NCBI GenBank assembly: GCA_003345595.1
Contig: PRDI01000058.1
Location: forward strand, 15,983 to 79,982
Length of the DNA: 64,000 nt
Direction: 5' to 3'
Source: Candidatus Thorarchaeota archaeon
GTDB lineage: Archaea; Asgardarchaeota; Thorarchaeia; Thorarchaeales; Thorarchaeaceae
Shown here piece by piece: positions 1 through 64,000 of the stretch. Both the position numbers and the translations under genes were made by a program. The number at the start of each line of letters is the position of its first letter. Positions within the stretch are counted from its first letter, which is position 1. Below the pieces are notes generated by a model that did not search any database, had not been told where the DNA came from, and saw nothing but the letters and a program-made list of their open reading frames with translations.

Positions 1-52
1 TCGTTCCAACTTCTTTGGCCGAGCTTTCGCTGGATGAAGATTGAGTCGCCAT
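1..52 (-). CDS. 5' end of a gene running off the window, probably the second permease of the ABC operon
   Basis: ATG at 52 with a GGTGGT SD-like motif upstream, 10 nt after the stop of 63..1007. Frame MATQSSSSESSAKEVGT is open to the window edge. Product inferred from operon logic only. Confidence 0.4.
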   Translation of the reverse strand, partial: MATQSSSSESSAKEVGT

Positions 53-62
53 CTTTGACCAC

Positions 63-1007
63 CTACGCTACAAGGAATTCGAAGAGTCGCTCAACGCTCT
101 CCGAAACCGTGTCAACATCAACAATAGGCGCACGCTTTTCCACCGAGATGCGGACCAGCTCACGGTAGAACTGCTCAAGCTGTGGTGTGACAACTCGGCA
201 CTCCAAAAGACCTGAGCCCGCTTCAGCAAACGACATCGACCTAACGATTCCATCGAGCTGAACAAGACCACTCGCAACTGACTTGAGGTTGTCTGGCTTC
301 GAGTGGAACACTACTTCGTGAGGGTATTGGTAAAGAAGGCTTCGAATCTTGTCAGGGTCTCCTTCTGCCACAGCCTGACCGCGGTGTATCAACGTGATCC
401 TGTTGACAAGTTGCTCCAGTTCCTCCAATATGTGACTCGAAATTAGGACCGTCACTCCCCGATCTCGATTCAGCCTTTTCAGCAGATCCATCATATGCCT
501 GCGTCCAAGTGGGTCGAGTCCCCCCAGAGGCTCGTCAAGAATCAGCAAGTCAGGGTCGTGCGCAAGAGCTGCCGCAATCTTGGTCCTCTGTTTCATGCCC
601 TTGGATAGCGCAGCAACTTTTCGGTCTGCAAACTTGGCCATGCCAACATCATTGATTGCCTTATCGACAATTGAGTTGATGTCCTTCGCCCAAGGCAAAT
701 TGATGCGTGTCAGTTGCCTCACAGATGATCTCACTGTAGCCCAAGAGTAGAGGTCATCATGTTCGGAGACGTAGCCCATACGCCTCTTGATGGCGACGTT
801 GTCGTAGGGGTCCTCTCCGAACACTGTCGCCTTGCCGGTATCTGGGCGAGTGAGGCCAGTGATAATCCGTATGGATGTAGACTTCCCTGCCCCATTGGGT
901 CCAACGAAGCCCGTGAGGGTTCCCTGCGTCACACCCATGTTGAACCTGCTGAGAGCGATGACCTCACCATACTGCTTGGAAACCTCATTGAGATGAATCG
1001 CAGGCAC
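63..1007 (-). CDS. ABC transporter ATP-binding protein (ABC-2 exporter type)
   Basis: Walker A GPNGAGKS, signature LSKGMKQR, Walker B LLILDEP, H-loop SSH. Confidence 0.95.
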   Translation of the reverse strand: MPAIHLNEVSKQYGEVIALSRFNMGVTQGTLTGFVGPNGAGKSTSIRIITGLTRPDTGKATVFGEDPYDNVAIKRRMGYVSEHDDLYSWATVRSSVRQLTRINLPWAKDINSIVDKAINDVGMAKFADRKVAALSKGMKQRTKIAAALAHDPDLLILDEPLGGLDPLGRRHMMDLLKRLNRDRGVTVLISSHILEELEQLVNRITLIHRGQAVAEGDPDKIRSLLYQYPHEVVFHSKPDNLKSVASGLVQLDGIVRSMSFAEAGSGLLECRVVTPQLEQFYRELVRISVEKRAPIVDVDTVSESVERLFEFLVA

Positions 1008-1996
1008 TATGTATCCCTCCTGAGAAGATTCACGAACAATATCAGAATCCCGATGAGAAAGACCGCTCCGACGACAGCCACAACCATGTAACCTTCGAGC
1101 CCTGTTCCATTATAGAAGTCAACGACGGCACCATTGACCGTGATATTGCTGCGGCCGAGCATCATTGTTCCGAGCATTGCGATGGAACCCATGAAGTCGA
1201 CGAGGAGTAAGGGCGAGTCACTCGTGGCAAATGAAACAAACGCGCTGGGCAGGCTTGACATGATGATCGCGAATATGAAGAACACCAAAGTGGCTATTCC
1301 TCTCCGTTTCGTCAAGCTCGAGATCGAGAGCATCAAAAGGCTGACAGCGACTGCTGCCATCGTAGTGAAACCCAGGGCCCAAAACAACAGGTCGGCATTA
1401 GCTGCGAAGCTGGTGTTTAGCCCCATTGTCAGCAACAAGTACTGAAGAGCTGCTGGTGCTGTGATTACAAACGTCGAGAAAATAACAAGACTGAGCAGCT
1501 TTCCCGTCAAATACTCAAAGTGGGAAACCCTAGAGTAGTAGGCCTCTGTTGTTTTGAAAAGCTTGTCATCGGCGACTAGACCTCCACCTATGATCGAAAG
1601 GAGTAGGAGCCACATCAAGCTAGTCCCTACAGAAGTAAAGCTGAAAACGGAGAAACCCGGCATGTAGTTGACACCGATTCGGTTTGTCAGGGAGACCATC
1701 CCGAGAACAGATTCAGTGAACGCTCCACGGAATATGTCATTGGCAGTGATTCCTAGAGACTCTAGGTATCCGAGTGGAAGAAACCTGACTAATACTATTG
1801 GCAGGACATCTTGGATAATGAGACTTATCACCATCATGAAAAGAAGGAACTTGGTGAAGCCCGACCTCCTGACTGATTCGACAAGGTTGAACCAACCTAT
1901 AGTGAACACGCGGTACAGTCTGCCCCTACGTGATCCCGAGAAAGGCCTGAAGCTGAACTTCCTCACATACGTTTCGTGTTCGGATTGGTCACTCAC
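1007..1996 (-). CDS. ABC-2 type transporter permease
   Basis: About 6 hydrophobic segments. The YYSRVSHFEYLTGKLL motif is typical of ABC-2 permeases. Overlaps both flanking ATPase genes. Confidence 0.85.
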   Translation of the reverse strand: MSDQSEHETYVRKFSFRPFSGSRRGRLYRVFTIGWFNLVESVRRSGFTKFLLFMMVISLIIQDVLPIVLVRFLPLGYLESLGITANDIFRGAFTESVLGMVSLTNRIGVNYMPGFSVFSFTSVGTSLMWLLLLSIIGGGLVADDKLFKTTEAYYSRVSHFEYLTGKLLSLVIFSTFVITAPAALQYLLLTMGLNTSFAANADLLFWALGFTTMAAVAVSLLMLSISSLTKRRGIATLVFFIFAIIMSSLPSAFVSFATSDSPLLLVDFMGSIAMLGTMMLGRSNITVNGAVVDFYNGTGLEGYMVVAVVGAVFLIGILILFVNLLRRDT

Positions 1997-2922
1997 TCCA
2001 TATCACTCCTCCCTTCAACAAGTGCCATGAATGCATCCTCAAGACTACGAGTCCTGCGTCCAAGGTAGCGTAGGATCAGACTTGGCTCCTTGTTTATCTC
2101 CTCAAGGATGATCATCTCGACGTCGTCCGTTCTTTGGACGTCCAAATTGGATCCATCGAGTTGGCCCTCAAGTCCCCTGGACCTGAGCCTGTCTAGCAGC
2201 TTCTGGGGATCACCTGACACCTTGACCCTCACCATGCCCGAGGTGTCAGTGAGCATCTGTGACACCTCTCCATTCGCGATTACTTTCCCCTGACCCAGGA
2301 CGACAACCCAGTCGCAAACGCGCTCTACGTCGAACAGCAAGTGCGATGATAGTAGGATGCTTTTGCCTTCCTCTTGGTAGAGTCTCTTGATGAGTTCAAG
2401 CATCTGGTGCCGTCCGTTGGGGTCTAATCCATCTGTCGGCTCGTCAAGTATCACGAGTTCGGGGTCGTGAATGAGGGCTGCCGCGAGCTTGCACTTCTGC
2501 ATCATTCCTGTGCTGAACTCTCTGAGGCGTCTATACCGCTCCTCAGCAAGGCCTACATAGTGCAGAGTGTCATGCGCCCTCTGAGCCGCTTCAACTGGAT
2601 CCAGACCGGAGAGCCTTCCCATGAAGGTCACATACTTCTGTGCACTGACATCAGGCATTGTGGGAGAGAACTCCGGTGAGTAACCAATGTGGTCGCGGAT
2701 TTCCCGGATAGACTCTGGCATCTTTCGACCTAGCACAGTCGCGGACCCAGAGGAGTATCGGATGATCCCCATCAGAATCCGGATGAGAGTAGTCTTGCCT
2801 GCGCCATTCGGACCCAGGAGACCAACGGCCCTCTTGGGTGCCCCTACTGTTACACCATCCAGAGCCAGTGTCTTCCCATACAGCTTCGACAGAGCGTTTG
2901 TGCTGAAAGCGTCAGAACTCAC
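1993..2922 (-). CDS. ABC transporter ATP-binding protein
   Basis: Walker A GPNGAGKT, signature FSTGMMQK, Walker B VILDEP, SSH. Confidence 0.95.
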   Translation of the reverse strand: MSSDAFSTNALSKLYGKTLALDGVTVGAPKRAVGLLGPNGAGKTTLIRILMGIIRYSSGSATVLGRKMPESIREIRDHIGYSPEFSPTMPDVSAQKYVTFMGRLSGLDPVEAAQRAHDTLHYVGLAEERYRRLREFSTGMMQKCKLAAALIHDPELVILDEPTDGLDPNGRHQMLELIKRLYQEEGKSILLSSHLLFDVERVCDWVVVLGQGKVIANGEVSQMLTDTSGMVRVKVSGDPQKLLDRLRSRGLEGQLDGSNLDVQRTDDVEMIILEEINKEPSLILRYLGRRTRSLEDAFMALVEGRSDME

Positions 2923-2999
2923 ATCTCAACCCAACGCGACAGATTGGGTTCTGCTATATTAGTCTGTGTGTCGCTGAAATGCTCATGCGTACGAGAAGC

Positions 3000-3317
3000 T
3001 TAGCTATGCGTCATTGTGACTAGGATGAACTCGTCCTGAGGCGCAATACGTATTCCCCCCATGGACGTCTGGACTTGGATAAACAGGAGGTCGCCTCCCC
3101 TCAGCATCTGGCCCATTACCTCTTTAGTCTTGCCAATCAATGCTCCGAGAAGGGCAGAAACCTCTTCGCATCTCTCCGGGCTGAGTCCCCAGCTGTTTAT
3201 GGTGAAACCTTCAGGGCTGATGAACAAAGCGGCATAAACATCAGGGAACTTGCTCGTGATGTTCTGGATAATCCTCTCGAAGATCTCGCGCTTTGGCATT
3301 GCGGGCATAGTGTGCAC
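3000..3317 (-). CDS. Roadblock/LC7 (LAMTOR2/MglB-like) domain protein
   Basis: About 100 aa with the pattern helix - VYAALFISPEGFTI - helix (EEVSALLGALI) - three beta strands ending FILVTM. Confidence 0.85.
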   Translation of the reverse strand: MHTMPAMPKREIFERIIQNITSKFPDVYAALFISPEGFTINSWGLSPERCEEVSALLGALIGKTKEVMGQMLRGGDLLFIQVQTSMGGIRIAPQDEFILVTMTHS

Positions 3318-3418
3318 ATCCGTGAGAGGTCAGTAGACTCCTCTTATCGCAGACTTGCGCATGTACAATATAACCATTGTGCGAATGTGGGGCGAGCCTT
3401 CAGTTCTAGGAAGCACTC

Positions 3419-4138
3419 TTGGTCAAAAGCAAGTACTTGCTCCTTAGGGCACCGATTGAGGGACAAAGGATAAAGCGCACCTTCTTACGGCACGAGGTAA
3501 GGTCGGTGCTTCCGCTGAAATACTACGACGAAACGCTTGGGCTCACAGGTAGACGCGTCTTGTTGGCCCGTGTCATCTCCCGGGTCGTACCTGCTCCGTT
3601 CGTCAATCTCTACGTGACAGTCATAATGTCCTACTTCCCTCCCAAATCCCTCGGACCGTACCTCAGTCCCCTATCTATCGTGCTCGTATGTCTGGTTTTC
3701 ATGGTGGTTCTGCCGCTCTCCCCGATAGTGTTTCAGGCGTGGCGTGGCAAGGTCGACCTTGATGTGTCAGCCAGAGAGATGAGACTGAGATTCTTCGTGT
3801 TCTCTCTTGTGTGCTATACGTTCGCTTACGTCATCTATTGGCTGTTTCAGTGTAGCCTGATGAGTGTCTTGGCTGCTGCCTACTTTGGAGTCACTCTTGC
3901 AGTGATGATATCTACGCTTCGCACAAAGGTTTCGGTGCACGCGGCAGGCGTAGGTGGTCCAGGCACCGCTTTGCTGTACGTTTATGGCATGTTGGCCGTG
4001 CCGGTGCTAGTCCTCTGGGTTGCCGTTGTGTGGGCGCGGGCCTACCTGAAGCAACACACGCTCGTTCAGTCTGTGGCTGGCTTGGCCATTGGTGCAATCG
4101 TGACATACTTTGTCTATGCCTTTCTCTACACGAGCTGA
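3419..4138 (+). CDS. PAP2-like integral membrane phosphatase family protein
   Basis: Multi-TM protein with KVSVHAAG and WARAYLKQHTLVQSVAG, resembling PAP2 motifs 2 and 3. True start uncertain. Confidence 0.6.
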   Translation: MVKSKYLLLRAPIEGQRIKRTFLRHEVRSVLPLKYYDETLGLTGRRVLLARVISRVVPAPFVNLYVTVIMSYFPPKSLGPYLSPLSIVLVCLVFMVVLPLSPIVFQAWRGKVDLDVSAREMRLRFFVFSLVCYTFAYVIYWLFQCSLMSVLAAAYFGVTLAVMISTLRTKVSVHAAGVGGPGTALLYVYGMLAVPVLVLWVAVVWARAYLKQHTLVQSVAGLAIGAIVTYFVYAFLYTS

Positions 4139-4356
4139 GCTCTCAGATGGAGCCATTCATTATCGGATTTCGGAGTGATTCCTCTGAGCTCAAGAACAGT
4201 CGCACCTGATCTGTCGATATGTTCCTCCAGTATTCCTGTCTTTGTACTCTGCCGACAAATACCTATTACGGGTCGAGGGTGCCTCCTAGCGTGGTCAGGT
4301 CTGATGTTGCCCACACACAAAAAGCATTCATATTGTCACGAATGCCACTTGCTTGC

Positions 4357-5724
4357 ATGGGTGGCGAGCTCAAGTTGCAGGATCAACCCGTCTGTCCGAA
4401 GTGTGGTTCCCGCCTAGGCAAGGGCTCCACACATTGTTTCCATTGTGGCTACAAGCTGAGCGAGACTCTTGGCCCAGACGGAATCATCGTGGGCGCACAA
4501 GAAGAGACAGTCCCTCCAGTAGAAGGCACCAAAGGTCCGAATCTCTCCAATCTTGAGGAACGGATGCTGGGCATGCTGGGGGGTGAAGAGGAGCCCCAAG
4601 CCAAAGAGACTGGTCGACGAGAAGATGGAGAACTTGTGACTCTCCCAGAACTCGATGAATCGGAACTCGAGGAGCTCGAGGTCGACAGCAAAGAGGTTCG
4701 GGTTGGCCCCGTAGAGGCCGCGAAGCCCCAAACACCCGTTTCGGATGAAGCCTTCCTTCCCCCACTGGATGCGGAAGCAGAAACTAGGGCGACAGAGTCC
4801 TCGGCAACCCCCCCTCCAGAAGAAGCACGCGCTTCGGCACGAAGTGAATCCTTGCGTGTTGACGAGAAACCAGAGCCCGCTCTCACGTGGGAATACTCTG
4901 ATCGAATCCCAGAAATGGAACCCGAGGATGTGAAGGAGGGTAACCCCTTCCAAGAGATTGAGCCTCCTAGGGTCGTGTCCGAAGAGGGTGCACCTCGACC
5001 AGCTCCTGGGATGGAGGAAGCGTCCTCTGGCACGGAAGATGAACCCACAAGACGAGCTGTAGCACACCTGTTCCCGCAAGGACGAGGGGTAACGTCCCGA
5101 CAGTTCATCGATGCTGTTGTCGGAAAACCTTCGAGGATTGGGGCTGGTCTCACAGTCGTCGAGATGGAGGCTCCAACTTGCCCTCAGTGTGGTGCTGCAG
5201 TGACTCAGGATGGATTCGACTACCCTCCATATGTCTATGAAGCGATGGGCAAGGCCAGATTGGATAATGGGTCCAGCAAAATAAAGGATAATGAGTACGA
5301 GAAGGCCATTGAGTCATTCGAGATTGCGAAGAAGCTGTTCGAAAGAGCAGGCAATACCAAGATGGTGGAGGAAAGCACAAGAAGAGCGAATGAGGGCTAT
5401 GACGCTATGGCTGAATCGCATATTGTTCAGGGCGAGCGTCATCTGAAGTCTGGCCAATTCGAGTGGGCAGTTGTGCAGTTCAAGAAGGCTCGTGAGTTGT
5501 ACATGTTCAGCACCGATCCGAGGAAGAGAGCAAGATGTGCTGAGAAGGCGCGCGAGAGTTACAGTGCGTGGGGAAGAGAGCTGGAGTCCGAGGGTGACGC
5601 ATTGGTGAAAAGCGGACAGAGCAGAGAGGCGCTCACTAAATACAAAGAGGCCGCTGAGAAGTTCAGAGAGGGCGAGGACTCAAAGCGATTGGCAGGTCTT
5701 GAGAAGAAAATCAGAAAGGCTTAG
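4357..5724 (+). CDS. Zinc-ribbon / acidic disordered linker / TPR-like helical repeat protein
   Basis: CPKCG...CFHCG at the N-terminus, long E/P-rich region, CPQCG, then helical repeats (YEKAIESFEIAKKLF; FEWAVVQFKKARELY; REALTKYKEAAEKF). Start moved to ATG 4357 from ORF-track 4219. Confidence 0.75.
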   Translation: MGGELKLQDQPVCPKCGSRLGKGSTHCFHCGYKLSETLGPDGIIVGAQEETVPPVEGTKGPNLSNLEERMLGMLGGEEEPQAKETGRREDGELVTLPELDESELEELEVDSKEVRVGPVEAAKPQTPVSDEAFLPPLDAEAETRATESSATPPPEEARASARSESLRVDEKPEPALTWEYSDRIPEMEPEDVKEGNPFQEIEPPRVVSEEGAPRPAPGMEEASSGTEDEPTRRAVAHLFPQGRGVTSRQFIDAVVGKPSRIGAGLTVVEMEAPTCPQCGAAVTQDGFDYPPYVYEAMGKARLDNGSSKIKDNEYEKAIESFEIAKKLFERAGNTKMVEESTRRANEGYDAMAESHIVQGERHLKSGQFEWAVVQFKKARELYMFSTDPRKRARCAEKARESYSAWGRELESEGDALVKSGQSREALTKYKEAAEKFREGEDSKRLAGLEKKIRKA

Positions 5725-5848
5725 CCTGCCCCCAAATAGAGTTTCAGCTTCGCAGCCACTCTGGAAACATACGACAATGAATCGGGGTCAAAACGGACGA
5801 CTCATGGCGACCCATCCAGACATGCCCACAACTTTACCCGGCGCATGC

Positions 5849-7975
5849 TCATATCCAGTCGCCGGTTTCGAGTTTGCGTGGAATGTATTGGTCCGTCAGG
5901 TACTCGAAGCCGTGACTTGCGAACGCTTGAATCTCTGCCTTCTCTTTGATGCGGAGCATCAGTTCCAGATCCTGAACCCAGGGGCCGTTCTTCTGCACAA
6001 AGGGCTCCTTAAGCATCTCCTTCACTCGCTTGATATCTGCTGGCATCATGGGGATACGAACGCTCTTCGGAATCTTGAATTCATCCAAGTCTCTGCTGAG
6101 CACTCCGAGGAGTTTGAGCTCAGGCGTTGCGATGAATGGTGACTCATAGCTGAGTCGCTTGCTGCCTCGCAGAAAAACGGAATAGATGTAGTGCCCGTAT
6201 GGGTCAGAGTCCATGAGTGCGAAAGCTGGTATCTCCAGTTCCTTGACCATGATCTTCAGGAAGGCTCTCGTGGCCATGTCACCAGAGCCTTTTCCTGTGA
6301 GCACAATGCACGGCTGTCTGTTCCAGTACTTTGCCTCTGCCAGCCGCATCACTGCTGCGTCCTTCTCTGACAGTAGAATGAACTCGGCATCACTCTCGAC
6401 TATCTCGACTTCGTCAAGGAATGGCGTGATAGCCCAACCACCTGTGCCCATCTGAGTGAGATCAATCCTGTCGCCAGCATCCCGTATGACGACACGTCCC
6501 ATCGCCGACCCACGGGCAGCGGCCACAACGTGTACGCTGTCACGGGTCGTCTGCAGCATTGATGAAACGTCCTCGAGTATCTTGTCACTATACTTCTGGT
6601 CACGAAAGAGGTTGACATCCGAATAGTAAATCTCTCTCTTCGTCGCATGAAGGCTCGACTTCAGGAGTTCATATACTATCTCCATCACTCTTGCAGTGCG
6701 AGTGGCATCCACAACAGACGCTAGGGAGTGGTAGGGACGAGAGATAGTCCTCATACCCAGCAGAAGAAGATCCCTTACTTCATCCCACACTATGTTGTCG
6801 GCGGACCTGCTCGGTATCTCAAACGATGGACGCCCGGTGGTCATTGTTTCGTTCAGAACCTCGATTGCAGCCTCGACCAACCTCTCGACGGTTTCATCTG
6901 CAGTCAGGTTCGCCACAGGAACTGTGCCCGGTGACGTGGCCCCATCCTTCGAAACCGGTTCTTTTTCTGCGGTGCGCCACTGCGCTCTCATCTGCTCGGC
7001 GAGGTCAATGATAGGTTGCGGGACAGGCAACCCTGACGACTTGCGAACCGGTCTTACTCGCGTCAATGGGACCTTTATGGGCTTGGGCTTTCTGTGTACA
7101 GTAACGACAGTTTCCTCCACCTTCGGCTTCTTCTTCGCCTTCTTGCTTGTCTTCTTCTCGCCGGCTACCTCTGGTGCCTTCGGATCGGGAGTAGAAATCG
7201 CTGTTACGGGTTCGCCAGAAACTTGAGCGAGCTGCCTTGACGTCATGGCCTCCTTCGCAGCCGCCACGAGTGACTTTGCATGGCCCACGCTTAAGCCGTC
7301 GACCGTACGTGCCAGACTCTCTGGACGTGTCCTCGACAATCTAGCTACGGAGTCATACCCAGCTGAAACGAGTCTTTGTGCCAGCTTGGAGCCCACACCG
7401 TCAAGATCAGTGAGTTCAGGCTCAGGACCAGAAACCTCTGCACTCGGCTCGGCTTCTGCAGACGAGGTCTGGGTTTCCTCCAAGTCAATTGACGAAGTTC
7501 TTAGATATTCGGCTGCAGCCTTGATTAGCTTCTTCGCAGAGTCGACTGTCATTCCTTCAACTCGCCGCGACACGGCGTCCGCCTTTGCGTTTGATAGCTG
7601 CTCGACAGAGTCGTACCCTGCTTCGGTCAGTTTCTCTTCTAGCTTTTTGCCCACTCCAGCCAAGAGTCCGAGTGAGGTTGTTGTAGACGGCTCTTCTTCC
7701 TGAACGGTTTCTGGGATTTTGGATGTCCCCCTGCTCTCAGGTTTCTTCTCTTTCTTTGGACTAGCTTTCTTGCTGGCACGTTTGGGCTGTGACGTTCTCT
7801 TCTCGGGCTTAGCCTTCTTCTCCTTTCGTTTCTTGTCAGGCGCCTTGCTCTCCTTCTTCCGAGAGAGTCTGTCCCTGAGAGACTTCATCTTTGAGTCTTT
7901 CACCTTCTTTCGATCGACCAGATTCCCTAAGGTGGTCTGGACACCCTCCTTGTTGTCAGTCCGTTTGGCTGCCAC
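5849..7975 (-). CDS. top6A: DNA topoisomerase VI subunit A (Spo11 family) with ~350-aa N-terminal extension containing two HhH modules
   Basis: TKREIYY catalytic-Tyr motif, Toprim EKDA and DSDPYG, and KAEIQA. The GTG start overlaps the top6B stop (TAGTG). Confidence 0.95.
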   Translation of the reverse strand: MAAKRTDNKEGVQTTLGNLVDRKKVKDSKMKSLRDRLSRKKESKAPDKKRKEKKAKPEKRTSQPKRASKKASPKKEKKPESRGTSKIPETVQEEEPSTTTSLGLLAGVGKKLEEKLTEAGYDSVEQLSNAKADAVSRRVEGMTVDSAKKLIKAAAEYLRTSSIDLEETQTSSAEAEPSAEVSGPEPELTDLDGVGSKLAQRLVSAGYDSVARLSRTRPESLARTVDGLSVGHAKSLVAAAKEAMTSRQLAQVSGEPVTAISTPDPKAPEVAGEKKTSKKAKKKPKVEETVVTVHRKPKPIKVPLTRVRPVRKSSGLPVPQPIIDLAEQMRAQWRTAEKEPVSKDGATSPGTVPVANLTADETVERLVEAAIEVLNETMTTGRPSFEIPSRSADNIVWDEVRDLLLLGMRTISRPYHSLASVVDATRTARVMEIVYELLKSSLHATKREIYYSDVNLFRDQKYSDKILEDVSSMLQTTRDSVHVVAAARGSAMGRVVIRDAGDRIDLTQMGTGGWAITPFLDEVEIVESDAEFILLSEKDAAVMRLAEAKYWNRQPCIVLTGKGSGDMATRAFLKIMVKELEIPAFALMDSDPYGHYIYSVFLRGSKRLSYESPFIATPELKLLGVLSRDLDEFKIPKSVRIPMMPADIKRVKEMLKEPFVQKNGPWVQDLELMLRIKEKAEIQAFASHGFEYLTDQYIPRKLETGDWI

Positions 7976-10257
7976 TAGTCATCCCCACCTGAAGAGGTGC
8001 CAACGTCATCCTCCTCGCTATCTCCAAGCGGAATATCCGCAAGCAGATCCGCACTGAGCACGTCGCCTTCAATCTCCTCTTCGTCCGCCTCCATCTCAAA
8101 ACCGGATATGGCATCTCGCAGTCTGGATGCGATTGTTTCAGCATCGAACAGCTTCTTGCGCTTGCTATCATTGGCTATCGCAACGAGGCTGTGAGCGAAC
8201 TGATCAGCGTACATGGCAAGAATGCCTGCCCTCTTGGCCTTCTTCTTTGCAGTTTCACGACGGGTTATGAACAACCTGAACTTCCGTCCTGCATCCTCAA
8301 GTGCGAGCTTAATCTCTCTTATGAGAACCTCATCTTCTGCCAGAGCCTGCTTGCTTTGGCCCTTGAACATGACATGAACGTATGCCCCGCACACATGTAT
8401 GAAGAGCATAACTGGTCCTCTTGGCACGCCGTTGTCGAAGGAATCCAGCTTGTAATTCCTCCAGTTCACAGAGGTTGTTGCCTTCCAAGTCGCACAGTCA
8501 CTGTTGTCTCGGAGCTTCGGCACTCGATTGACAAATCTCCACAATACCGCGTTCGCTGAACCTGCAGGTTTGATATCGCCGCCATATGCAATGCAGACCT
8601 CGACCGCAAAGGATAGTCCCTTTCCTGACGTGGGCTTCCTGGTTATTGCTGTGACGAACTCGGGGTTGTAGGCCTGCTTTATCGTCTTCTCGAAGATTTC
8701 CTCTCCGACTGGTACAACTGTGTCCGTGGGTGGAGCAATGTATTCTTCGCTCGAGAACGCCTTGTAGAGATACTCCACCTCAGTCTTCGACAACGAGTCT
8801 GTCGGAGTCCTTGGACCTATCGTGGGGAGCTTCCGAATCCTCAGTTCTTTGTTGGTGTTGTCTATAATCGTACTCGCCTTGTTTCCGCTTAGTCTGCAAA
8901 AGCCCCTTGTGAGAAAACCATGAAGGTCTCGTTCTGATGTTTCTCGAAGCAGGTCCTGAAACTCACCTATTCTTATGCTGGCTGGGTGCGCTTGGGCGTA
9001 CTTCGGTTCTTCTGGGAAAGTGTTTACTCGTCGAGGATAGATATGCACTTCCCCATAGGGGTCTATGAACACAAGGGTGATGTGAGGGTCCAGCAGGGAG
9101 GTCATCTGAGCGTAGACATCCGCATATCCTCGTTTGTACTGAATGTTGAGGTAGTAGAGTCTGATGTAAGTGCCGTGGTCGAAGGGTAGATCCATTTCGA
9201 GTGGGCCGTTGACATACTCCTTCGTGTTTGCGGTTGTCGTGTAGTACTCCGCCACGGTCGCCTTTTCTGATGTAAACTTCTTTGTGACTGCGAATATTGG
9301 CTTTCCCGTCGTGTTCTGAGCGTCACTGAAAGCTGACGGAGCTCCAAATCCTTGGCTTCCTCTGGTCTGTTTCAGTTTCTCTGACTTGCTGGATGCCAAG
9401 TAGATGCCAAACTTCTCGAGGTCTGCCGGGACCATTCCGACACCGGTGTCAAAGCAGATGAACTCATAGACTTTGAAGCCTTCCTCACTGACCACTGGGA
9501 CCAAGTCTGGCATGAGGAGCTCGGTCACCTGTATGACAACTAGGGGTTCGTGCTTCGTGATGAATCCTCGGAATGGAACAAGGAACTTCCTGAATCTCGC
9601 GAGGTGTGTTTCCAGGTTATCTTTGGGTCGCGGCGGGATATCCACCTGTTTTCCATCACGTATGTCCTTCTCAATCTTCTTGCTGAGGGCAATCGTGTCT
9701 TCCAGCTGGTCCTTGAACTTCTCCCTGACTTCCTCGACAAGCTTCGGATCAAGCTGGTCGCTTAGGCGAGGCTTCCTGTCTGTCTTCCACCACCAGCTCT
9801 CCAGTGCGTCAATTGCATTGTCGATAAACTCAATGGAATACTGCGTATGCTTGTTTAGACCAGTTTCGAAACCAACAAGCTGCGTCCTCTTTCGCATGAA
9901 CTTAGCAATTGTGCCTTGCTTGATGTCTCCAGACTCCTCAAGAGGGGCTTCGACTGCGGGCTCACTTCCCTTTGGAGTGTCCTTCTTCTTGTCCCTTCTC
10001 TTGATCCTCTTTTCAGAAACGGATTCTTTCTTGGCTTTCTTTTCGACAGTCTTCTTCGGAACGGCCTGTTTCCTACTCTTGCTTTCGGCGCTCTTCTTTG
10101 GGGCAGACTTCTTGCTCTTGGCGCTCTTCTCTACAGTGCTCTTCTTACTGTCCTTCTTCTCCGGACTCAATGGGCTCACCTCAAATAGGCCGTGCTGTTC
10201 ATTCAACATGCTTCGCAACAGGCAGGGACAACTAGCTCGTTGGCTCGTTTCTGTCAT
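7975..10257 (-). CDS. top6B: DNA topoisomerase VI subunit B
   Basis: GHKL motifs EFIDNAIDA, DTGVGM and RGSQGFGA; H2TH region; transducer RFVNRVP. Lys-rich N-terminus and acidic tail. Exact start uncertain. Confidence 0.95.
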   Translation of the reverse strand: MTETSQRASCPCLLRSMLNEQHGLFEVSPLSPEKKDSKKSTVEKSAKSKKSAPKKSAESKSRKQAVPKKTVEKKAKKESVSEKRIKRRDKKKDTPKGSEPAVEAPLEESGDIKQGTIAKFMRKRTQLVGFETGLNKHTQYSIEFIDNAIDALESWWWKTDRKPRLSDQLDPKLVEEVREKFKDQLEDTIALSKKIEKDIRDGKQVDIPPRPKDNLETHLARFRKFLVPFRGFITKHEPLVVIQVTELLMPDLVPVVSEEGFKVYEFICFDTGVGMVPADLEKFGIYLASSKSEKLKQTRGSQGFGAPSAFSDAQNTTGKPIFAVTKKFTSEKATVAEYYTTTANTKEYVNGPLEMDLPFDHGTYIRLYYLNIQYKRGYADVYAQMTSLLDPHITLVFIDPYGEVHIYPRRVNTFPEEPKYAQAHPASIRIGEFQDLLRETSERDLHGFLTRGFCRLSGNKASTIIDNTNKELRIRKLPTIGPRTPTDSLSKTEVEYLYKAFSSEEYIAPPTDTVVPVGEEIFEKTIKQAYNPEFVTAITRKPTSGKGLSFAVEVCIAYGGDIKPAGSANAVLWRFVNRVPKLRDNSDCATWKATTSVNWRNYKLDSFDNGVPRGPVMLFIHVCGAYVHVMFKGQSKQALAEDEVLIREIKLALEDAGRKFRLFITRRETAKKKAKRAGILAMYADQFAHSLVAIANDSKRKKLFDAETIASRLRDAISGFEMEADEEEIEGDVLSADLLADIPLGDSEEDDVGTSSGGDD

Positions 10258-10444
10258 CTAGTATCCATTTATTGTTTTCCCGTTGTGCCTCCCCACAGCC
10301 TTTCATAGGGCGCGTTTGGGTCGGAACGGGCTGTTTCGAACGACTTCGATGGCCCATACGGGACTCCAAAATCGCATACTTCGGAGTTCGAGTGACCATC
10401 GGCAGGCTTTTACTGTTGCCATAGGGAGCGTCCACGAGTGTCGG

Positions 10445-11206
10445 ATGTTGCCCAGCCCTCGGATTCAAGTTATCGCAGTCGAAGGCATCCCAGTGATAGA
10501 TGGTCCGTCGGACCTCCCTGAAATCATCTTGAGAGCACTAGGGAGGTCTGGCGAGAAGCTTGTTGACGGTGACGTGATAGTCGTAGCCCAGAAGATAGTT
10601 TCCAAGTCGGAAGGAAGGGTTGTCCGTCAGAGCGATGTCCAAGTGTCTGAGCATGCCCAAGGCATTGCGAAACGCAATGGGTTTGATCCATGGCAAGTTC
10701 AGCTGGCTCTTGATGAGAGCCGAGAGGTGCTTAGGAGTGAGCGTGTCTTTATCACTGAAACACGAAACGGCATAGTGTGCAACTTCAGTGGCGTTGACAG
10801 ATCGAATGCACCAAGAGGTTCGTACATTCTCCTTCCCGAAAACCCTGATGCAAGTGCAGAACACATCATGCGTGTAGTGATCGAGCGAACAGGTCTAAGC
10901 AGGCTTGCAGTCATAGTGTCGGATACTCAGGGTCGGCCATGGCGGGTGGGTTCCGTGAACTTGGCCATAGGTTGTGCGGGCATAAACGCGTTCAAGTACA
11001 ACAGGGGCAAACAGGACCTCTATGGGAGAGTCCTTGAGCATTCGACTGTCTGCCAAATCGATGAACTCGCCGCAGCAGCAGAGCATGCAATGGGGCAGGC
11101 TGGAGAGGGTGTACCAGTTGTAATAGTAAGGGGGTACCCATACTCTGACGGCCCTGAGCATGGTAGCAACGTGCCGAGACCAAAATCCGAAGATCTGTTC
11201 AGGTAG
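10445..11206 (+). CDS. cofE: Coenzyme F420-0:L-glutamate ligase
   Basis: DGDVIVVAQKIVSKSEGR, SGVDRSN, LLPENPDAS, SDTQGRPWR, DELAAAA, PVVIVRG. Start moved to ATG 10445. Confidence 0.93.
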   Translation: MLPSPRIQVIAVEGIPVIDGPSDLPEIILRALGRSGEKLVDGDVIVVAQKIVSKSEGRVVRQSDVQVSEHAQGIAKRNGFDPWQVQLALDESREVLRSERVFITETRNGIVCNFSGVDRSNAPRGSYILLPENPDASAEHIMRVVIERTGLSRLAVIVSDTQGRPWRVGSVNLAIGCAGINAFKYNRGKQDLYGRVLEHSTVCQIDELAAAAEHAMGQAGEGVPVVIVRGYPYSDGPEHGSNVPRPKSEDLFR

Positions 11207-11294
11207 TCTAGCACAGAGTAAACTGCTGGATTCCTATTGTGCAACAAAAGAAAGAGTACGGGCAAGGCATAGCCCTGCCTCGTATGTCCATTGA

Positions 11295-12098
11295 CTATCC
11301 TACTTTCTGCCCACAGTTGTTGCAGAACTTCGCCCCCGCAGGAAGAGGCTGGCCACAGTTCGAGCAGAAACCGCCGCGGCCGCCACCGCCGCCTGTAGTC
11401 TTGAATGTGATAGTTGAGCGGTCAGGCTGTCCTCCACGTCCCGATCCGGTGCTAGTGATCGTGAAAGATCCCTGTCCTTCGTCGCCGCCCCCGGTCACCG
11501 TGACTGTTTCATCCCCACTGGATCCTCTCTGCGCACCACCGCCGCCACCTCCTTGTAGAATGGCTCCACATTGAGCACATGAAGATCTTCCGCCTGATGG
11601 AGCGCCGCAGTATGGGCACTTGCCTTGGTCTTGGGCCGCTGAGATATTTGCTATGATCGCAGAGATCACCTTAGGCTGCTTGAACTCGAATCTCATATCT
11701 CCTCCTGACTTCAGGGGAAGTATCAGTCTGTTCCCAGACATCTGCGCCTGCGAAACCGCAACTATAGGGATGGCCATACTCTCGGCGTTGCCTTTGGCAT
11801 CCTTGTTGATGAACGAGTCGTGTGTCCATGAGGAGATGGCAGTATACACGGCTGCAGCACCAACACCGCGCCCTACACTCTTGATTGCGTGTCCCCCAAT
11901 GCCTCCCACACGTGAACCGACTCCTTCGAGCAAGGCTGCGCCAGCGACTGCGCCGGCAAAGGCACCAAACTTCTTGAGGCCTCCGCTCTTGCTGGGTTTC
12001 TTATACCAGACGAGCCTCACATCAGTCAGCTCGAGGATTCCATCTTGTCCCTCGAACTTGACATCGTCTTCACGGATCATTTTCTTCTCATAACCCAT
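11295..12098 (-). CDS. Hypothetical protein: PH/GRAM-like N-terminal domain with Gly/Ala-rich insert and two zinc ribbons
   Basis: GILELTDVRLVWY resembles the GRAM/PH GxLxLTxxRLxF strand pair. CPYCG..CAQCG and CSNCG..CNNCG ribbons are separated by a Gly-rich linker. Confidence 0.65.
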   Translation of the reverse strand: MGYEKKMIREDDVKFEGQDGILELTDVRLVWYKKPSKSGGLKKFGAFAGAVAGAALLEGVGSRVGGIGGHAIKSVGRGVGAAAVYTAISSWTHDSFINKDAKGNAESMAIPIVAVSQAQMSGNRLILPLKSGGDMRFEFKQPKVISAIIANISAAQDQGKCPYCGAPSGGRSSCAQCGAILQGGGGGGAQRGSSGDETVTVTGGGDEGQGSFTITSTGSGRGGQPDRSTITFKTTGGGGGRGGFCSNCGQPLPAGAKFCNNCGQKVG

Positions 12099-12252
12099 GG
12101 TCGAAAGTCCAGAGTCAGAGAATGAAACGCTCATGAAACCTGGTCGCTCTGACAGATGATATCACCACAGAGGCGGTCAGTACGTAGCAATAATAAGCTT
12201 GCTAGCTGGCAGCCTCTGTCGGCCTGCAATCTTGGTGCGTGCTTGACTGACT

Positions 12253-13737
12253 TCAGTCGCCGGTTTTTTCTCTCATTGCTGGTCCGATTGCAGTTTCGGT
12301 AGGCTGAGATACTTGTGGCTGGCGTCGCACAAGAGCTTCGTCACCCGTCACTGGGAGCGGGTACTTGAGGCCTTTCGATATCATGATCACGCCCATGAGG
12401 GATACAATCCCACAAGACACAAGGGTCAACGGGAAGCCCCAGCGTGGGATGAGCCAACCAAAGAGCGCAATCTGCGGCATCGCTATGATTGTTCCCAAGG
12501 CAGGCTGCAACGAGTACATGCTGTTCCTGATTCGGTTGGGGATAGCGTCAATCAGGATGCGCTGAGTCAGGATTTCAGCGAACCCTCCGAAGAAGCCTGT
12601 CACTGTGAAGGTAATGAACATGAATGCTACGGGAAGTACAGTGCTTGGTGGCAGCCTCAGTATCACCAGCTGAGTGAACGGGAAGAAGATATCGATGGTC
12701 GGCGTCCCTACGGCGGCCGGTGGAAGCAGATACATGATTGCGGCGAACAGGAGGAAGAAGACAGTTCCGCACATCTGAACAAGCCTGAAACGCGGGATCC
12801 ACTTTTTGGGCTCGAACTTCCTTGACCAAATCCCAGACCGTTCCTGGGAGGCAACCCCTGGAATGAACAACAGAGTCCTGAATAGAGCAACGGCTACGTC
12901 AGTCGCCAAATAGGCGTAGTACATGGGAAAAAGTATCAGATTTCCCCACACGAGGATGCTGCTCGCTGTGACCATCGTGCCTATCATCACATACTTCACA
13001 AACGGCTCGCTGAAGATGTAGCTGACGCCTGCCTTTAGAAGCGAGCCATATTCCCCGAACGATGGTCTCTTCTGTCGGCTGGCTTTGACCTCTGGCAAGT
13101 CCTGTACTAGAACGAGGACGGAGGCCGCTATCAAGACGCACAGAATTGCTTGCAGCTGAAAAACCCAAGATCTACCGAACATGACCGCCATAAGAGAGCC
13201 AGGCAGAAGAGCCACAGTCGAAACAATCTGGAAGAGCATCCCGATCCTTCCCTGCATGACTCCGTACTGTTTCCTGTCCACATCGTTCGGCATGGCAACT
13301 CTGTAGTTGTTGTCAAACCAAGCTCCCCAAGCTCCGCTCTGTTGGGCATCGGCAGCGCCGTTTATTGCGTAAATGAGAACCAAGAGCAAGTATGGCGTAG
13401 TAACGTTGACCAGTGAAACAAGGTAGAACGTCAGGCCGTATAGCGCGAATGAGAGTGAGATGATGTATCTCTGGCCGATCCAGTCTCCCACTGCTCCTGT
13501 CGGATAGTCGAGCACTGTCTGTACGGCCATCTGTATCACGATCAACGTCCCGATGAGAGCCATTCCTTGGATGTAGTCCCCTCCGCCCAAAGCTGTCGCT
13601 ATGAAGATGACATAGAATGTTGTCGAGAAGGTGACAGTTGCTGCAATCAGAGGGAGGAAGATGGACATGACTCTGGCCATTCTCAATATTGAGTCAGGTG
13701 CATCTCTTAGTCCAAAGAACCTCGAGTTGCCGGTCAT
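12253..13737 (-). CDS. MFS transporter
   Basis: About 12 TM segments; motif-A-like GAVGDWIGQRY. Confidence 0.85.
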   Translation of the reverse strand: MTGNSRFFGLRDAPDSILRMARVMSIFLPLIAATVTFSTTFYVIFIATALGGGDYIQGMALIGTLIVIQMAVQTVLDYPTGAVGDWIGQRYIISLSFALYGLTFYLVSLVNVTTPYLLLVLIYAINGAADAQQSGAWGAWFDNNYRVAMPNDVDRKQYGVMQGRIGMLFQIVSTVALLPGSLMAVMFGRSWVFQLQAILCVLIAASVLVLVQDLPEVKASRQKRPSFGEYGSLLKAGVSYIFSEPFVKYVMIGTMVTASSILVWGNLILFPMYYAYLATDVAVALFRTLLFIPGVASQERSGIWSRKFEPKKWIPRFRLVQMCGTVFFLLFAAIMYLLPPAAVGTPTIDIFFPFTQLVILRLPPSTVLPVAFMFITFTVTGFFGGFAEILTQRILIDAIPNRIRNSMYSLQPALGTIIAMPQIALFGWLIPRWGFPLTLVSCGIVSLMGVIMISKGLKYPLPVTGDEALVRRQPQVSQPTETAIGPAMREKTGD

Positions 13738-14046
13738 TCTGTATTCAGTCCCCCAATCATGCTTCGGAAGGCCGAGTCATGCTGCAAGAACCGTGAATCA
13801 AAGCGTGCCAGTTTCGCATGTGTCATCATTCAGGTGTTCTCCTAGTTCGACTTCGCGATCTCTCGGGGTGCGGCCCCCGCAATCACACTGCAGGGACCGC
13901 TGCTGAGAGAGTAGGTATGTTTAGCCGTCCATCGGTTACCATGGTTGTCGAGAGGCTCTGCTTCTTGCCGAGTGTCAGGGCTTCCAGCGGTTTCATCGAA
14001 CCGGTCAGCCGGGAATCGGAAGAGTGCGCCGAGTCTACTCAACCAT

Positions 14047-14158
14047 GTCACCTTGTTTTGGTTTGGACTGGTCACTTGATATGCTACTGATGGTCTACAG
14101 TGCTCATTCAAGTGACCACTTGTGGTCACTCTAATACAAGTCGTGTGGTCAAGGTGAC
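14047..14158. repeat. Nested/competing inverted repeats built on a GTCAC/GTGAC core
   Basis: GTCACCTTG 14047-14055 / CAAGGTGAC 14150-14158; GGTCACTTGA 14070-14079 / TCAAGTGACC 14108-14117; AGTGACCAC 14111-14119 / GTGGTCACT 14122-14130. Confidence 0.7.
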
Positions 14159-14612
14159 CTGCTGAAGAGGCTGGCTCGCCTTTGCGCCCCACGCGGTAGT
14201 TGTTGGAACAAACCATGCTCACTGCTTCGTTGTTCACAGCCTCTACCTCATGGTGGCATAATGGTTTGGTGCTGACACCATTTAAATACTACACTGTTGA
14301 CGCAATAAACCATTGATGATGGGACCTTCGCACACAGGTGCACATCCAACGGACTAGGATTGACGAACTGAAGGTGAGATACCTGCTGAGTCCTTGCGTC
14401 GGGAATACTTAACGATAAAGCGACACCGTAGCCTTTCACAAGAATTTCATCATTGGTACCAATAAAAAGCGCAGCCACATCATGGGGTCACGTGTTGAGG
14501 TCGCTTCATGTTACCGGTCACGCAGGCAGGGGTGTAGGTGTGCGACAGTCAAAGATATTACGAAGCTGATTCAGAACCTGCAGTATCAACTAACGACAGG
14601 AGACAGGTCAGG

Positions 14613-15494
14613 ATGGATATCAAGAAGATTGCCGTGCTTGGCGCAGGCCAGATGGGCAACGGTATAGCTCATGTCTGTGCTCAGTCAGGCTATGAAGTCA
14701 AGATGCGAGATATAGAGCAACAGTTCCTCGACAAGGGCCTTGCAACGATAAAGGGAAACCTAGACCGCATGCTGAAGAAGAGCAAGATTACTCAGGTGGA
14801 CGCGGATGCAACATTGCGTCGCATAAAGTGCGTTCTCGACCTTAAGGAGGCCGTGAAGGACGCTGATCTGGTCATTGAGGCGATTCCCGAAATAGTCAAG
14901 CTGAAGTTGGACACTTGGAAGGACGTGGACGCTGCCGCCCCTGCCAGCGCCATATTGGCGTCGAACACTTCGAGCATCAGTATCACCCAAATGGCGGCTG
15001 TAACAAAGCGGCCTCAGAAGTTCATAGGCATGCACTTCTTCAACCCAGTGCCTGTCATGGGACTTGTTGAAATCATTAAAGGGCAAGCCACCGACGACGC
15101 AACTGTCGATGTGATAAAGGCTGTCGCGACTAAGGTCGGCAAGCAGACAGTCGTTGTTAAGGAAGCGCCAGGGTTCGCAGTCAATCGATTGCTGGTGCCC
15201 GCTTTGAATGAGGCTGTCTTTGCGATTCAGGAAGGCATCACGACAGTTGAAGACATGGACCTAGCCATCAAGCTCGGGTTGAACTGGCCAATGGGTCCGC
15301 TGACACTTCTTGACTTCGTGGGTCTAGACACGGCATTGTACATCGCCGATTATTTCGTGGACGAGTTCAAGGACAGCAAGTACAGGGCACCTGCCTTGTT
15401 GCGCAAGATGGTGCGTGCAGGATGGCTGGGCAGGAAGTCCGGAAGGGGCTTCTATGACTACTCAACCAATCCTCCCAAGCCGGGTAGGTTCTAA
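14613..15494 (+). CDS. hbd: 3-hydroxybutyryl/3-hydroxyacyl-CoA dehydrogenase
   Basis: GAGQMG NAD-binding motif, ASNTSS, GMHFFNPVP, PGFAVNRL, PMGPLTLLDFVGLD, GRKSGRGFY. Start moved to ATG 14613. Confidence 0.95.
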   Translation: MDIKKIAVLGAGQMGNGIAHVCAQSGYEVKMRDIEQQFLDKGLATIKGNLDRMLKKSKITQVDADATLRRIKCVLDLKEAVKDADLVIEAIPEIVKLKLDTWKDVDAAAPASAILASNTSSISITQMAAVTKRPQKFIGMHFFNPVPVMGLVEIIKGQATDDATVDVIKAVATKVGKQTVVVKEAPGFAVNRLLVPALNEAVFAIQEGITTVEDMDLAIKLGLNWPMGPLTLLDFVGLDTALYIADYFVDEFKDSKYRAPALLRKMVRAGWLGRKSGRGFYDYSTNPPKPGRF

Positions 15495-15502
15495 GAGTAA
15501 TC

Positions 15503-15534
15503 TGGGGCGGCCAAGCTAGCGAGGTTCGCCCCTC
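15503..15534 (+). terminator. GC-rich hairpin 9 nt after the hbd stop (copy 1 of a repeated element)
   Basis: TGGGGCGGCC...CGCCCCTC; GGGGCG/CGCCCC stem. Both arms recur at 53085-53121. Confidence 0.4.
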
Positions 15535-15971
15535 CTAGCTCCAGCTGGAGTTGAAGCTCTGGATACTTGCGGCTGTTTCTCTTCACTTACTCGAACTTCA
15601 ATCATATGCTGACACACATGACATATGAACTCATCAGAACTTGTCCATTGTATATCCTCCGGGGTAATTGGTTCACTGCAATAAGACCAAATCACGAAGG
15701 AAGATTTTGATCTAGTTCTCGAACGCGCTTGGGAATCAATGTCTTTCCCACCTGCTCCATCAATCCCATCCCTTCTAGGCTGACATTGGCGCCTCATGAG
15801 AATCAGCAACACAAGTAGCTACATTCCCAACATGACACGCCAAAGCACGAAAAACGGTTGCAGTAGAGGTATCATTCAGACAGCGGAGAGGATTGGAAAC
15901 ACAAGGAGCAATACGAGAGTCAATGCAACGATCACCGAATCAACTGTCTTGCTTCCTGCTTGCTCTCCCAA
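15516..15971 (-). pseudogene. Decayed 2-TM plus zinc-finger membrane protein
   Basis: One frame from TTG 15971 reads LGEQAG...VIVALTLVLLLVFPILSAV*MIPLLQPFFVLWRVMLGM*LLVLLILMRR...IWSYCSEPI...FICHVC. It has two in-frame stops (TGA 15878-15876, TAG 15821-15819) and Trp at the first expected Cys. Confidence 0.5.
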
Positions 15972-16119
15972 CTCACCTAACTGAAGACCCTTTCATTCGA
16001 AACGTAATAGGCCTGCGTTCTTCTGTTTTGTCTATTCATGCACAACCGTCATGAAACAGAATTGAACACTTGCACACATCCATCGTGAAAGGTGTTAGAC
16101 ACTGCGACAGATGTCTGTT

Positions 16120-19100
16120 TCATTTCGTGAGCTCTTCTTCTCTGAGCTTCTTCTTGAAGAGTTTCATTGCCACAGTCAGAGGCAGCTCATCTCTGAATTC
16201 TACCCATTTTGGCACGGCATATGGCTTCACTCTCTCCTTCAGGTATTCGATGATATCCTGCTCTGAAACTTTACCTCTATATTCAGGTTTCAGCTGGACA
16301 AAAGCCTTCACCCTTTCACTTCCAGGTCTTTCAGAATCAGGAACCCCTATCACACCTGCAACATCGACGGCTTCGTGTGTGTGAAGGATGTCATCAATGA
16401 CCCTACTGTACACCTTGTTACCCGAAACATTGATCATGTCTTTTAGCCGGTCTACTATTCTGAAGTAGCCGTCACTATCCATCTCGACAATATCGCCCAT
16501 AGGCAACCATCCGCCCTCTCTTAGTCCACTTCCAGGAGTTGGGAAGTACCCCTTCATGACCTGCGGTCCACGGATCCAGATTTCTCCTCGCTCGTTAAGC
16601 GGAAGCTCTTTTCCAGTTTCGGGATCGACGATTTTGACCTCTGTATCAGGTATGGGAATGCCGATGCCCCTCTTTGTTTCGGTCATGAAACCAGTGACCT
16701 TCGAGAGCGCTGACACGTTGATTGTTACGATTGCTGATGACTCTGTTGCGCCATAGCCTTCGCCCATGGGCACTCCCGTCTTCTTCTCAAACTCCGCAGC
16801 AAGATCGGCAGGGAGTGCCGCTGCACCTGAGTAATAGAATATCTGTCCCTTCTTCAGGTCCATCTTGCTCAGCATTGTATAGTGAGCTGGGACTGCGAAT
16901 ACAACGAAAGGACGTTGCTTGTTGATTATATCTGCAATCCTCGAGATGTCACGCGGGTCAACCAGGAATATCTTCATACCCCATGACACGCATGCATGCA
17001 CGGCCCAATGGCCGTACGCGTGGAAGATGGGCACACATATCAGACCTGCGCTCTTTCCGATGATTCCCTCCTTCAGAGGGTCCATCATCCATTGAATTGA
17101 CTGTATGACGGCACTTGTCAGATTGTAGTGTGTCAACAAGGTCCCTTTTGGAAGCCCTGTGGTGCCTCCCGTGAAGGGCAGCAGGGCGATATCCTCCTTC
17201 GGGTAGATTTCGACAACACCTTCATGCGGCTCGTGCTGTTCTATCAAATCATTGAGAAGGAAGTAGTTGTCATCATCAATCTGCTCTGTGTCAGGATATT
17301 CATAGTCTGGGAATACCCTTGTAGGGGTGTAGATAACGATTCTCACGCTCGTTTCGGGTTTGACTCGATTGATTCTTTCAAGACGTCTGGATGAGCATAC
17401 CACGATCTCAGCTCTACTCTCTTTGAGTTCATACAGCAAATCGTCGTCCTTGTGCATAATGCTTAGAGGTACATGAATCGCTCCAATCTTCATTGCTGCA
17501 TAGTCAGCTATTATGAATTCAGGACATGATGGAAGTACAGTGGCAATTGCGTCCCCCTTCTTCACACCAAGGGCTACGAAAGCTGATGCAAGCTTGTCAA
17601 CCTTCATTTTCAGCTCATGATATGTCAAATGCTCATCCAAGTACTCACATGCTTCAATATCAGGGAAATTCGTTGCAGAGTCCTCTAGAAACTTGTAGAC
17701 ATTTATCTCAGGATACGGAGCCATCGAATGCTTGAGTTTGAAAGGACCAATTTGGTAGCCACTCAACCACGGCTTGTCACCAAAGATTTCTGCCGATGTT
17801 CTAGATACTGCTGATGCCATCTCCTTTTCAGAAGTAGCCATCTGTTTTGTTTGTGCCCCCGTAGTTCCTCTCCCAAGATCCCCATATTCAGGGATCGAAT
17901 CAGCAACCCATGCAAGATCAAGTTCCTTTAGTTTTTCTCTCGAGGGTCTTCCTTGATGATCCCATCCGCGATACTTGTAGTATGCATCTAGGAGAACATC
18001 CAGTTTCACAACATGCCCCTTCGCTGGCCCTTCGGGCATTGGATCCTCTAGTAGTCGCGGAGGTAGACTGTCATCTCTTCGTCCAAACCCCTCCCTCAAA
18101 ATGTATGCCCTCTCCAGGTTATAGATTCTCTCACCTGTCTTGCGAAAGTCATCTGCAGAGAACTCATAGCCCATCAGTGTGGAAATCAGTTTCGCCCAGT
18201 CTTCGGCAGTGAGCACCATCCCCATGAACTTGCAGCCACCAATGGCGTCAAAGATGCCGAATGCATCCTCGAAGTTCTTGACGACTAATGCTATCTCTGG
18301 GATTTCCATTAGTGGATCGCCCACATCCGCATTCTCAACGATCATGAAAGGCATGGAGAGAAAAGCAGGTCCCTCAATATACGCTGTTATGTGATCTCCG
18401 CCTCGATTCGCAACAGCATAGGCAAGTCCCGTTATCTTGGCCGCTCTGCTGTCATAACCCGGGAGCTCTAGTCCCTTCACATGCATCGCGAATCTCTCAG
18501 ACCCATTACCTAGTTTCTCAGCCATCCTCATGGTCCCTTCAGCAAGGAGATTCCCTATTCCCTCACGTTTTCCAATCTTGTGAACAATGTCAACGATAAG
18601 TTGCGCATTTCCCCAGGAGAAGTCCATGCCACCAATGTCGTCGTCTTTCAGGATGCCGCGTTGTCTGCATTCCATGGCAAAGCCAACGCTATTGCCCGCA
18701 GAGATTGTGTCAATGCCATACTCATTGCACAGGAAGTGCGCGAGGGTGATGGCTTCTAGGCTGTCCACACCGCACATAGTCCCAAATGAGCTAATAGTTT
18801 CGTATTCCGGGCCCTCTCCCTTGCTCTTGAAAGGTCCCTCCTTGATTTCGGCAATCCTCCCGCAATGGATGGGACAAGCAAAGCAGGGCTTTCGTCTTAC
18901 TAGGATGCTATCATTGATTGCCTGCCCGTTGATTTTTTCTGCGTTCTCAAAAACGCCGGTCTGCCAGTTTCTGGTCGGGATGCCTCCCTTGACATTGACC
19001 AGGTCAACCATTGTAGCTGTGCCATAAACCTCTAGGGTCATCTTCAGAAGGCTTTGATTCACCCAGTCGAACCTTTGCTTTGCCTCCTGTCTGTATGCGT

Positions 19101-19755
19101 CTGGGTCTGCAATGGCGATTTCCAGAGTCCCCTTTGATGCTATTGCCTTCAGATTCTTTGAGCCCATGACCGCGCCAACGCCGCACCGTCCCGCTGCGCG
19201 ACCCCAGTTCTCCTCATCGCAGTCGTTCATGATTGCAGCGTACTTTACCAGATTCTCCCCTGCGATACCTATGCAAGCGACATTGAATTTGGGTCCGTGC
19301 CTCTCTCTGAGGATTCTAGTGGTTTCGGAGGTGTTCTTTCCCCATATCTTCCCTGCATCGAACAGCTCCGCCTTTCCATCTTCAGTGAGGAGGTAGACCG
19401 GACTTGGCGCTCTTCCTTCGAATATTGCACCATCAAAGCCGGAGCGTTTGAAATCTCTCCCCCAGAATCCTGCGGAATTTGCCTGGCCCCATCCATTCGT
19501 GAGGGGTGACTTTGTTACCACACTGTATCGTCCTGTGCTGGGCGAACTGGTGCCTGTAAGAGGGCCGGTCATGAAGATGAGCTTGTTCTCAGGACCAAGG
19601 GGGTCAATGCCTTTTTCAGTTTCCTCAAGTAGGATCTTGGTAGCTAGTCCGGCACCACCGAGGTATTTTCGTAAGGTTTCTTCATCAGGGAATTCCTCCG
19701 TTATTGTAGATGTAGTCAGATTGATGCGCAGGATCTTTCCCATGTAGCCATACAT
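16120..19755 (-). CDS. Fusion protein: tungsten aldehyde:ferredoxin oxidoreductase (N-terminal) + long-chain acyl-CoA ligase/AMP-binding enzyme (C-terminal)
   Basis: AOR motifs: AAGRCGVGAVMGSKNLKAI, CFACPIHCG, EYET, DTIS, RGGDH, DAIGGCKF. Adenylate-forming motifs: FTGGTTGLPKG, EGYGATE, RGPQVMKGY, GDI..D.DGYF.IVDRLKDMI, PLTVAMK. Single uninterrupted 1211-aa frame. Confidence 0.92.
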   Translation of the reverse strand: MYGYMGKILRINLTTSTITEEFPDEETLRKYLGGAGLATKILLEETEKGIDPLGPENKLIFMTGPLTGTSSPSTGRYSVVTKSPLTNGWGQANSAGFWGRDFKRSGFDGAIFEGRAPSPVYLLTEDGKAELFDAGKIWGKNTSETTRILRERHGPKFNVACIGIAGENLVKYAAIMNDCDEENWGRAAGRCGVGAVMGSKNLKAIASKGTLEIAIADPDAYRQEAKQRFDWVNQSLLKMTLEVYGTATMVDLVNVKGGIPTRNWQTGVFENAEKINGQAINDSILVRRKPCFACPIHCGRIAEIKEGPFKSKGEGPEYETISSFGTMCGVDSLEAITLAHFLCNEYGIDTISAGNSVGFAMECRQRGILKDDDIGGMDFSWGNAQLIVDIVHKIGKREGIGNLLAEGTMRMAEKLGNGSERFAMHVKGLELPGYDSRAAKITGLAYAVANRGGDHITAYIEGPAFLSMPFMIVENADVGDPLMEIPEIALVVKNFEDAFGIFDAIGGCKFMGMVLTAEDWAKLISTLMGYEFSADDFRKTGERIYNLERAYILREGFGRRDDSLPPRLLEDPMPEGPAKGHVVKLDVLLDAYYKYRGWDHQGRPSREKLKELDLAWVADSIPEYGDLGRGTTGAQTKQMATSEKEMASAVSRTSAEIFGDKPWLSGYQIGPFKLKHSMAPYPEINVYKFLEDSATNFPDIEACEYLDEHLTYHELKMKVDKLASAFVALGVKKGDAIATVLPSCPEFIIADYAAMKIGAIHVPLSIMHKDDDLLYELKESRAEIVVCSSRRLERINRVKPETSVRIVIYTPTRVFPDYEYPDTEQIDDDNYFLLNDLIEQHEPHEGVVEIYPKEDIALLPFTGGTTGLPKGTLLTHYNLTSAVIQSIQWMMDPLKEGIIGKSAGLICVPIFHAYGHWAVHACVSWGMKIFLVDPRDISRIADIINKQRPFVVFAVPAHYTMLSKMDLKKGQIFYYSGAAALPADLAAEFEKKTGVPMGEGYGATESSAIVTINVSALSKVTGFMTETKRGIGIPIPDTEVKIVDPETGKELPLNERGEIWIRGPQVMKGYFPTPGSGLREGGWLPMGDIVEMDSDGYFRIVDRLKDMINVSGNKVYSRVIDDILHTHEAVDVAGVIGVPDSERPGSERVKAFVQLKPEYRGKVSEQDIIEYLKERVKPYAVPKWVEFRDELPLTVAMKLFKKKLREEELTK

Positions 19756-19840
19756 GATGAAGTGGACCTCTTGCTATCTACGAAACGGGGTCATGCGCTT
19801 TTAAAAGCCTGATGTTCATCAAGGCGGGTGAGGCGCCCGG

Positions 19841-20125
19841 ATGAAGGTGAAAGTGAAATTCTTCGCGCATCTCAGTGAGCTCACAGGTAAGAAACCAGTA
19901 TTCGAGGTCGATGTTGAGGAGGGCGCCACCGTTTCCATGCTCTTGGACAGTCTACTCGTCGACCGGAGGATCAGGGATGCCCTGCTGGACGAGAACCAAG
20001 AGATCAGGTCCAATATAACTGTCCTCAAGAATGGCAGAGAGATAAAACTCCTGGCGGGAATGGAAACCAAGCTGAGTCATGGTGACGAGCTAGCTGTGTT
20101 TCCCATGCTTGTCGGAGGTCGATAA
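19841..20125 (+). CDS. moaD: MoaD/ThiS/SAMP family ubiquitin-like sulfur carrier
   Basis: MKVKVKFFAHLSELTG...ITVLKNGREI...GDELAVFPMLVGGR*. Divergent from the AOR fusion gene. Confidence 0.85.
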   Translation: MKVKVKFFAHLSELTGKKPVFEVDVEEGATVSMLLDSLLVDRRIRDALLDENQEIRSNITVLKNGREIKLLAGMETKLSHGDELAVFPMLVGGR

Positions 20126-20240
20126 GTGGTGCATCGAATACCCTAGACCCCTTCAAGCTCAATTTATCAGTAGGACATTCCTGTTACAAGAGCATTCAAT
20201 CGAATTACGATGACCAGTGCTATTCGAAGGATTGATCACT

Positions 20241-20690
20241 ATGCCGAGATTCATGTCAGCTGAATGGCTGAATCTATACAAGAATGCGCTCAACAGCAAC
20301 GATGCCTATGCAAGGGCTGCTTCGTGGTGGACTGGCGACTTCATTTTCGTTGTCAGGGCAAGCGGCAAGTTGGACCATGATATTTTTGCTTTCATCGGGT
20401 TGACTCACGGTAAGTGCACCGGTGTGAAGCCAATAAAGGGAGAAGACGAATACCAAGTTGTGAAACCTGGTGAGGGTGCGAGCAGTAAGGACAAGGTTGC
20501 CGTAGAGTATGTCTATGAGGCCAAGTATGATGCTTGGCTGAGAATCCTGAGAGGCGAGTTGGATCCTGTCCGCGGGCTTCTCAGCGGCCAAGCAAGAATC
20601 GTTGGAGATATGGCCAAGATTCTCAAGGCTACGGACGCTGCGAAGGAGCTAGTACGAACATCCACCCTGATCGACACGGAATTCTACTAA
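20241..20690 (+). CDS. SCP2 sterol/lipid-binding domain protein
   Basis: FMSAEW..Y...LN; WLRILRGELDPVRGLLSGQARIVGDMAKIL is a typical SCP2 C-terminal signature. Start moved to ATG 20241. Confidence 0.8.
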   Translation: MPRFMSAEWLNLYKNALNSNDAYARAASWWTGDFIFVVRASGKLDHDIFAFIGLTHGKCTGVKPIKGEDEYQVVKPGEGASSKDKVAVEYVYEAKYDAWLRILRGELDPVRGLLSGQARIVGDMAKILKATDAAKELVRTSTLIDTEFY

Positions 20691-20710
20691 AGACAACAAG
20701 GTGAAGTGTA

Positions 20711-21121
20711 ATGGATGAAGCAGCGCGGGAAATCCTCTTCCATACATTCAAGGCCGTAATAGAAGATGTCATTGCTGACAAGCGGAAGAATCCCAAGAAC
20801 ACCACGACTCTTGACGAATATCGAGCCAGGATAAACATAGGTCTGCATGTGGAAGAGGAATTCATATTGTGGGTGAATCTTGTTGCTGAAGGCGGCAAGT
20901 ATGTCGTCAACAAAGGAAAGCTTGATGACTACGATCTACAACTCATATCAGACCCCGAGGATATGATGTACTTCACTAACAGGAAATACTCAACGCTGAA
21001 GATGATGTTCACAAAGAACAGATTCGGAGAGAGAAGGCTGCTTTTCAGTGGAGGAACGTCTGGCAGAAACTACGGGAAACTGTTGAAGCTCCCCAAGGTG
21101 CTAGTCTTGGATGGCAAATAG
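20711..21121 (+). CDS. Divergent SCP2-like protein
   Basis: Helix, then beta sheet (WVNLVAEGGKYVVNKG..DYDLQLISDPEDM), then a helical tail matching SCP2 topology. Co-oriented with the SCP2 gene. Confidence 0.45.
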   Translation: MDEAAREILFHTFKAVIEDVIADKRKNPKNTTTLDEYRARINIGLHVEEEFILWVNLVAEGGKYVVNKGKLDDYDLQLISDPEDMMYFTNRKYSTLKMMFTKNRFGERRLLFSGGTSGRNYGKLLKLPKVLVLDGK

Positions 21122-21323
21122 GTGAAAAAGCCCTGTATAGAACCATAAACCCTCATAATGAGTAGTTGATTCGGCTGCAGGAGTTCTTGGAACCAACTCT
21201 GACTATCGCTGTGAGAACGACGTTTAGTTGGACGTGATGGGCCGACAAAACACAATACTAGGTGTCGAATACGAGAGTTGCATGCAAGAGTACTGGAGAT
21301 TCTCATGCTAACACACGGCATTC

Positions 21324-21570
21324 ATGGGAAGGTGGGGGACCTGTGGGCACATGCACAATGCTCACGTCAGGAACTGTTTACCTGCCGACGTGTCTGTCAG
21401 ACTCCTGAAGAAGATGGGAGCGGACATCACGTTCGTCTGCGGATCAGACACTCATGTTACTCTTCTCCTGACTGTAACAGAGGCCGCTGGTGTTAGTCAC
21501 AGAGAACTCTATGTAGAGTACCACGAGCACTACCTGGAGATCGTAGCCAGTTTCCCAATCTTAATAGCAG
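21324..21570 (+). pseudogene. Degenerate N-terminal fragment of methionyl-tRNA synthetase
   Basis: GHMHNAHVRNCLPADVSVRLLKKMGADITFVCGSDTHVT...GVSHRELYVEYHE follows the archaeal MetRS pattern G.xHxGH...YLPAD..xR.L...G.DV.F.CG.DEHGT...G.SP.E....YHE. Similarity ends after about 80 codons. Confidence 0.7.
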
Positions 21571-21579
21571 TGTTGCATC

Positions 21580-22443
21580 ATGTCCGGTCATGTGGTGCAG
21601 ATGAGGTACGAAGAGAGCAGCTACACAGGATACGATGGCATGCAGATGTTCATGTCGGTATGGACTCCCGACGACGAACGGCCCCGTGCTCTCATGGTAG
21701 CTATTCACGGGCTTGGAAGTCATGGGTCTGCTCTGACTAACGTCGGCGTCTATCTCAGTGAGCGGGGCATTGCAGTGTTCGCCCCTGACATGAGGGGCTT
21801 TGGTCACTATTCGGGACTGAAGGGGCACGTGATGAACTTCGATGAATACATCGAGGACATCGATAGCGTGGTGACTCAGGTCAAGATGATGCACCCGTCC
21901 AAGCTGACCTTCCTGTTTGGCCACTCGCTGGGGGGTCTTGAAGCGATAAGATATGTCACTACGTATCCCGGCGATGTCGATGGTCTGATTCTATCCTGCC
22001 CTGCGGTTTCTGAACATGTCGAGATCGGGAAGGCAACCAGAGTGGCGGGCTCATTCCTTTCACTACTAAACATTAAGCGATACTTCGGCTGGCCTACCCA
22101 GTTCCAGTACGCCTCACATGACCCAGACGTCGTTCAGGAGCATGAGAACGACGTGCTTAGGTTTGACAAGGTGACACCCCGACTTGGAATGTCTGCACTG
22201 AAAGCTACCCGCAAAGCGTTCGAGTCTGCATCCGGAATAGTGCTCCCAGTCCTTGTGCAGCAGGCGGGTGACGATGTCTTCGTTATACCTGAGAAGACCA
22301 AGTTGTTCTTCGACAGCATTGGTGGATGTGACAAGAGCTGGAAATTGTATGAGGGTCTCTATCACGAACTTCACAATGAAAATGCGAGGGAGCAGGTACT
22401 TGGCGACATGTACGCATGGCTTGAGAAGCGCCTGACGGGATAG
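21580..22443 (+). CDS. Alpha/beta hydrolase (monoacylglycerol lipase / lysophospholipase family)
   Basis: IHGLGSH, DMRGFG, nucleophile elbow GHSLGG, acid GDD, catalytic His YHELHNE. Confidence 0.92.
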   Translation: MSGHVVQMRYEESSYTGYDGMQMFMSVWTPDDERPRALMVAIHGLGSHGSALTNVGVYLSERGIAVFAPDMRGFGHYSGLKGHVMNFDEYIEDIDSVVTQVKMMHPSKLTFLFGHSLGGLEAIRYVTTYPGDVDGLILSCPAVSEHVEIGKATRVAGSFLSLLNIKRYFGWPTQFQYASHDPDVVQEHENDVLRFDKVTPRLGMSALKATRKAFESASGIVLPVLVQQAGDDVFVIPEKTKLFFDSIGGCDKSWKLYEGLYHELHNENAREQVLGDMYAWLEKRLTG

Positions 22444-22500
22444 TGAGAAATGGGATCCGAAGGTTTTGACAATCTAGTTCGGTCCAAAGAAAGGACGGCT

Positions 22501-25254
22501 CTAGCCTCTGCCGACCATGACCGGACGACTGTCATTCATGAATCCTTGTCTTCTCATGACGAGCTTTATGGCTTCTATTGAAAGGAAGGTAAACGCGCAG
22601 ACACCAAAGACTACTTCCACGCCAAGCAACCCGATTGGCACTAGTCCGAATGCGTTGGCTACAGCTGGGATGCTGAACAGCCCTATGGTGAGGGCTGCAT
22701 TCCCAAATACGGCCAGCCATAGCAGACGGTGCGGCCTCACTTCGAATACTGATCGCCTCAAGGAACGACATGTGATTGCCATCACAAGTTCAATGAATAC
22801 GAACAAGTAGAAGAGCACACTTCTCGCTTCAAGCAACTGAGGGCTGTTCTCCGGCGTGCCCAAGGGCACCATACTGGCGAAGATAAACAGGAAGAGAGGG
22901 CTTTGGACCAGAACGGAGATCAGATAGAACAGCTTCATATCCTTTGTGAATATGCTCTCCTTGGGACTTCTTGGAGGTCTTTCCATTATGTCGGGGTCTG
23001 CCGGGCTCAACCCAAGAGCGATTGCAGGGAATCCATCGGTGACGAGGTTTATGTAGAGAAGCTGAGCCGGCTCCAGCGGAAGCGGGTACCCCGCTAATAT
23101 GGCAACTGAGAGCACTATAATCTCAATCAGATTTGTCTGCAGTAGATATGCAAGGTACTTCTTGATGTTGTCGTAGATCCACCTTCCTAACTCAATGGCC
23201 TTTTCGATTGTTGCGAAGTTGTCATCTGCAAGTACGAGGTCGGCAGCCTCTTTCGTGACATCGGTCCCTGTGATTCCCATGGCAATACCGATGTCTGCCT
23301 GTTTTAGAGCTGGAGCGTCATTGACGCCATCGCCGGTCATCGCCACGACCTTTCCACGCTTCTTCCATGCTTTTACGATCTTCAGTTTGCGTATCGGCGA
23401 AACCCGCGCATAAACGGAAACATCCTCGACGATCTGTTCAAAGTCTTGATCGTCGATGCGCTCCATATCAGAATCCGTTAGGAACTTGTCACCCTCATTA
23501 TAGATGCCAACTTCGCGTGCTATGGCCACAGCAGTCAAAGCATGATCGCCAGTTATCATGATGGGCCTGATTCCCACAGATTTGCATACACTAATCGCCT
23601 TGACAGCTTCGGCGCGGGGCGGATCTATCATGCCAGCCAAACCCAGAAAGACTAGGTCCTTCTCAAGTGTTTCTTCACTCGAGTCATCGATCTGCGGCCC
23701 CTCTCGGTATGCCACAGCCAAGACTCTCAAGGCGCGCCTTGCCATCATCTCATTGGCTTGCAAGATTCTGCCTCTGGAATCGCTTCCCATGTCTTGAATT
23801 CCGCCAGATGCAAATTCCTTGGTGCAACGGTCAAGCACAACCTCCGGTGCTCCCTTGACGAAGACAAGCTTGCCGCCCTTCTCGCTATAATGCATTGTTG
23901 TCATGCGTTTTCTCTCGGAGCTGAAGGGAACCTCCCCTATCCTGGGGAAGGCACTTCTGATTTCGTGCACTTTGTGCCCAGACTTCTCGGCGAGAACAAT
24001 CAATGCTCCCTCTGTCGGGTCTCCCCTGATTCTCCATTTTCCATTCTCAATGACGAGGTCTGCATCATTGCACAGAACGCATCCCATGACAAACAACCTG
24101 AAACTATCACTGTTCAGGACACCGTCCGGGGCCAGAAGTCTGCCTGTGGGCTCATACCCTTCGCCCTCGACCGCCACCGTCGAGTCTGCAGCGTAAACCT
24201 CTCTAACAGTCATTTCTCCTTTCGTGATTGTCCCTGTCTTGTCAGAGCAGATGACAGTGGTGCACCCTAGGGTTTCCACAGCTGACATTCTGCGTACGAG
24301 CGCATTGGCATGCGCCATTCTATGCATACCTATTGCGAGACTTCCCGTCACGACTGCCGGCAGTGCTTCAGGAACGGCTGCCACTGCAAGAGCTATTCCG
24401 AAGAGTATCATTTCGAGGGCAAAGGCCGGACGGAACAGGCCGTACACTATGAAGTCCCTAAGTAGTCCCACGGCTATTACTGCAACGCATACACCCAGCG
24501 AGAGTGCACCAAGCCACTTGCCAATCTCCTTAGTCCGTTTCTCAAGAGGTGTTTCCTCTTTGTCCACGGTTGTTACTTGGCGCGCGATCTTGCCAAATTC
24601 AGTATTCATCCCAGTGGCAGTTACTACAGCAAGTCCCTTCCCATATGTCACTTCCGTGCCTGAAAGAACCAGATTCTTCCTGTCAGGGAGGGGGGTGTCA
24701 GGCTCAATCGTCTCTTCAGTCTTGGATACGGGCAACGACTCGCCAGTGATTGCTGCCTCGTTCACCTTGATGTTACAGACCTCAATGAGGCGCCCGTCCG
24801 CAGGAATCTTGTCCCCCTCTTTGAGCATGAGGATGTCACCAGGCACAACCTCCTTGGTAGGCACCTCGAGTGCTTGATTGTCACGTAGGACTGTTGTGCA
24901 AGGTGTAAGCATCTTCTGCAGTGCCAAGAGAGCCCTCTCCGCCCTGTATTCTTGCGTGAAGCCCAAGATTGCAGAGATGATAACGATCACCAGAATCAGT
25001 AAAGCATCTACGATCTCGCCGACAAGAAACGAGATCCCAACCGCAATGAGAAGTATGACAACGAGAGTTTCGGTGAACTGTCTGAGAAGTATCCTTAAGG
25101 GGCTCTCAGTTTCGGCTCTCATTAGCTCGTTTGGTCCATACTCTTGCAGTCTTTCAATAGCATCAGCGCGACCAAGACCTGCCCGGCTCGTACTCAGCTT
25201 CATCAAGACGGTCTGTGAATCTTGAGAGTGCCAAGCCTCTTCCGTTGATGTCAT
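22501..25254 (-). CDS. Cation-transporting P-type ATPase (type IIA, Ca2+-ATPase-like)
   Basis: TGES, PEAL, DKTGT, KGAPE, TGDGVND, NLVTD. Confidence 0.95.
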
Positions 25255-25532
25255 TGCCTCTCACCGGGCCGGCAGCGCGACGTCGGTCACCATGTGGCTT
25301 GCCTTGACATTCGAGCGACCCGACCCTAATGGATCCGGGTGATGTCAAGACGTAGACTTATGGCCGAATGTTGCCAGACGCAGCCTACGGGTTGTCGTGC
25401 TGGCACCTGAGCCGACAAACAGACGAGATAACTGTTTCGTCAGCGGTACTTCTGGGAGATAGTATCCTATGTCGAAAGCATTAAGACCACACTGCGGTTA
25501 GTGCTCTGCAGAACACCCGGAAGCACAACACC

Positions 25533-26144
25533 ATGTCTGAGAAGCCCAAGTACAGCTTCAAGTGTCTGGAGAATGAATGTCCACAGCGAGCCTGCTGTAC
25601 ACGCGAACCGGTGACTGTGACTCTAGGCGACATTGTTCGATGGAATGAGCAAGATTACCTGTCTCACATTGTTCCCGGAGTGGTCATTCAGATGCCTGAA
25701 TCAGATACGGATGCTTTGATACTTGTGACGGCGCGACGCCAACTGAAGAAAGACGCGAGCAAGACTGCGTGCGTCTTCTATCACGAGGAGTCAAATGCCT
25801 GTTCAATCAGATATGCTCGCCCAATCTCTTGCAGGACATTTCCTCTTCAGTTCGCAGGTGAAAATTTCGTTCTCAGCAACAAAGAGTGTTCTGGCATCGG
25901 GAAGGGCGAAGTCGCACGCGACGCCCTGAAAGAAGCCAGAAACACTGCGGAACTCGAGTTCAAAGAGCGACTGGAAACGGAGAAGACATTGCCCGGCCTC
26001 TACACCGTATTCATGAGCCTCATGTTGCGTCAATCAGCCGAAGCCATGAAGGATCTCTCTGATGAAGATAGGAAACGCATTGACGAGATAATGTCTCGCA
26101 GGTCTTCGAGCGAAGAGGGTCAAGGCGCTGAGAGCGGCGACTAG
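25533..26144 (+). CDS. YkgJ family cysteine-cluster protein
   Basis: C...C...CC, CVFY, CSIRYARPISCRTFP, CSGIGKG. Confidence 0.85.
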   Translation: MSEKPKYSFKCLENECPQRACCTREPVTVTLGDIVRWNEQDYLSHIVPGVVIQMPESDTDALILVTARRQLKKDASKTACVFYHEESNACSIRYARPISCRTFPLQFAGENFVLSNKECSGIGKGEVARDALKEARNTAELEFKERLETEKTLPGLYTVFMSLMLRQSAEAMKDLSDEDRKRIDEIMSRRSSSEEGQGAESGD

Positions 26145-27271
26145 ACATCCATCCTAAACAGTTCTCTTGGAGACCGCGTCAGAGCATCGCACCCTGTTTC
26201 CGTGACACTGACCAGGTCCTCTATCCTTATTCCGAATCTGCCTTCTAGGTAGATTCCAGGCTCAACACTGTGTGTCATACCAGGTTTCAGCTGAAGTGCG
26301 TTGCCTTTCACCAAGTATGGTGGTTCGTGAACTTGAAGCCCTACTCCATGACCAAGCCTGTGAGTGAAGTACTGCCCGTAGCCGTTTTCCTCGATCAAGC
26401 GGCGGGCAATCCCGTCTGCATCGCTGCAGGTCAAGCCAGGTGAGATTCGATTCAATGCTGCTTGCTCAGCTTGCAGGACAACAGAATAGACATTCTCCTG
26501 CTCACTCGTTGGCTCTCCGGCGACAGCCATTCTGGTGATGTCCGTGTTGTAGCCTCCAACAGAACAGCCGCAGTCAAACAAGACCATATCGCCCCTATGG
26601 AGCGTACGATCTCCGGACTCGGCGTGTGGGAGGGCTGTGTTCTCGCCGAACTGGACCGTGGTGAAAGTCGGGACTGCCCTGCTCTGAACATCCTCATTGA
26701 TGACCAGCTGGCTCAGCTCCAGTTCTGTCATTCCGGCCTGTGCTTGGCTCATAGCCCTAGCAACCGATCCATCTATGATCCTGCTGGCCTCCTTCATAGC
26801 AGCTATCTCGTTTCGGTCCTTGATGATACGCATTGAGTCCAGCTCGCGGGTGAGCGAAGTCCTCTTCGTGACCTTGCCGAGGGCCCTCTCAAGCGACCAA
26901 TACACTCCCATCGGAAGGCTGTCGTCGAAGAGCAGCGAGTATCCAGCCTTCCTCGGTCCCGCAATCTTGGCAACCAGCGAGTAAGGGTCATCTGTTTCGT
27001 CCCAAGGATGGAACCTCTTGACCCATGTCAACCGGGACAGGTTCGAGATCTCAAAGCTTGGCGCCACGATTTGTGGCGGCCCGTCTGCCGTAATAACGAG
27101 GGCGATGAGACGCTCACGCATTTCATAGTGGATGCCAGTCAGATACTGGAAGTTAGGGGAGGGAGTCAAGAAAGCGAAGTCCGCCTTTGAATCACGAGTG
27201 ACGTCCTGTACTCTATTCATTCTCTTGGCATACGGAGCCATTGACATGTTCTCTGTGAGCAGATGGCGCAC
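26141..27271 (-). CDS. pepQ: Xaa-Pro peptidase (M24B, prolidase/aminopeptidase P)
   Basis: DCG...YNTDITR, HRLGHGVGLQVHEPP, SVEPGIY, GIRIED. Confidence 0.9.
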   Translation of the reverse strand: MRHLLTENMSMAPYAKRMNRVQDVTRDSKADFAFLTPSPNFQYLTGIHYEMRERLIALVITADGPPQIVAPSFEISNLSRLTWVKRFHPWDETDDPYSLVAKIAGPRKAGYSLLFDDSLPMGVYWSLERALGKVTKRTSLTRELDSMRIIKDRNEIAAMKEASRIIDGSVARAMSQAQAGMTELELSQLVINEDVQSRAVPTFTTVQFGENTALPHAESGDRTLHRGDMVLFDCGCSVGGYNTDITRMAVAGEPTSEQENVYSVVLQAEQAALNRISPGLTCSDADGIARRLIEENGYGQYFTHRLGHGVGLQVHEPPYLVKGNALQLKPGMTHSVEPGIYLEGRFGIRIEDLVSVTETGCDALTRSPRELFRMDV

Positions 27272-27369
27272 CGATAACTTGTTCGGTGGCGCAGGCGCAC
27301 CTGACGCTAGCAGAATCAGAGTTATATAGAGTCAGAAGTCGGCTCGTCTTCAGGACTGCAGGTGACTGA

Positions 27370-28722
27370 ATGTCTGAGCTAGAACCGCCATGTGAGATGC
27401 AGAAGCTTCCTGCTAGTGTCTATGCGGTCGGCTCGCTCACAATGTTCGCTCAGGGACTCTATGGGCCTTTTCTGAATACCTACATTCTCGATATGGGCGC
27501 AAACTACGCGGAGCTGGGTGTCTTCCGGAGCGTCGGCAACATCAGTCCCGCCATACTGCAACCTGCATGGGGCGCCGCGTCAGACAAGCTAGGACACACA
27601 AAGGCTTTCGTGGCTTTTGGGACCATAACCGGGCTGTTCATGGTCTATCTGTTTCTCTGGGCTTGGACGCCGCTAGACATGATAGTGCTCTACGCAATCC
27701 AGTGCATCCTGTTCAGTGTCCAGATTCCTACTTGGTTGTCTCTTGTCGGATGTCTCATGCACGAGTCCAAGAGAGGTTCGGAGCTCGGTCGACTTGGGAT
27801 GGTGACGAACCTAGCTTCTCTCGTGGCGACGCTGGTGGCCGGGGCAATAATGGTCTATCCATCAGTAATCCCTGTCTTCAAATCGTTCTGGGGCACCTTC
27901 GGAAATGTTCTCTTTCCTTCAGGACAAGTCTGGAGAGAAGTCTACATAGTTCCATTCTACATGACGGCCATGATAGGGATTGTGGCATCAATCCTTTCAC
28001 TGAAGATAAATGAGCGACCTCGGATGAATGGTGAGAGGCGAGGTTTTCCCCCCGTTCTCAAGCTACTTACGCGGCCCGGGGACTTCCGCAAATTCTGCTT
28101 CACTGCTACGTTCTTTTCATTTGCAATGTCGATGGCTTGGCCATTCTTCATAGTCGTGCAGCGAGAATGGTTGGGCAATACTCTTTTCGAGATTGCCGTA
28201 GCATCGGCAATATCGACGGTAATGACAGTGGCTATGACCATTCCCTTTGGGCGGCTTAGCGACCGAGTAGGGCGGCGTCCCCTGATTTTCACAGGGAGGT
28301 TTCTCTTGTTCTTTGTCCCATTGTTATATCTCATGGCTACCGATACGTTTCTGATATACGTGTCAAACGCTATTGCAGGCATAGCCACTGCGGCTTCTGT
28401 GAATGCGAACACCGCCTACATCTATGATGTCGCTCCGGAGGGAGAGAGAGGGTCGCATGTTGCGGTCTACAATACCTTCACAGGTATAGTGTTCCTCTTT
28501 GGCTCACTAATATCCGGGATAATGGGACAGTTGTTCATAGATACCGGGCTTCTCGGGGCCCACCAATCGGTTTTCACGATGCTTGGGATAAGCACCGTCC
28601 TTCGGTTCATAGCCTCGTTCGTCTACTTGGATTTGAAAGAGCCACGTGTCTATCATTCGACCATCTGGGCTGAGTTCCGGGCTTTGGTCCATAGGCGACG
28701 CCATGACTCCGAAACGCCGTGA
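27370..28722 (+). CDS. MFS transporter
   Basis: About 12 TMs; motif A GAASDKLG and GRLSDRVGRRP. Confidence 0.9.
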   Translation: MSELEPPCEMQKLPASVYAVGSLTMFAQGLYGPFLNTYILDMGANYAELGVFRSVGNISPAILQPAWGAASDKLGHTKAFVAFGTITGLFMVYLFLWAWTPLDMIVLYAIQCILFSVQIPTWLSLVGCLMHESKRGSELGRLGMVTNLASLVATLVAGAIMVYPSVIPVFKSFWGTFGNVLFPSGQVWREVYIVPFYMTAMIGIVASILSLKINERPRMNGERRGFPPVLKLLTRPGDFRKFCFTATFFSFAMSMAWPFFIVVQREWLGNTLFEIAVASAISTVMTVAMTIPFGRLSDRVGRRPLIFTGRFLLFFVPLLYLMATDTFLIYVSNAIAGIATAASVNANTAYIYDVAPEGERGSHVAVYNTFTGIVFLFGSLISGIMGQLFIDTGLLGAHQSVFTMLGISTVLRFIASFVYLDLKEPRVYHSTIWAEFRALVHRRRHDSETP

Positions 28723-28795
28723 TTCTTCTGTTATAGACAGGCTTAAGGATGCGGTCCCATTCACCTGAGTCTGCACTCTGAGAGGACTGCAATTC

Positions 28796-29149
28796 TTGAG
28801 GAATGATCCGAGCTTCGAGGAAGGCTGGAAAATCGAGATGAGAAGAGGCCTCCTGGAGTATGCGGTCCTCGCAATAGTGAAGCGGCATCAAGAGGGTATA
28901 CACGGTTATGGCATTGCAAGGGAACTTGAGGAGAAGACGGATGGGCTGCTTGAAGTGAAGGAGGGAACGCTCTACCCCATTCTGCACAGGTTACGAGAGG
29001 ACAGACTTCTCAACGTTAGGGCTGAGAGGTCGGACACAGGACCGAGTCGAAAAGTGTATGTGCTTACGGGTGAGGGTGACCGCGTCTATCGTGAGCTCTC
29101 TTTCATGCTTGCTAGGATGTATGAGAAGCTGGAGGCATTGTCTCGATGA
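28796..29149 (+). CDS. PadR family transcriptional regulator
   Basis: RRGLLEYAVL, HGYGI, EGTLYPILHRL, GPSRKVYVLT. Confidence 0.93.
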   Translation: MRNDPSFEEGWKIEMRRGLLEYAVLAIVKRHQEGIHGYGIARELEEKTDGLLEVKEGTLYPILHRLREDRLLNVRAERSDTGPSRKVYVLTGEGDRVYRELSFMLARMYEKLEALSR

Positions 29150-29604
29150 GCGAGCGAAACGTCGAAGACGTGATAGGCGACTATGTGAAGAGAACCCGGA
29201 AGGTCTTGCCCAAGGGGCGAGAAGCCGAAGATTTACTGGATGATCTCAGGAATCACATTCTCGATTCACTCGCCGACAAGAGTGAACAGAAACCCGGAGT
29301 CAGCCAGCTGGAATTGGTTGGAGAGGTCCTGAAAGAACTTGGCGATCCGGAGGACATAGCTCGTGAGTTCGAGTCGACACACCCGGAGGAACCGGCTACG
29401 AGAAGACGCAAGACGATCAGGCTCGTTGCGAGACTAGTGTTTGCAATAGCGGTCGTAATTGTCGCTGCAGCTGTGGTTTCCAGTGTTCCACTTGGACAGC
29501 AGGAAGAGCCCTCAGTGGACTTCTTCACTGCCTTTATCGTTCTAATGGTGTTTGCGGTTGCAGAGTGGTATGTCAGAGCGTGGCAGACTAGATCTGTAGA
29601 TTAG
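29146..29604 (+). CDS. PadR-associated membrane protein (helical N-terminal domain + 2 TM)
   Basis: DLLDDLRNHILD and LGDPEDIAREF are typical of the permease-prefix/HAAS-type domain. ATGA overlap with PadR. Confidence 0.75.
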   Translation: MSERNVEDVIGDYVKRTRKVLPKGREAEDLLDDLRNHILDSLADKSEQKPGVSQLELVGEVLKELGDPEDIAREFESTHPEEPATRRRKTIRLVARLVFAIAVVIVAAAVVSSVPLGQQEEPSVDFFTAFIVLMVFAVAEWYVRAWQTRSVD

Positions 29605-29712
29605 CCCTTTGCACTGTGCTTTCACACCTTGGCTCTCTGCAAGCCACGCACCACTCTGTGTCAAGCCTGTAACACACACAAACAAATGCTTGCTGTGACC
29701 TCGTCGCAGAGC

Positions 29713-29810
29713 GAGTGGAGGCTTCACTAGGGATTCACTAGTTCTAGAGCACCCTCAGTAACTCCTCGACACCCCTCCCTACCTATTTTGACAGCGTGAA
29801 ACCTCCACTC
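29713..29810 (-). other. Candidate structured RNA / inverted-repeat element between convergent genes
   Basis: 15-bp inverted repeat 29713-29727 / 29796-29810 whose only mismatch is a U-G wobble on the minus strand. Stacked 6-bp helix 29728-29733 / 29776-29781. Confidence 0.45.
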
Positions 29811-29900
29811 CTCCTTTACTCACAACCGAGCTGATTGGGCACAAACACCTTGGTCATGGCAGGCAGTCCTGCGCGGCTGGATCAAGGTGTCGTGAGAGTA

Positions 29901-30500
29901 TCAGAACTCGACCGTGTGTATCTGGTAGAAGTCCTTAGGATGATCACATGCAGGACACTTCTCGGGCGGACTAGTTCCTTCGTGGATGTAGCCACAGTTC
30001 GAACACCGCCACTTAACCTTGGTTTCACGCTTGAACACGCGACCTTTGGCTATGTTGTCAGCCAGCATCGTGTAGCGCTGCTCATGCCATGACTCCGCTT
30101 TCGCAATAGCCTTCCATACTGCGGCAATCTGCGTGAACCCTTCTTTCTCCGCAGTTTCCGCAAAATTGGGATAGATTTGCGAGGTTTCCAAATGCTCTCC
30201 TGCGGCGGCAGCCCGAAGGTTCTGCTCGGTCGTACCGAGCGGCCCTGTCGGGTACTCCGCTTCAATCTTGACCATAGCGCCAGTCTTGTTGTCTTGAAGC
30301 AGCTTGAAGAATCGGGACGCATGCTCTCTCTCTTGGCCCGCTGTTTCCTCGAAGATGGCCGATATCTGGATGAACCCCTCCTTCTTCGCTGTGCTTGCAT
30401 AGTAAGTGTAGCGGTTCCGAGCCTGCGACTCGCCAGCGAAAGAAGCTAGGAGATTCTTCTCAGTCTTTGATCCTTTCAGTTCCACTTTGATTGCCTCCAT
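29901..30500 (-). CDS. rbr: Rubrerythrin
   Basis: FAGESQARNRY, EREHA, ESWHEQRY diiron motifs; C-terminal CSNC...CPAC rubredoxin-like site. Confidence 0.96.
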   Translation of the reverse strand: MEAIKVELKGSKTEKNLLASFAGESQARNRYTYYASTAKKEGFIQISAIFEETAGQEREHASRFFKLLQDNKTGAMVKIEAEYPTGPLGTTEQNLRAAAAGEHLETSQIYPNFAETAEKEGFTQIAAVWKAIAKAESWHEQRYTMLADNIAKGRVFKRETKVKWRCSNCGYIHEGTSPPEKCPACDHPKDFYQIHTVEF

Positions 30501-30630
30501 TCGTCCCCCAACAAACGTACTCGCCAGCTGTGAATGCGTGTTTTCGGGGACAGAATGCGGCCGGCTGACAAACGTTCGCTATTAAGTATGACCGTACAGC
30601 ACAATCGCAATCCTAGAAAGTGCGAGCCTG

Positions 30631-31827
30631 TTATAGGCGAACCTTTGCAGCGATGGTTTCCGCAAGACGCTTGCAGTCTTCCAGTTCTTGACTTGTAGGC
30701 CTACCATGCACGTCGATTGTGGGCTCCAGAACCTCGAACTTTAGGTCTTCGAACTTGTCTTTCAGCCGCTTAACACCGCCGCCTCCCCATCCGAAGGTGC
30801 CGAACAGACCAATCGGTCTTTTGGCAAATCTCTTTCCTTCCATCTCGTCAACGAAAGCCCAGACTCTCGGAAATGGATACGCATCATAGGTTGGAGTGCC
30901 GATGGCTATGACGCCCGCCCGCAAGCTATCGGTGACGACCTTGCTCATGTCTGAGTAGGAGAGGTTATGGATCTTGACCGGGACTGAAAGATTCTCAAGT
31001 TCTCTCTTGAGTGTCATGGCAACCCTCTGAGTAAAACCATACATTGTTCCGTATATGATCGTGCATCCCTTCTCAAGATCGGGTGAACTCCACTCTGAAT
31101 ACCGATTGATGATCCACGTCGGATCCCTGCGGTACACCGGGCCGTGACTAGGAGCGACCATCTTCAGATCAATGCCCAGTCCAGTGACCTTGGCAATAGC
31201 TTGCTGTATGAACTTGAGGTAACTAGTGATTATCACTGAGAGATACCTCCTGCTCTCGGACTCCACCATACGCATGTCGATTTCGTCGTCAAAGTGGTTT
31301 CCATTCAGTGCACCGAACGAACCGAACGCGTCACAGGAGAACAGAATATGGTCTTGCATGTCGTAGGTCATCATGGTTTCAGGCCAGTGTAGAAACTGGG
31401 TGTGCAAAAACTTCAAGGTACGCTTACCGAGGGATAGTTCCTCCAGATCGGTGACTGTCTTCTCCCTCAGTCTGACATCGTAGAATGACTTCTGCATATC
31501 TGATGCCTTGGGCGTGTAGATCATGGTCGCGTTTTCCGCAAGCTTGGCGATGTGAGGAAGCGCACCAGTGTGGTCTGGCTCCATGTGATTCATGATGATG
31601 TAGTCAATCTTGGCTGGGTCCACTACCTCTCTTATGTTGCCGATCCATTCGTCTGCCCAAGGTTCCTTGACGCACTCAATCAAGGCTATCTTGTCATCGA
31701 CGATTAGGTAGCTATTGTATGATACGCCGTGAGGGAGTGCCCAAAGGTTCTCGAAAAGAACTGTGTGGTGGTCATCTACGCCAACATAGTATACACCTTT
31801 GACAATCTCTCGATTCACATGATTCAC
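30631..31827 (-). CDS. fprA: Flavodiiron protein (FprA family)
   Basis: HMEPDH, LHWPETM, SCDAFG, PSHG, then flavodoxin-like YGTMYGFT and GTFGWGG. Confidence 0.95.
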   Translation of the reverse strand: MNHVNREIVKGVYYVGVDDHHTVLFENLWALPHGVSYNSYLIVDDKIALIECVKEPWADEWIGNIREVVDPAKIDYIIMNHMEPDHTGALPHIAKLAENATMIYTPKASDMQKSFYDVRLREKTVTDLEELSLGKRTLKFLHTQFLHWPETMMTYDMQDHILFSCDAFGSFGALNGNHFDDEIDMRMVESESRRYLSVIITSYLKFIQQAIAKVTGLGIDLKMVAPSHGPVYRRDPTWIINRYSEWSSPDLEKGCTIIYGTMYGFTQRVAMTLKRELENLSVPVKIHNLSYSDMSKVVTDSLRAGVIAIGTPTYDAYPFPRVWAFVDEMEGKRFAKRPIGLFGTFGWGGGGVKRLKDKFEDLKFEVLEPTIDVHGRPTSQELEDCKRLAETIAAKVRL

Positions 31828-31958
31828 CTACGAGTAAGTCACGGTCTGAATCCCTCATAAAAGCTACACGGCGTGGCAAAGAGAGCCAGGAACAGTGAGG
31901 GCCGGGTCGTGCCGCAGTCCAATAAGGGATAAGTGCATGCGTTGCTTGTCAGTGTCAC

Positions 31959-32555
31959 TTGTCGGAGCTGTGCGCATTGAACAAACGCTCCATTGCTGCC
32001 GTCATGATTCTAGCTGCTGCGATGGCAGCGTCCACACTACTCTCTGTCAGCAGCTTGGGTGTACTACCCTTCGACGCAGCTGACTTTTGGATGGAACCCT
32101 TTTCCTCGCGCACCTCGTATGCAGACTGCAATGCCGGGGACGTGCTTCATGGGACGTTTGAAGTCATACAGGATGGCGACCTCTTCCCGGGCGATCAGAC
32201 CAAGTACGATATTTGGCTGATTGAGGGTGTTGACTTCTTCATCTTTGATGAGTCAAACTATAATCTTTGGCTCGAGGGAAGCTATGCCATAGCCGCCTAT
32301 GCGAATGAACGAGTGTCTGCGCTATCCTGGAGCGTCCGGGTTCCGGAGTCCGGGCGCTGGTATGTTGTATATTCCAACGGGGCAGTATTCAGGAAACATG
32401 TGACGGCAATGAGTTCACGTTCAGGAAGTGCGTGGTTGGCCTTTCTTGTTGTTCCGTCTGTGTCAGTAGGCTGCTTCCTGTTGGGCTTCTTCTTGCTGGG
32501 CCGATTCTGGAGTGGCAGACAGTCGGTGGTTCCGACTGGGGAAATCCGACACTGA
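31959..32555 (+). CDS. Membrane-anchored beta-sandwich protein, p24/GOLD-like
   Basis: N-terminal signal-like segment, beta-rich domain ending GRWYVVYSNGAVFRKHV, single C-terminal TM, short tail. Confidence 0.55.
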   Translation: MSELCALNKRSIAAVMILAAAMAASTLLSVSSLGVLPFDAADFWMEPFSSRTSYADCNAGDVLHGTFEVIQDGDLFPGDQTKYDIWLIEGVDFFIFDESNYNLWLEGSYAIAAYANERVSALSWSVRVPESGRWYVVYSNGAVFRKHVTAMSSRSGSAWLAFLVVPSVSVGCFLLGFFLLGRFWSGRQSVVPTGEIRH

Positions 32556-32603
32556 TGGTGTGAGTAGCTGGAAACTCAGTCTGGTCCAGCTTTCTCACAA
32601 GAT

Positions 32604-33032
32604 TCAGGTGGTCTGTTGCTGGGGTGCACTTTCCTTGGCAGGCTCATGCAGCGCCTCATCGATGAGCTGTACTGCGTTTCTTCCGAGCAATCCACCAAAG
32701 CCTCCTAGCAGAGCTCCCAACAACACACTGATGACTATCACGAGCATTCCCATTCCACTTAGTCCCAAAAGACCGATGAAGAAATCAGCTATTTCCAGTG
32801 CAGATGCTGAAAACGAGAGGTATGCAAACAATAGGGTCCAAGCGATAGCCACTCCGACGAAACCAACCAAAAAAGCACGCTTGGAAGTCCGCGTGAACAG
32901 CGACCCGAGTATCCCGGCGATCAGCATGGTCACCCACGATCCACTCAGCTCGAGCACAATGGCGAAGATGGTCGCGATGATGATTGCGGGAACAAGTTTC
33001 AAAGATGGGAATATGTCGTCAATCTTACGCAT
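32604..33032 (-). CDS. Small Gly-rich multi-pass membrane protein
   Basis: About 4 hydrophobic segments with a GGFGGLLG motif. Co-oriented 11 nt after the acylase stop. Confidence 0.7.
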   Translation of the reverse strand: MRKIDDIFPSLKLVPAIIIATIFAIVLELSGSWVTMLIAGILGSLFTRTSKRAFLVGFVGVAIAWTLLFAYLSFSASALEIADFFIGLLGLSGMGMLVIVISVLLGALLGGFGGLLGRNAVQLIDEALHEPAKESAPQQQTT

Positions 33033-33043
33033 TATGTCACCTC

Positions 33044-35620
33044 CTACGGAACAAACGTCACAGTCCTCTCAATCATCGTGTTCGTTGTGTCTGCCGCGCG
33101 AAATGCTTCAGCTGTATTATAGAAATACAAGAGGTTGTAGCCGTACTGCTGAGTTGCTTCGTCAAAAGCATACCACAAGTCGAAGAGATCGTCCCAGTGA
33201 GGACTGAAGAGATTGCCACTCTGTCCTGCTGGAATCACACCATAAGACATCTGAATGTTGCTCAGGTCTGCGACCATCCTCCATGAAGGTCCGTGTGTCA
33301 CTCTCCAGCCGCCTGCCGCGTTCAAGGTGTTCTGCCCTCGGTGGGGTCCACCACCGATGTACGTAAAATCGGCAAGATGGTCAACGAAGACTCTGTGGTG
33401 GACGCCGTAGACCCAATTGGCTGGATCATTGCCGAAGTCTCCAATCATATCATTGAGAGCACGATGAAGAGCCCTGACAAGTATTTGATTCCGGGTTTCA
33501 ACAGTCCCATTTGTCGTGTGGTCATCAAGATAGTATGCATTGTTATCCTTGATGATCTTCTCGATTATGGGTGTTCGAGACAGCGGAAGCGCGGAGTCAA
33601 TCGATCTGACCTCATCAAGGATCTCATAGTGAATTGCATCGCGGAGGTACATCCAGAAAGTGGGAGCGACTATGTCGGTATCCATGACGTAGTCCCAGTC
33701 GTCCAACCAGTTCACAGCCTGCTCGATACTGGTGTTGACATCTCCTGCACTAACCCAGGCGTACGTTACATAGGGCACGATCTCCTCAGCTCTGACTTCG
33801 AGTGAGTCTGCTTGGTACTGCTTCATATCATCGACGGTCACATTGTTGTTGGTTGCTAGGAGGTGGTCGATGCGACGTCCCCTGTAGCCGTCGTCAAAGG
33901 GTCCCAATAGCTTGAATCCGTAGGAACCGAAATCGATCGATTTCTGGTTTGCGGACTGCAAATAGCCCTGTGACGGGTTCACAGATCGAGGAATCAGGGC
34001 ATAGGGGATGTTGCTCACCATGCCTATCGAGTCGTTCAGTGCGGTGACCGGGTACTCACCTGTGTATCCCGATCTGATAGGGAACCTGCCACACACGGTT
34101 ATCGCTATGTTGCCCGCGTCATCGGCATAGATTATGTTTTGGGGTGGACTGTCCCACCAGTAGAGCGCATCATAGTATCCTTGGAGGTCGTTGGCTCTGT
34201 TTAGCTTGCTGATGGCAAGCAACGCAGTGGAAACATCACTTCCCGTCCAGTTCATTGCTATGTTGGACCCTGTGTCGGAGTCGAGCCCATATGTGTCCAC
34301 GACAGAATCGATGAGCGGTCCATGAACAGAGATCTTCACATCAAACGGGACATCGGATCCTCCTTTCACTCTGATCGTTTCGTCCACGACCTGGAATGCT
34401 CTGTACTGACCATTGTACATGTACGTGCTCGAGTTAGCGGGATTGAGCTGCTCAACAAACACATCGAGCACATCCGCGCCAACATTAGTGAAGCCCCAAG
34501 CGATATGGGCCGTGTGTCCCAGAATGACTCCTGGTAATCCGGGCAAAGTGACTCCAGTAACGTCTATCTCTCCGGGCACGACAATATGAGCCTCGTACCA
34601 GAGCGATGGGGCTTGTAGCCCTAGATGCGGGTCATTGGCCAGGATGGGCTCCCCGGTAGCCGACCTCAATCCGCTGACCGCCCAGTTGTTGCTGCCCAGC
34701 ATCTCCTCTTCGAACGGTCTGATGACGTCTTCGATGACTGCCATCAGAGCGTCCAGCTTCTCATTCGGTATGATAGCTTTGTCAACCATTGTCTGGCTGA
34801 CTAGACCCTCTGGGTTCGGGGTAGCAGGTTTTCCGCCAGGCGCATCGGGATATGTCGCCAAACTCAGGTTTGTTTGCTCGGGCACTATCGGCACATCGAA
34901 GGGCATGACATCAGGGAAGAGTTCATCATACATTGTGTCGTTGTCAATGGTTTCTCTCACCCACTGGCGATAGAAGTCCTCGAAGCCACCCGACAAGCCC
35001 CACGCCATCATCTCTGACCATATGAAGATGTCCAATCGAGTCCAGTGTACGGGTGTGAACCCGAGGATCTTGAACTCAATGGGTGTCATCGCGCTTGACA
35101 TGGAGTCGATGAATGCGTTTACCCCTTGGACCTCCGCGTCAACCACACTAAGGGAATATGCGATATCAGGATTGGCTTGGTGAGCTATACACCAGTCGAG
35201 GGTATTCTGAGCGGACCTTGCCAGTCCAATAGTACGGTAGAATTTGTCGCTACTGACGCCACGAGAACCGACGATTTCACTAATCCGCCCTGAGGCAAGG
35301 TAGTTCTGCAACACCATCTGGAACAACCTGTCCTTGGCATGAAGGTACCCCAAGGCCATGTAAGCATCTTCGGCTGTGTCACCGTATATGTGAGGGATAC
35401 CCCACTGGTCGATAATCACATCGACCTGCGCCGTGAGACCCGGCAGTTTCACTGTTTGCGCGGCAGGGTTCCTAGCCCCAAATCCCACATCAAAAATCCC
35501 GCCAATAGGCTGTATGATGCCCAGACCACCTGCCAGCGGTCCAATGGGCATGGTCAGAAGCACTATCAATACCGCAGGACCGACAAGCGACAGGCAAAAG
35601 CTGATGATTCTCTTCTTCAT
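33044..35620 (-). CDS. Penicillin acylase family Ntn hydrolase (S45; penicillin/AHL acylase-like), membrane anchored
   Basis: DQWGIPHIY, DRLFQM, catalytic GSNNW, ANDPHL, SANQ, GQSGN. N-terminal TM. Start moved to ATG 35620. Confidence 0.92.
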   Translation of the reverse strand: MKKRIISFCLSLVGPAVLIVLLTMPIGPLAGGLGIIQPIGGIFDVGFGARNPAAQTVKLPGLTAQVDVIIDQWGIPHIYGDTAEDAYMALGYLHAKDRLFQMVLQNYLASGRISEIVGSRGVSSDKFYRTIGLARSAQNTLDWCIAHQANPDIAYSLSVVDAEVQGVNAFIDSMSSAMTPIEFKILGFTPVHWTRLDIFIWSEMMAWGLSGGFEDFYRQWVRETIDNDTMYDELFPDVMPFDVPIVPEQTNLSLATYPDAPGGKPATPNPEGLVSQTMVDKAIIPNEKLDALMAVIEDVIRPFEEEMLGSNNWAVSGLRSATGEPILANDPHLGLQAPSLWYEAHIVVPGEIDVTGVTLPGLPGVILGHTAHIAWGFTNVGADVLDVFVEQLNPANSSTYMYNGQYRAFQVVDETIRVKGGSDVPFDVKISVHGPLIDSVVDTYGLDSDTGSNIAMNWTGSDVSTALLAISKLNRANDLQGYYDALYWWDSPPQNIIYADDAGNIAITVCGRFPIRSGYTGEYPVTALNDSIGMVSNIPYALIPRSVNPSQGYLQSANQKSIDFGSYGFKLLGPFDDGYRGRRIDHLLATNNNVTVDDMKQYQADSLEVRAEEIVPYVTYAWVSAGDVNTSIEQAVNWLDDWDYVMDTDIVAPTFWMYLRDAIHYEILDEVRSIDSALPLSRTPIIEKIIKDNNAYYLDDHTTNGTVETRNQILVRALHRALNDMIGDFGNDPANWVYGVHHRVFVDHLADFTYIGGGPHRGQNTLNAAGGWRVTHGPSWRMVADLSNIQMSYGVIPAGQSGNLFSPHWDDLFDLWYAFDEATQQYGYNLLYFYNTAEAFRAADTTNTMIERTVTFVP

Positions 35621-35820
35621 GCATCTCACCTTGAGCCCCGAAGTGTGGTCTAGAAGAGTGTGGTTCGCAACTGATAAGTCTTGGTGAAGGCAAATCTCGG
35701 GGGCATGTCCTGTTTTATGCAGAGGTACCCGAATTATCCAGTGCAATGGGCTGGTTCTCCATGTTTGTTGACAAGCTTTTTCAGTAAGATAGATGGCCGG
35801 TAACGAGGTCGTGAATCACC

Positions 35821-36867
35821 ATGGTAAAGACCGACGGATTTAGAGGTAGAGATTTCATAACTCTACGAGAGTACACAAAGGAAGAAGTCGAAACGATTCT
35901 GGAGGTCGCACTAGACCTCAAGAAGAAGTTTGCAGTAGGGGAGCCGCACAAGCTTCTCGACTCAAAGACGCTGTTCATGATATTCTATAACCAGAGCCTT
36001 CGGACACGCAACTCGTTCGAAGCAGGGATGACGCAGCTCGGAGGACATGCCCACTTCTTGGACCCTGACAAGATATACGCTCCAGCGTTGGAGGGTGATG
36101 AGAAGGCGTACTCTACCGAGAGAGTGGCCGATGTTGCTAGGGTTCTTTCGAGAATGGGACATGGGATATCGATTCGCTGCTATGGTGACCCGGTAGGCTG
36201 GGTATATGGTCGGGCAAACGAGATAATCAGGAACTTCGCCCATTGGTCCAGCATTCCGGTCATCAACATGGAAGATGACAAGTACCATCCATGTCAGGCA
36301 CTGGCTGACATATTGACTGTCAAGGAGAAGTTCCACACTTTCAAGGGCGTCCGATTCGTGATGTCTTGGGCCTACTCCCCATCCGTCCACAAACCGCTGG
36401 CTGTACCGCAGAGTGCGATAATTGCAGCGACCAAGATGGGCATGGACACAGTGCTGGCTCATCCTAAAGGCATGGAACTTGATGACGACATCATCAAGCA
36501 ATGCAAGGTCTATGCTCAGGAGAACAACAGCAGCTTTGAGATCATGAATGATATGGATGAGGCATTCAAAGGTGCTGATGTGGTTTACCCGAAGTCTTGG
36601 ACATGCAAGCAATTCATACCACCTTTCAACGCCAAGCCAGAGCTTGACAAGGCAAAGCTCGTTTTTGACAAGAACAAGAGCTGGATTTGCGATGACGCGA
36701 AGATGAAGATTGCTGGACCCAAGGCTCTCTACATGCATTGCCTGCCATGTGACCGCGGTTTCGAGGTTGCGAACTCAGTGATTGATGGCCCTCAATCCAT
36801 CGTCTGGGATCAGGCCGAGAACAGACTGCATGCACAGAAGGCTGTCATGGCGCTGACCATGCGCTAG
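35821..36867 (+). CDS. Carbamoyltransferase, YgeW/N-acetylornithine-type (knotted) rather than canonical OTCase
   Basis: SLRTRNSF, HPCQ, WAYSPSVHKPLAVPQS, YPKSW, HCLP. Lacks the SMG motif. Confidence 0.85.
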   Translation: MVKTDGFRGRDFITLREYTKEEVETILEVALDLKKKFAVGEPHKLLDSKTLFMIFYNQSLRTRNSFEAGMTQLGGHAHFLDPDKIYAPALEGDEKAYSTERVADVARVLSRMGHGISIRCYGDPVGWVYGRANEIIRNFAHWSSIPVINMEDDKYHPCQALADILTVKEKFHTFKGVRFVMSWAYSPSVHKPLAVPQSAIIAATKMGMDTVLAHPKGMELDDDIIKQCKVYAQENNSSFEIMNDMDEAFKGADVVYPKSWTCKQFIPPFNAKPELDKAKLVFDKNKSWICDDAKMKIAGPKALYMHCLPCDRGFEVANSVIDGPQSIVWDQAENRLHAQKAVMALTMR

Positions 36868-36980
36868 AAGCGATAGTCTTACACAGCATCGGGGTCACGT
36901 GCGGCGGCCGGAGTCGACCAATGTCGTGACCTCCGATACACCTTAAAACGCCACGTTCTTCTTCACTTTGCAGTGATTCT

Positions 36981-38012
36981 ATGAAGAGTCTTTTTGGACG
37001 CGACCTAATAACAACGCAGGAATGGAGTGTTGATGAGCTCGAACGAACCTTGGCTCTCGCTTTCGAGTTCAAGGCTCGCCGCTTCGACCACCCATTAAGG
37101 GACTGTCTTGACCGCAGGACGTTCATGATGTTCTTCTTCAATCCTAGCGTAAGAACTCGACAGAGCTTCGAGTGTGCGGCCACGGAACTTGGCGGGCATG
37201 CGCAGTTCCTCGAACCCAAGACGATGAGGCTCAAGACGGAAACGAGTGCAGGCGAAACAGTCCAAGATGCCGCGAATGTGATGAGTCGCTATGCCTGTGG
37301 GATTGGCATCCGGACTCTTGAAACCGCAGTTGACCGCTACGGTGAAGGTGACGATCTTCTCCGGGAGTATGCTAAATGGGCCAGCGTGCCTGTCATCAGT
37401 ATGGCGCATGACAAGTTTCACCCTTGTCAGGGATTGGCCGATGTCATGGGCATGAGAATGCACGGAGGCAAGAACCTGAAGCGCAAGAAACTTCTACAGG
37501 TATGGGGAAAGGGAGCTCTGGTAAGATCTTGGTGTTCAGTGCAGGAGAGTATTCTGATCAACACCCGGCTCGGACTTGACGTGACCTTGGCTTATCCCGA
37601 AGGATACGACTTGGATCCACAAGTCACCAAATGGTGCGAGGACAACGCTGCCGCATCAGGCGGCCGATTCGAAATAGTTCACGACCTAGAGGAAGGGTAC
37701 AAGGGAGCTGACTTCGTCTACAGTCGCAACTGGCAGAGTCCCGCTTTCTATGGAGACATGAAGAAAGTGGGTGCCGACGCGGCCAAGAAGAAAGAGATCG
37801 AGATGGCGGCCAGGTATGATGACTGGATCTGCAGTAGGGAGTGGATGTCGAGAACGAACAACGCGTTCTTCATGCACTGCGGACCTGTAGACCGCGGGGC
37901 AGAGGTTACAGACGAGGTCTGCGATGGACCGCGATCCATAGTGTATGATATAGCAGAGAACCGGCTGCATGTTCAGAAAGCAATAATGGCCCTGACGATG
38001 GCTCGCACCTAG
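36981..38012 (+). CDS. Second, divergent carbamoyltransferase
   Basis: SVRTRQSF, HPCQ, YSRNW, HCGP (instead of HCLP), AENRLH. Confidence 0.85.
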   Translation: MKSLFGRDLITTQEWSVDELERTLALAFEFKARRFDHPLRDCLDRRTFMMFFFNPSVRTRQSFECAATELGGHAQFLEPKTMRLKTETSAGETVQDAANVMSRYACGIGIRTLETAVDRYGEGDDLLREYAKWASVPVISMAHDKFHPCQGLADVMGMRMHGGKNLKRKKLLQVWGKGALVRSWCSVQESILINTRLGLDVTLAYPEGYDLDPQVTKWCEDNAAASGGRFEIVHDLEEGYKGADFVYSRNWQSPAFYGDMKKVGADAAKKKEIEMAARYDDWICSREWMSRTNNAFFMHCGPVDRGAEVTDEVCDGPRSIVYDIAENRLHVQKAIMALTMART

Positions 38013-38147
38013 CATGGTTAGGACGTCCTTGGAGCCGCAAGGGCTGAGAACCGGTCACGTGGCAAAACACGCGACTGATAGTCACAGGGCATTCTAGTCC
38101 TGACACCGTGGCGAATCAGGATGACGGGACCTACCGGCCACCACAGG

Positions 38148-38432
38148 CTACCATCCGCCCTCGGTCGTATCAAACATCTTCAATATGAAGTAAGCAATGA
38201 CACCTACAATCAATATTACCGCAAAGAATGCAACCACGAATGATGGACCTGATAATTCATTAAACCAGACGAGCGGCCCAAAGATCTCCCTAAAGTGGAC
38301 TACACCGGTAAGATCTCCTATCACTATCAGAATGAGAGGCATTCCAACGAGCATTGCTATTGCCATCGCCATGTATCCTGCTCTTCTGACCCAGGCGCGC
38401 TTCGAATCAAGCTGTTGTCCGTCCGCCATCAC
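38148..38432 (-). CDS. Small 2-TM membrane protein, paralog of the C-terminal module of 38475..39422
   Basis: W..RAGY...DLTG...F.EIFGP...FNELS...F..VI......FILK.F...EG.W is shared with the upstream gene. Confidence 0.8.
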   Translation of the reverse strand: MMADGQQLDSKRAWVRRAGYMAMAIAMLVGMPLILIVIGDLTGVVHFREIFGPLVWFNELSGPSFVVAFFAVILIVGVIAYFILKMFDTTEGGW

Positions 38433-38474
38433 GCTCTGCTCCTGAGATGACTATGAGAATCGTCAAGGAATCGT

Positions 38475-39422
38475 CTACCAAGTACCTTCTTTCGCGCTAA
38501 AAGCTTTGAGGATGAAGAACATCATGGCTGCTGTAAGAATAATGACAGCAAGGAAGCCTGCTAGAAAGGCGTTTGACGACAACTCATTGAAGAATACATA
38601 AGGACCGAAAATCTCACTGAAGGTATTTGCACCTGTCAGGTCTGCGACCATGACTAGGAAAAATGGTGCCGAAACAAACACAAGTGCTGCGATGGAAAGG
38701 TACCCTGCACGCTTAAGCCAGAGAGATGTGGAATCGCGCGGCAGGGGTTCCGCCGGCGCAGTAACATGTGTTTGAGCTACGGGTTCTGCTGCCTTCGTCC
38801 CTCTCTTGAGCAACCTGTCGCGTAACGAGTCGTACCTGCTCCGCCAGTAAACCTTGAATCCAACCTTGCTGATGTCCTCCGTTCTTCCAAGCAGAACCTT
38901 GAGCACAAGGGCTGTAACAATCCCGGCAATCACCGCTGGTGTGAATGCAGCCAAGTTTCCGTAGAAGAGGAGGATGTTATATGCCGCAGCTCCTATGCGG
39001 AAACCAACTAGGGCGGCAAGCCAGTTGATGCGATTCCCGAAGATGCGAGAGCGAGTATGAAGATAGTAGGATCCCGCAATCATGGCAAAAAGCGAGAACG
39101 AAACTATATCAATTATGAACCATAGAACCCACCACTCTGTGTTGAGGGCATAACGAACAAGGGGATTGAACTCAAAGGCTGCACCCAGGTCGTGCCAGAG
39201 GAGGACCGTGTAGACAGCATCCACCAGACCAATCGGGGCAAGTGAGAAAACAAGATAACGAACCCATTTCTCTTGCCACCAGAGAGAGAACATCACTCTC
39301 GGTGTCATCGTGGATAGGTCCTTTTTTCTCTTAGCCATTTGCACCCTTTTGGCACCCAAATCCCTGTACATCGCTAGTCGTATAAAAGCTTCCAACTGTG
39401 CTGTTCTCAGCTGTGACTGCAC
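38475..39422 (-). CDS. Membrane protein with DUF5658-like N-terminal domain and duplicated C-terminal 2-TM module
   Basis: DAVYT...FEFNPL motif; multiple TMs. Confidence 0.7.
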   Translation of the reverse strand: MQSQLRTAQLEAFIRLAMYRDLGAKRVQMAKRKKDLSTMTPRVMFSLWWQEKWVRYLVFSLAPIGLVDAVYTVLLWHDLGAAFEFNPLVRYALNTEWWVLWFIIDIVSFSLFAMIAGSYYLHTRSRIFGNRINWLAALVGFRIGAAAYNILLFYGNLAAFTPAVIAGIVTALVLKVLLGRTEDISKVGFKVYWRSRYDSLRDRLLKRGTKAAEPVAQTHVTAPAEPLPRDSTSLWLKRAGYLSIAALVFVSAPFFLVMVADLTGANTFSEIFGPYVFFNELSSNAFLAGFLAVIILTAAMMFFILKAFSAKEGTW

Positions 39423-39585
39423 GACTGCGCGACCGGCAAGTTGCTAAACTCAAGGTGGGAGAATTCTCTAAGGGTCTAGTCGCTGTATCAGACATATACA
39501 ATGTCATTCCGAACCTACCGAGCAACGAAAAAGAAGATTGGGCAGAGGATTGCGTCCTCTGCCTATACACTAGTTACCTGTTCCG

Positions 39586-41466
39586 CTACAACGTAAACCC
39601 TGTGGGGTAGGCCTTCCACATGTGGTAGAAGTACGGACCCGAGAGCATTGCGTTGTACACGTAACCGTTCATGTAGACGGCTTCAACATGGAAGTTCGTA
39701 GACTGGTATACCCATATGTAGGCAGCCTGGTCCACGATGGCCTTCTGGATCTTGCCGTAGAGAGTTATGCGGTCGGCTGGAACCAAGCTCTGAGCAGCGG
39801 TATTGATCCAGCCATCGACGAGAGTCGAGTTCCATCCTGCAGAGATGCCAAGACCGATTCTTCCAGCGTAGAGAGACGTGCTCTTCACGAAGGGAGAAGC
39901 GTAGTTGTCCGGATCAGCGTAGTCTGGTGCCCAACCAAGGAAGAAGAATGGTAGCTGCTTGTTGTTGAGCTGGTACAGATAGCTGGGCCATGAGAGCGCC
40001 TGCACTGTTACGGTGATAGGACTGGCAGGATCAGTTGCCGCGGGATCTGCCAAGATCTTCATGATGCCATCCTTCATGAGCAAACAGCCTTGCTCACGAA
40101 CAGTGTTGCCTACGTTGTAGTACAGCTCGATGCTGTAGGACATGTTGGCAAGAATAGCAGGCAAGCCTTCAGTCATGGCTTGGTTCCATTTCAGTACTGC
40201 TTGGTCTATGTCGTACTGATACATGTACAGACTGTCGTTGTGGCCGAACATGCCGGTCGGGATTGGTCCCTGGCACTGAATGCCAAAGCCGCTTATGATC
40301 GTGTCAATGAAGGTTTGGTAGTCAAATGCGTAGGAGAATGACTCCCTCAGAGACTTGATAGTGAATGGGCTCTGCACGATGCTGCCAGACTTGTTCAAGG
40401 TCGGATTCATGTTGAATCCGATGAACATCACGTTATACCCGGGCTCTCCGCACCATACCTTGAGCTTGCGGTTGAGGGATTTCAGAGTGCCGTCGCCGCT
40501 GTCACTAGTAACTCCGTTCCAGATGTAGCTGGCGTGGGTTGTCGGCCATAGGCCTACGTCGGTCGAGTTGGCCAACAGGTTCAGGATTCTGCTGCTGACA
40601 TCATTGTTCGTCTTGATCACTATGGTGTCGAGTGTGCCCGCCTCCGGGACGTCAGCTATCGCCGCGGTGGCTCTCCAGTAGTTGCTGACCTTGCTGAGCT
40701 GTATCACTTCTTCCGGTACCCAACTAGTGACATTGTACGGACCAGTGCCACAAGTGTGCGTATCGATGTACGTGTTGTGTGCCCCATAGGCAACTCCACC
40801 GTGCTTTGCAACCCATGTCGGGCTCATCTGGGCACCGACAAAGTAGGTAATCGCTGCAAGGAACGGGGCGAACTTGTAAGCGAGTCTCATCCTGATTACG
40901 TAGTTGCTCATAACGATGAGCGAACTAGAGTTCGCTACCCAGTTGTCATATGCTGCTGCGAACTCTGGGCTAGCACCGCCGTGGTCATAGAGAGCTGCCT
41001 CAACATCCCCGCCGCCCAGGATGGGTTCTGCAAACATCCAAACTGGTCCATCGGGGTCAAAGATCTTCATGGCCCTCTCGAAGTTCCACTTCACGCATGA
41101 TGCATTGAACGGGGTGCCGTCCTGGAATGTGACTCCCTGCCGTAGGGTAAACGTGTAGTTCAGACCATCGGCTGAGGTCACATAACTCTCAGCGAGCAGT
41201 GGTACAACAGGTTCCGTGTTATCGGTGTGCCATTCATATGTGTACAACGTCTCATAGCAATTGTAGGCTATCCATGAGCCGAAGGTTTCGTAGTCAACGT
41301 GTGGATCCAAGTACTGAGGCGTGCTGATTGTTTCCCAGATGAGTGTACCCTCCCTTGGAGGTGTGGGCGTCACGCCTGCAGGGCCCTTGGGCCATAGTAC
41401 GTATGCTCCTGCAGCACCGACTATGACAACCACCACTACGATGGCGAGTATCTGATTCTTGTTCAT
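39586..41466 (-). CDS. Family 5 ABC substrate-binding protein (peptide/nickel), canonical domain order
   Basis: N-terminal TM anchor, LDPHVDYE, PLLAESY, YTFTLRQGVTFQDGTPFNA, GTGPY, GWAPDYADP. Start moved to ATG 41466. Confidence 0.93.
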   Translation of the reverse strand: MNKNQILAIVVVVVIVGAAGAYVLWPKGPAGVTPTPPREGTLIWETISTPQYLDPHVDYETFGSWIAYNCYETLYTYEWHTDNTEPVVPLLAESYVTSADGLNYTFTLRQGVTFQDGTPFNASCVKWNFERAMKIFDPDGPVWMFAEPILGGGDVEAALYDHGGASPEFAAAYDNWVANSSSLIVMSNYVIRMRLAYKFAPFLAAITYFVGAQMSPTWVAKHGGVAYGAHNTYIDTHTCGTGPYNVTSWVPEEVIQLSKVSNYWRATAAIADVPEAGTLDTIVIKTNNDVSSRILNLLANSTDVGLWPTTHASYIWNGVTSDSGDGTLKSLNRKLKVWCGEPGYNVMFIGFNMNPTLNKSGSIVQSPFTIKSLRESFSYAFDYQTFIDTIISGFGIQCQGPIPTGMFGHNDSLYMYQYDIDQAVLKWNQAMTEGLPAILANMSYSIELYYNVGNTVREQGCLLMKDGIMKILADPAATDPASPITVTVQALSWPSYLYQLNNKQLPFFFLGWAPDYADPDNYASPFVKSTSLYAGRIGLGISAGWNSTLVDGWINTAAQSLVPADRITLYGKIQKAIVDQAAYIWVYQSTNFHVEAVYMNGYVYNAMLSGPYFYHMWKAYPTGFTL

Positions 41467-41645
41467 GTCTTCCTCCTTCTTTTGTGTTGTGTAGCACAGA
41501 TGTCCTTGCGGACCAAGTAGGTCGCATGTTGGAACCCTAGGGGTCCCCGGTGAAATATGGACCTCCGTGCTCCAAACAACAAGCACCTTTACTCGTCATG
41601 CGTCTAATATAGCTTACTACTCCCCAGATGACCAGAATGGCGCAC

Positions 41646-41731
41646 CCTGCAATCTTGCAGGAGTCAAAAGCTATTATAGATGTGCAAGAGCATGCACATC
41701 ATAGGCCGGGTTCAACCAAATACTTAAGTAT
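41646..41731. promoter_or_regulatory. Palindrome cluster in the divergent SBP/dpp promoter
   Basis: CCTGCAA-TC-TTGCAGG 41646-41661; GATGTGCA-N6-TGCACATC 41679-41700; ATACTTAAGTAT 41720-41731 (TATA-like). Confidence 0.45.
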
Positions 41732-41809
41732 CCTGCAAAACCCGCCTCACTAGCTCACAAAGTCTAGAGATTCGGCCCCCGGAATCAACAGGTGCCTGAG
41801 GTCTAACAG

Positions 41810-42874
41810 ATGAAGCTAAGGGATTTCATCCTGAGGAGAGTTCTACTTGCTATACCAGTTATCTTTGGCGTACTTACGATAACTTGGTTCTTGTCTTATG
41901 TTGTGGGAGACCCGTTGGCCATGTTCATAACAGAACGGACCAATCCGGCGGCCATCCCCGGAATAATCCAGGATCATGGGTTTAACGAGCCTCTGGTCAT
42001 TCAATACTTCCTGTACTTGAGAACCCTGCTGGCTGGCGACTGGGGCGTGAGCTACTCAACGGGTGGTGATCTGCCAGTTCTTACTGTCATCGCACGCAAG
42101 TTTCCGGCTACAATCGAGCTTGCCATTGTCGCCATGGTCTTTGCGGTAATTCTTGGCGTTCCTCTCGGCATACTCTCGGCCACAAGGAAGGACAAGCCGA
42201 TTGATCACTTCACGCGAGTCTTCTCCCTAGCTGGCGTTTCAATGCCAATTTTCTGGTTCGCTCTCCTGCTGAAGTATGTCTTATTCTATCAGTTCTCTGT
42301 TTGGGGCCTACCCTACCTACCCTCGGGCGATAGAGTGGACAATGAGTTGTGGAAGACTGTTCTCCATAATGGAGTCGGCTACGATTTCACCAGCAGCATA
42401 ACTGGGTTTGTTCTTGTCGATTCCTTGCTGTATGGCCAGCCCATCCTGTTTGGGGATGCCGTGCTGCATCTTATTATGCCAGGTTTCTGCTTGGGCTATC
42501 TGACGCTTGCTATCATCACGAGAATGATGCGTTCAAGTATGCTAGAGGTCATGAAGGAAGACTATATCACGTTAGCACGGTCCAAGGGGCTCACCGAACG
42601 CATTGTGATATACAGGCACGCTTTGAGAAATGCACTGATTCCGACGGTGACAGTCATTGGCTTGGCATTTGGAGGTCTTATGTCAGGTGCTGTATTGACG
42701 GAAACTATCTTCAACTGGCCTGGTCTGGGCCGATGGGCGACGCAGGCAATTCTAGTTTCAGACATGGCTGCGATCAACGGCTTCGTGCTCCTAGTGGCCT
42801 TCATCTTCGTAAGCGCGAATCTGATAGTCGACTTGACATATGGAGCGCTTGATCCTCGCATAAGGTACGGATAG
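41810..42874 (+). CDS. dppB: Peptide ABC transporter permease (DppB/OppB)
   Basis: FPATIELA, RMMRSSMLEV, YITLARSKGL (EAA loop), HALRNA, TETIFNWPGLG, DPRIR. Confidence 0.95.
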   Translation: MKLRDFILRRVLLAIPVIFGVLTITWFLSYVVGDPLAMFITERTNPAAIPGIIQDHGFNEPLVIQYFLYLRTLLAGDWGVSYSTGGDLPVLTVIARKFPATIELAIVAMVFAVILGVPLGILSATRKDKPIDHFTRVFSLAGVSMPIFWFALLLKYVLFYQFSVWGLPYLPSGDRVDNELWKTVLHNGVGYDFTSSITGFVLVDSLLYGQPILFGDAVLHLIMPGFCLGYLTLAIITRMMRSSMLEVMKEDYITLARSKGLTERIVIYRHALRNALIPTVTVIGLAFGGLMSGAVLTETIFNWPGLGRWATQAILVSDMAAINGFVLLVAFIFVSANLIVDLTYGALDPRIRYG

Positions 42875-42886
42875 GAGAAGAGATCG

Positions 42887-44632
42887 ATGACCGTCAGAGG
42901 AGACAATGGCAACGATCAAGGAGAACAAGAATCAATCGTTGTGCCGGGACTGGTTCACAGAGTCTTTCCGTCCCTCCATATTGTTCTGTGCCTCGCAGCG
43001 ATATCTCTTGGTGCTGCGTACTTAGTAGGCAATTTCGTTGCCTGGTTCGCGAACTCGTTCATGCATGAACTGGGGTTCCAGCTTCCATCGCTGCTGATTG
43101 GCTGGCCACTTCAGGCATTGCTGCTTGTCGTGATTGGCTACATGAACCTGAAATCTGGCAGAGCGATTTCTAGAGGGGACGCTTGGGCATATTCATCGTC
43201 GCTCTACATGAATGCCGTCACTGGCGTGATTCTGCTTACCATAGGACCATTGGGGCTGCTACCTGCGGTTGGCGTCTTCGCACTGGTGCTTGCGTTGTTT
43301 GCGCCCAGTGTGAAGTCCTACTGGTACAGGGAGTTCCGGGAAGACATGGGACCTCGCGGCAAGGAGTTGAGATTCAGTTTCCACCTTCTTCGCAGAAGCC
43401 CCCTTGTCATCGTTGGGATTCTGATTGTAGCCGGGTATATTAGCGTCGCATTTCTAGCCCCGTGGATCACACCCTACGGGCCAGAGGAACGTATCTGGAA
43501 CGATGCGAATCTGGCTCCCGGCACGCCCGCAGGAGAAGCGAAGGCCAATTCTCTGATACTGTTCAGTAACTACTCAGCAGACATCAGCATTTACCCCGAG
43601 TATACGAGGGGAGAGGTTCAGGTCGGTCCAGAAGAAGTGACCACTTCGTTACCTCCGATTATCGCGTTTTCTGGCTACGTTCGTGACACGGGTAACGACA
43701 ATCTGACTAATGTCCTAGTACACACCGCAGTCTACAAACTGAACTTGACAACTTTCGATTCTCTTAGTCCGAGCCTGCGAGAATTGTACCTCGTCAAGTC
43801 AGTAGAAAAGGCCATGCTATCGCGTCCGAACATAGAAGTGAACAATTCGCCTTCGACCTATGTCTGGGTTGTCTGGTTCGTCGCCAGCAACAAGACTGTG
43901 CCGTGGATTGTGGACACGGTTGTCACCTTGGACTACAATCGGTACTACCCCATTCACTACTGGGGGACAGACAACTCAGGTGGCGACATATACAGTCGCA
44001 TTATATGGGCTGCTCAGGTCGACTTGAGAGTATCTCTCAGTGTTGTGCTTGTGGCGTTGGCATCAGGTGCTCTAATCGGAGCTGCATCGGGCTACTTTGG
44101 CGGCAAGCTGGATGAAATGGTGATGAGAATCACTGACATATTCTTCGCCTTCCCCGGCTTGATTCTAGCCATGGCCATTGTAATGGCCTTGGGCACTCGT
44201 AATCTTGAGAACATATCTTATGCACTGATGATCACTTGGTGGCCAGTCTACGCAAGAGTAGTACGTGGGCAGGTTCTTTCGGAAAGGGAGAAGCTTTATG
44301 TCGAAGCTGCTCGTTCAATTGGAGCAAGTGATAGCCGGATCCTGCTTTCTCACATAATTCCCAATACTATCCAACCATTGATTGTGCAGGCCACAATGGA
44401 TACTGGCGGTGTCCTCCTGACAGCCGCAGGACTCTCCTTCATAGGGTTCGGTTCCGCCGCTGGCACTGCAGAATGGGGCCTGATGATCTCGCAGGGGCAA
44501 TATTACCTGCTCAATTATCCATGGGAGTGCATGTTTCCGGGGGTGGCCATACTCATGATAGCATTGGCTCTGAATCTCGTTGGTGATGGGATTCGTGACA
44601 TCCTCGATCCCAAGCTAAGGCGGAGAGGGTGA
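42887..44632 (+). CDS. dppC: Peptide ABC transporter permease (DppC/OppC) with N-terminal TM extension and large loop insertion
   Basis: HYWGTDNSGGDIYSR, YVEAARSIGAS, HIIPN, LSFIGFG, DILDPK. Confidence 0.92.
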   Translation: MTVRGDNGNDQGEQESIVVPGLVHRVFPSLHIVLCLAAISLGAAYLVGNFVAWFANSFMHELGFQLPSLLIGWPLQALLLVVIGYMNLKSGRAISRGDAWAYSSSLYMNAVTGVILLTIGPLGLLPAVGVFALVLALFAPSVKSYWYREFREDMGPRGKELRFSFHLLRRSPLVIVGILIVAGYISVAFLAPWITPYGPEERIWNDANLAPGTPAGEAKANSLILFSNYSADISIYPEYTRGEVQVGPEEVTTSLPPIIAFSGYVRDTGNDNLTNVLVHTAVYKLNLTTFDSLSPSLRELYLVKSVEKAMLSRPNIEVNNSPSTYVWVVWFVASNKTVPWIVDTVVTLDYNRYYPIHYWGTDNSGGDIYSRIIWAAQVDLRVSLSVVLVALASGALIGAASGYFGGKLDEMVMRITDIFFAFPGLILAMAIVMALGTRNLENISYALMITWWPVYARVVRGQVLSEREKLYVEAARSIGASDSRILLSHIIPNTIQPLIVQATMDTGGVLLTAAGLSFIGFGSAAGTAEWGLMISQGQYYLLNYPWECMFPGVAILMIALALNLVGDGIRDILDPKLRRRG

Positions 44633-44638
44633 GCATAA

Positions 44639-45799
44639 ATGTCTCAGTCTCAAGACCTTGTGCTTTCCATAAAAGGCCTGACGACGAATTTCTACACCTA
44701 CGAAGGTGTCGTCAAAGCACTCGATGGCATCGAGCTCAGCCTCAAGCGGGGTGACACCATGGGCGTAGTCGGTGAAACCGGTTGCGGCAAGTCAGTCACC
44801 GCCAAGTGCGTTCTTAGGCTTATTGAGCCGCCAGGTCGCATTGACGGGGGTCAGATCCTTTTCTATGACCGGGACCCCAAGACGGGTGAAACCCAAGAGA
44901 CTGACATCGTCCAGCTTACTCCTCTGGAGATGCTGAGCATACGTGGAAACAGGATTGCAATCGTCTTCCAGGATCCCGCGACTTATCCAAACCCTGTCTT
45001 CAGGATCGGTGCACAGATAGCAGAGGTTGTGACGTTGCACCAGGACCTGGGAAGAGAGGCCCTGGAAGTGAGGATTAAGGAGCTGGAGGAGTCTCTCAAG
45101 AACTCCCCTTCGCCCGAACATCAAGCCAAAATCAGAGAGCAGATTGAACACTACGTGTCGATGCTGGAGAACCCGCCCAAGCCAGATCGCAAATACGCGC
45201 GAAAAGCCGCTTGGGCCAAGGCTGTCGATATGCTTAGACTCGTAAGGATGCCTTCTCCCGATCAGATCGCCAACCAGTATCCACATGAGCTTTCTGGGGG
45301 CATGAGGCAACGAGCACTCATCGCGATGGCGCTGGCCTGCAATCCATCCATTCTCATTTGTGACGAGGCAACGACGGCCTTGGACGTTACTGTTCAGGCC
45401 CAAGTTCTCAATCTTCTGAACATACTCAAGAAGGAGATAGGCGCTTCAATCTTGATAATCACGCATGACCTTGGTGTTGTTGCTGAAACGTGCAACTCGG
45501 TCACTGTGATGTATGCAGGGACGACAGTGGAGTCAGCTGGTACGAAACAGTTGTTTGAGAATCCGGTGCATCCATACACAATTGGTCTTCTCACTGCGAT
45601 TCCAAAGCTCCATGAGAACAAGGAGCGGCTGGATCAAATACCGGGTACGGTTCCGAACTTGATCAATCCGCCAACAGGCTGCAGATTCCATCCGAGATGT
45701 GCGTTCGCGACAGACATATGCGTGAGTGATAGACCTTCTCTTGAGGAAGTCCTGCCCGGGCACTACGTAGCCTGCCATCATCCGCAAGGGAATCTATGA
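44639..45799 (+). CDS. dppD: Peptide ABC transporter ATP-binding protein (DppD/OppD)
   Basis: GETGCGKS, FQDP, YPHELSGGMRQR, CDEATTALD, HPYT, GCRFHPRC, VACH. Confidence 0.95.
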   Translation: MSQSQDLVLSIKGLTTNFYTYEGVVKALDGIELSLKRGDTMGVVGETGCGKSVTAKCVLRLIEPPGRIDGGQILFYDRDPKTGETQETDIVQLTPLEMLSIRGNRIAIVFQDPATYPNPVFRIGAQIAEVVTLHQDLGREALEVRIKELEESLKNSPSPEHQAKIREQIEHYVSMLENPPKPDRKYARKAAWAKAVDMLRLVRMPSPDQIANQYPHELSGGMRQRALIAMALACNPSILICDEATTALDVTVQAQVLNLLNILKKEIGASILIITHDLGVVAETCNSVTVMYAGTTVESAGTKQLFENPVHPYTIGLLTAIPKLHENKERLDQIPGTVPNLINPPTGCRFHPRCAFATDICVSDRPSLEEVLPGHYVACHHPQGNL

Positions 45800-45812
45800 G
45801 GAGGAGCAAAGC

Positions 45813-46847
45813 ATGTCAGATTCGAGAGTTCTACTCAGCATTGAGAACCTCAAGAAATACTTCCCGCTGACAGGAGGAGTATTCAGAAAGGTCATAGGTA
45901 TGGTACACGCTGTCGATGATGTTACTTTGGACATATATCGCGGGGAAACCATAGGCGTGGTCGGTGAGTCGGGATGTGGAAAGACGACACTGGGCAGGAC
46001 AATCCTTAGACTGCTTGATGCGACCGCCGGGAAGATTACTTTCATGGGCAGAGACATAACGCATGTCAAAGGGTCCGATCTTCGCGCAATAAGACGTGAG
46101 ATGCAGATAGTCTTCCAAGACCCGATGGCCTCTCTTGATCCTCGAGTAACAATAAAGAACAGTGTTGGGGAACCTCTGCTGATAAATGGCGTTGCTCGAG
46201 GACCGAGGATGCGGGCCATGGTCCTGGATTTGCTTCAAAAGGTTGGTCTGACTGAAGACCATCTCAATCGGTTCCCACACGAGTTCAGCGGTGGTCAGAG
46301 ACAGAGGATATGCATAGCCCGTACTCTGGCACTGAATCCAAAGTTCGTCGTGATGGATGAGCCCACGTCGAGCACAGACGTATCCGTGCAGGCCCAGACA
46401 CTCAACCTCATGAAGGACCTTCAGGACGAGTTTGGTCTCACGTACATGTTCATCAGCCACAATCTGAGCGTCGTGAAGCACATGAGTGACCGACTTGCGG
46501 TCATGTACTTGGGGAAGATTGTCGAGCTGACTCCAGAAGACATCTTCCGGAAACCGCTGCATCCCTACACGTTCGCATTGGTGTCTGCGGTTCCAGTCCC
46601 AGACCCTCGATTCTCCGGCAGAGCAGTGATACTGAGCGGCGAGGTCCCCAGCCCTATCAACCCGCCGACAGGCTGCCGCTTCCATCCAAGATGCATCTTC
46701 GCGCAGGAAATCTGTAGCTCGGAGGAGCCGCTACTGAGAGATATGGGCGACGGCCATCTTGTTGCCTGCCACTTTGCCGGAGAGTTGGACTTCGGCAGAA
46801 GTGCTCAAATGGAGTATGCTCGGGCCGCAGAGGCAGAGGCCAGCTAG
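45813..46847 (+). CDS. dppF: Peptide ABC transporter ATP-binding protein (DppF/OppF)
   Basis: GESGCGKT, FPHEFSGGQRQR, MDEPTS, GCRFHPRC, VACH. Confidence 0.95.
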   Translation: MSDSRVLLSIENLKKYFPLTGGVFRKVIGMVHAVDDVTLDIYRGETIGVVGESGCGKTTLGRTILRLLDATAGKITFMGRDITHVKGSDLRAIRREMQIVFQDPMASLDPRVTIKNSVGEPLLINGVARGPRMRAMVLDLLQKVGLTEDHLNRFPHEFSGGQRQRICIARTLALNPKFVVMDEPTSSTDVSVQAQTLNLMKDLQDEFGLTYMFISHNLSVVKHMSDRLAVMYLGKIVELTPEDIFRKPLHPYTFALVSAVPVPDPRFSGRAVILSGEVPSPINPPTGCRFHPRCIFAQEICSSEEPLLRDMGDGHLVACHFAGELDFGRSAQMEYARAAEAEAS

Positions 46848-46899
46848 TTGTTGCGAACTGTTCTCGTCAACAGCTCGGATGGCTTTACGACAAAAGTGA

Positions 46900-47136
46900 G
46901 TGCTTAACATGAGCGAAGAAACCAGACCAGACCACGAGGAGCCCGTAAGCTCAGACGATGCTGATGTAGACTGGAAAGGCATTGCCTTTCGGCAAGAGTC
47001 TGGAACTGAGTACGCGCACCTTGACGCCAAGGACTACGTAGCTTTGTTCATCGCCTCATTGGAAACTATTTTCCTGCCGCTTGTCATCCTTGCCATCCTG
47101 CTCCTCGTTCTTGGAGCAGTCTTCATCTTCATATGA
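46900..47136 (+). CDS. Small membrane protein at the end of the dpp operon
   Basis: Acidic N-terminus then LDAKDYVALFIASLETIFLPLVIL hydrophobic hairpin. Confidence 0.65.
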   Translation: MLNMSEETRPDHEEPVSSDDADVDWKGIAFRQESGTEYAHLDAKDYVALFIASLETIFLPLVILAILLLVLGAVFIFI

Positions 47137-47160
47137 TCCGGAGAATCTGGTGGTGGCTTA

Positions 47161-47505
47161 TTGCCCGGGCGATATCAGTTCATTCTTGAGGCCATAGCGA
47201 TATCTTCAGTCATTGTCGTGGTTGACTTGCTCTTCGCCCTCTTGATACTAATCGGCCTTGCGGGAGCGTCACTGTTTCTCGTGGTTTCTAATGCTCTCAC
47301 GATTGAATTCGGTGCCATGCTTATTATCGGAGGCTGCCTGATGGCTCGACAACCGCTCGTGGACGAAAAGCGTTACGACAGTGCTGGCAAGCCTACTGCA
47401 GCTTGGAGATTTGCCTTGTTGGGCAAGCAGGTGCTGTTGTCTTCCATCTTCCTGCTCTTGTTTGGTCTCTTGTTTGCGCTGGCTCAGGTCGGTCTTGGAA
47501 TATGA
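47161..47505 (+). CDS. Hypothetical membrane protein (about 3 TM)
   Basis: Three hydrophobic segments; co-oriented with the operon. Confidence 0.65.
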   Translation: MPGRYQFILEAIAISSVIVVVDLLFALLILIGLAGASLFLVVSNALTIEFGAMLIIGGCLMARQPLVDEKRYDSAGKPTAAWRFALLGKQVLLSSIFLLLFGLLFALAQVGLGI

Positions 47506-47662
47506 CTTGAGGAAGAAGCGATAGCCTGTGTCAGGTGTCTTCGGATCTTATGGATTGCAGTCGAGCTTAGGTTTTGGCAGCAGGTCTCTGATTGCATCAG
47601 TGTTCCCTGCAGTGCTTTCTCCTCTTCTTGCCTTCTCTACTTACTATGTTCGGGTTTCTTGG

Positions 47663-48433
47663 TCAGCTCTCTTTGGGCTCAGGCTCACGTCTTCTTTTGA
47701 GAGCTGATATCAGCGTTTTGGGGAATACGTAGAAGATGAGGGATGCGACAAGGGCTACATACAGAAAAGCAAGAAGAAGGGAAGCGTCTGCGATCGCAGT
47801 GGCGGGATAAAGAATCAGATACGCTGTTAGGATGGCAACGACGGCAGCAATGCCTTGAAACAACATGTCACCGAAGGGAGCCACGATTATGAACAGAAAC
47901 CCTGCAGTCAGTGAAACCAGTGTCCATCTCGTTACACTCGCGTTTGCCAGTCGAACGCATGCGTAGTCCTCTCGAGTGAGAGCCCGAAGCTCCTGTTTCT
48001 CCACAGCCGTAAGAAGGGCTTCCGACGTACGTGGTTCGTCTGGTCCGACAGCTACTAGCATAGCGGCAAGAAACACAAGTACTGCTCCGCCGAACGCGGC
48101 AATAGAAAAGACAAAGAATGCACTGGTCGCAAGCGTAGTGAGTGTAAGAGCAAGACCCAGTAGAATTACAGTCTGAAGCGTGTTGTCTGCAAGCCGCTGT
48201 TGTAGAACAGCGCCAAGCCTACTGTGGCTACGCATGACCAAGTTGTCAATCAGCCACGTTCTTGAGTAGCACGCCGCTGTAACGGATGTGGTCGACGTCT
48301 TCTGTTCGCTGGCGTCAAAGGTGTACGTCATTCTGTCTTCAAGGACCCTGTACTTCTGAGTGCGCTTAGCACGCCAAACGGACAACGCTACAATGGACAG
48401 TCCAGATGCGAATAATGCCAGGATCGTTTCCAA
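47663..48433 (-). CDS. Hypothetical multi-pass membrane protein
   Basis: Long ORF with 5-6 hydrophobic segments. Confidence 0.7.
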   Translation of the reverse strand: METILALFASGLSIVALSVWRAKRTQKYRVLEDRMTYTFDASEQKTSTTSVTAACYSRTWLIDNLVMRSHSRLGAVLQQRLADNTLQTVILLGLALTLTTLATSAFFVFSIAAFGGAVLVFLAAMLVAVGPDEPRTSEALLTAVEKQELRALTREDYACVRLANASVTRWTLVSLTAGFLFIIVAPFGDMLFQGIAAVVAILTAYLILYPATAIADASLLLAFLYVALVASLIFYVFPKTLISALKRRREPEPKES

Positions 48434-48476
48434 AGTTGCTCATCCACCATATGCTTCAATGCCGTGATATGCCTCG

Positions 48477-49394
48477 TCAAAGACTCGCAACAGGTCGAGG
48501 GCCTCCTCCCATTAGTTCTACGCATTCCTTGATACTATTCAGCCACACATGGAAGGCAAGTACATCCGACGAAACTGAATCTTCCGGGAAGGGTTTGCCC
48601 AAGAAGATCCTGACATGCCCTCGGAGGGCCAGCTTCCTTCTGTTCCCAACCTTAAGCAGTACGCTAGCACCGTCTGCCTCCAGTCTGAGGCCATGTTCAT
48701 AGAACACCTTGGGACTCTCTGAGAACGAGTAGTCCAGAGTCTTTTCCGGGACCGGATACAAGTGACAATCTGATTCATTGGTCGCCATCTTGATGGAGAG
48801 CTCCTGCAGCTCATACTGCGGAACTCTATTTGTGTCTCCTAGGGTTCCTGGGATAAGTATTGGTCTCATGCCGGCAAGCCTCCGGACTATGCGTGCTTCG
48901 ACCAAGCCGCAGTAGTTTCCTCCTTGTCCTGAGAGAAACATCGTGGATTCTCTCTCGTCGACAGAAAGGCCACTAATGTCACCTTCGGCCCGACGAGCGC
49001 CCAAAGGGTTCGCCTTGGAGATTGCCGCTGGCTCCCAGTGGAACCATGGTATAGTCGCCATCGGAAGCATTCTATCAGCATAGTCCGATTTCTTCTGCAT
49101 GAGTTTCCATGTTTCATCGTTGAGAACGAAGAGCGACATCGAGATTGGCTGGAAGTGCTTTGTGCGCTCCTTCACGTACTCAAACAGTCGACTGCGATCA
49201 GGCAACAAATCGTGAACCACGTCAGAGATCTGTGCAACAAGGAGAGATACCCTTGACTCTGTTTCCAGCTGCGTTTCTTGTTGCCTATTGAGTCTGATCT
49301 GTGCTCCAGTCTCTTTCTCAAAGGACTTGATGGCCTGTTTGTGAAACGCGTATCTTGTCGACACAGTTGATGCCAGTTCTCCTTCATCCTGCAA
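48477..49394 (-). CDS. Hypothetical soluble protein
   Basis: 305-aa ORF with normal globular composition; no motif recognised. Confidence 0.65.
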   Translation of the reverse strand: MQDEGELASTVSTRYAFHKQAIKSFEKETGAQIRLNRQQETQLETESRVSLLVAQISDVVHDLLPDRSRLFEYVKERTKHFQPISMSLFVLNDETWKLMQKKSDYADRMLPMATIPWFHWEPAAISKANPLGARRAEGDISGLSVDERESTMFLSGQGGNYCGLVEARIVRRLAGMRPILIPGTLGDTNRVPQYELQELSIKMATNESDCHLYPVPEKTLDYSFSESPKVFYEHGLRLEADGASVLLKVGNRRKLALRGHVRIFLGKPFPEDSVSSDVLAFHVWLNSIKECVELMGGGPRPVASL

Positions 49395-49487
49395 CCCAAC
49401 ACAGTGTCCGGCTCGTCTTTAGGTTGAAAGAGGCGGCTCGACTGTGTCTAGACCCACTTCAAGGCCATATCGGGATAGCTTGAAAAA

Positions 49488-50411
49488 GTGTTTGCAGCCT
49501 GCAAAGCTGAATCACTCTTGACAAAGTCTCTTGTTCTGAAACTGAATGATGAACGCCTTGACGACTGGGTACGAGTCTTGAACGCAAGCTCACGGAAGCA
49601 CCAAGCCCACACACAGTTGTCCGTGCTCGATGTACGGAGGATCATCCACTCGGGCTTGATCGATATAGGGAGCATGTATTTGGAGCTTGAGCGAGCACTT
49701 CCTACTGCCACGGTCAGACTTCAAATCGTCGACGGCAAAAGAGCGATGCTGAATGATTTGAAGACTCTTCCGGGACGTGACGAAGCCGGCTACCTGTTAC
49801 TTGATCATATCCTGACGACCTGTAGGGAGGCGGGAGTACTCTCGGTCGTCGCTTGGGTTTCTCAAGATGATGCACACCTATCTGATATGCTTGCATCATA
49901 CACGTTTGTTCCAAGATATATTAGAACAAGAATGAGGCTTCTGTTGGCAGTCCCACCAGAGGACGTCGAGCTCGACTCGACCTACGTGGTGAAAGAAGAC
50001 TATCAGCTTCAACAAGGCGAGATCCTTCGCTGGGGCTTGGGACCCAGAGCCTACGGAGAAGGCCTGGCAGAGCTGACAGACATGCTCGAGAGGAGATGGA
50101 GGCCATCGGTCACTGCACGATGGAAAGGGCAGGATGAGCCGGCTCTTGTTGGCTGTGTGTCAGATTCAAATACAAAACTGGGCTGGGTACAGGTGAAAGA
50201 ACATCGTATGTCGCATGCCGTTCATTCCTTGCCATCCGTGGAAATGGTGAAACGTTTACTCCTCATCATGTATGAGCAAGGAGTTCGCGAAGTCTTGTGC
50301 GAAACCGATGCGGCTGTCAGTTCCCAGGGTCCCTTCACCAAGATTGGGTTTCATACAGACACGCTGTACTTCGAGTTCCTGTTGTCGATGGCGCACGATC
50401 ACTCATCGTGA
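49488..50411 (+). CDS. GNAT-fold protein, probably tandem GNAT
   Basis: GNAT-like elements: GYLLLDHILTTCREAGVLSVVAWV; GVREVLCET...FTKIGF. Confidence 0.6.
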   Translation: MFAACKAESLLTKSLVLKLNDERLDDWVRVLNASSRKHQAHTQLSVLDVRRIIHSGLIDIGSMYLELERALPTATVRLQIVDGKRAMLNDLKTLPGRDEAGYLLLDHILTTCREAGVLSVVAWVSQDDAHLSDMLASYTFVPRYIRTRMRLLLAVPPEDVELDSTYVVKEDYQLQQGEILRWGLGPRAYGEGLAELTDMLERRWRPSVTARWKGQDEPALVGCVSDSNTKLGWVQVKEHRMSHAVHSLPSVEMVKRLLLIMYEQGVREVLCETDAAVSSQGPFTKIGFHTDTLYFEFLLSMAHDHSS

Positions 50412-50672
50412 TTGGCGGCGAAGTCTGATTGGCGCCAACGAGAAACTGCGGACTCATTCCCTAGAAGCTCTATATGCTCGCCTGCGGCCCATCACATGCT
50501 CCAGGCCGGGAGGATGAGACACCGGAGCAGCAACAGACAAACCGTACGTATCCAAATCGAGAACATTGACCCGGTGACCTCTCCATTATCACGGACGGTG
50601 CGGAGTCCCTATCAATCCGTGACATGATAGGCGGAAACGGATGCTCGAATACTCACAGGATCGATGTTCTAC

Positions 50673-50694
50673 GTGAGCGCCACTTGGCGCTCAC
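50673..50694 (-). terminator. Perfect 10-bp palindrome 3 nt after the ABC ATPase stop
   Basis: GTGAGCGCCA-CT-TGGCGCTCAC. Confidence 0.5.
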
Positions 50695-50697
50695 ACC

Positions 50698-51813
50698 TTA
50701 TTCCTGCTCTATCTCACCCCATCGGTGGCACCGAATCCAGTGTTCGGGTTCGACCTCTCTGTATTCGGGGATTTCGCTGCGGCATCTGTCAACCACGAAG
50801 TCGCATCTGGGATGGAAAGGGCAGCCTCTGGGGACATCTGAGAGATCGGGCGGGTATCCTCTTATCCCCCGCAGCACAGGTCTCTTGCCTCCGGCCTTCA
50901 TTCGCATCATGGCGATTGTAGGGAAGGAAGCCATCAACCCTTTGGTGTACGGGTGGTCCGGGTGGTGGAACATCTGGACTGCAGTCCCGAATTCCATGAT
51001 TCTGCCTGCGTACATCACAGCGACCCGATCTGCAAGCTCGGCAACGACTCCCGCGTCATGGCTGATTACAAACAGCGCAACATCGAACTCGTCCCTGATC
51101 ATTCTCAGAACATTGAGTATCTGGCGCTGAATTGTTACATCTAGCGCAGACGTTGGCTCATCGGCTATCACCAGGTACGGTCCAGAGATGAGTGACATGG
51201 CTATCAGAATACGCTGTGCCTCGCCACCGCTGAAACTGCCAGGATCCATTACGAATCGAGTACCCGCATCTGCCAGGCTGACCAATCCAAGGTACTCCAG
51301 TACCTTCCTCTTGAGCTGTATCAGGCGGACGTGCTCATCATGTATCTCAACAGGTTCTCCAGTCTGCATGCCTATGCTATACATGGGGTTTAGTGCATGC
51401 CCCAAGCCTTGCGGAATCATTGACAGCTCTCTGCCCCTCAGCTTGACGAACTCCTCTTCAGGCAGCTTCGTCAGGTCCACTCCTCTGAAATAGACGCTCC
51501 CCTGAACACCTGGCCTATCTGGAGTTACGCCTTTCATACCCTTGTCGAATTCCTTCCGAAGAGTCGGGTCACCGGACGTGCCCGCAGCGTAGCGAGCAAC
51601 TCTTTCGAAGAACCCCATTATTGCTAGCGCTAGGCTTGTCTTGCCGCAGCCACTTTCCCCAAGCAGACCGACGCATTCTCCCTCTCGAACCATGAAGCTG
51701 ACATCGTCTACGGCTCTGACTAACCCCTTCTTTGAGGCATAGTATGCTTTGAGGTTCCTGACTGCGAGGATTTCGGCTTTCGGCAAAGACGCCACAATGC
51801 CTTCGGGCTTCAC
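50698..51813 (-). CDS. Orphan oligopeptide ABC transporter ATP-binding protein
   Basis: GESGCGKT, FSGGEAQR, ADEPTSALD, HPYT, GCPFHPRC, IRCH. Confidence 0.92.
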   Translation of the reverse strand: MKPEGIVASLPKAEILAVRNLKAYYASKKGLVRAVDDVSFMVREGECVGLLGESGCGKTSLALAIMGFFERVARYAAGTSGDPTLRKEFDKGMKGVTPDRPGVQGSVYFRGVDLTKLPEEEFVKLRGRELSMIPQGLGHALNPMYSIGMQTGEPVEIHDEHVRLIQLKRKVLEYLGLVSLADAGTRFVMDPGSFSGGEAQRILIAMSLISGPYLVIADEPTSALDVTIQRQILNVLRMIRDEFDVALFVISHDAGVVAELADRVAVMYAGRIMEFGTAVQMFHHPDHPYTKGLMASFPTIAMMRMKAGGKRPVLRGIRGYPPDLSDVPRGCPFHPRCDFVVDRCRSEIPEYREVEPEHWIRCHRWGEIEQE

Positions 51814-51959
51814 ACACGCGTATTAAACCCTACCACAAGAGCACACAGACCCATCGTCTTGCCTTCGTCAGGCTGTCAACCTATGACTGGAGTAGCGGTT
51901 TCGCTAGGCCGAGGTGCATGCGAACATGTTTTCTAGACTGCGCTTCTCAACGTCAAGAC

Positions 51960-52063
51960 TTAAAACGAGGTTGCTTCGCGCTCAGGGTGTCGGTCGAGGC
52001 ACCGCTGTGGGAAGCTGGCCAGTCAATCACTTGACGGCTTCACAGGGGCCTGCCAAAGCAGGT
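51960..52063 (+). promoter_or_regulatory. TATA-like box and structured 5' leader of tdh
   Basis: TTAAAA near 51960. Hairpins at 51986-52003, 52005-52045 and 52048-52063. Confidence 0.45.
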
Positions 52064-52113
52064 CTATCTCGGTGGATCTCGGTAGGCAGTTCGTGTATCA
52101 GGGGAAGTACAAA

Positions 52114-53070
52114 ATGAAACGCGTTCTAGTGACTGGCGCCTACGGCCAGATTGGAACTGAGCTTGTTGAAGCACTAAGGAATCGATACGGCGGTGAGAAT
52201 GTAATTGCCACAGGACGCAGGAAGCCGCCTGCGGTATTGACCAAGGATGGCCCCTACTACAGGCTAGACGCCCTTGATATGAATGACCTTCAGAGATTGC
52301 TCGTTGACTACAACATCGACATACTCATTCACAACGTGTCAATCCTCTCGGCCGCAGGGGAGCAGAACCCACAATTGGCGTGGGAAACAAACGTGCAAAC
52401 CTCGTATAACGTTCTTGAGGCCGCGCGTATCATCGGGCTTGACAAGGTCATGATTCCCAGTTCCATAGCCGCCTTCGGCCCTAGCACACCTAGAGAGAAC
52501 ACGCCTAATGATGTCATTATGAGACCCACCACGATTTACGGTGTGACGAAGGTCGCGATTGAGCTTCTTGGGGAGTACTACGCTCGCAAGTTCAATGTAG
52601 ACTTTCGATCTTTGCGGTATCCAGGAATCATAAGCTCAGAAGCCCTGCCCGGGGGTGGGACCACAGACTATGCTGTTGCCATCTTCTACGAGGCAATCCG
52701 GAACAAGCACTACACTAGCTTCTTAGCTAAGGACACCCGCCTGCCCATGATGTACATGCCAGACTGCCTCAAGTCAACGATCGACCTTATTGAAGCAGAC
52801 TCGAAGAAGCTTGTGCACAGGTGCTTTAATGTCACTGCAGTGAGCTTCACTCCCGAGGAACTGGCTGCCGAGATCAAGAAGGTGATTCCTGATTTTGTCT
52901 GCGACTACAAGCCTGATTTCCATCAGGCCATAGCTGACTCATGGCCGAAGTCAATAGATGACAGTGTTGCGAGGAAGGAGTGGGGATGGAAACCGGAGTA
53001 TGATCTCCCGGCTATGACCAAGGACATGATCAAGAAGCTGAAACAGAAACTGAGCATTCCCGGGAAGTAG
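52114..53070 (+). CDS. tdh: L-threonine 3-dehydrogenase (SDR/NAD-epimerase type)
   Basis: TGAYGQIG, PSSIAAFG, RPTTIYGVTK, RYPGIIS, GGGTTDYAV, LPMMYMPD. Start moved to ATG 52114. Confidence 0.9.
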   Translation: MKRVLVTGAYGQIGTELVEALRNRYGGENVIATGRRKPPAVLTKDGPYYRLDALDMNDLQRLLVDYNIDILIHNVSILSAAGEQNPQLAWETNVQTSYNVLEAARIIGLDKVMIPSSIAAFGPSTPRENTPNDVIMRPTTIYGVTKVAIELLGEYYARKFNVDFRSLRYPGIISSEALPGGGTTDYAVAIFYEAIRNKHYTSFLAKDTRLPMMYMPDCLKSTIDLIEADSKKLVHRCFNVTAVSFTPEELAAEIKKVIPDFVCDYKPDFHQAIADSWPKSIDDSVARKEWGWKPEYDLPAMTKDMIKKLKQKLSIPGK

Positions 53071-53084
53071 GTCACTGACGAGAT

Positions 53085-53121
53085 TGGGGCGGCCGTACGG
53101 TACGGCAGGCTGGCGCCCCTC
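53085..53121 (+). terminator. GC-rich hairpin after the tdh stop (copy 2 of the repeated element)
   Basis: TGGGGCGGCC...CGCCCCTC enclosing GCCGTAC-G-GTACGGC. Confidence 0.4.
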
Positions 53122-53179
53122 TCTTACGGTTTCGACATAGTTCCTCAGGGGTCATTGTCAGGAAGTCGGTCTTGAGTTT

Positions 53180-54322
53180 CTAGAAGACTTTCTTCTTGAT
53201 CTCGACGCCGCGAGCACGCATAGCATCGATGAATGGAGCCGGAGGAATTGCTTTCTCCGGTGGTAGAACACCTCTCTCATCTATCGTGCCGTCCGCCAAC
53301 ATGACGGCCGTCGCCGCAGCAGGAAAAGCAGTCGTTCTCATCATCGAGGTGAGGTCCGTCTTGTCATCATATGTGTCAATGACCTCGTACTCGATTGTCC
53401 GCGACTCCGTCCCTTTCCATCCCTCCACAGTGACGCGAATCAGTGTCGCGTCCTTTCCCGAAGCCGGTAGATTCTTCTCAAGGAGCTTCTCAAGAACTTT
53501 CCTTGGAGCTAGCTTAACGCCACCAAACTCCTGCTCACTGCTATCCATGAACCCGAGCTTATACAAGCACCACATCTTGTGTCCGTGACCGGGATATCTG
53601 AGCGTCTTGTAGTCAAGATCCTTGATTTTTCCCTGATATGTCAGTGGCAGCGTTGATGTCCCACCACTAGTGTTGAACGCTTCGAGCATCCCGAATGGTT
53701 CTGGGAACTGCACCTGTTCAAAGCCAACAAGTGGATCCTCGTATGCAATCTTCCCATTTCTGAGAACCATGCAAGGCTCAACGTATTCATTGATTAGCCC
53801 CTCAACGGAGAAGACTATGGAGTAGTTGAGTGGAGGTTGGGGTTTCTGTTGGAGCCCTCCCACCCTGATCTTGACCCGGTCAGTCCTGCTCAAGTAGTCA
53901 ACTCCATCACGGACTAGCACGTTTGTCATCCCAGGCGCGACTCCACAATCGGGAACCACCGTTATTCCCGCGGTCTTCGCCTTGTCATGAAGCTCCAACT
54001 GCTTCTCGACCACTCTGAAGTTGCCACCAAGATCACAGAGATGAACATGTGTTTCGATTGCGACCTCCGTGTGGAGCAGGTTCACAGAGTAGCTCACGCA
54101 GCTGACCACTGAGTCGACCTTGGAAAAGGCCTTGATAAGCTGGCCTCTGTCCCTCGCGTCCAGCTTCTCCGGCACAGCCTTGGGACCCACCGCCTTTGCG
54201 AGGGCTTCCGCATGTTGAAAGTCGATGTCTGCCACATGCACCTGTTCGACTTTGGGGCTTCGCACAAGGTCGTGTGCTGCTCCTTTTCCCATGAGACCAG
54301 AGCCCAAGACGAGGACCTTCAA
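53180..54322 (-). CDS. Saccharopine dehydrogenase family protein (lysine 6-dehydrogenase-like)
   Basis: VLGSGLMG, DCGVAPG, YKTLRYPGH, MMRTTAFP. Start moved to TTG 54322. Confidence 0.88.
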   Translation of the reverse strand: MKVLVLGSGLMGKGAAHDLVRSPKVEQVHVADIDFQHAEALAKAVGPKAVPEKLDARDRGQLIKAFSKVDSVVSCVSYSVNLLHTEVAIETHVHLCDLGGNFRVVEKQLELHDKAKTAGITVVPDCGVAPGMTNVLVRDGVDYLSRTDRVKIRVGGLQQKPQPPLNYSIVFSVEGLINEYVEPCMVLRNGKIAYEDPLVGFEQVQFPEPFGMLEAFNTSGGTSTLPLTYQGKIKDLDYKTLRYPGHGHKMWCLYKLGFMDSSEQEFGGVKLAPRKVLEKLLEKNLPASGKDATLIRVTVEGWKGTESRTIEYEVIDTYDDKTDLTSMMRTTAFPAAATAVMLADGTIDERGVLPPEKAIPPAPFIDAMRARGVEIKKKVF

Positions 54323-54578
54323 GTCGATCAATCCCTCGCGAATACTGCTATATATAATGGGACTCAGAGCAGAAAACAGTATCGACGGATGCATGTCGTA
54401 ATCAGGCTGGCCAGCGACATCAGTTCGTCAACGTGCCTCTCATGGGAAGATGCCGCTATCTGCCGTTTCAGTGTGTGAGCTTTGATGTGGCTCGTCAGGT
54501 TCATTATGCTGCTCATGGACCATAGTCGGAAGCCAAGACTGCTGAAGGACCAGCTGGCACTATTTGATGATGCAGGTG

Positions 54579-56465
54579 CTAGACTTCTCGTGAGAAGACT
54601 GGTTGCATCGACACGAGCTTAGGCATCAGCAGACGCTGCTTGGGAGCAAACGATGTCTTGTCGCCGATGGTCTTGACCAGCTCAGCGAGAGTCAAGGATA
54701 CTTGGTCTCGTTTCTCACGCCGACGGACAGATATCCGCCCGCTCTGCTTCTCCTGATCGCCGACCACACAGATGAATGGCACCCAAAGCTTCTCGGCCGC
54801 CCTCACCTTCTTCGCGACAGTCATCTCTCTGTCATCAATCTCATATCGGATACCTGACTTGTCCAGCTCGGTGCCGAGCTTCAGGCAATAGTCGAGATAG
54901 GCAGTGTCGACAGGCAAGAGCCTGACCTGCACAGGCGTCATCCACAAGGGTATGTGAGGAACGTTTCCTTCCTTGATGTCCTTGTACGCCTGCTCAAGAA
55001 CACCATACACGATTCTCTCGATTGAGCCCGAAGGAGAGGTATGCAGGATGAGTGGGTGCTTCTCGCTCCCGGCTTCATCAATGTATCTTATGTCGAACCT
55101 CTCTCCATTCTCCACATCGATCTGACAGGTGGCGAGGCAGGCTGCCTTCTTCTGGTCATCTACTACGTTCCACTCACCCTTGAAGATGAAATAGGCATAG
55201 CGCTGGTCAAAGACCTCGATCATGACAGGTTTCCCGATCTTTGCCACGACTCGCTCTATGAAGTCTTCGTTCTCTTCGTAGAAAGATCGAAGTACGCGGA
55301 ATGAAACCTCATATCTGACCTCAAGTTCGTGCATGAGCTTCTCAATGAACACAAGCTGTTTCTCGATTGACTTCTTGGCCATGTCGACATTTGCGACAAA
55401 CTCATGGATGTCAGGCATCGTGAAAGCTCGGGGTCGTCTCATGCCTGCCAACTCACCTGCCAGTTCTCTCCGATATGACGGAGCTATCTCAAAGAGCTTG
55501 AGAGGTAATTGCTTGTAGGAGACCTGAGCCTGCGATATGAGGAGGAACTGCCCGAAGCAGGCGGAGAATCTCGCAAAATAGTCGTGGTCACCAGAACGGA
55601 CCACATACTGACGAGAGGGGAATCTCTGCAAATACGACTTCAGCGACGGATGCGCGTAGTCGTATATCAGCGGCGTCTGAACGACAAATGCTCCGTAGTC
55701 AACCATTTCTGCAGTCACCCTCTCTTCGACAGCCCTCTTGAGTGTCAGGCCGCGTGGGGGCCACCTGAAGTTGCCTGGGTCAGAACCCGGTTCATAGTCG
55801 ACGAGCTCTAGATTCTTCATGATCTCGATATGCGGCGGGGGCTCATGGACGGTCCTGTCCTTTGCTGTTTCATACTTCACGTAGAGCCTGAGCTCCTCAA
55901 GCCCTGAGTAGTCGAACCTGTCCACATCGGTCAGTGTACCATCTGGCTGCATGATAGAGAAGTGGCTGGTGGCCTTCTGTTCAGCAGCCACTGCAGTAAG
56001 GTCCTCACCCCGTGTCACTTCTTTGTCTTTAGTTGCCTGAGTGGTGATGTCAAGCACTTTGGACCTCTCTGCCAGAGGATGACCCTTGCAGTGGATTGAG
56101 AACGCCTTGTACCACCCGAACGGGGCTCTTACGACCTCGTATCCCCTCGACATGAGAGCCTCAGCTACCTCCTTCAGAAGACTAAGAGCATTGGCAGGAC
56201 TCGCCGGCTTCTCACTGAGGTGCACCCAGGGGTAGACCACGACTCTCCGCTCTTTGACCTCATCTGCTGCACTCGCGATCATGTCGGCAGTGAGCCGCGC
56301 AGCAGTGCTGATATCCGTCTGGTCGGGGGTTTCTGCCGCGATGAAGTTCACAAGGCATGAGTCGTTCGTGGAGTATGACTTCTGTTCAACGTCTTCCGCT
56401 TCCTTGAGTGCCTTTCTCTTGACTTCATATGTAAAGCCGTCGGAGTGGATCTGTAGCATTCTCAT
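54579..56465 (-). CDS. thrS: Threonyl-tRNA synthetase, archaeal type with N-terminal editing domain
   Basis: MRMLQIHSD, YPWVHLS, APFGWYKAFSIHCKGHPLAERS, RFSACFG, FTMPDIH, HTSPSGSIER; anticodon-binding C-terminus. Confidence 0.96.
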   Translation of the reverse strand: MRMLQIHSDGFTYEVKRKALKEAEDVEQKSYSTNDSCLVNFIAAETPDQTDISTAARLTADMIASAADEVKERRVVVYPWVHLSEKPASPANALSLLKEVAEALMSRGYEVVRAPFGWYKAFSIHCKGHPLAERSKVLDITTQATKDKEVTRGEDLTAVAAEQKATSHFSIMQPDGTLTDVDRFDYSGLEELRLYVKYETAKDRTVHEPPPHIEIMKNLELVDYEPGSDPGNFRWPPRGLTLKRAVEERVTAEMVDYGAFVVQTPLIYDYAHPSLKSYLQRFPSRQYVVRSGDHDYFARFSACFGQFLLISQAQVSYKQLPLKLFEIAPSYRRELAGELAGMRRPRAFTMPDIHEFVANVDMAKKSIEKQLVFIEKLMHELEVRYEVSFRVLRSFYEENEDFIERVVAKIGKPVMIEVFDQRYAYFIFKGEWNVVDDQKKAACLATCQIDVENGERFDIRYIDEAGSEKHPLILHTSPSGSIERIVYGVLEQAYKDIKEGNVPHIPLWMTPVQVRLLPVDTAYLDYCLKLGTELDKSGIRYEIDDREMTVAKKVRAAEKLWVPFICVVGDQEKQSGRISVRRREKRDQVSLTLAELVKTIGDKTSFAPKQRLLMPKLVSMQPVFSREV

Positions 56466-56572
56466 TCTGGAGACCTACTACTACCCCTGCCTCATGCATC
56501 ACTTAACTTTGGCGCAGAAGCTCCTTCCGGTGCAACTGTGGCTACAGACGCGACAGTAAACCGACCGAATAC

Positions 56573-56857
56573 TCATGGAGGCTGGAATGTGACTTCGGTA
56601 TTCTCTGTAGCCTTGAGTTGCTGCAGATAAGTGGCATCAACAACATCTCCGATTATGTCGATTTCATTGTTAACCAACGCTAGGACCTGTTGGTCGTCAC
56701 TGCTAATCACATTGTAGACAATCTCGTCGACAAAGGGACCCGTGTTGGCCGGGAGATCATGATGCACCCGTGCCTGCCCGATAGGACAGTAGAATGGCAT
56801 CAGTGTTGCGAAGACAACGACCAGCAACACTGCCTTCGTCCATCTCTCCAATGACAT
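56573..56857 (-). pseudogene. Truncated N-terminal fragment of a family-5 SBP, paralog of 57679..59838
   Basis: Signal peptide + GPFVDEIVYNVISSDDQQVLALVNNEIDIIGD, matching GPLIDKLVYKVISGYDDQALALMNNDIDLIGD. Stops after 94 aa. Confidence 0.75.
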
Positions 56858-57678
56858 ACGAATCCGCTTCCTACTGCGAGAAAAGCAGTACCCGTGCCGC
56901 TACCGTCTATTGATCACTGTGAGATGCCAATGACTCGGACCGGCAATAGAAAGAGTAGCATGAGCAGACCCATCGAGTACTGGTCGCTGGGCCTGCTGAT
57001 GCCAGGGTGCTAGCAGCCAGATGAGCCGCTAGCTACCTTCCAGCCCTAGTTGCGAGCTGTGAGATCGGTGACCCTACTCACTATGCTCGTCTACTAGTTG
57101 ACTGGGTCCTCGTGGTTGAGCCTTGGGCATGAGCCGATTTGGCCGCAGTACTCTGCGTCACGGTCGGTTGCTCCTGGTTCTGACGGTTATGCTTGCCACC
57201 ACGAGTCCTGGTGGTGTGATTGTTTCGTTTGCCCACTATCTATCTCACCTCCATGGCATGATAGAAAGCGGACTGCTGTCGCAGTGCATTCTTGCCCGCA
57301 TGACCGGCTGACGCCTTGTGATGTAGATTATTACGACTCAGCAGTCAGACCAATACATGTCGGCAGGAATCCGCAGCTCTACCAGCTGCGAGATAGTGGG
57401 GCGTGTACCGACACGTCAGCGCATTGGGGAGATTGCTCCGTGAGATTGCGACACAATGTCGAACTCCGTGTTCCCCAATTCCAATGAAGTAGATTGCATT
57501 ACTCATGCTGAGGCAGTATCGCCTTCTGTTTTCCACTCATGCATCGAATGCTAATAAAGTTTTACCCGTTTGTTCACTGGAATCGGAGGCTTATCCAGCT
57601 CTCTTCGGTGGGAATTGGCTGGCATATGGCGGGTCGCAACGAAGACAAGATGGTCGTTCTGGGGCCACTGGGGGCAAT

Positions 57679-59838
57679 CTAATCGCCACGAGACGTGAGG
57701 ACTGTGTGTAGATGAGACGGATAAATGGCCGGTTTCTGCTGAAGAGTACTATGTATTCTTGCCGGGTGTCTTGCTTGGATTATCAACGCACTGAACACAA
57801 CAATGACCGCAACTCCAGCTCCAGTGATCAGAGTAGCCAACAGCATGGCAAGACTCTCCCCTTCAATACTTCTCACTATGACCCAGACTGTGTCAGTGGC
57901 ACGCGCTCCAAATGCATCAGTTACAACCAGAGTGTAGTTGTAAGCACTCACGGACAGCCCGTCCACTGTTATCGAAACCCACCGACTCGAATCGTTCAAG
58001 GGACCTGATTCGACTCGTGTGTTGTTGCATGTAATCTCGTAGTGAACAGGGTCTCCAGCAAGCAATGACCACGTTATCCTGTTGCCAGTTCGGCTCTCGG
58101 TATACGTGATGTCTGATGGATAGCTAATGATAGTCGGGGACACAGCAGAGCCGTGGAAGTAGTCGGGGTTCCGGGTGAGTTCAACGAACTCACCGGTCCC
58201 GTATCCGGATATGTTGAAGGGACCTGACGTCACCATGGGTTCTGTTGGTGGGTGCGGGGTCCAGGTGTCCCAGCCGGTGGCACCAATCTCCATGAATACG
58301 TGCTTCGGCATGATCGGCTTGTAGCCAATGGTGTGCAGATGCCAGTATGACTCTGAACCGAACTCAACAACGACCTGTGACTCGCTGGTCGCGTAGGCCG
58401 CTGTCATCTCGGTCAGATCACAACCGAACGGGTTGCCCGCCGCGTCACGATAGTAGTTCATTGTGAACGCCACATCATCAGCGCTCAAAGGCTGACCATC
58501 GGTCCACCTAGCAATCTGATGCAAACTGAATGTGAATCTTGTGTGACCTTCAGGAACTGATGGGTCGTCCTGGTGTGTTTCTGCCACATAGGATTCTGCG
58601 AGCCAAGGCACGTCCTCGCCGTCAGGGCCTCTGATGATCAGACTATCATACAGCTCCTGTAGAATATTCCATGAATAAGCAGAAGAAGAGGCCATGAAGT
58701 TGAAGGTGTCAAGTTCCAGTGAGTTGCTCCATCTAAGTGCACCGCCAAATGGACCGCCCTGCGACTCCTTCAAGTGCACATTGTAGTTGGTCCACCAGGA
58801 ATGTGCACCATCAGCGAAATCGTTGACGAAACCTTCGAACCTGTCATTCCTGTATGCCGAGAAGAGGAAGCTATCATAGCAGACGATCTCTGGACACTCG
58901 TAAACCCATATCTTCTGCATCTCAATAGCGGCCTCATAGACCTCGTCATAGTCTGCGGAGTGAAGGAGCTGCTCCCTCCAGGAATCGTATGACGCATTGC
59001 GAAAGCATGGGAAGTTCCAGTAGGGCTCGTCGGCATACTCCGACCAGAACTCATAGGCAAGCCAGTCGACATCAAAGCTGCTGAGGCTCGTGCCGAGGAA
59101 CATCATGTCGTAGTCAGTATGGTAAATCAGGGACAGGTAGCGGTCCCCCAAACAGTCTTCATACACGGTTGCGTCAACGTGAAGCGCATGGAGCGTGTCT
59201 CTGACGAGGGAGCCAACCTTGACTGCAATGGGTGACGACGTGAGAAGATCGATGGCGACATCAAAGTCCATTCCATTGGGGGCTTCCCTTGTACCGTCCA
59301 TATCTACATCAAAGAAACCTGCGCCGTTGAGCATCTGGTTTCCAAGGGTCAGGTTTCCCTCATAGTAGCTGTACGGCAGCTGGCCCTCGACGGAGAACGG
59401 ATTTCTCTTGGGTATGCATGAATCGAGCGGCTCTGAGAGATTCTCCCATATCACCCTTGATATTTCCCATTTGTCCAGTGCGAAGGCAAGGGCTCTTCTG
59501 AACCCGGTCACGTTGAATGGATACTTGTCGCACTTGATAGTCAGGTATCCGTATCCATTCCTTGGAGTCCTAGCGAATCCGACGTTTCCCGCTTCCTCTA
59601 GTTCTGGCAGGTAGTCTGGATCAACCATGTCTCCTATGAGATCGATGTCATTATTCATGAGTGCAAGGGCCTGATCATCGTACCCTGATATCACCTTGTA
59701 GACCAGTTTGTCGATTAGTGGCCCATGTCTTCTGTAGTCTTCAGCGATCGTTCCAACAGACCCTGATGGCAAGAAGCATGATGTCGAGAAGACAACGAAG
59801 AATGCCAGCATAAGCACTCCCGCCTTGTCAGTCCGCAT
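57679..59838 (-). CDS. Family 5 ABC substrate-binding protein, circularly permuted, with Ig-like repeat and C-terminal TM anchor
   Basis: YPFNVTGFRRALAFALDK precedes LYDSL...PWLAESY...WTDGQPLSADDVAFT...SGPF. Then YNYTLVVTDAFG..ATDTVWV and a TM. Confidence 0.9.
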   Translation of the reverse strand: MRTDKAGVLMLAFFVVFSTSCFLPSGSVGTIAEDYRRHGPLIDKLVYKVISGYDDQALALMNNDIDLIGDMVDPDYLPELEEAGNVGFARTPRNGYGYLTIKCDKYPFNVTGFRRALAFALDKWEISRVIWENLSEPLDSCIPKRNPFSVEGQLPYSYYEGNLTLGNQMLNGAGFFDVDMDGTREAPNGMDFDVAIDLLTSSPIAVKVGSLVRDTLHALHVDATVYEDCLGDRYLSLIYHTDYDMMFLGTSLSSFDVDWLAYEFWSEYADEPYWNFPCFRNASYDSWREQLLHSADYDEVYEAAIEMQKIWVYECPEIVCYDSFLFSAYRNDRFEGFVNDFADGAHSWWTNYNVHLKESQGGPFGGALRWSNSLELDTFNFMASSSAYSWNILQELYDSLIIRGPDGEDVPWLAESYVAETHQDDPSVPEGHTRFTFSLHQIARWTDGQPLSADDVAFTMNYYRDAAGNPFGCDLTEMTAAYATSESQVVVEFGSESYWHLHTIGYKPIMPKHVFMEIGATGWDTWTPHPPTEPMVTSGPFNISGYGTGEFVELTRNPDYFHGSAVSPTIISYPSDITYTESRTGNRITWSLLAGDPVHYEITCNNTRVESGPLNDSSRWVSITVDGLSVSAYNYTLVVTDAFGARATDTVWVIVRSIEGESLAMLLATLITGAGVAVIVVFSALIIQARHPARIHSTLQQKPAIYPSHLHTVLTSRGD

Positions 59839-59985
59839 GGCTCGACAGCTCCCTGCCTTGGTCGGCTAGCTGAGGACGTCAGACCTATTAACATTGTATG
59901 TGTTCTTCTTCCCACATTGTAGAAGGGTCCATGCTGCATCTACGGTGCAACACACCGCCGCACTTATTTCGTCTGAAGCTGACAG

Positions 59986-61422
59986 ATGGAACTCATGAAG
60001 AGATTCGACGTGCTTGTTCTTGGATCGGGTGCAGGTGCGAACGTTGCGGCAAATGCGTACGAGCGGGGAATGAACGTGGCCGTTGTCGACAACGACCGAT
60101 TTGGTGGCACCTGCCTCAACAGAGGCTGCATACCAACCAAGATTCTCACGTACGTTGCTGACCTCATTGTGGACATCGGCAAAGCGGAGAAGGTGAATCT
60201 GAGGGCGAGAGTCGAGGGAGTCGATTTCGAAGGTTTGATGAGTCGGATGCGAAGAGAAACGTGGGAGGAGTCAGAAAAGATAGAGAAGAATATCGCAGAG
60301 AGCAAGGGCTACGAGTTCTACAAGGGGACGGGCCAGTTTGTTGCGGACTACACGATGGATGTCAATGGAGAGAGAATCAGGGCAGATCATGTTGTCATAG
60401 CGTCGGGAGCTCGACCTTCCATTCCTCCAATCAATGGCATAGAGCACGTCCACTATCTCACGAACAAGACGGCCCTCGAGCTGAGCGAGAAGCCTGAGTC
60501 CATGATAATCATCGGAGGTGGCTACATTGCAGTTGAGTTCGGCCACTTCTTCTCTGCCATAGGTACAGACGTCACGATCCTTGAGCAGATGCCAAGGCTC
60601 CTGACGGCCGAGGATGAGGATGTTTCAGCTCTTCTTCAGAGGGAGCTCGCTACCCGCATGAGGGTCTTCACTAACCATGAAGTAGTTGGGGCAAGCGAAA
60701 GCAACGGCATGAAGACGGTGGTGGCAAGGGACAGACAGTCAGGGGCTGAGAGGGAGCTCACAGCAGAAGCTCTGCTGATTGCAGCAGGTAGAGTCTCGAA
60801 TGCGGACCTCTTCAAGCCAGAGAAGACCGGAGTCAAGACTGACCCCAAGGGTTGGATCGTAGTAGACGAGTTCCTCCGGACGACGAAGAAGAACATCTGG
60901 GCTCTTGGCGATGCACTTGGAAAGCATATGTTCAGACATGTCGCCAATGAACAGTCGGGAATAGTGTGGCACAACATTGCAGCTACAATTGAATCGAAAC
61001 GAGGCCAAGAGCCAGAGCTGCACAAGATGGACTATCATGCCATACCAAGAGCTGTGTTCTCGTACCCGCCGATTGCGACAGTGGGTATGACACTGCGGGA
61101 AGCCGCGGAGTCCGGTCGTGAACTCCTTGTGGGACAAACAGACTATGCCACGACTGCAAAGGGCGCAGCCATGGGCTATCCACCGGGCTTTGTCCGTGTG
61201 ATCTGTGATGGACGTGAGGGCACTGTACTGGGAGCCACGATAATCGGACCCGATGCGCCGACGCTAGTCCAGGAGATCACGAATCTGATGAACGCAGGAG
61301 ATCACGGATACGCGCCTATCTTCAAGTCTATTCATATCCATCCCGCATTGCCGGAGGTCGTGCAAGACGCATTCGGCAATCTTGCACCGTTGGGTCACGT
61401 GCATGACCATAGCCTTCACTGA
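59986..61422 (+). CDS. Class I pyridine nucleotide-disulfide oxidoreductase (dihydrolipoamide dehydrogenase/mycothione reductase-like)
   Basis: GSGAG, GGTCLNRGCIPTK redox disulfide, GGGYIAVE, ALGD, HIHPALPE. Confidence 0.92.
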   Translation: MELMKRFDVLVLGSGAGANVAANAYERGMNVAVVDNDRFGGTCLNRGCIPTKILTYVADLIVDIGKAEKVNLRARVEGVDFEGLMSRMRRETWEESEKIEKNIAESKGYEFYKGTGQFVADYTMDVNGERIRADHVVIASGARPSIPPINGIEHVHYLTNKTALELSEKPESMIIIGGGYIAVEFGHFFSAIGTDVTILEQMPRLLTAEDEDVSALLQRELATRMRVFTNHEVVGASESNGMKTVVARDRQSGAERELTAEALLIAAGRVSNADLFKPEKTGVKTDPKGWIVVDEFLRTTKKNIWALGDALGKHMFRHVANEQSGIVWHNIAATIESKRGQEPELHKMDYHAIPRAVFSYPPIATVGMTLREAAESGRELLVGQTDYATTAKGAAMGYPPGFVRVICDGREGTVLGATIIGPDAPTLVQEITNLMNAGDHGYAPIFKSIHIHPALPEVVQDAFGNLAPLGHVHDHSLH

Positions 61423-61446
61423 ATCGAATGTTCAAGTCATTGACGC

Positions 61447-63024
61447 TCAGAAAGATGAGCACACGCATTTCCTGAAATTGGTGCACAGACTGTTGGAGAT
61501 GTGGTCGCGGTCAGCGGTACCAGTGCCGCGATTGCGGATGATCAAGATTGAAAAGACCACGATTGTTATGACCGCGGCGGCAGTCACTATTTGCGTCATT
61601 TGATTCCAGTTCCATGGACTGCCTCCATCGGTAGTAATTGTCGACGAGGTCGAAGTTGCTTTGGATGGGAAGTGGTCAATGCTTCCTGCTGAGCCCGGGA
61701 TCTGATAATCTCCCCCGCCTGAGTAGTCGCTCCAGCTGTTTCCAAGCGCGTTTCCGTCGTCCCAGAGGTTATTGATCCCGTCATCCTGGGCATTGCACTC
61801 ATTGTTCCATCCGATAGTGTTTGCACAAACCAAGTTCCCAGTGCATTCGTACTCTAGTTCCAACCCTGTGACTGTGTTTTGACAGATGGTGTTGTTGATC
61901 AATATGCAGTCTCGGCAAAACTGCATGTCAACTCCGTGTCCATTCCCATGTATGTCGTTCCCAATGACCAACGCCTGTTGCAGATCTATGCAAACCAGTC
62001 CATCGGAGTTTTCACCAATTGTGCTATTCGCTATGTAGGATCTGTCGGACCCAATGCACCAGATTCCCCAGCCGCCGTTGCCTGAAAACAAGCAGTGGGC
62101 CAGCACGCTGCTGTACGAGTCATTCAACATGATCCCCCAAATCATGTTCGAATTGGCCGTTATCCCGTCAAGGAATGTCCTTTGTGACTTCGCGATTGTA
62201 GCTCCATATACACCGAAAGACAGTACACTGTCGTACACTGAGCAGTCCTCGCAGAGGGCCATTGTAATGCCTACCGTCGTGTCGCCAAGTTCGCCTCCAT
62301 GGATCTCGACTCTGCTGCAACCAGCAAGTACTATTTGTCCGTAGTCTACGCCTGGTACCATGAGGTCGTGAGCACTCAAGAAGTAACCCATGGCCTTCCC
62401 ATTGACCGTGTTGCCGACGACAGTGTGATTCCATTCATCTATTGTGTCACCCTCGACTATCAACCCGGTATGAACAAGCCTACTGTCCATTAGAGTGCAG
62501 TGCTTGGACCATGCGAAGTACACGCCATATTGAACTTCGATCACTGTGATATTCATGAGCTCGCAGTCCTCTGAGTTATGGACATCGATGCCCATATAGA
62601 AGCTGTCAAGCAAGCAAGAATCCACGACTCCATTGCGGGTCGATGAGAAGGTTATCGCCCTGCCTTCATAGCTCACATCCGTACTGAAGACTGAGTTTCT
62701 GATGACAAAGTGAGCGTTGACATTAGTTACCCATATACAATAGGCGTTACTGAGGATTGACAGGTTCTCTATAGCGAATGGGAAGTCGTATGAGCCGTTG
62801 CCTTTCCAGCCCTCGGATGCAGCTTGGGCCGCGAAGTCTGCGTCGCCATCTATCCATATTGGATCGTGGTTGCCGGTTGCCGTACTGTGAATTTCATGCG
62901 TTGTTCGGTGATTCGTCAGCCCAGTATCTGACTTGGCCGCGACAGAGGCGGTCAACACAAGGGCCGCTGTGAGCACAAGCAGAGCAATCCTATGCTTACA
63001 GGCATCCAATGGACAATCCTTCAT
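61447..63024 (-). CDS. Right-handed beta-helix (NosD-like) cell-surface protein
   Basis: Signal peptide, HDPIWIDGDADF, repeated GI.l..s..c.i..N units, GNSWSDY...Y.IPG....DHFP, C-terminal TM. Confidence 0.88.
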   Translation of the reverse strand: MKDCPLDACKHRIALLVLTAALVLTASVAAKSDTGLTNHRTTHEIHSTATGNHDPIWIDGDADFAAQAASEGWKGNGSYDFPFAIENLSILSNAYCIWVTNVNAHFVIRNSVFSTDVSYEGRAITFSSTRNGVVDSCLLDSFYMGIDVHNSEDCELMNITVIEVQYGVYFAWSKHCTLMDSRLVHTGLIVEGDTIDEWNHTVVGNTVNGKAMGYFLSAHDLMVPGVDYGQIVLAGCSRVEIHGGELGDTTVGITMALCEDCSVYDSVLSFGVYGATIAKSQRTFLDGITANSNMIWGIMLNDSYSSVLAHCLFSGNGGWGIWCIGSDRSYIANSTIGENSDGLVCIDLQQALVIGNDIHGNGHGVDMQFCRDCILINNTICQNTVTGLELEYECTGNLVCANTIGWNNECNAQDDGINNLWDDGNALGNSWSDYSGGGDYQIPGSAGSIDHFPSKATSTSSTITTDGGSPWNWNQMTQIVTAAAVITIVVFSILIIRNRGTGTADRDHISNSLCTNFRKCVCSSF

Positions 63025-63134
63025 CGCATAGTCCTACCGACTCCATGTGGGAGCCCGGAAATGCTTAAGGCTTTCGTCTAGAATGAAGGGTGCTGAGCCC
63101 GGGCCATGATTCAGCCGTTGCTCTTGTCTTCGGC

Positions 63135-63392
63135 TCAATCGTGCGATAGGACTCCTCCTCCGACGGGCGGGAAGAAGACAACAAGATCCCCTTCCGAGAG
63201 CTTCTGTCCTGTGTCGAAGGTGCGTATCCCGTTTACCATTATTATGCGCGCGTGGTCCTTCGGGAATCCGAGCTTCTCGATGATTTCCGATATGTTAGCC
63301 GTTTCTAGCTCGACTGGGAATGACTCGCCTATTGCTGTGCCCTTCGGTGCGAATGGTCGAAGTGTCGCATAGAGCTTGACATTGACGTGCAT
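63135..63392 (-). CDS. MoaD/ThiS family ubiquitin-like protein with C-terminal extension
   Basis: VNVKLYATLR...IIMVNG...LSEGDLVVFFPPVGGG-VLSHD*. GGTGAG SD before ATG 63392. Confidence 0.85.
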   Translation of the reverse strand: MHVNVKLYATLRPFAPKGTAIGESFPVELETANISEIIEKLGFPKDHARIIMVNGIRTFDTGQKLSEGDLVVFFPPVGGGVLSHD

Positions 63393-63401
63393 GCTTCTCA
63401 C

Positions 63402-63761
63402 CTAATAGTAGTCGACATCGAGCTCGCCTCGGGTGTAGCCATGACCTTTCAGATGCTGTCCTCCGCACAGTAGGACCATGTTGTACGGAAACAGTGCCAC
63501 TCTTGCTCCACTTGGTACGATATCTGACTTCTTTGCAAGAGTTCCGTCTATGAAGCAATCACCAAGCTGTTCAGGAGTGAGACCCATGCGGCTTGTAAGC
63601 TGTTCGAAAGTCTCGTTCATAACATGGGCGACCCACATCACTGTGTCTTCGTCGGGCCGGCTCCCCGGTACGAGGGACCTGAGCTCGCCGTACAGATGGA
63701 TCTCGATCCGTGGTGGGCCTTGCGCTGTTGCCTCATGCATGTGCTGCGCCAAATGAGTCAT
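63402..63761 (-). CDS. Beta-grasp (ThiS/MoaD-like) protein with internal GG and long tail
   Basis: IEIHLYGELR...CFIDG...IVPSGARVALFP followed by YNMVLLCGGQHLKGHGYTRGELDVDYY. Start moved to ATG 63761. Confidence 0.7.
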   Translation of the reverse strand: MTHLAQHMHEATAQGPPRIEIHLYGELRSLVPGSRPDEDTVMWVAHVMNETFEQLTSRMGLTPEQLGDCFIDGTLAKKSDIVPSGARVALFPYNMVLLCGGQHLKGHGYTRGELDVDYY

Positions 63762-63912
63762 CCCGAATTCATATGGGTCATCGACGGCTCGGGCGCCGTG
63801 CGCCACTTGCCGTGTTCCGTTACATGTAGTCCATCCGTAGGCAAAAGAAGCTTCCTGAAGGTGCTTGATACAAAAGGAGGTAGAGGGGAAAAGTATCCCC
63901 TCTAGAATTGGA

Positions 63913-64000
63913 CTAGAATCCCTTGAACACCGCATCGATGTCTGCGTCTGTGACATCGAAAGTGACGTTGTGCGGCGGGAGTTTCTCAGTGCGGAAGAAC
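63913..64000 (-). CDS. 3' end of a second aldehyde:ferredoxin oxidoreductase family gene (partial)
   Basis: FFRTEKLPPHNVTFDVTDADIDAVFKGF* matches the AOR-family C-terminal FFxxEKLPPHNxxFD motif. Followed by MoaD-like genes. Confidence 0.65.
   Translation of the reverse strand, partial: FFRTEKLPPHNVTFDVTDADIDAVFKGF

Follow-up and report, generated by a model that had tools for sequence, protein, structure and literature searches.

A topoisomerase VI A subunit with tandem helix-hairpin-helix modules in an N-terminal arm in one family of Thorarchaeota

Canonical archaeal Top6A is 369-389 aa long and has neither helix-hairpin-helix (HhH) modules nor a basic arm, whereas the Top6A encoded in the window, a 64,000-nucleotide stretch of the Candidatus Thorarchaeota contig PRDI01000058.1, carries a long N-terminal extension with both. 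The questions raised by this locus are whether the extension belongs to the enzyme, how it was acquired and what it does for a type IIB topoisomerase.

Operon and catalytic core

The following genes and domains were delimited around the topoisomerase.

4219..5724, plus strand: gene of a zinc-ribbon/TPR protein, convergent (ORF, Pfam, synteny)
5849..7975, minus strand: top6A-HhH gene, 708 aa plus stop, GTG start
5852..6901, minus strand: Top6A core, aa 359-708 (Pfam, NCBIfam, alignment)
7975..10257, minus strand: top6B, 760 aa, start provisional (profile matches, alignment)

The protein has a 100% identical protein-cluster match (P0001). NCBIfam Top6A profiles begin at residue ~359, and the core holds the Pfam domains TP6A_N (PF04406, 5Y-CAP; residues 425-483, 3e-19) and Toprim (PF21180; residues 532-702, 1.9e-51). 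The catalytic Tyr, Y451 (nt 6623-6625, minus strand), was invariant in 20 homologues, and the surrounding KREIYYSD aligns with LRELYY of M. mazei, in which the second Tyr is Y106, named as catalytic (PMC11302465). E537 (LLSEKDA) and D589/D591 (DSDPYG) of the Toprim domain were likewise invariant, and the core ends in ...KLETGDWI.

The upstream top6B ORF matched NF003218 at 9.3e-100, above the cut-off, and a transducer profile at 2.7e-43. Its product has a Lys-rich N-tail (~aa 33-105) followed by a conserved GDIKQGTIAKFMRKRTQ strap, the N-box EFIDNAIDA (~143-152), an insertion of ~110 aa before the G1 box DTGVGM (270), the G2 box RGSQGFGA, an H2TH region that aligns, the transducer at 509-676 and an acidic C-tail. 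A B partner with GHKL ATPase, H2TH and transducer separates Topo VI from Spo11/TopoVIBL. Judged from these features, the HhH-bearing protein is the A subunit of a complete, probably active type IIB topoisomerase (Topo VI, A2B2). The zinc-ribbon/TPR gene keeps its place beside top6B-top6A in other genera as well as in the sister family.

The N-terminal arm

Ahead of the core, the following segments were distinguished, all on the minus strand.

7898..7975, minus strand: conserved N-terminal peptide, aa 1-26, M..KK..VQxTLxxxV (alignment of homologues)
7685..7897, minus strand: Lys-rich low-complexity tail, aa 27-97, net charge +15 (composition, alignment)
7496..7684, minus strand: (HhH)2 module 1, aa 98-160, LAGVGKKLEEKL... 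/ VEGMTVDSAKKLI (Pfam HHH_5, NCBIfam RadA-N, pLDDT ~85)
7421..7495, minus strand: acidic linker, aa 161-185, net -7, poorly conserved (composition, pLDDT <50)
7238..7420, minus strand: (HhH)2 module 2, aa 186-246, LDGVGSKLAQRL... / VDGLSVGHAKSLV (Pfam HHH_5, module-module alignment)
7061..7237, minus strand: Pro/Lys-rich linker, aa 247-305, net +8 (composition; predicted disordered)
6956..7060, minus strand: KPIRKxSGLPVP motif plus helix 320-337, aa 306-340 (alignment, AF2)

The architecture proposed in the first-pass annotation, Top6A fused to a Lys-rich tail, two HhH modules and a P/K-rich linker, was thus confirmed, with the core intact. Its figure of about 350 aa before the core stood only in part: the extension exists, but the lineage-specific addition amounts to ~300 aa, not 350, since residues ~306-358, which comprise the KPIRKxSGLPVP motif and a helix, are common to other Asgard-type Top6A or conserved in the family. 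In the homologue alignment K312, S314, L316 and V318 of this motif were invariant, and a conserved helix was predicted at 320-337 (pLDDT ~65 in a weak full-length AF2 model). Brinkmeier et al. (2022, PMC9665070) reported for Asgard and eukaryotic TopoVIA an extra N-terminal helix, alpha1, that precedes the B-interacting helix, and helix 320-337 is a candidate for it. Packing of this helix on the Toprim domain has been proposed for Asgard/eukaryotic TopoVIA.

The translation start was found coupled to top6B, as had been claimed: the plus-strand letters ...cactag... at 7973-7978 give, on the minus strand, TAGTG, in which the stop codon TAG of the 760-aa ORF upstream (7977-7975) overlaps the GTG (7975-7973). 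The open frame has 709 codons and begins one codon ahead of the GTG, and a Shine-Dalgarno-like GGTGGGGAT lies 6-14 nt upstream of the GTG. Furthermore, the N-terminal peptide, with Q13, T15 and L16 nearly invariant in the homologue alignment, lies upstream of the first internal Met (M30) and so supports translation from the GTG. Together with a frame that stays intact through K-rich tracts of variable length in more than 120 protein clusters, the retention of this motif establishes the extension as real coding sequence under selection. Translation starting at the core, named earlier as the refuting case, finds no support in the homologues; those clusters, of 640-750 aa, with the same architecture and nearly all named Thorarchaeota, retain the extension.

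An (HhH)2 domain consists of two helix-hairpin-helix motifs in a five-helix bundle of ~60 residues. Pfam HHH_5 matched two stretches of the arm (4.6e-15, 56.3 bits; cut-off 27), and RadA-N-like NCBIfam profiles matched residues 100-160. The two modules are 46% identical over 54 aa (E 2e-16). A PDB sequence search with the modules returned the Topo V repeats at 1e-9 and also RadA (1pzn), the best match of module 2 being Topo V repeats 574-685. Each module was predicted by AF2 as 4-5 helices (pLDDT ~85); Foldseek returned NusA AR (TM 0.72), Topo V and the RadA/Rad51 N-terminal domain (NTD), and the RadA NTD of M. maripaludis (3ETL), which is 28% identical to a module, superposes on it at 0.8 A over 58 aa. 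By sequence, predicted fold and superposition the repeats therefore model as HhH, and the analogy drawn earlier with Methanopyrus Topo V is apt, as its repeats are matched both by sequence and by fold.

In the first hairpin the canonical phosphate-binding pattern h-x-G-V-G-x-K is retained, with G109, K111, G193, G195 and K197 invariant; across homologues the invariant residues of module 1 are L102, G109, K111, Y121 and G141, and module 2 is the best-conserved stretch of the extension (55-59% identity). The second hairpin is degenerate in both modules (VEGMTV / VDGLSV, one Gly only), like that of the RadA NTD. The contig also carries a radA gene at a distance of ~8 kb. The N-domain of the genome's RadA is 38% identical to the modules, which share 46% identity with one another; a recent copy of this domain is therefore not supported as their source.

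In the homologue alignment the linkers have diverged, in contrast to the conserved N-terminal motif and the two conserved modules. The Lys-rich tail differs in length between genera and is predicted to be disordered (AF2 pLDDT ~30). The full-length AF2 model, built from a 20-sequence alignment, had a mean pLDDT of 46.6 with a poor core, presumably because the homologues are too alike, and served only for per-residue disorder and helix calls.

Distribution, paralogs and known relatives

The survey of Asgard Top6A N-termini that the annotation had suggested confined the HhH arm to the host's own family. The extension was found in essentially all 76 sampled genomes of this family, with full-length matches in all evaluable ones and none in 225 other Asgard genomes; the orthologue of the sister family has no HhH, is 420 aa long and shares 73.5% core identity. 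By genus, the proteins carry 2, 3, 4 or 7 modules. An occurrence of HhH-Top6A beyond Thorarchaeota was rejected: among the 150 best 50%-identity representatives, only two clusters (746 and 950 aa) carry the arm, and the remaining long Top6A among these have inteins or extensions without a recognised domain. The HhH fusion is a late, family-specific gain.

In an IQ-TREE phylogeny, HhH-Top6A fell in a 35-row clade with Top6A of other Asgard families and eukaryotic TOP6A (support 100/99), and its nearest representatives outside Thorarchaeota include eukaryotic TOP6A. The HhH-bearing copy is an orthologue of the Asgard/eukaryote-type Top6A. Eukaryotic TOP6A itself groups with a different Asgard branch (96/87). 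The suggested relevance to Spo11 evolution is therefore weak, the fusion being late and limited to one family with an HhH-less sister orthologue; accordingly less weight falls on the origin of Spo11 itself.

The same genome holds a second complete Topo VI operon on another contig (C56), canonical and euryarchaeal-like, whose Top6A has 350 aa and is 29% identical to the HhH-Top6A core; in other genera a third complete operon is present. Contamination of the assembly as the source of the C56 operon was rejected, as the short copy is shared by 4/4 genomes of the genus and by nearly the whole family, and its phylogeny parallels that of the HhH copy, the sister family's copy being its sister at 98/96. 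Between genera the HhH-bearing core is 82-91% identical, against 66-70% and 72-78% for the other two paralogs, and is the slowest-evolving of the three. GyrA was not found in 14/14 genomes of the order, in agreement with Villain et al. 2022 (PMC9348778). A recent review assigns archaeal genomes one type IIB gene (PMC8185306), a statement that the two or three complete Topo VI operons of gyrase-less Thorarchaeota qualify; one of these is Asgard/eukaryote-like and one euryarchaeal-like, which bears on how Asgard archaea manage DNA topology.

Compared with Asgard/eukaryote-type TopoVIA (plant SPO11-3/TOP6A), the core is orthologous and 41-47% identical to eukaryotic representatives such as that of Thalassiosira, with a common C-terminal ...KLxxGDWI, intact catalytic Tyr and Toprim acidic residues, and a Top6B partner with GHKL, H2TH and transducer. 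Peculiar to HhH-Top6A are the ~300 extra N-terminal residues, the Lys-rich tracts and the 2-7 (HhH)2 domains, which are missing from all other sampled Asgard and eukaryotic TOP6A. With canonical archaeal Top6A the protein shares the two-domain core (S. shibatae 2ZBK, 201 bits; M. jannaschii 1D3Y, 131 bits; M. mazei 2Q2E, 123 bits) and the top6B-top6A operon with overlapping stop and start.

Topo V of M. kandleri (PDB 4GFJ, 5HM5, 8DF7) likewise joins a topoisomerase to a tandem (HhH)2 array, in its case of 12 DNA-contacting domains (PMC9489208); the length of the array is evolvable (2-7 in HhH-Top6A). Its catalytic domain, however, is unrelated (type IC versus type IIB here), and its array is C-terminal, whereas that of HhH-Top6A is N-terminal and has Lys-rich disordered tracts between modules. 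No type IC domain was detected, the PDB matches to Topo V being limited to the HhH repeats (chain residues 360-685), so that by sequence HhH-Top6A is an analogue of Topo V and not a member. RadA/Rad51 NTD and NusA AR1/AR2 (single or paired (HhH)2) have the same ~60-residue fold but sit on a recombinase or transcription factor, not on a topoisomerase.

A Heimdall-group genome (G003) encodes a Top6B of 4187 aa with the transducer at 348-512 and RAD51D_N-like matches downstream, which implies that HhH arrays were joined to Asgard-type Topo VI more than once. There the array is on B and C-terminal, whereas in Thorarchaeota it is on A and N-terminal; Heimdall-group lineages have gyrase, while the Thorarchaeota order lacks it. 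No printed description of this giant Top6B with C-terminal HhH arrays was found, nor, within an incomplete coverage of the literature, of HhH-Top6A or of topoisomerase VI, Asgard and helix-hairpin-helix together; publications naming helix-hairpin-helix and topoisomerase VI are, by title and abstract, apparently general reviews or unrelated studies, and HhH is unmentioned in Brinkmeier 2022 and Allen 2024.

What the arm may do

Characterised Topo VI enzymes bind DNA weakly and act distributively. The best explanation of the locus as a whole, and in our view a probable one, is an Asgard/eukaryote-type Topo VI with a flexible basic (HhH)2 arm that acts as a non-specific DNA tether. In one Thorarchaeota family the Top6A N-terminus has gained a flexible, positively charged arm that combines a conserved short peptide with disordered Lys-rich tracts and with tandem (HhH)2 domains of the RadA-N/Topo V kind. 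Two arms per heterotetramer would give the enzyme of this genome four (HhH)2 domains, and in the host's genus two further Lys-rich tails on Top6B would be added. Such arms most likely bind the backbone of duplex DNA with no sequence preference, which would increase the local affinity for DNA, the processivity and the tolerance of salt and/or aid capture of the second duplex. The anatomy, conservation, orthology, intact catalytic motifs, paralog context and lack of gyrase are demonstrated, whereas that the arm binds DNA and influences catalysis is our inference. The HhH domains of Topo V confer salt tolerance and processivity on polymerases (PMC8313265). Since RadA/Rad51 N-domains and NusA AR also mediate protein contacts, the fold alone is no proof of DNA binding, and the poor AF2 core (mean pLDDT as above) precludes a geometric model of arm reach. 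As counterpoints, the second hairpin of each module is degenerate, and the sister family, like most Asgard archaea, does without HhH arms; plant Topo VI for its part needs the separate partners BIN4 and RHL1 (PMC9665070).

Unlikely, yet the strongest competitor, is an arm that targets particular DNA geometries or chromatin (crossings, junctions, bent or histone-bound DNA), which it would recognise by its basic tails and by tandem (HhH)2 domains of the sort found in RuvA; this would direct the HhH paralog to catenanes or replication/termination intermediates and leave another task to the short euryarchaeal-like paralog. In an order that lacks gyrase, the presence of two to three complete Topo VI operons per genome invites such a split of tasks, modules paired on a flexible linker could bridge two duplexes, and Topo VI is, as cited in PMC9348778, a preferential decatenase at crossings (McKie et al. 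2022). The sequence, however, bears no sign of geometry specificity, and a module number of 2-7 with unconstrained linkers fits avidity better than a fixed geometry.

Less probable still is a docking role, in which the modules and the VQxTL peptide contact proteins (replisome, RadA, SMC or histones) and the Lys-rich tracts are spacers. Precedents exist in the contacts of Rad51-N and NusA AR2, the fold matches include the NusA AR domains, known protein binders, the short peptide is conserved though it lies in a disordered tail, and the related radA is near. Against this, sequence similarity is highest to the DNA-contacting repeats of Topo V, the phosphate-binding pattern of the first hairpin is kept with its key residues invariant, both hairpins of the 7-module variant show the canonical G-[IV]-G, and no conserved partner gene was identified apart from the Zn-ribbon/TPR neighbour.

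We consider it very unlikely that the modules bring in another enzymatic activity, for instance the repair chemistry of an AP lyase. Three (HhH)2 domains of Topo V do provide AP-lyase activity beside its topoisomerase activity (PMC9489208), and the repeats of Topo V are the closest PDB sequence relatives of the modules. On the other side, the invariant positions in the homologue alignment are only the generic HhH ones, no conserved Lys beyond the hairpin marks a lyase site, and the closest folds are the non-catalytic RadA/NusA domains. An extension outside the working enzyme, through an internal start (e.g. M329 in the conserved helix, where Met is frequent in the motif LAxEMKxxW) or arm cleavage to a canonical ~380-aa Top6A, is hardly credible given that M329 has no SD-like motif upstream whereas the coupled GTG has one, that frame and module sequences are kept across the clusters, and that modules have expanded in some genera.

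To return to the tether, a broader reading is tentative: Asgard/eukaryote-type Topo VI would have been made DNA- or chromatin-tethered repeatedly by Rad51-N-like (HhH)2 arrays, at the N-terminus of A in Thorarchaeota and the C-terminus of B in the Heimdall group, both at the A-B junction, and the role of main processive relaxase/decatenase in gyrase-less Thorarchaeota would fall to the tethered copy, which is highly constrained, with one or two plain paralogs specialised. If true, type IIB enzymes would here share out their tasks in a way that is not known from any archaeon. A natural Topo VI series with 0, 2, 3, 4 or 7 (HhH)2 domains, parallel to Topo V and engineered HhH-polymerase chimeras, is a ready-made test of arm tuning in type IIB. 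In the 7-module protein the Lys-rich tail is lost, with a net charge of about +3 versus +26 to +54 elsewhere by a rough count, as expected if total DNA-binding capacity is the selected trait.

Anatomy and translation of the Top6A extension

The GTG start of the Top6A gene (7975-7973) has one G in common with the TAG stop of the 760-aa top6B ORF (7977-7975), giving TAGTG. The top6A frame is open just one codon 5' of this GTG, and a GGTGGGGAT motif is found 6-14 nt upstream of it. The gene and its segments are:

5849-7975, minus strand: top6A-HhH, a GTG-started ORF of 708 aa
aa 27-97: Lys-rich tail, net charge +15
N-terminal extension: two stretches of HHH_5 (Pfam)
aa 161-185: acidic linker, net charge -7
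aa 247-305: Pro/Lys-rich linker, net charge +8
aa 306-340: conserved KPIRKxSGLPVP followed by a helix, N-terminal to the core (20-sequence alignment)
aa 425-483: TP6A_N (Pfam)
aa 489-529: small all-beta domain (Pfam)
aa 532-702: Toprim domain (Pfam)

A Lys-rich tail, two repeats and a Pro/Lys-rich linker had been described in the first-pass annotation, and this layout was confirmed by Pfam, NCBIfam, repeat comparison and charge counts. The NCBIfam Top6A profiles start at residue ~359, the NCBIfam RadA profiles match aa 100-160, and aligning the two repeats with each other gives 46% identity over 54 residues (E 2e-16). In the core, Y451 aligns with M. mazei Y106, while E537, D589 and D591 are invariant. 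An extra N-terminal helix was reported in Asgard and eukaryotic TopoVIA by Brinkmeier et al. (PMC9665070), and the helix of aa 306-340 may be its counterpart.

The identification of the repeats as HhH modules held up in sequence and in model. Besides the HHH_5 matches, the extension scored best among PDB sequences with Methanopyrus kandleri topoisomerase V, in its (HhH)2 repeats (4GFJ/5HM5/8DF7, E 1e-9), and next best with the RadA N-terminal domain (1PZN). The AF2 model of aa 96-249 contains two helical modules (pLDDT ~85) with a low-confidence linker between them; tails and linkers of the full-length model are at pLDDT ~30. Foldseek matched the modules to NusA AR domains, Topo V and many RadA/Rad51 N-domains, and RadA 3ETL superposes on a module at 0.8 A over 58 residues. 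The first hairpin retains the canonical G-V-G-x-K pattern at invariant positions, and the second is degenerate, likewise in RadA. Further (HhH)2 modules were seen in the same genome at C58:14678-14848 (window's own contig, ~1.1 kb before the window start), C23:22748-22927 and C117:39741-39929. Since the first of these, 38% identical to the Top6A modules, resembles the RadA N-terminal domain, radA and the Topo VI operon would be ~8 kb apart.

A search with the window Top6A over 5.8 billion proteins returned 255 matches, the best 120 of which are all 640-750 aa, contain HHH_5 and Top6A domains and come nearly all from Thorarchaeota MAGs. In an alignment of 20 sequences, aa 1-26 carry a conserved VQxTL motif with Q13, T15 and L16 nearly invariant; its position ahead of the first internal Met supports the GTG as translation start. 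The Lys-rich tracts differ in length among these homologues, with the frame never broken. Across genera, identity is 44-59% in the two modules and 16-30% in the linkers. Retention of the extension in the best 120 of 255 homologues, the conserved N-terminal motif and the unbroken frame bear out its earlier reading as real coding sequence and render improbable an arm that is untranslated or removed. The Top6A N-terminus is an arm, flexible and basic, whose (HhH)2 domains are under selection.

Distribution and phylogeny of the arm

Residues 1-357 were used as query against 301 genomes of the phylum. In the window's family (76 genomes sampled), full-length extension matches were found in essentially every genome, in open frames of 640-954 aa. 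In the sister family and other Asgard families, the same search gave no full-length match to the extension, only weak generic HhH matches; the sister-family orthologue is a 420-aa protein with a short, basic, helical N-tail. Four other genera were compared with the window for module number.

HHH_5 units in Top6A of the window and of genomes from four other genera
Window, G005, G075: 2 units; 708-749 aa; Lys-rich tail present
G179: 3 units; 788 aa
G128: 4 units; 863 aa
G027: 7 units (HHH_5 E 3e-97); 954 aa; both hairpins canonical; Lys-rich tail gone

By rough count, arm net charge is about +3 in G027 versus +26 to +54 in the others. Among the best 150 representatives at 50% identity from 1.84 billion proteins, the design was confined to two clusters (746 and 950 aa); the remaining long Top6A contain either inteins or extensions in which no domain is recognised. 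Several Top6A proteins (P0136, P0142, P0169 and P0263; 636-901 aa) owe their length to LAGLIDADG-endonuclease inteins in or before the Toprim domain.

In an IQ-TREE phylogeny of 68 sequences (ultrafast bootstrap/SH-aLRT), with which quick trees agree, the HhH-bearing Top6A form a clade (100/100) whose sister is the neighbouring family's 420-aa copy (100/99), and both are nested in an Asgard-plus-eukaryote clade (100/99). Eukaryotic TOP6A joined a different Asgard branch (f5/f16/f22/f27, 96/87). By this topology the HhH-bearing gene is the vertical, Asgard-type Top6A, which acquired its arm once the two families had separated, so that the proposed relevance to Spo11 evolution shrinks to marginal information on Spo11 origins. 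In families f5, f16 and f22 (P0123, P0130; L005, L007, L011), Top6A is ~460-480 aa long and has at its N-terminus a domain of ~110 aa resembling ubiquitin (Pfam ubiquitin E 0.0023, below cut-off); the branch nearest eukaryotic TOP6A therefore has a different N-terminal add-on. In family f16, Top6A of the Asgard type is encoded twice, by genes for 473 and 389 aa with ~11 kb between them on a single contig (G041:C6 515382, 526793; also G058:C30 and G050:C125).

A second, canonical Topo VI operon with overlapping genes was found outside the window:

C56 (L003) of the same genome, 2315-4874: top6B (504 aa) and top6A (350 aa)

This pair shares no more than 29% (A) and 27% (B) identity with the window pair. 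The short copy is nearest euryarchaeal enzymes, scoring 211 bits with M. mazei and 200 with M. jannaschii against 149 with S. shibatae. Among archaeal structures the window core prefers S. shibatae (201 bits), and eukaryotic TOP6A are still closer (42-47% identity; one representative being the diatom Thalassiosira). In the tree the short copies fall in a clade of their own together with second copies from several other Asgard families; support with the sister family is 98/96. Genomes of the window's family have 2 or 3 Top6A with matching numbers of Top6B, every Top6A copy being preceded by its own top6B; two Top6A copies occur in 4/4 genomes of the window's genus. Core identity between genera is 82-91% for the HhH copy versus 66-70% and 72-78% for the other two paralogs, by which measure its core is the most constrained of the three. 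The third Top6A, very divergent (387-393 aa; branch length ~3.2), is found in many other genera of the family but not in the window's genus; at L027, L028 and L029 (G005, G075, G027) a Top6B-like ORF lies upstream of each, and this Top6A is a candidate Topo VI paralog or Topo VIII/Mini-A-like element. No GyrA was found in 14/14 genomes of the order, consistent with Villain et al. 2022 (PMC9348778); GyrA is present in two other Asgard families.

Partner Top6B and possible role of the arm

The 760-aa Top6B has its N-box, G1 box, G2 box, H2TH region and transducer all intact, and the window pair is predicted to be an intact A2B2 type IIB enzyme. Features of top6B and its neighbours are:

about 9943-10161, minus strand: Lys-rich N-tail of Top6B
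9463-9795, minus strand: ~110-aa helix-rich insertion in the GHKL domain, from N-box (EFIDNAIDA) to G1 box (DTGVGM)
7978-8115, minus strand: acidic C-tail of Top6B
4219-5724, plus strand: 501-aa protein with N-terminal zinc ribbon, acidic low-complexity middle and C-terminal TPR-like repeats
10283-11206, plus strand: F420-0:gamma-glutamyl ligase (CofE) homologue (PF01996, 5e-67), divergent from top6B

The GHKL insertion is common to the window's family and the sister family, and the Lys-rich N-tail is found in the window's genus and the sister family. The zinc-ribbon/TPR gene, downstream of and convergent with top6A, shows conserved synteny with the operon across other genera and in the sister family.

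The arms would most likely bind the DNA backbone non-specifically and tether the enzyme, which could raise affinity, salt tolerance and processivity, or help in catching a second duplex. This reading draws on the precedent of Topo V, whose 12 (HhH)2 domains contact DNA (PMC9489208), and on polymerase chimeras that gained salt tolerance and processivity from them (PMC8313265). It also draws on two observations: a higher module number seems to be traded against the Lys-rich tracts, and Rad51-N-like arrays recur on Topo VI of the Asgard type, as in the Heimdall-group genome G003, from another Asgard family, one having gyrase:

L036 1294-13857 (G003:C26): 4187-aa Top6B, transducer 348-512, RAD51D_N-like matches in a giant C-terminal region, directly followed by a 468-aa Top6A

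In published Topo VI holoenzyme structures, the A N-terminus and the B C-terminus meet at one junction; if so here, Top6A and Top6B arrays would depart from the enzyme at the same place. Instead of general tethering, the arm might target a particular DNA geometry or chromatin, or serve as a protein docking element; added lyase activity is a more distant alternative.

The Top6A-(HhH)2 architecture should be of solid interest to topoisomerase specialists. One review assigns archaea one type IIB gene (PMC8185306), and a literature search found no paper on the fusion or on multiple Topo VI operons in Thorarchaeota. HhH-Top6A proteins are already in public databases under generic names, the homologues being called 'helix-hairpin-helix domain-containing protein' at NCBI and 'SPO11' at JGI.

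What the first reader, a model, noticed from the sequence alone, without database searches (positions are those of the whole stretch)
14613..22443. Candidate lipid/fatty-aldehyde salvage system: lipase + SCP2 carriers + W-AOR/CoA-ligase fusion + MoaD + 3-hydroxyacyl-CoA dehydrogenase
Seen: hbd, the AOR-ligase fusion, and divergently moaD, SCP2, SCP2-like and a monoacylglycerol-lipase-like hydrolase, all within 8 kb. Established: SCP2 domains bind acyl-CoA and lipids, MoaD supplies sulfur for pterin cofactors of AORs, and Hbd acts in beta-oxidation. Inference: ester hydrolysis, carrier-bound long-chain aldehyde/acid, oxidation plus CoA activation, then beta-oxidation. No alcohol dehydrogenase is present in the cluster.
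Basis: partly seen in the sequence, partly recalled or inferred. Interest (0 to 1): 0.72.

Follow-up and report, generated by a model that had tools for sequence, protein, structure and literature searches.

The report
Tungsten aldehyde oxidoreductase–CoA ligase fusion module
A Thorarchaeota genome fuses a tungsten-type aldehyde-oxidising enzyme to an acyl-CoA ligase, next to two lipid-carrier-fold proteins and a cofactor helper; this core recurs across Asgard archaea and anaerobic bacteria and probably turns greasy aldehydes into acyl-CoA, while the neighbouring lipase-like and Hbd genes are not conserved with it.

Summary
Only four form a conserved unit.

**Conserved core**
- A 1211-aa AOR–AMP-ligase fusion.
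- A divergent MoaD-like gene.
- An SCP2-fold protein (SCPa).
- A second, divergent SCP2-like protein (SCPb).

**Evidence from related loci**
- Across 37 Asgard loci with the orthologous ligase, an AOR lies directly upstream in 35.
- SCPa is within 1 kb in 33, SCPb is in the locus in 22, and MoaD is within 1 kb in 16.
- Hbd occurs only in this window. A weak Hydrolase_4 paralogue occurs in one other locus.
- The same AOR→ligase pair, mostly with SCPa and MoaD, occurs in Desulfobacterota, Bacillota and Chloroflexota.
- AOR and ligase trees are congruent.
- The fusion arose twice, in Thorarchaeota and in Hodarchaeota.
- Relatives carry aldehyde-producing partners at the locus: Fe-ADH, a GMC oxidoreductase, or a class-III aminotransferase.

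**Reading**
Most likely a hydrophobic aldehyde is oxidised to the acid, reducing ferredoxin, and the acid is then activated to acyl-CoA using ATP. Substrate and direction are inferred, not shown. I found no description in the searchable literature. I class it as a new variant of a known kind.

The parts
17911..19755 (-). AOR domain of the fusion (residues 1-615): tungsten-bispyranopterin and [4Fe-4S] aldehyde:ferredoxin oxidoreductase
   Evidence: Pfam AFOR_N and AFOR_C. Matches 1AOR at E 5.5e-164, 45% identity. CxxCxxxC plus the fourth Cys, the EGPEYE Glu, the GGDH His and the pterin-contact Asp residues all align with P. furiosus AOR. It belongs to a distinct ligase-linked AOR clade, SH-aLRT 100.
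17791..17910 (-). Low-complexity linker between the AOR and ligase domains (about 40 residues)
   Evidence: Junction read in-frame without a stop. Linker sequence varies between species but the frame is kept. In split relatives this position holds the AOR stop codon and the ligase start.
16120..17790 (-). AMP-forming acyl-CoA ligase domain (FadD/4CL-like) of the fusion
   Evidence: Pfam AMP-binding and AMP-binding_C. Nearest NCBIfam models are long-chain-fatty-acid--CoA ligases, all below their cut-offs. Nearest PDB entry is A. fulgidus FadD-1, 3G7S, E 2e-60. Motifs TGGTTGLPKG, GYGATE, GD, DRLKDMI and the A10 Lys are present. AOR-linked ligases form one clade.
19756..19840 (.). 85-bp divergent intergenic region with a palindromic TTTTAAAA (19799-19806), a possible shared archaeal TATA element
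   Evidence: Read directly from the sequence. Function is inferred only.
19841..20125 (+). MoaD/ThiS-family beta-grasp protein ending in GG plus one extra residue (R)
   Evidence: Pfam ThiS, TIGR01687 and SAMP1 above cut-offs. C-terminal GG in relatives. Within 1 kb of the AOR-ligase in 16 of 37 Asgard and 6 of 11 bacterial loci. MoaD-like genes in an AOR operon were read as W-cofactor maturation factors in PMC6365974.
20241..20690 (+). SCPa: 149-aa SCP2-fold protein (an alternative GTG start at 20217 would give 157 aa)
   Evidence: Profile A1 against 2CX7/1WFR gives E 8e-21. AF2 pLDDT 94 and Foldseek TM 0.77-0.89 to Thermus SCP2. Within 1 kb of the AOR-ligase in 33 of 37 Asgard loci and in 9 of 11 bacterial loci.
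20711..21121 (+). SCPb: 136-aa protein of a small family found so far only in Asgard loci, probably a divergent SCP2 fold
   Evidence: Nine of 18 members hit Pfam SCP2 weakly, best E 9.5e-4. A distant member, P0401, passes the SCP2 threshold. The confident N-terminal 80 residues of a poor AF2 model hit mostly SCP2 structures. In the locus in 22 of 37 Asgard loci. Only 44 clusters among 1.84 billion representatives.
14613..15494 (+). hbd (3-hydroxyacyl/butyryl-CoA dehydrogenase): a neighbour, not part of the conserved module
   Evidence: Annotation confirmed. Convergent to the fusion with a 625-bp gap. Absent from all other loci examined.
21580..22443 (+). Hydrolase_4 alpha/beta hydrolase (monoacylglycerol-lipase/lysophospholipase-like): a neighbour, not part of the conserved module
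   Evidence: Pfam Hydrolase_4, E 8e-61. Lies 458 bp after SCPb. The only other hit is 31% identity at another position in L045.

Best explanation
The real unit is a four-gene module: [AOR–acyl-CoA ligase fusion] with divergent [MoaD-like]–[SCP2-fold SCPa]–[SCP2-like SCPb].

**Proposed mechanism**
1. The AOR domain oxidises an aldehyde to the free carboxylic acid and passes two electrons through its [4Fe-4S] cluster to ferredoxin.
2. The ligase domain, tethered by a roughly 40-residue linker, adenylates that acid and forms the acyl-CoA (ATP to AMP + PPi). The product never leaves as free acid and can enter beta-oxidation or lipid metabolism.
3. SCPa, and in Thor and Loki lineages also SCPb, are soluble carriers. 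They hold a poorly soluble substrate or intermediate and present it to the enzymes.
4. MoaD serves maturation of the tungsten-pterin cofactor.

In relatives the aldehyde is made at the same locus by an Fe-ADH, a GMC flavoenzyme or possibly a class-III aminotransferase. In this Thorarchaeota genome that step is not encoded in the cluster. hbd and the lipase-like hydrolase are chance neighbours.

**What is shown:** gene content, domain integrity, conservation, co-evolution and two independent fusions.

**What is inferred:** the oxidative direction, hydrophobic substrates, channelling and the carrier role.
For: 1. Catalytic and cofactor residues of both domains are intact.
2. Every ligase with at least 42% identity whose upstream DNA is on the contig, bar one (L063), has an AOR directly upstream: 35 of 37 Asgard loci and 10 of 11 bacterial loci. 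The other exceptions are cut by contig ends. Ligases below 40% identity have none.
3. Ligase-linked AORs form one clade (SH-aLRT 100), separate from seven paralogues in the same genome and from P. furiosus AOR. The ligase tree has the same groupings, so the pair is inherited and transferred as a unit.
4. Stop-codon loss fused the pair twice, in Thorarchaeota and in Hodarchaeota. The sister lineages have the two genes 40-120 bp apart, and in one Thor subclade they lie in the same frame.
5. The gene order is always AOR then ligase, which is the order of the proposed reactions.
6. SCPa has an SCP2 fold and is adjacent in 33 of 37 Asgard and 9 of 11 bacterial loci.
7. Three non-homologous aldehyde-forming enzymes are recruited to the locus in different lineages. 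Fe-ADH occurs in Hod, Heimdall, Loki and Bacillota loci. A GMC oxidoreductase sits in a tight GMC-SCPa-AOR-ligase string in Desulfobacteraceae and Desulfatiglandales. A class-III aminotransferase occurs in 4 loci. A GMC flavoenzyme works oxidatively (general knowledge of the family).
8. The ligase is FadD/4CL-like, and more distant ligase relatives sit near hbd genes in beta-oxidation-type clusters in Nitrospirota and Alphaproteobacteria.
9. MoaD-like genes in AOR operons have a published precedent as putative W-cofactor maturation factors (PMC6365974).
Against: - There is no biochemical or expression evidence.
- AORs are reversible in vitro and work reductively with ADHs in Pyrococcus and Clostridium (PMC12727526 title and abstract), so direction is not proven.
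- Making acyl-CoA through AOR plus an AMP-forming ligase costs two ATP equivalents. A CoA-acylating aldehyde dehydrogenase would cost none.
- Substrate chain length or type cannot be read from the sequences. PDB neighbours of the ligase include feruloyl- and 4-coumarate-CoA ligases as well as FadD.
- SCP2-fold proteins of this family occur in 295 of 400 Asgard genomes, more than carry the pair. SCPa-like proteins are therefore not exclusive to this module.
- The module is patchy even within the genus: two of three other same-genus genomes gave no match.
Confidence: 0.6

Rival explanations
1. The Hydrolase_4 lipase releases a lipid moiety, SCP2 proteins carry it, the AOR-ligase makes the acyl-CoA, and Hbd is the dedicated beta-oxidation exit. 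All would be parts of one system.
For: All genes lie within 8 kb. The hydrolase is co-directional with moaD-SCPa-SCPb. The functions are thematically compatible. Alpha/beta hydrolases of other types occur near the module in L009 and L045.
Against: hbd is convergent and is absent from all 47 other loci. The hydrolase has no ortholog at the locus elsewhere, even in the same genus (L045); the only hit there is a 31% paralogue on the other side of the module. A 458-bp gap separates it from SCPb. The genome has a separate ligase+hbd pair on another contig.
Confidence: 0.08
2. Reductive, CAR-like operation. The ligase domain activates a fatty acid (as acyl-AMP or acyl-CoA). The AOR domain, driven by reduced ferredoxin, reduces it to the aldehyde. 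An ADH then makes the alcohol, either as an electron sink or to supply fatty or isoprenoid alcohols for lipids.
For: AORs reduce acids in vivo in Clostridium autoethanogenum and engineered Pyrococcus (PMC12727526 and PMC12094016, titles and abstracts). Acid reduction by ferredoxin is thermodynamically hard, and ATP activation would pull it. Fe-ADHs at the locus are reversible. A fusion of an adenylating domain with a reductase is the logic of carboxylic acid reductases (general knowledge).
Against: No AOR is known to accept acyl-AMP or acyl-CoA. The AOR domain keeps the canonical AOR active-site residues rather than those of the CoA-ester-reducing BamB branch; BamB is only a distant hit at E 1e-65. 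The gene and domain order is AOR then ligase. GMC oxidoreductases in the bacterial versions are oxidative enzymes.
Confidence: 0.1
3. The same oxidative chemistry, but on soluble substrates. These could be lignin-derived or phenylpropanoid aldehydes (for example coniferyl or vanillyl types leading to feruloyl- or aroyl-CoA), or amino-acid or amine-derived aldehydes. The SCP2-like proteins would then have a scaffolding or other role rather than carrying lipid.
For: Feruloyl-CoA synthetase and 4-coumarate-CoA ligases are among the best PDB hits of the ligase. P. furiosus-type AORs prefer amino-acid-derived aldehydes (general knowledge). A class-III aminotransferase sits near the module in four loci. 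The hosts live in sediments rich in plant detritus.
Against: An SCP2-fold partner is almost universal at the locus. SCP2 structures are lipid binders (one search hit list). The nearest curated ligase models are fatty-acid ligases, and more distant relatives sit in beta-oxidation contexts. The GMC partner's nearest curated family is a sterol oxidase, though below its cut-off.
Confidence: 0.17
4. No functional link: AOR, ligase and small proteins are adjacent by chance, or by inherited synteny among close relatives.
For: Many of the loci come from related Asgard lineages. In the Loki genus the flanks are conserved housekeeping genes, which shows plain synteny.
Against: The pair is kept across two domains and at least five phyla with otherwise unrelated flanks. 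The trees are congruent and there are two independent fusions.
Confidence: 0.02

Closest known systems
Pyrococcus furiosus aldehyde:ferredoxin oxidoreductase (PDB 1AOR) and other single-subunit 'archaeal-type' AORs
   Same: Same three-domain fold family. 45% identity over the full length. Same [4Fe-4S] Cys ligands, the same catalytic Glu and His, and the same pterin contacts.
   Different: The window enzyme belongs to a separate clade that is always linked to a CoA ligase. It is covalently fused to that ligase and accompanied by SCP2-fold proteins. P. furiosus AOR groups instead with other paralogues of this genome.
AOR plus alcohol dehydrogenase two-step routes of anaerobes (Pyrococcus/Thermococcus; Clostridium autoethanogenum, PMC12727526)
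   Same: An AOR is coupled to an Fe-type ADH, interconverting alcohol, aldehyde and acid with ferredoxin. Relatives of this module carry such an Fe-ADH at the locus.
   Different: Those routes have no dedicated CoA ligase and no lipid carrier, and they run reductively on short acids. Here a ligase is obligatorily attached and SCP2 proteins are present.
Aromatoleum aromaticum AorABC with aorD/aorE (PMC6365974)
   Same: A tungsten AOR operon that includes MoaD-like genes, read as W-cofactor maturation factors. Physiologically it is an aldehyde-to-acid step that precedes CoA activation in phenylalanine degradation.
   Different: AorABC is a three-subunit enzyme with FAD and poly-ferredoxin subunits that uses NAD+ or ferredoxin. 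The CoA ligase is a separate, unlinked enzyme, and there is no SCP2 partner.
FadD-type and 4CL-type acyl-CoA synthetases (A. fulgidus FadD-1, PDB 3G7S; feruloyl-CoA synthetase 8WEV)
   Same: ANL-superfamily fold with all core motifs, including the A10 lysine.
   Different: No NCBIfam equivalog or subfamily cut-off is reached: 358 bits against 476 for PRK06187. It forms a distinct AOR-linked clade and here is the C-terminal half of a 1211-aa protein.
Thermus thermophilus SCP2 TTHA0401/TT1886 (PDB 2CX7, 1WFR) and SCP2 domains that hand lipids to enzymes (UbiJ, alkylsulfatase C-terminal domains, SCPx/MFE-2)
   Same: SCPa shares the fold (TM 0.77-0.89, 28% identity). Like those domains, it is encoded next to enzymes acting on hydrophobic substrates.
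   Different: SCPa is a stand-alone protein partnered with a tungsten enzyme. It has a conserved HG[K/E/D]C motif of unknown role. A second, very divergent paralogue (SCPb) was found only in Asgard loci.

Membership tests
AOR family (tungsten bis-pyranopterin aldehyde:ferredoxin oxidoreductases) | AFOR_N plus AFOR_C domain architecture | tested here: met
   Pfam E 5e-77 and 3.8e-138, full profile coverage.
AOR family (tungsten bis-pyranopterin aldehyde:ferredoxin oxidoreductases) | Four Cys ligands of the [4Fe-4S] cluster (CxxCxxxC plus a distal Cys) | tested here: met
   KPCFACPIHCGR and GGCKF align with P. furiosus AOR Cys288/291/295/494.
AOR family (tungsten bis-pyranopterin aldehyde:ferredoxin oxidoreductases) | Catalytic Glu313 and His448 and pterin-contact Asp residues of P. 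furiosus AOR | tested here: met
   EGPEYE, NRGGDH, GIDT and FDAIG align with the 1AOR counterparts. Residue numbering is from my knowledge of 1AOR.
AOR family (tungsten bis-pyranopterin aldehyde:ferredoxin oxidoreductases) | Contains tungsten and oxidises aldehydes with ferredoxin | not testable with these tools
   Needs metal analysis and an enzyme assay.
BamB-type (class II benzoyl-CoA reductase) branch of the AOR family | Closest similarity to BamB rather than to AOR sensu stricto | tested here: not met
   4Z3W gives E 1e-65 over residues 2-428 only, against 1AOR at E 3e-163 over the full length.
ANL superfamily, AMP-forming acyl-CoA synthetase | Core motifs A3 (TGGTTGxPKG), A5 (GYGxTE), A7 (GD), A8 (DRxKD) and the A10 Lys | tested here: met
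   All are present and invariant in alignment A3. They align with 3G7S.
ANL superfamily, AMP-forming acyl-CoA synthetase | Membership of a curated long-chain FadD family | tested here: not met
   The best NCBIfam model, PRK06187, scores 358 bits against a cut-off of 476. All others are further below their cut-offs.
ANL superfamily, AMP-forming acyl-CoA synthetase | Forms a CoA thioester from a defined acid | not testable with these tools
   Needs an assay.
SCP2 sterol/lipid carrier fold (SCPa) | Sequence-profile and structural match to solved SCP2 proteins | tested here: met
   Profile against 2CX7/1WFR gives E 8e-21. AF2 pLDDT 94. Foldseek E 8e-12 with TM 0.77-0.89, and the next 20 hits are all SCP2.
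SCP2 sterol/lipid carrier fold (SCPa) | Binds a lipid ligand | not testable with these tools
   Needs binding or co-purification experiments.
SCP2 sterol/lipid carrier fold (SCPb) | Sequence-profile and structural match to SCP2 | tested here: inconclusive
   The window copy has no hit. Nine of 18 relatives are weak (best E 9.5e-4). Distant member P0401 passes at 30.9 bits against 21.3. hhalign against SCPa gave nothing. The AF2 model is poor (pLDDT 58), though its N-terminal part hits SCP2 structures at E of about 3e-3.
MoaD/ThiS beta-grasp sulfur carriers | Family HMM above its cut-off and a C-terminal Gly-Gly | tested here: met
   TIGR01687 scores 63 against 49.5, and SAMP1 scores 77 against 60. 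It ends ...VGGR, and relatives end ...GG. The extra residue would need trimming.
   hbd occurs in none of 47 other loci. The hydrolase occurs in one, as a 31% paralogue at a different position.
Conserved SCP2-AOR-ligase-MoaD module | Co-conservation, congruent phylogeny and conserved order of AOR, ligase and SCPa across distant taxa | tested here: met
   

The most novel reading that the evidence does not exclude
The fusion is a ferredoxin-dependent analogue of carboxylic acid reductase. The adenylating domain activates a fatty or isoprenoid acid. The tungsten centre reduces the activated acyl group to the aldehyde with reduced ferredoxin. The SCP2 pair hands the product on, to an ADH in relatives, to make long-chain alcohols, for example for ether-type lipids in Asgard archaea. 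This would be a new reaction for a tungsten enzyme and an ATP-driven way around the very low acid/aldehyde potential.
Probability: 0.08. Interest if true: 0.9.

Novelty: new variant of a known kind. Interest (0 to 1): 0.6.

Why it matters
Tungsten AORs are abundant in anaerobes. This genome alone has about eleven. The physiological substrates of most paralogues are unknown.

A clade that is always wired to a CoA ligase and an SCP2-fold protein, and that fused to the ligase twice independently, gives one paralogue a defined metabolic place: aldehyde to acyl-CoA with gain of reduced ferredoxin. It also points to water-insoluble substrates.

The module would give Asgard archaea, sulfate reducers, syntrophs and Chloroflexota an oxygen-independent route from long-chain alcohols or aldehydes into beta-oxidation. 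Such substrates could come from wax esters, ether lipids or hydrocarbon-derived alcohols.

The single-chain fusion is also a convenient object for testing substrate channelling between a tungsten enzyme and an ANL ligase.

For genome annotation, the result warns against building pathways from one genome's neighbours. Here two of the six genes do not belong.

Tried and rejected
- **SCPa versus SCPb.** hhalign of the two profiles gave no signal. SCPb's SCP2 assignment rests on weaker, indirect evidence.
- **SCPb structure.** The AF2 model was poor (pLDDT 58, C-terminal 54 residues below 50).
- **Apparent extra fusions.** From 'open_frame_aa' I suspected extra fusions in Loki and other Thor genomes (G202, G173, G273, G338, G350). 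Fetching them showed two separate ORFs, because that column reads through stops. I count as fusions only matches that span the junction with no stops.
- **Loki-genus flanks.** These are housekeeping genes (PPDK, Trp/Tyr- and Phe-tRNA synthetases, ADP-forming CoA-ligase-like, HAD). That is plain synteny, not functional partners.
- **ABC-transporter ATPases.** They appear in six loci, but 5-9 kb away at varying positions, so I did not treat them as linked.
- **Bacterial flanks.** LarA, ATP-grasp, glycosyltransferases and GGDEF genes are not shared between phyla.
- **Motif scans.** Rfam found nothing in 13500-23000. The sigma-70 and terminator scan was at or below shuffle expectation and does not apply to an archaeon.
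- **Literature.** Searches for the fusion or operon (AOR with Thorarchaeota and fusion; with acyl-CoA synthetase, Asgard and SCP2; with sterol carrier protein; with CoA ligase, operon and fatty aldehyde) found no description. A 2025 review of tungsten enzymes mentions no fusion, ligase or MoaD. The library lacks most subscription journals, so this absence is not proof.
- **AOR-SCP2 fusion.** I looked for the fusion reported in an earlier AI note among five over-long AOR hits and found none. That claim remains untested here.

Full report
**Observation**

| Gene | Coordinates | Strand |
|---|---|---|
| hbd | 14613-15494 | + |
| AOR–ligase fusion (1211 aa) | 16120-19755 | − |
| MoaD/ThiS-family | 19841-20125 | + |
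| SCPa (149/157 aa) | 20217/20241-20690 | + |
| SCPb (136 aa) | 20711-21121 | + |
| Hydrolase_4 alpha/beta hydrolase | 21580-22443 | + |

The fusion carries AFOR_N and AFOR_C domains followed by AMP-binding and AMP-binding_C. The fusion and the moaD-SCPa-SCPb string are divergent across 85 bp, which contain a palindromic TTTTAAAA. hbd is convergent to the fusion, 625 bp from its stop. The hydrolase lies 458 bp beyond SCPb. The window is contig C58 of an 83%-complete, 2.73-Mb Thorarchaeota-type MAG that has about eleven AOR paralogues.

**The parts**

*AOR domain.*
- It aligns end to end with P. furiosus AOR (1AOR, E 5.5e-164, 45% identity).
- It keeps the CxxCxxxC plus distal Cys cluster ligands, the active-site Glu and His, and the pterin-contact motifs.
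- BamB (benzoyl-CoA reductase) is only a distant hit.

*Ligase domain.*
- It has all ANL core motifs, including the A10 lysine.
- Its nearest solved relative is A. fulgidus FadD-1 (3G7S), followed by feruloyl- and 4-coumarate-CoA ligases.
- It reaches no NCBIfam cut-off.

*SCPa.*
- It has a genuine SCP2 fold. A 26-sequence profile hits Thermus SCP2 (2CX7/1WFR) at E 8e-21.
- A pLDDT-94 model superposes on 2CX7 with TM 0.77-0.89, followed by a long list of SCP2 structures.

*SCPb.*
- It belongs to a small family: 44 clusters among 1.84 billion representatives.
- It is probably a very divergent SCP2 fold, based on three indirect lines: half of its relatives hit Pfam SCP2 weakly, one distant member passes the threshold, and the confident part of a poor model hits SCP2 structures.
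- It shows no direct profile similarity to SCPa.

*MoaD-like protein.*
- It passes the archaeal MoaD and SAMP1 models.
- It ends in GG plus one extra residue; its relatives end in GG.

**Which genes belong together**

The whole fusion finds about 45 clusters with the same four-domain architecture. All are from Thorarchaeota (77-91% identity) or Hodarchaeota (62-63%).

A junction-spanning query over 400 Asgard species genomes gives single, stop-free matches across the junction in 24 genomes of the window's family and 2 of another family. In many more genomes the AOR and ligase halves are adjacent but separate.

I fetched up to 10 kb either side of the pair in a spread of these genomes. I also ran a ligase-profile scan over 185,579 species genomes, and mapped the window's proteins onto all loci.

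| Feature | 37 non-redundant Asgard loci | 11 bacterial loci |
|---|---|---|
| AOR directly upstream of ligase | 35 (one exception is contig-cut) | 10 (the exception is contig-cut) |
| SCPa | 33 within 1 kb | 9 |
| SCPb | 22 in the locus (13 within 1 kb) | 0 |
| MoaD | 16 within 1 kb | 6 |
| Fe-ADH | 8 in the locus (5 within 1 kb) | 2 |
| hbd | 1 (this window) | 0 |
| Hydrolase_4 | this window plus one 31% paralogue elsewhere in L045 | 0 |

The ligase scan also showed that every homologue with at least 42% identity has the same AOR directly upstream (58-61% identical in most, 53-55% in the Chloroflexota loci), wherever the upstream DNA is on the contig. These include loci from Desulfobacteraceae, Desulfatiglandales, Desulfobacterales, a Desulfovibrio MAG, Bacillota/Syntrophomonadaceae and Chloroflexota. 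Ligases below 40% identity have no such AOR.

The Bacillota loci and the Hod/Heimdall loci share one layout: Fe-ADH and SCPa divergent from AOR-ligase-MoaD.

Other flanking genes are unrelated between lineages.

**Evolution**

- In a maximum-likelihood tree the ligase-linked AORs form one clade (SH-aLRT 100). This clade excludes seven paralogues of this genome and P. furiosus AOR, which groups with two of those paralogues.
- The Asgard sequences form a clade (SH-aLRT 100) beside the bacterial ones.
- The ligase tree repeats these groupings.
- Reading the junctions shows in-frame fusion in one Thorarchaeota clade and, separately, in two Hodarchaeota loci whose sister has separate genes.
- A Thor subclade has the AOR stop (TGA) and the ligase ATG eight codons apart in the same frame.

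The pair is therefore an old operon that moved between domains as a unit, and its two genes fused at least twice.

**Mechanism**

The order AOR then ligase, the intact active sites, the repeated fusion and the constant SCP2 partner fit a two-step conversion. First, aldehyde to acid with ferredoxin reduction. Second, acid to acyl-CoA at the cost of ATP. The substrate would be poorly soluble and handed over by SCP2-fold carriers.

Three unrelated aldehyde-forming enzymes are recruited to the locus in different lineages:
- **Fe-ADH**, related to the ADH domain of AdhE.
- **GMC flavoprotein**, in a tight GMC-SCPa-AOR-ligase string. Its nearest curated family is a cholesterol oxidase, at 590 bits and below the 850 cut-off.
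- **Class-III aminotransferase**, in four loci, on different sides of the cluster.

This convergence on aldehyde supply, together with the oxidative nature of GMC enzymes, favours the oxidative direction.

More distant relatives of the ligase sit 2-10 kb from hbd genes in Nitrospirota and Alphaproteobacteria. This fits a fatty-acid-type ligase lineage.

MoaD-like genes in an AOR operon have a published reading as W-cofactor maturation factors (PMC6365974).

None of this shows substrate, direction or channelling. Those are inferences.

**Rivals**

- **A reductive, CAR-like reading** (ATP-activated acid reduced at tungsten) is not excluded and would be the most novel outcome. There is no precedent for it. 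The active site is canonical AOR, and the GMC partners argue against it.
- **Soluble aromatic or amine-derived substrates** remain possible, because the ligase also resembles feruloyl/4CL enzymes. The near-universal SCP2 partner argues for hydrophobic ligands.
- **Chance adjacency** is excluded by the cross-domain conservation.

**Known or new**

Full-text searches found no description of an AOR-CoA ligase fusion or of an SCP2-AOR-ligase operon. A 2025 review of tungsten enzymes does not mention one. The library is incomplete, so this is not proof.

After I had reached the cross-domain result, a look-up of earlier notes from this scan showed that other agents met the same module in Dehalococcoidia, an actinobacterium and a Heimdall archaeon, and read it the same way. 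These are unchecked AI notes and not independent evidence. One claim among them, an AOR-SCP2 fusion, I could not reproduce among five over-long AORs.

**Verdict**

- The core is a real, widely conserved and apparently undescribed variant of AOR-based aldehyde metabolism.
- The lipase and Hbd are neighbours only.
- Interest is 0.6. Novelty class is new variant of a known kind.

Noticed in passing
not in the window; proteins P0052-P0112: Dozens of roughly 830-aa proteins fuse an AOR to a 3-hexulose-6-phosphate-synthase / OMP-decarboxylase-type barrel. They come from Nezhaarchaeota, Methanomethylicia, Thermoprotei and Hodarchaeales, and are 41-48% identical to the window AOR domain. They could be a formaldehyde-handling fusion.
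   Followed up: no
window 22501-25254 (-); L013 11668-14061; L076 17169-19865: A P2-type cation P-type ATPase (40-42% identical between loci) lies 2-6 kb from the AOR-ligase module in Thor (this window), Hodarchaeota and Heimdall loci. This may be remnant synteny or coincidence.
   Followed up: no
window 20241-20690, residues 56-59 of SCPa (HGKC): A Cys in the motif HG[K/E/D]C is nearly invariant in SCPa from Asgard archaea, Desulfobacterota and Bacillota. It is absent in the Chloroflexota copies. A thiol in a carrier that may hold aldehydes could form a thiohemiacetal; this is pure speculation.
   Followed up: partly
protein P0361: One SCPb homologue (387 aa) continues into a C-terminal stretch with several hydrophobic, membrane-span-like segments. 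It hints that SCPb may work at the membrane, or it may be a gene-calling run-on.
   Followed up: no
own genome G000:C108:814-3823 (L007, L144): A second, separate Fe-ADH (33-34% identical to the Hodarchaeota module ADH) sits 17 bp upstream of another AOR paralogue. This is a classical ADH-AOR pair without ligase or SCP2.
   Followed up: partly
own genome G000:C129:6422-9071: A stand-alone FadD-like ligase (33% identical to the fusion's ligase) is divergent from a second hbd paralogue (41%). This is a more typical beta-oxidation pairing than the hbd next to the fusion.
   Followed up: no
L050 10034-10083; L051 9893-9942: In a Thorarchaeota subclade (five species; junction read in two of them) the AOR ends in TGA. 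The ligase ATG follows eight codons later in the same frame, one stop codon away from the fused state. I did not test whether read-through occurs.
   Followed up: partly
L050 12942-14243; L051 14215-15534; L061 14680-16056; L062 12642-14012: A class-III (omega-type) aminotransferase lies 0.6-2.6 kb from the module in Thor-split and Hodarchaeota-family loci, on different sides of the cluster. It could supply aldehydes from amines.
   Followed up: partly
window 21122-21579: A 458-bp stretch between SCPb and the hydrolase has no convincing ORF (a 138-aa ORF at 21324-21740 overlaps the hydrolase start) and no Rfam hit.
   Followed up: partly
protein P0098: An AOR homologue carries a twin-arginine (TAT) signal peptide, which implies export of a tungsten AOR.
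   Followed up: no
window 11295-12134 (-): A 279-aa ORF has two CxxC...CxxC zinc-ribbon-like motifs separated by long Gly-rich stretches. It was not scanned against any library.
   Followed up: no

What the first reader, a model, noticed from the sequence alone, without database searches (positions are those of the whole stretch)
16120..19755. Single-chain tungsten aldehyde:ferredoxin oxidoreductase - acyl-CoA ligase fusion
Seen: one uninterrupted 1211-aa frame. A complete AOR (4Fe-4S CxxCxxxC plus the later Cys in DAIGGCKF; pterin-binding AAGR..GAVMGSKNLKA) is joined by a ~35-aa linker (GRGTTGAQTKQMATSEKEMASAVSRTS) to a complete adenylate-forming enzyme retaining the P-loop, GYGxTE, GD/DR hinge and the A10 Lys. 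Established: AORs interconvert aldehydes and free acids with ferredoxin, and ANL ligases activate acids to CoA thioesters. I am not aware of a characterised fusion of the two. Inference: channelled aldehyde to acid to acyl-CoA conversion, with ATP-driven removal of the acid pulling the redox step, or a route for reducing hydrophobic acids.
Basis: partly seen in the sequence, partly recalled or inferred. Interest (0 to 1): 0.85.

Follow-up and report, generated by a model that had tools for sequence, protein, structure and literature searches.

The report
Tungsten aldehyde oxidoreductase–acyl-CoA ligase fusion
This is a real single protein joining a tungsten aldehyde-oxidising enzyme to an acyl-CoA-forming enzyme; in most Asgard archaea the same two enzymes are neighbouring genes with a lipid-carrier gene, so the fusion marks an unstudied route that probably turns greasy aldehydes into acyl-CoA.

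Summary
Window 16120-19755 (-) is one uninterrupted 1211-aa ORF. It holds AFOR_N, AFOR_C, a 42-50-aa variable linker, AMP-binding and AMP-binding_C. All cofactor and catalytic residues checked are invariant in 36 fused homologues. It is not an assembly artefact, because 27 of the 84 loci fetched show the same open frame.

The main new result is evolutionary. The fusion is the joined form of a conserved aor→acs gene pair. That pair is adjacent on the same strand in 53 further loci of Loki/Promethearchaeota, Hermod-, Hod-, Heimdall- and other Thorarchaeota, and in two Anaerolineae. An SCP2-fold lipid-carrier gene accompanies it in 75 of 85 loci. A tree requires two separate changes of the fused/split state, one at a Thorarchaeota clade and one at a Hodarchaeota clade, most simply two fusions.

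The most likely function is ferredoxin-linked oxidation of a hydrophobic aldehyde to the acid, which the tethered ligase captures as acyl-CoA. This is inferred, not shown. No paper describing the pair or the fusion was found. I rate it a new variant of a known kind, of moderate to high interest.

The parts
16120..19755 (-). Whole fusion ORF, 1211 aa (P0001), ATG start, TAA/TAG/TGA-free frame
   Evidence: the open frame in the assembly is 1217 codons
19126..19740 (-). AFOR_N domain (residues 6-210), the tungstopterin-covering N-terminal domain
   Evidence: Pfam PF02730, E 5e-77. It aligns end to end with PfAOR 1aor. Foldseek TMt is 0.94 to 1aor.
17914..19047 (-). AFOR_C domains 2 and 3 (residues 237-614). 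They carry the 4Fe-4S cysteines C291/C294/C298/C508, catalytic E319 and H455, and the pterin motifs NEYGIDT and DAIGGCK.
   Evidence: Pfam PF01314, E 3.8e-138. Residues were mapped through the 1aor alignment and are invariant in A1.
17770..17907 (-). Inter-module linker (residues 617-662). It is polar, its length is conserved (42-50 aa) and its sequence is not.
   Evidence: Mean column identity is 0.37, against 0.90 for the AOR half and 0.84 for the ACS half. Met is not conserved. AF2 pLDDT is 26-33 with no secondary structure over residues 626-659.
16543..17688 (-). ANL large N-terminal domain (AMP-binding, residues 690-1071), with P-loop TGGTTGLPKG 862-871 and GYGATE 1000-1005
   Evidence: Pfam PF00501, E 2.2e-83. 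The best solved relative is 3g7s, A. fulgidus FadD-1. Motifs are invariant.
16171..16398 (-). ANL small C-terminal domain (AMP-binding_C, residues 1120-1195), followed by the A10 lysine K1198
   Evidence: Pfam PF13193, E 1.8e-13. K1198 is invariant. The model superposes best on thioester-forming conformers: 5bsr, 4g37 and 4eat at rmsd 3-4 A, against about 10 A for adenylating conformers.
19841..20125 (+). Divergently transcribed ThiS/MoaD-like beta-grasp protein (94 aa, ends ...VGGR). It is probably linked to tungstopterin synthesis or is a SAMP-type modifier.
   Evidence: Pfam ThiS, E 1.1e-10. Sequence. Orthologues sit beside the pair or fusion in 27 loci.
20217..20690 (+). SCP2-fold lipid-carrier protein (157 aa), the most constant partner of the AOR/ACS pair
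   Evidence: The family profile hits T. thermophilus SCP2 (2cx7/1wfr) at E 2e-26. AF2 pLDDT is 91.6. Foldseek TMt is 0.88 to 2cx7. It is present in 75 of 85 loci.
20711..21121 (+). Conserved 136-aa protein of unknown fold, co-transcribed with the SCP2 gene
   Evidence: Cluster c2 occurs in 39 loci. There is no PDB profile hit, no Pfam hit and no hhalign similarity to the SCP2 profile.
14538..15494 (+). 3-hydroxyacyl-CoA dehydrogenase, convergent with the fusion. This is local context only and is not conserved next to the fusion elsewhere.
   Evidence: Pfam 3HCDH_N and 3HCDH. It is absent from the conserved neighbour clusters.
21580..22443 (+). Alpha/beta hydrolase (Hydrolase_4, lysophospholipase/monoglyceride-lipase-like). 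This is local context only.
   Evidence: Pfam PF12146, E 7.8e-61. It is not among the conserved neighbour clusters.

Best explanation
The ORF encodes a genuine bifunctional enzyme of a Thorarchaeota archaeon. Shown steps and inferred steps are marked.

1. The N-terminal 616 residues are a canonical PfAOR-type tungstopterin/[4Fe-4S] aldehyde:ferredoxin oxidoreductase. It oxidises an aldehyde to the free carboxylic acid and passes two electrons to a separate ferredoxin. Fold and residues are shown; activity is inferred.
2. A disordered tether of about 46 residues holds a FadD-like AMP-forming acyl-CoA ligase next to it. The ligase adenylates the nascent acid and thioesterifies it to CoA. Motifs are shown; activity is inferred.
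3. The net reaction would be aldehyde + Fd(ox) + ATP + CoA -> acyl-CoA + Fd(red) + AMP + PPi.
4. The constant SCP2-fold partner indicates a hydrophobic substrate or product, such as a fatty or isoprenoid aldehyde, acid or acyl-CoA. That carrier would deliver the substrate or take the product away towards beta-oxidation. This step is inferred.
5. Fe-ADH neighbours in some lineages would supply the aldehyde from an alcohol.
6. The fusion is the covalently joined form of an ancient aor-acs(-scp2) operon. The join most simply arose twice.
7. Its advantage is probably proximity capture of a poorly soluble, membrane-active acid and fixed 1:1 stoichiometry. It is not a thermodynamic 'pull'.
For: AOR half:
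- It is closest to bona fide AORs: 1aor at 550 bits, against FOR at 400 and BamB at 229.
- Foldseek TMt is 0.92-0.94 to AORs.

Conservation:
- All FeS, pterin and catalytic residues, and ANL motifs A3/A5/A7/A8/A10, are invariant across 36 fused homologues of 62-91% identity.

ANL half:
- It is fused through its N-terminus, so its mobile C-terminal subdomain stays free.
- The model sits in the thioester-forming pose.

Rosetta-stone evidence:
- 53 loci have aor immediately followed by acs on the same strand, with gaps of 0-90 nt. 27 loci are fused.
- The tree needs 2 changes of the fused/split state, forced by starred branches.

Partners:
- An SCP2-fold partner is present in 75 of 85 loci, including the two Anaerolineae pairs.
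- Fe-ADH is adjacent in 11 loci, including all three Hod fused loci.
- A MoaD/ThiS-like gene is adjacent in 27 loci.

Linker:
- Its length is conserved, its sequence is free and it is predicted to be disordered.

Precedent:
- Consecutive AOR then CoA-ligase steps by separate enzymes are described for phenylacetaldehyde -> phenylacetate -> phenylacetyl-CoA in Aromatoleum aromaticum (PMC9765128).
Against:
- The substrate is unknown. The ligase half falls below every NCBIfam equivalog cut-off; the best is PRK06187 at 358 bits against a cut-off of 476.
- Oxidising an aldehyde with AOR and then spending two ATP equivalents is costlier than a CoA-acylating aldehyde dehydrogenase.
- The beta-oxidation and lipase genes next to the fusion in this window are not conserved neighbours elsewhere.
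- The long disordered linker argues against a sealed channel.
- AF2 inter-module geometry could not be inspected. Only pTM 0.80 was returned.
- The genome has 11 AOR paralogues, so specificity cannot be inferred from family membership.
Confidence: 0.6

Rival explanations
1. Fusion without coupling. The two modules are active but work on unrelated substrates, or merely need co-expression. The join is a neutral stop-codon loss in a tight operon, with no kinetic advantage.
For: - In split Thorarchaeota and Anaerolineae loci a single in-frame TGA, or a few codons, separates aor and acs. A one-step stop loss would therefore fuse them.
- The linker is unconserved in sequence and predicted to be disordered.
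- Most lineages manage with separate genes.
Against: - The pair is kept adjacent and co-oriented across very divergent Asgard lineages and in Chloroflexota, always with the same orthologous ligase.
- Fusion most simply arose twice and has persisted through 62-91% divergence, with linker length held at 42-50 aa.
- The two enzymes share exactly one metabolite, the free acid.
Confidence: 0.15
2. Reverse, fermentative direction. The AMP-forming ligase runs backwards (acyl-CoA + AMP + PPi -> acid + CoA + ATP). The AOR half reduces the acid with reduced ferredoxin to the aldehyde, and a neighbouring Fe-ADH reduces that to an alcohol. This would be an ATP-conserving electron sink like the AOR route to ethanol in acetogens.
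For: - Fe-ADH is adjacent in 11 loci.
- Pyruvate-phosphate dikinase, an AMP/PPi-handling enzyme, lies about 1.5 kb downstream in 28 Loki-type loci.
- AORs are reversible (established knowledge).
- PPi-dependent reversal of an AMP-forming acetyl-CoA synthetase has been proposed for Syntrophus aciditrophicus (from my own knowledge, not checked here).
Against: - Acid reduction by ferredoxin is endergonic at standard conditions and needs high acid and very low aldehyde concentrations.
- Archaea normally use ADP-forming acyl-CoA synthetases for this ATP-yielding step.
- An SCP2 partner suggests long hydrophobic chains, for which alcohol fermentation is not known.
- The PPDK neighbourhood co-occurs with tRNA synthetase genes, so it looks like plain synteny.
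Confidence: 0.12
3. A tungsten-dependent 'carboxylic acid reductase'. The ANL half activates the acid (acyl-AMP or acyl-CoA), and the AOR half reduces the activated acyl group to the aldehyde with ferredoxin. ATP hydrolysis would drive an otherwise uphill reduction.
For: - The architecture is superficially analogous to CAR, an adenylation domain joined to a reductase.
- One AOR-family member, BamB, does bind a CoA thioester (4z3w is listed).
- AF2 pTM of 0.80 for the 1200-aa chain hints at a defined inter-module arrangement.
- A clade-specific 5-residue insertion (NDCDEENWGRAAGR) sits beside the pterin-binding RAAGR motif.
Against: - There is no carrier (PP-binding) domain and no conserved Ser in the linker.
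- The AOR half keeps the canonical PfAOR catalytic set and is far closer to PfAOR than to BamB.
- Acyl-AMP is not normally released by ANL enzymes.
- No AOR is known to reduce an activated acyl group.
Confidence: 0.07
4. Assembly or gene-calling artefact. The AOR and ligase would really be two genes, wrongly joined by a missed stop or frameshift at the junction.
For: The window comes from a fragmented MAG of 129 contigs and 83% completeness. Most relatives have two genes.
Against: - The identical fused frame is open in 27 of the 84 fetched loci, from different studies and assemblers.
- The fused sequences form well-supported clades.
- The linker evolves as coding sequence of constrained length.
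Confidence: 0.01

Closest known systems
Pyrococcus furiosus aldehyde:ferredoxin oxidoreductase (PfAOR, PDB 1AOR), with the AORs of Clostridium autoethanogenum (9G7J) and Aromatoleum aromaticum (8C0Z)
   Same: The N-terminal 616 residues align end to end with 1aor (550 bits), with Foldseek TMt 0.94. They share the CxxCxxxC...C cluster ligands, Glu313/His448 equivalents and the DxxGL(C/D)x-type pterin motifs.
   Different: - The chain is joined covalently to an ANL ligase.
- The PfAOR inter-subunit metal ligands (Glu332, His383) are replaced by Leu and Val, read from the alignment.
- A 5-residue insertion (CDEENW) precedes the RAAGR motif. It is shared with the paired split orthologues but absent from the nearest unpaired AORs P0049-P0051.
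FadD-type AMP-forming fatty-acyl-CoA ligases (A. fulgidus FadD-1, PDB 3G7S; T. thermophilus LC-FACS, 1ULT)
   Same: Residues 657-1211 cover a whole FadD-like enzyme with all ANL core motifs. The fold matches ANL ligases in the thioester-forming conformation.
   Different: Its score is below every NCBIfam equivalog or subfamily cut-off, so the substrate is undefined. The N-terminus is tethered to an AOR.
Sequential but separate AOR and CoA-ligase steps in anaerobic phenylalanine catabolism of Aromatoleum aromaticum (AorABC, then phenylacetate-CoA ligase)
   Same: The order of reactions is the same: aldehyde -> acid by a tungsten AOR, then ATP-dependent CoA activation (PMC9765128).
   Different: - The enzymes are separate there.
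- That AOR is a three-subunit NAD/benzyl-viologen-linked type.
- The substrate is aromatic.
- No SCP2 partner is present.
Carboxylic acid reductases (CAR; A-T-R architecture)
   Same: An ANL adenylating module is covalently linked to an enzyme that acts at the acid/aldehyde redox level.
   Different: CAR has a phosphopantetheinyl carrier domain and an NADPH-dependent SDR reductase, and it runs acid -> aldehyde. Here there is no carrier domain and the redox partner is a W-pterin/FeS enzyme.
Eukaryotic SCP2-containing beta-oxidation enzymes (SCPx thiolase-SCP2, MFE-2) and bacterial/archaeal stand-alone SCP2 (T. thermophilus 2CX7, A. fulgidus AF_1534)
   Same: An SCP2-fold lipid or acyl-CoA carrier is associated with acyl-CoA-metabolising enzymes.
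   Different: Here SCP2 is a separate small gene in an operon with an AOR and a ligase. It is not fused to a thiolase or dehydrogenase.

Membership tests
Tungsten/molybdenum aldehyde:ferredoxin oxidoreductase family (AOR sensu stricto) | AFOR_N plus AFOR_C domains over the full length | tested here: met
   Pfam scores are 258.6 and 461.3 bits, far above the cut-offs. The region aligns with 1-602 of the 605 residues of 1aor. TMt is 0.94.
Tungsten/molybdenum aldehyde:ferredoxin oxidoreductase family (AOR sensu stricto) | Four Cys ligands of the [4Fe-4S] cluster (PfAOR C288, C291, C295, C494) | tested here: met
   C291, C294, C298 and C508 align to them and are invariant in 36 homologues.
Tungsten/molybdenum aldehyde:ferredoxin oxidoreductase family (AOR sensu stricto) | Active-site Glu313/His448 and the two pterin-binding DxxGL(C/D)x motifs | tested here: met
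   E319 and H455 are invariant. The second motif, DAIGGCK, is intact. The first reads NEYGIDT (Asp->Asn), as also seen in the solved AOR 9mqx.
Tungsten/molybdenum aldehyde:ferredoxin oxidoreductase family (AOR sensu stricto) | Bound W (not Mo) bis-pyranopterin, and aldehyde-oxidising activity with ferredoxin | not testable with these tools
   This needs metal analysis and an anaerobic assay.
ANL superfamily, acyl-CoA synthetase branch | Core motifs A3 (P-loop), A5 (GYGxTE), A7 (GD), A8 (hinge D-R...G-x-K) and A10 (catalytic Lys) | tested here: met
   T862GGTTGLPKG, G1000YGATE, D1088, D1102-R1103...G1112-N-K1114 and K1198 are all invariant.
ANL superfamily, acyl-CoA synthetase branch | Assignment to a defined substrate class (NCBIfam equivalog) | tested here: not met
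   The best model, PRK06187, scores 357.8 bits against a cut-off of 476. All other models are also below their cut-offs.
ANL superfamily, acyl-CoA synthetase branch | CoA thioester formation, rather than adenylate hand-off to a carrier protein | tested here: inconclusive
   The nearest relatives are CoA ligases, and the model adopts a thioester-forming pose. No assay was possible.
Carboxylic acid reductase (CAR, A-T-R) | Phosphopantetheine carrier (PP-binding) domain with a conserved Ser, plus a C-terminal NADPH reductase domain | tested here: not met
   Only four Pfam domains are found, with no PP-binding or NAD_binding_4 domain. The linker has no conserved Ser.
Class II benzoyl-CoA reductase BamB-type AOR | Closest similarity to BamB | tested here: not met
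   BamB 4z3w scores 229 bits and covers only residues 2-433, whereas PfAOR scores 550 bits over the full length.
SCP2 sterol/lipid carrier fold (partner gene 20217-20690) | Alpha/beta SCP2 fold with a hydrophobic tunnel | tested here: met
   The family profile hits 2cx7/1wfr at E 2e-26. AF2 pLDDT is 91.6. Foldseek TMt is 0.88 with probability 1.00. Ligand binding was not tested.

The most novel reading that the evidence does not exclude
The AOR-ligase fusion, and the conserved split pair, would be a ferredoxin- and ATP-dependent 'tungsten carboxylic acid reductase'. The ligase half activates a fatty or isoprenoid acid. The AOR half, which carries a clade-specific insertion next to its pterin-binding motif, reduces the activated acyl group to the aldehyde. 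That aldehyde would supply fatty aldehydes or alcohols (with the Fe-ADH and SCP2 partners) for lipid synthesis in Asgard archaea. This would be a new reaction type for the AOR family and a carrier-free alternative to CAR.
Probability: 0.07. Interest if true: 0.9.

Novelty: new variant of a known kind. Interest (0 to 1): 0.58.

Why it matters
Three reasons.

1. Tungsten AORs are usually treated as stand-alone, broad-specificity 'aldehyde scavengers' whose physiological substrates are mostly unknown. Here one orthologous AOR lineage is tied to a specific ligase and a lipid carrier. The tie rests on operon conservation across the Asgard phylum and Chloroflexota, and on two separate fusions. That gives a concrete, testable physiological role: entry of hydrophobic aldehydes or alcohols into acyl-CoA metabolism, with reduced ferredoxin as a bonus.

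2. About a quarter of the sampled Asgard genomes carry the module (79 of 301). It is therefore relevant to how these sediment archaea, the closest known relatives of eukaryotes, use lipids and alcohols.

3. A natural single-chain aldehyde -> acyl-CoA catalyst, or its reverse, would interest biocatalysis groups already working with AORs and CARs.

Tried and rejected
I relied on independent assemblies instead.
- BamB-like (CoA-ester-acting) AOR: rejected, because the AOR half is much closer to PfAOR.
- CAR-type carrier shuttle: rejected, because there is no PP-binding domain or conserved Ser.
- Independent internal start at MATSEKEM: rejected as a conserved feature. Half of the Thor homologues have no Met in the linker. 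Hod fusions do keep the ancestral ligase start (..EKMTYAEKPW), so internal initiation cannot be excluded there.
- Programmed read-through of the in-frame TGA in split loci: considered, because L020, L026, L049, L069, L047 and L048 have a single TGA between the frames. It is not supported. Sister loci have extra stops or different frames, and an ATG (in L047/L048 also a Shine-Dalgarno-like GGAG) precedes the ligase.
- Other fused families: the exhaustive search of 1.84 billion representatives gave no protein matching both halves among the top 150.
- The 136-aa partner as a second SCP2: not supported by profile-PDB search or hhalign.
- Local 3-hydroxyacyl-CoA dehydrogenase and lipase as part of the system: they are not conserved next to the fusion elsewhere, so they are only weak context.
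- Loki-type neighbours (PPDK, PheRS, TyrRS-like, HAD): judged to be plain synteny.
- Literature: eight full-text searches found no description of the fusion or the pair.
- InterPro architecture tables could not be queried.
- AF2 inter-domain contacts could not be examined, because no coordinates or PAE were returned.

Full report
**Observation**

The interval 16120-19755 contains one uninterrupted 1211-codon frame, but on the minus strand. The plus strand of the same interval is full of stops.

Pfam places four domains:
- AFOR_N at residues 6-210.
- AFOR_C at residues 237-614.
- AMP-binding at residues 690-1071.
- AMP-binding_C at residues 1120-1195.

NCBIfam ligase models extend the ligase match back to about residue 660. 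The unassigned spacer is therefore about 45 residues.

**The two halves**

The N-terminal half aligns end to end with Pyrococcus furiosus AOR (1aor, 550 bits). It is much closer to true AORs than to formaldehyde oxidoreductase (400 bits), WOR5 (273 bits) or the benzoyl-CoA reductase subunit BamB (229 bits, partial).

Reading the 1aor alignment gives these correspondences:
- The cluster cysteines correspond to C291/C294/C298/C508.
- The catalytic Glu313 and His448 correspond to E319 and H455.
- The second pterin motif (DSAGLCL) corresponds to DAIGGCK.
- The PfAOR-specific bridging-metal ligands Glu332 and His383 are not kept.

The C-terminal half is a complete FadD-like ANL enzyme. Its best solved relative is A. 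fulgidus FadD-1, 3g7s. It is below every NCBIfam cut-off, so its substrate class is undefined.

In an alignment of 36 full-length fused homologues (62-91% identity), every one of these residues is invariant. So are the ANL motifs: P-loop 862-871, GYGATE 1000-1005, D1088, D1102-R1103 and K1198. Both modules are therefore under purifying selection for catalysis.

**Not an artefact**

A word-indexed search of 5.8 billion proteins returned about 45 clusters with the same four-domain architecture:
- Thorarchaeota MAGs at 78-91% identity.
- Hodarchaeota at 62-63% identity.

They come from NCBI, JGI, ENA and Logan assemblies. A scan of species-representative genomes, followed by my own tblastn and ORF check, found the fused frame open in 27 of the 84 loci fetched. 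Two apparent 'AOR-only' cases on chromosome-level MAGs are 100-N scaffold gaps.

**The key finding: a conserved gene pair that was fused twice**

In 53 further loci the same orthologous AOR (55-77% identity) is followed by the orthologous ligase (46-73% identity). The two genes are on the same strand, 0-90 nt apart. These loci come from:
- Promethearchaeota/Lokiarchaeia.
- Hermod-, Hod- and Heimdallarchaeota.
- Other Thorarchaeota, including SMTZ1-45 and AB_25.
- Two Anaerolineae bacteria.

In several split loci only one in-frame TGA separates the two frames, so a single stop loss could create a fusion.

I built a maximum-likelihood tree of concatenated AOR+ligase sequences (68 rows). It groups the Thor fused proteins in one clade (100*) next to the split Thor clade. 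It places the Hod fused proteins in a separate clade (100*), sister to a split Heimdall locus (97*). The fused state needs two changes, and starred branches force both.

In a sample of 301 genomes drawn evenly from the phylum:
- 79 carry the orthologous ligase.
- About 20 of those have it in a frame of about 1200 codons.
- One genus (g44) holds both fused and split forms.

An exhaustive HMMER search of 1.84 billion cluster representatives showed no other protein matching both halves among the best 150. No distant fused family is visible there.

**Partners**

I clustered all ORFs within ±8 kb of the 85 loci. The conserved neighbours are:
- One dominant partner, a 149-157-aa protein present in 75 loci. 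The remaining ten are mostly contig-limited. Its position varies by lineage:
  - It lies immediately after acs in Loki-type and Anaerolineae operons.
  - It lies immediately before aor in split Thor operons.
  - It is divergently transcribed in the fused Thor loci (window 20217-20690).
- A conserved 136-aa protein of unknown fold, in 39 loci (window 20711-21121).
- A ThiS/MoaD-like β-grasp protein, in 27 loci (window 19841-20125, ending VGGR).
- An Fe-alcohol dehydrogenase, in 11 loci, including all three Hod fused loci.

The dominant partner has the SCP2 fold:
- Its family profile hits Thermus SCP2 (2cx7/1wfr) at E 2e-26.
- Its AF2 model has pLDDT 91.6.
- The model superposes on 2cx7 with TMt 0.88.

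The 3-hydroxyacyl-CoA dehydrogenase and the lipase-like hydrolase flanking the fusion in this window are not conserved neighbours elsewhere.

**Linker and model**

The linker (residues 617-662) keeps its length (42-50 aa) but not its sequence. Its column identity is 0.37, against 0.90 for the AOR half and 0.84 for the ligase half. Half of the homologues have no Met in it, so the MATSEKEM methionines are not a conserved internal start. Hod fusions still carry the ancestral ligase start motif MTYAEKPW.

An AF2 model of residues 1-1200 was built from 132 aligned rows. It has mean pLDDT 83.5 and pTM 0.80.
- Residues 626-659 are unstructured, with pLDDT 26-33.
- The AOR half matches solved AORs at TMt 0.92-0.94.
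- The ligase half fits thioester-forming conformers best, at rmsd 3-4 Å against about 10 Å for adenylating conformers.
- No PDB chain covers both halves.

Coordinates and PAE were not available. The relative orientation remains untested.

**Mechanism**

Under canonical chemistry the only metabolite the two enzymes share is the free carboxylic acid. The AOR makes it from an aldehyde, and the ligase consumes it. The conserved order, the repeated fusion and the SCP2 partner therefore point to this sequence:
1. A hydrophobic aldehyde is oxidised to the acid, with electrons passing to ferredoxin.
2. The acid is converted to acyl-AMP.
3. The acyl-AMP is converted to acyl-CoA.

In some lineages an Fe-ADH would feed in the corresponding alcohol. 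SCP2 would handle the lipid. The order of steps is inferred, and no activity has been measured.

By established redox potentials, aldehyde oxidation by ferredoxin is already strongly exergonic. The plausible benefit is proximity capture of a poorly soluble, membrane-active acid together with fixed stoichiometry.

Three rivals remain:
- A neutral fusion without coupling.
- A reversed, ATP-conserving acyl-CoA → acid → aldehyde → alcohol sink.
- A CAR-like reduction of an activated acyl group. This last one is disfavoured by the absence of any carrier domain and by the canonical AOR active site.

**Known or new**

The sequences are in public databases under generic names such as 'aldehyde ferredoxin oxidoreductase C-terminal domain-containing protein'. 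Eight full-text searches found no paper describing the fusion, the aor-acs pair or its SCP2 partner.

The nearest described biology is the consecutive action of a separate tungsten AOR and a phenylacetate-CoA ligase in Aromatoleum aromaticum (PMC9765128).

Earlier unchecked notes from this scan independently recorded AOR-ligase-SCP2 strings in other anaerobes. That agrees with the pattern I established here from the loci themselves.

The window's own genome has 11 AOR paralogues, of which only this one is fused.

**Verdict**

This is a real, conserved, twice-evolved fusion of two known enzyme types. It exposes an uncharacterised but widespread AOR-ligase-SCP2 module. It is a new variant of a known kind, and its interest is moderate to high.

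Noticed in passing
proteins P0052-P0112 (not in the window): There is a second, much larger family of AOR fusions. These are proteins of about 830 aa that join an AOR to an OMPdecase/3-hexulose-6-phosphate-synthase-type domain (PF00215 and related). They occur in Methanomethylicaceae, Nezhaarchaeales, Thermoprotei and Hodarchaeales, and are 41-48% identical to this AOR half. The architecture suggests formaldehyde hand-over between reverse RuMP and a FOR-like tungsten enzyme.
   Followed up: no
L020, L026, L049, L069 (split Thorarchaeota); L047, L048 (Anaerolineae): Exactly one in-frame TGA separates the AOR and ligase frames, with 13-16 sense codons up to the conserved ligase N-terminus. This is a one-mutation path to a fusion. 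Read-through or recoding is not supported but was not strictly excluded.
   Followed up: partly
Loki-type loci, e.g. L023:14687-17380, L081:13225-15918: Pyruvate-phosphate dikinase (about 900 aa) lies about 1.5 kb downstream of the aor-acs-scp2 string in 28 loci. PPDK consumes AMP + PPi, the by-products of the ligase. The region also carries tRNA-synthetase genes, so this may be plain synteny.
   Followed up: no
G000 whole genome: The MAG (2.73 Mb, 129 contigs, 83% complete) encodes 11 full-length AOR-family ORFs. One more starts about 15 kb beyond the high-coordinate end of this window on the same contig (C58:79958-80938). This is a strong expansion of tungsten enzymes in one Thorarchaeon.
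   Followed up: no
window 20711-21121 (+) and orthologues (cluster c2, 39 loci): A conserved 136-aa protein is always next to the SCP2 gene. It has no Pfam, PDB-profile or hhalign match. Its C-terminal ...KNRFG.R.L.FKGG..GRN.GKLLKLP segment is nearly invariant. It is a candidate second carrier or adaptor.
   Followed up: partly
window 19841-20125 (+): The ThiS/MoaD-like protein ends in ...VGGR, with one residue after the di-glycine, whereas the one orthologue read (L083) ends in GG. It may need C-terminal processing like SAMP or ubiquitin-type modifiers.
   Followed up: no
L009 (labelled Candidatus Hermodarchaeota), L082 (labelled Bathyarchaeia): The record labels disagree with the tree. L009 sits deep inside the fused Thorarchaeota clade, and L082 sits among Asgard pairs. 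This suggests taxonomic mislabelling or mis-binning of these MAG contigs.
   Followed up: no
P0001 residues 178-185 (window about 19201-19224, minus strand): A clade-specific 5-residue insertion (NDCDEENWGRAAGR, against PfAOR NDG-----HRAAGR) lies directly before the pterin-phosphate-binding RAAGR motif. All ligase-paired AORs share it, but the nearest unpaired AORs (P0049-P0051) lack it.
   Followed up: partly
P0202: This is a 992-aa representative protein whose first about 590 residues are an AOR, followed by about 400 further residues of unknown nature. It may be yet another AOR fusion architecture.
   Followed up: no
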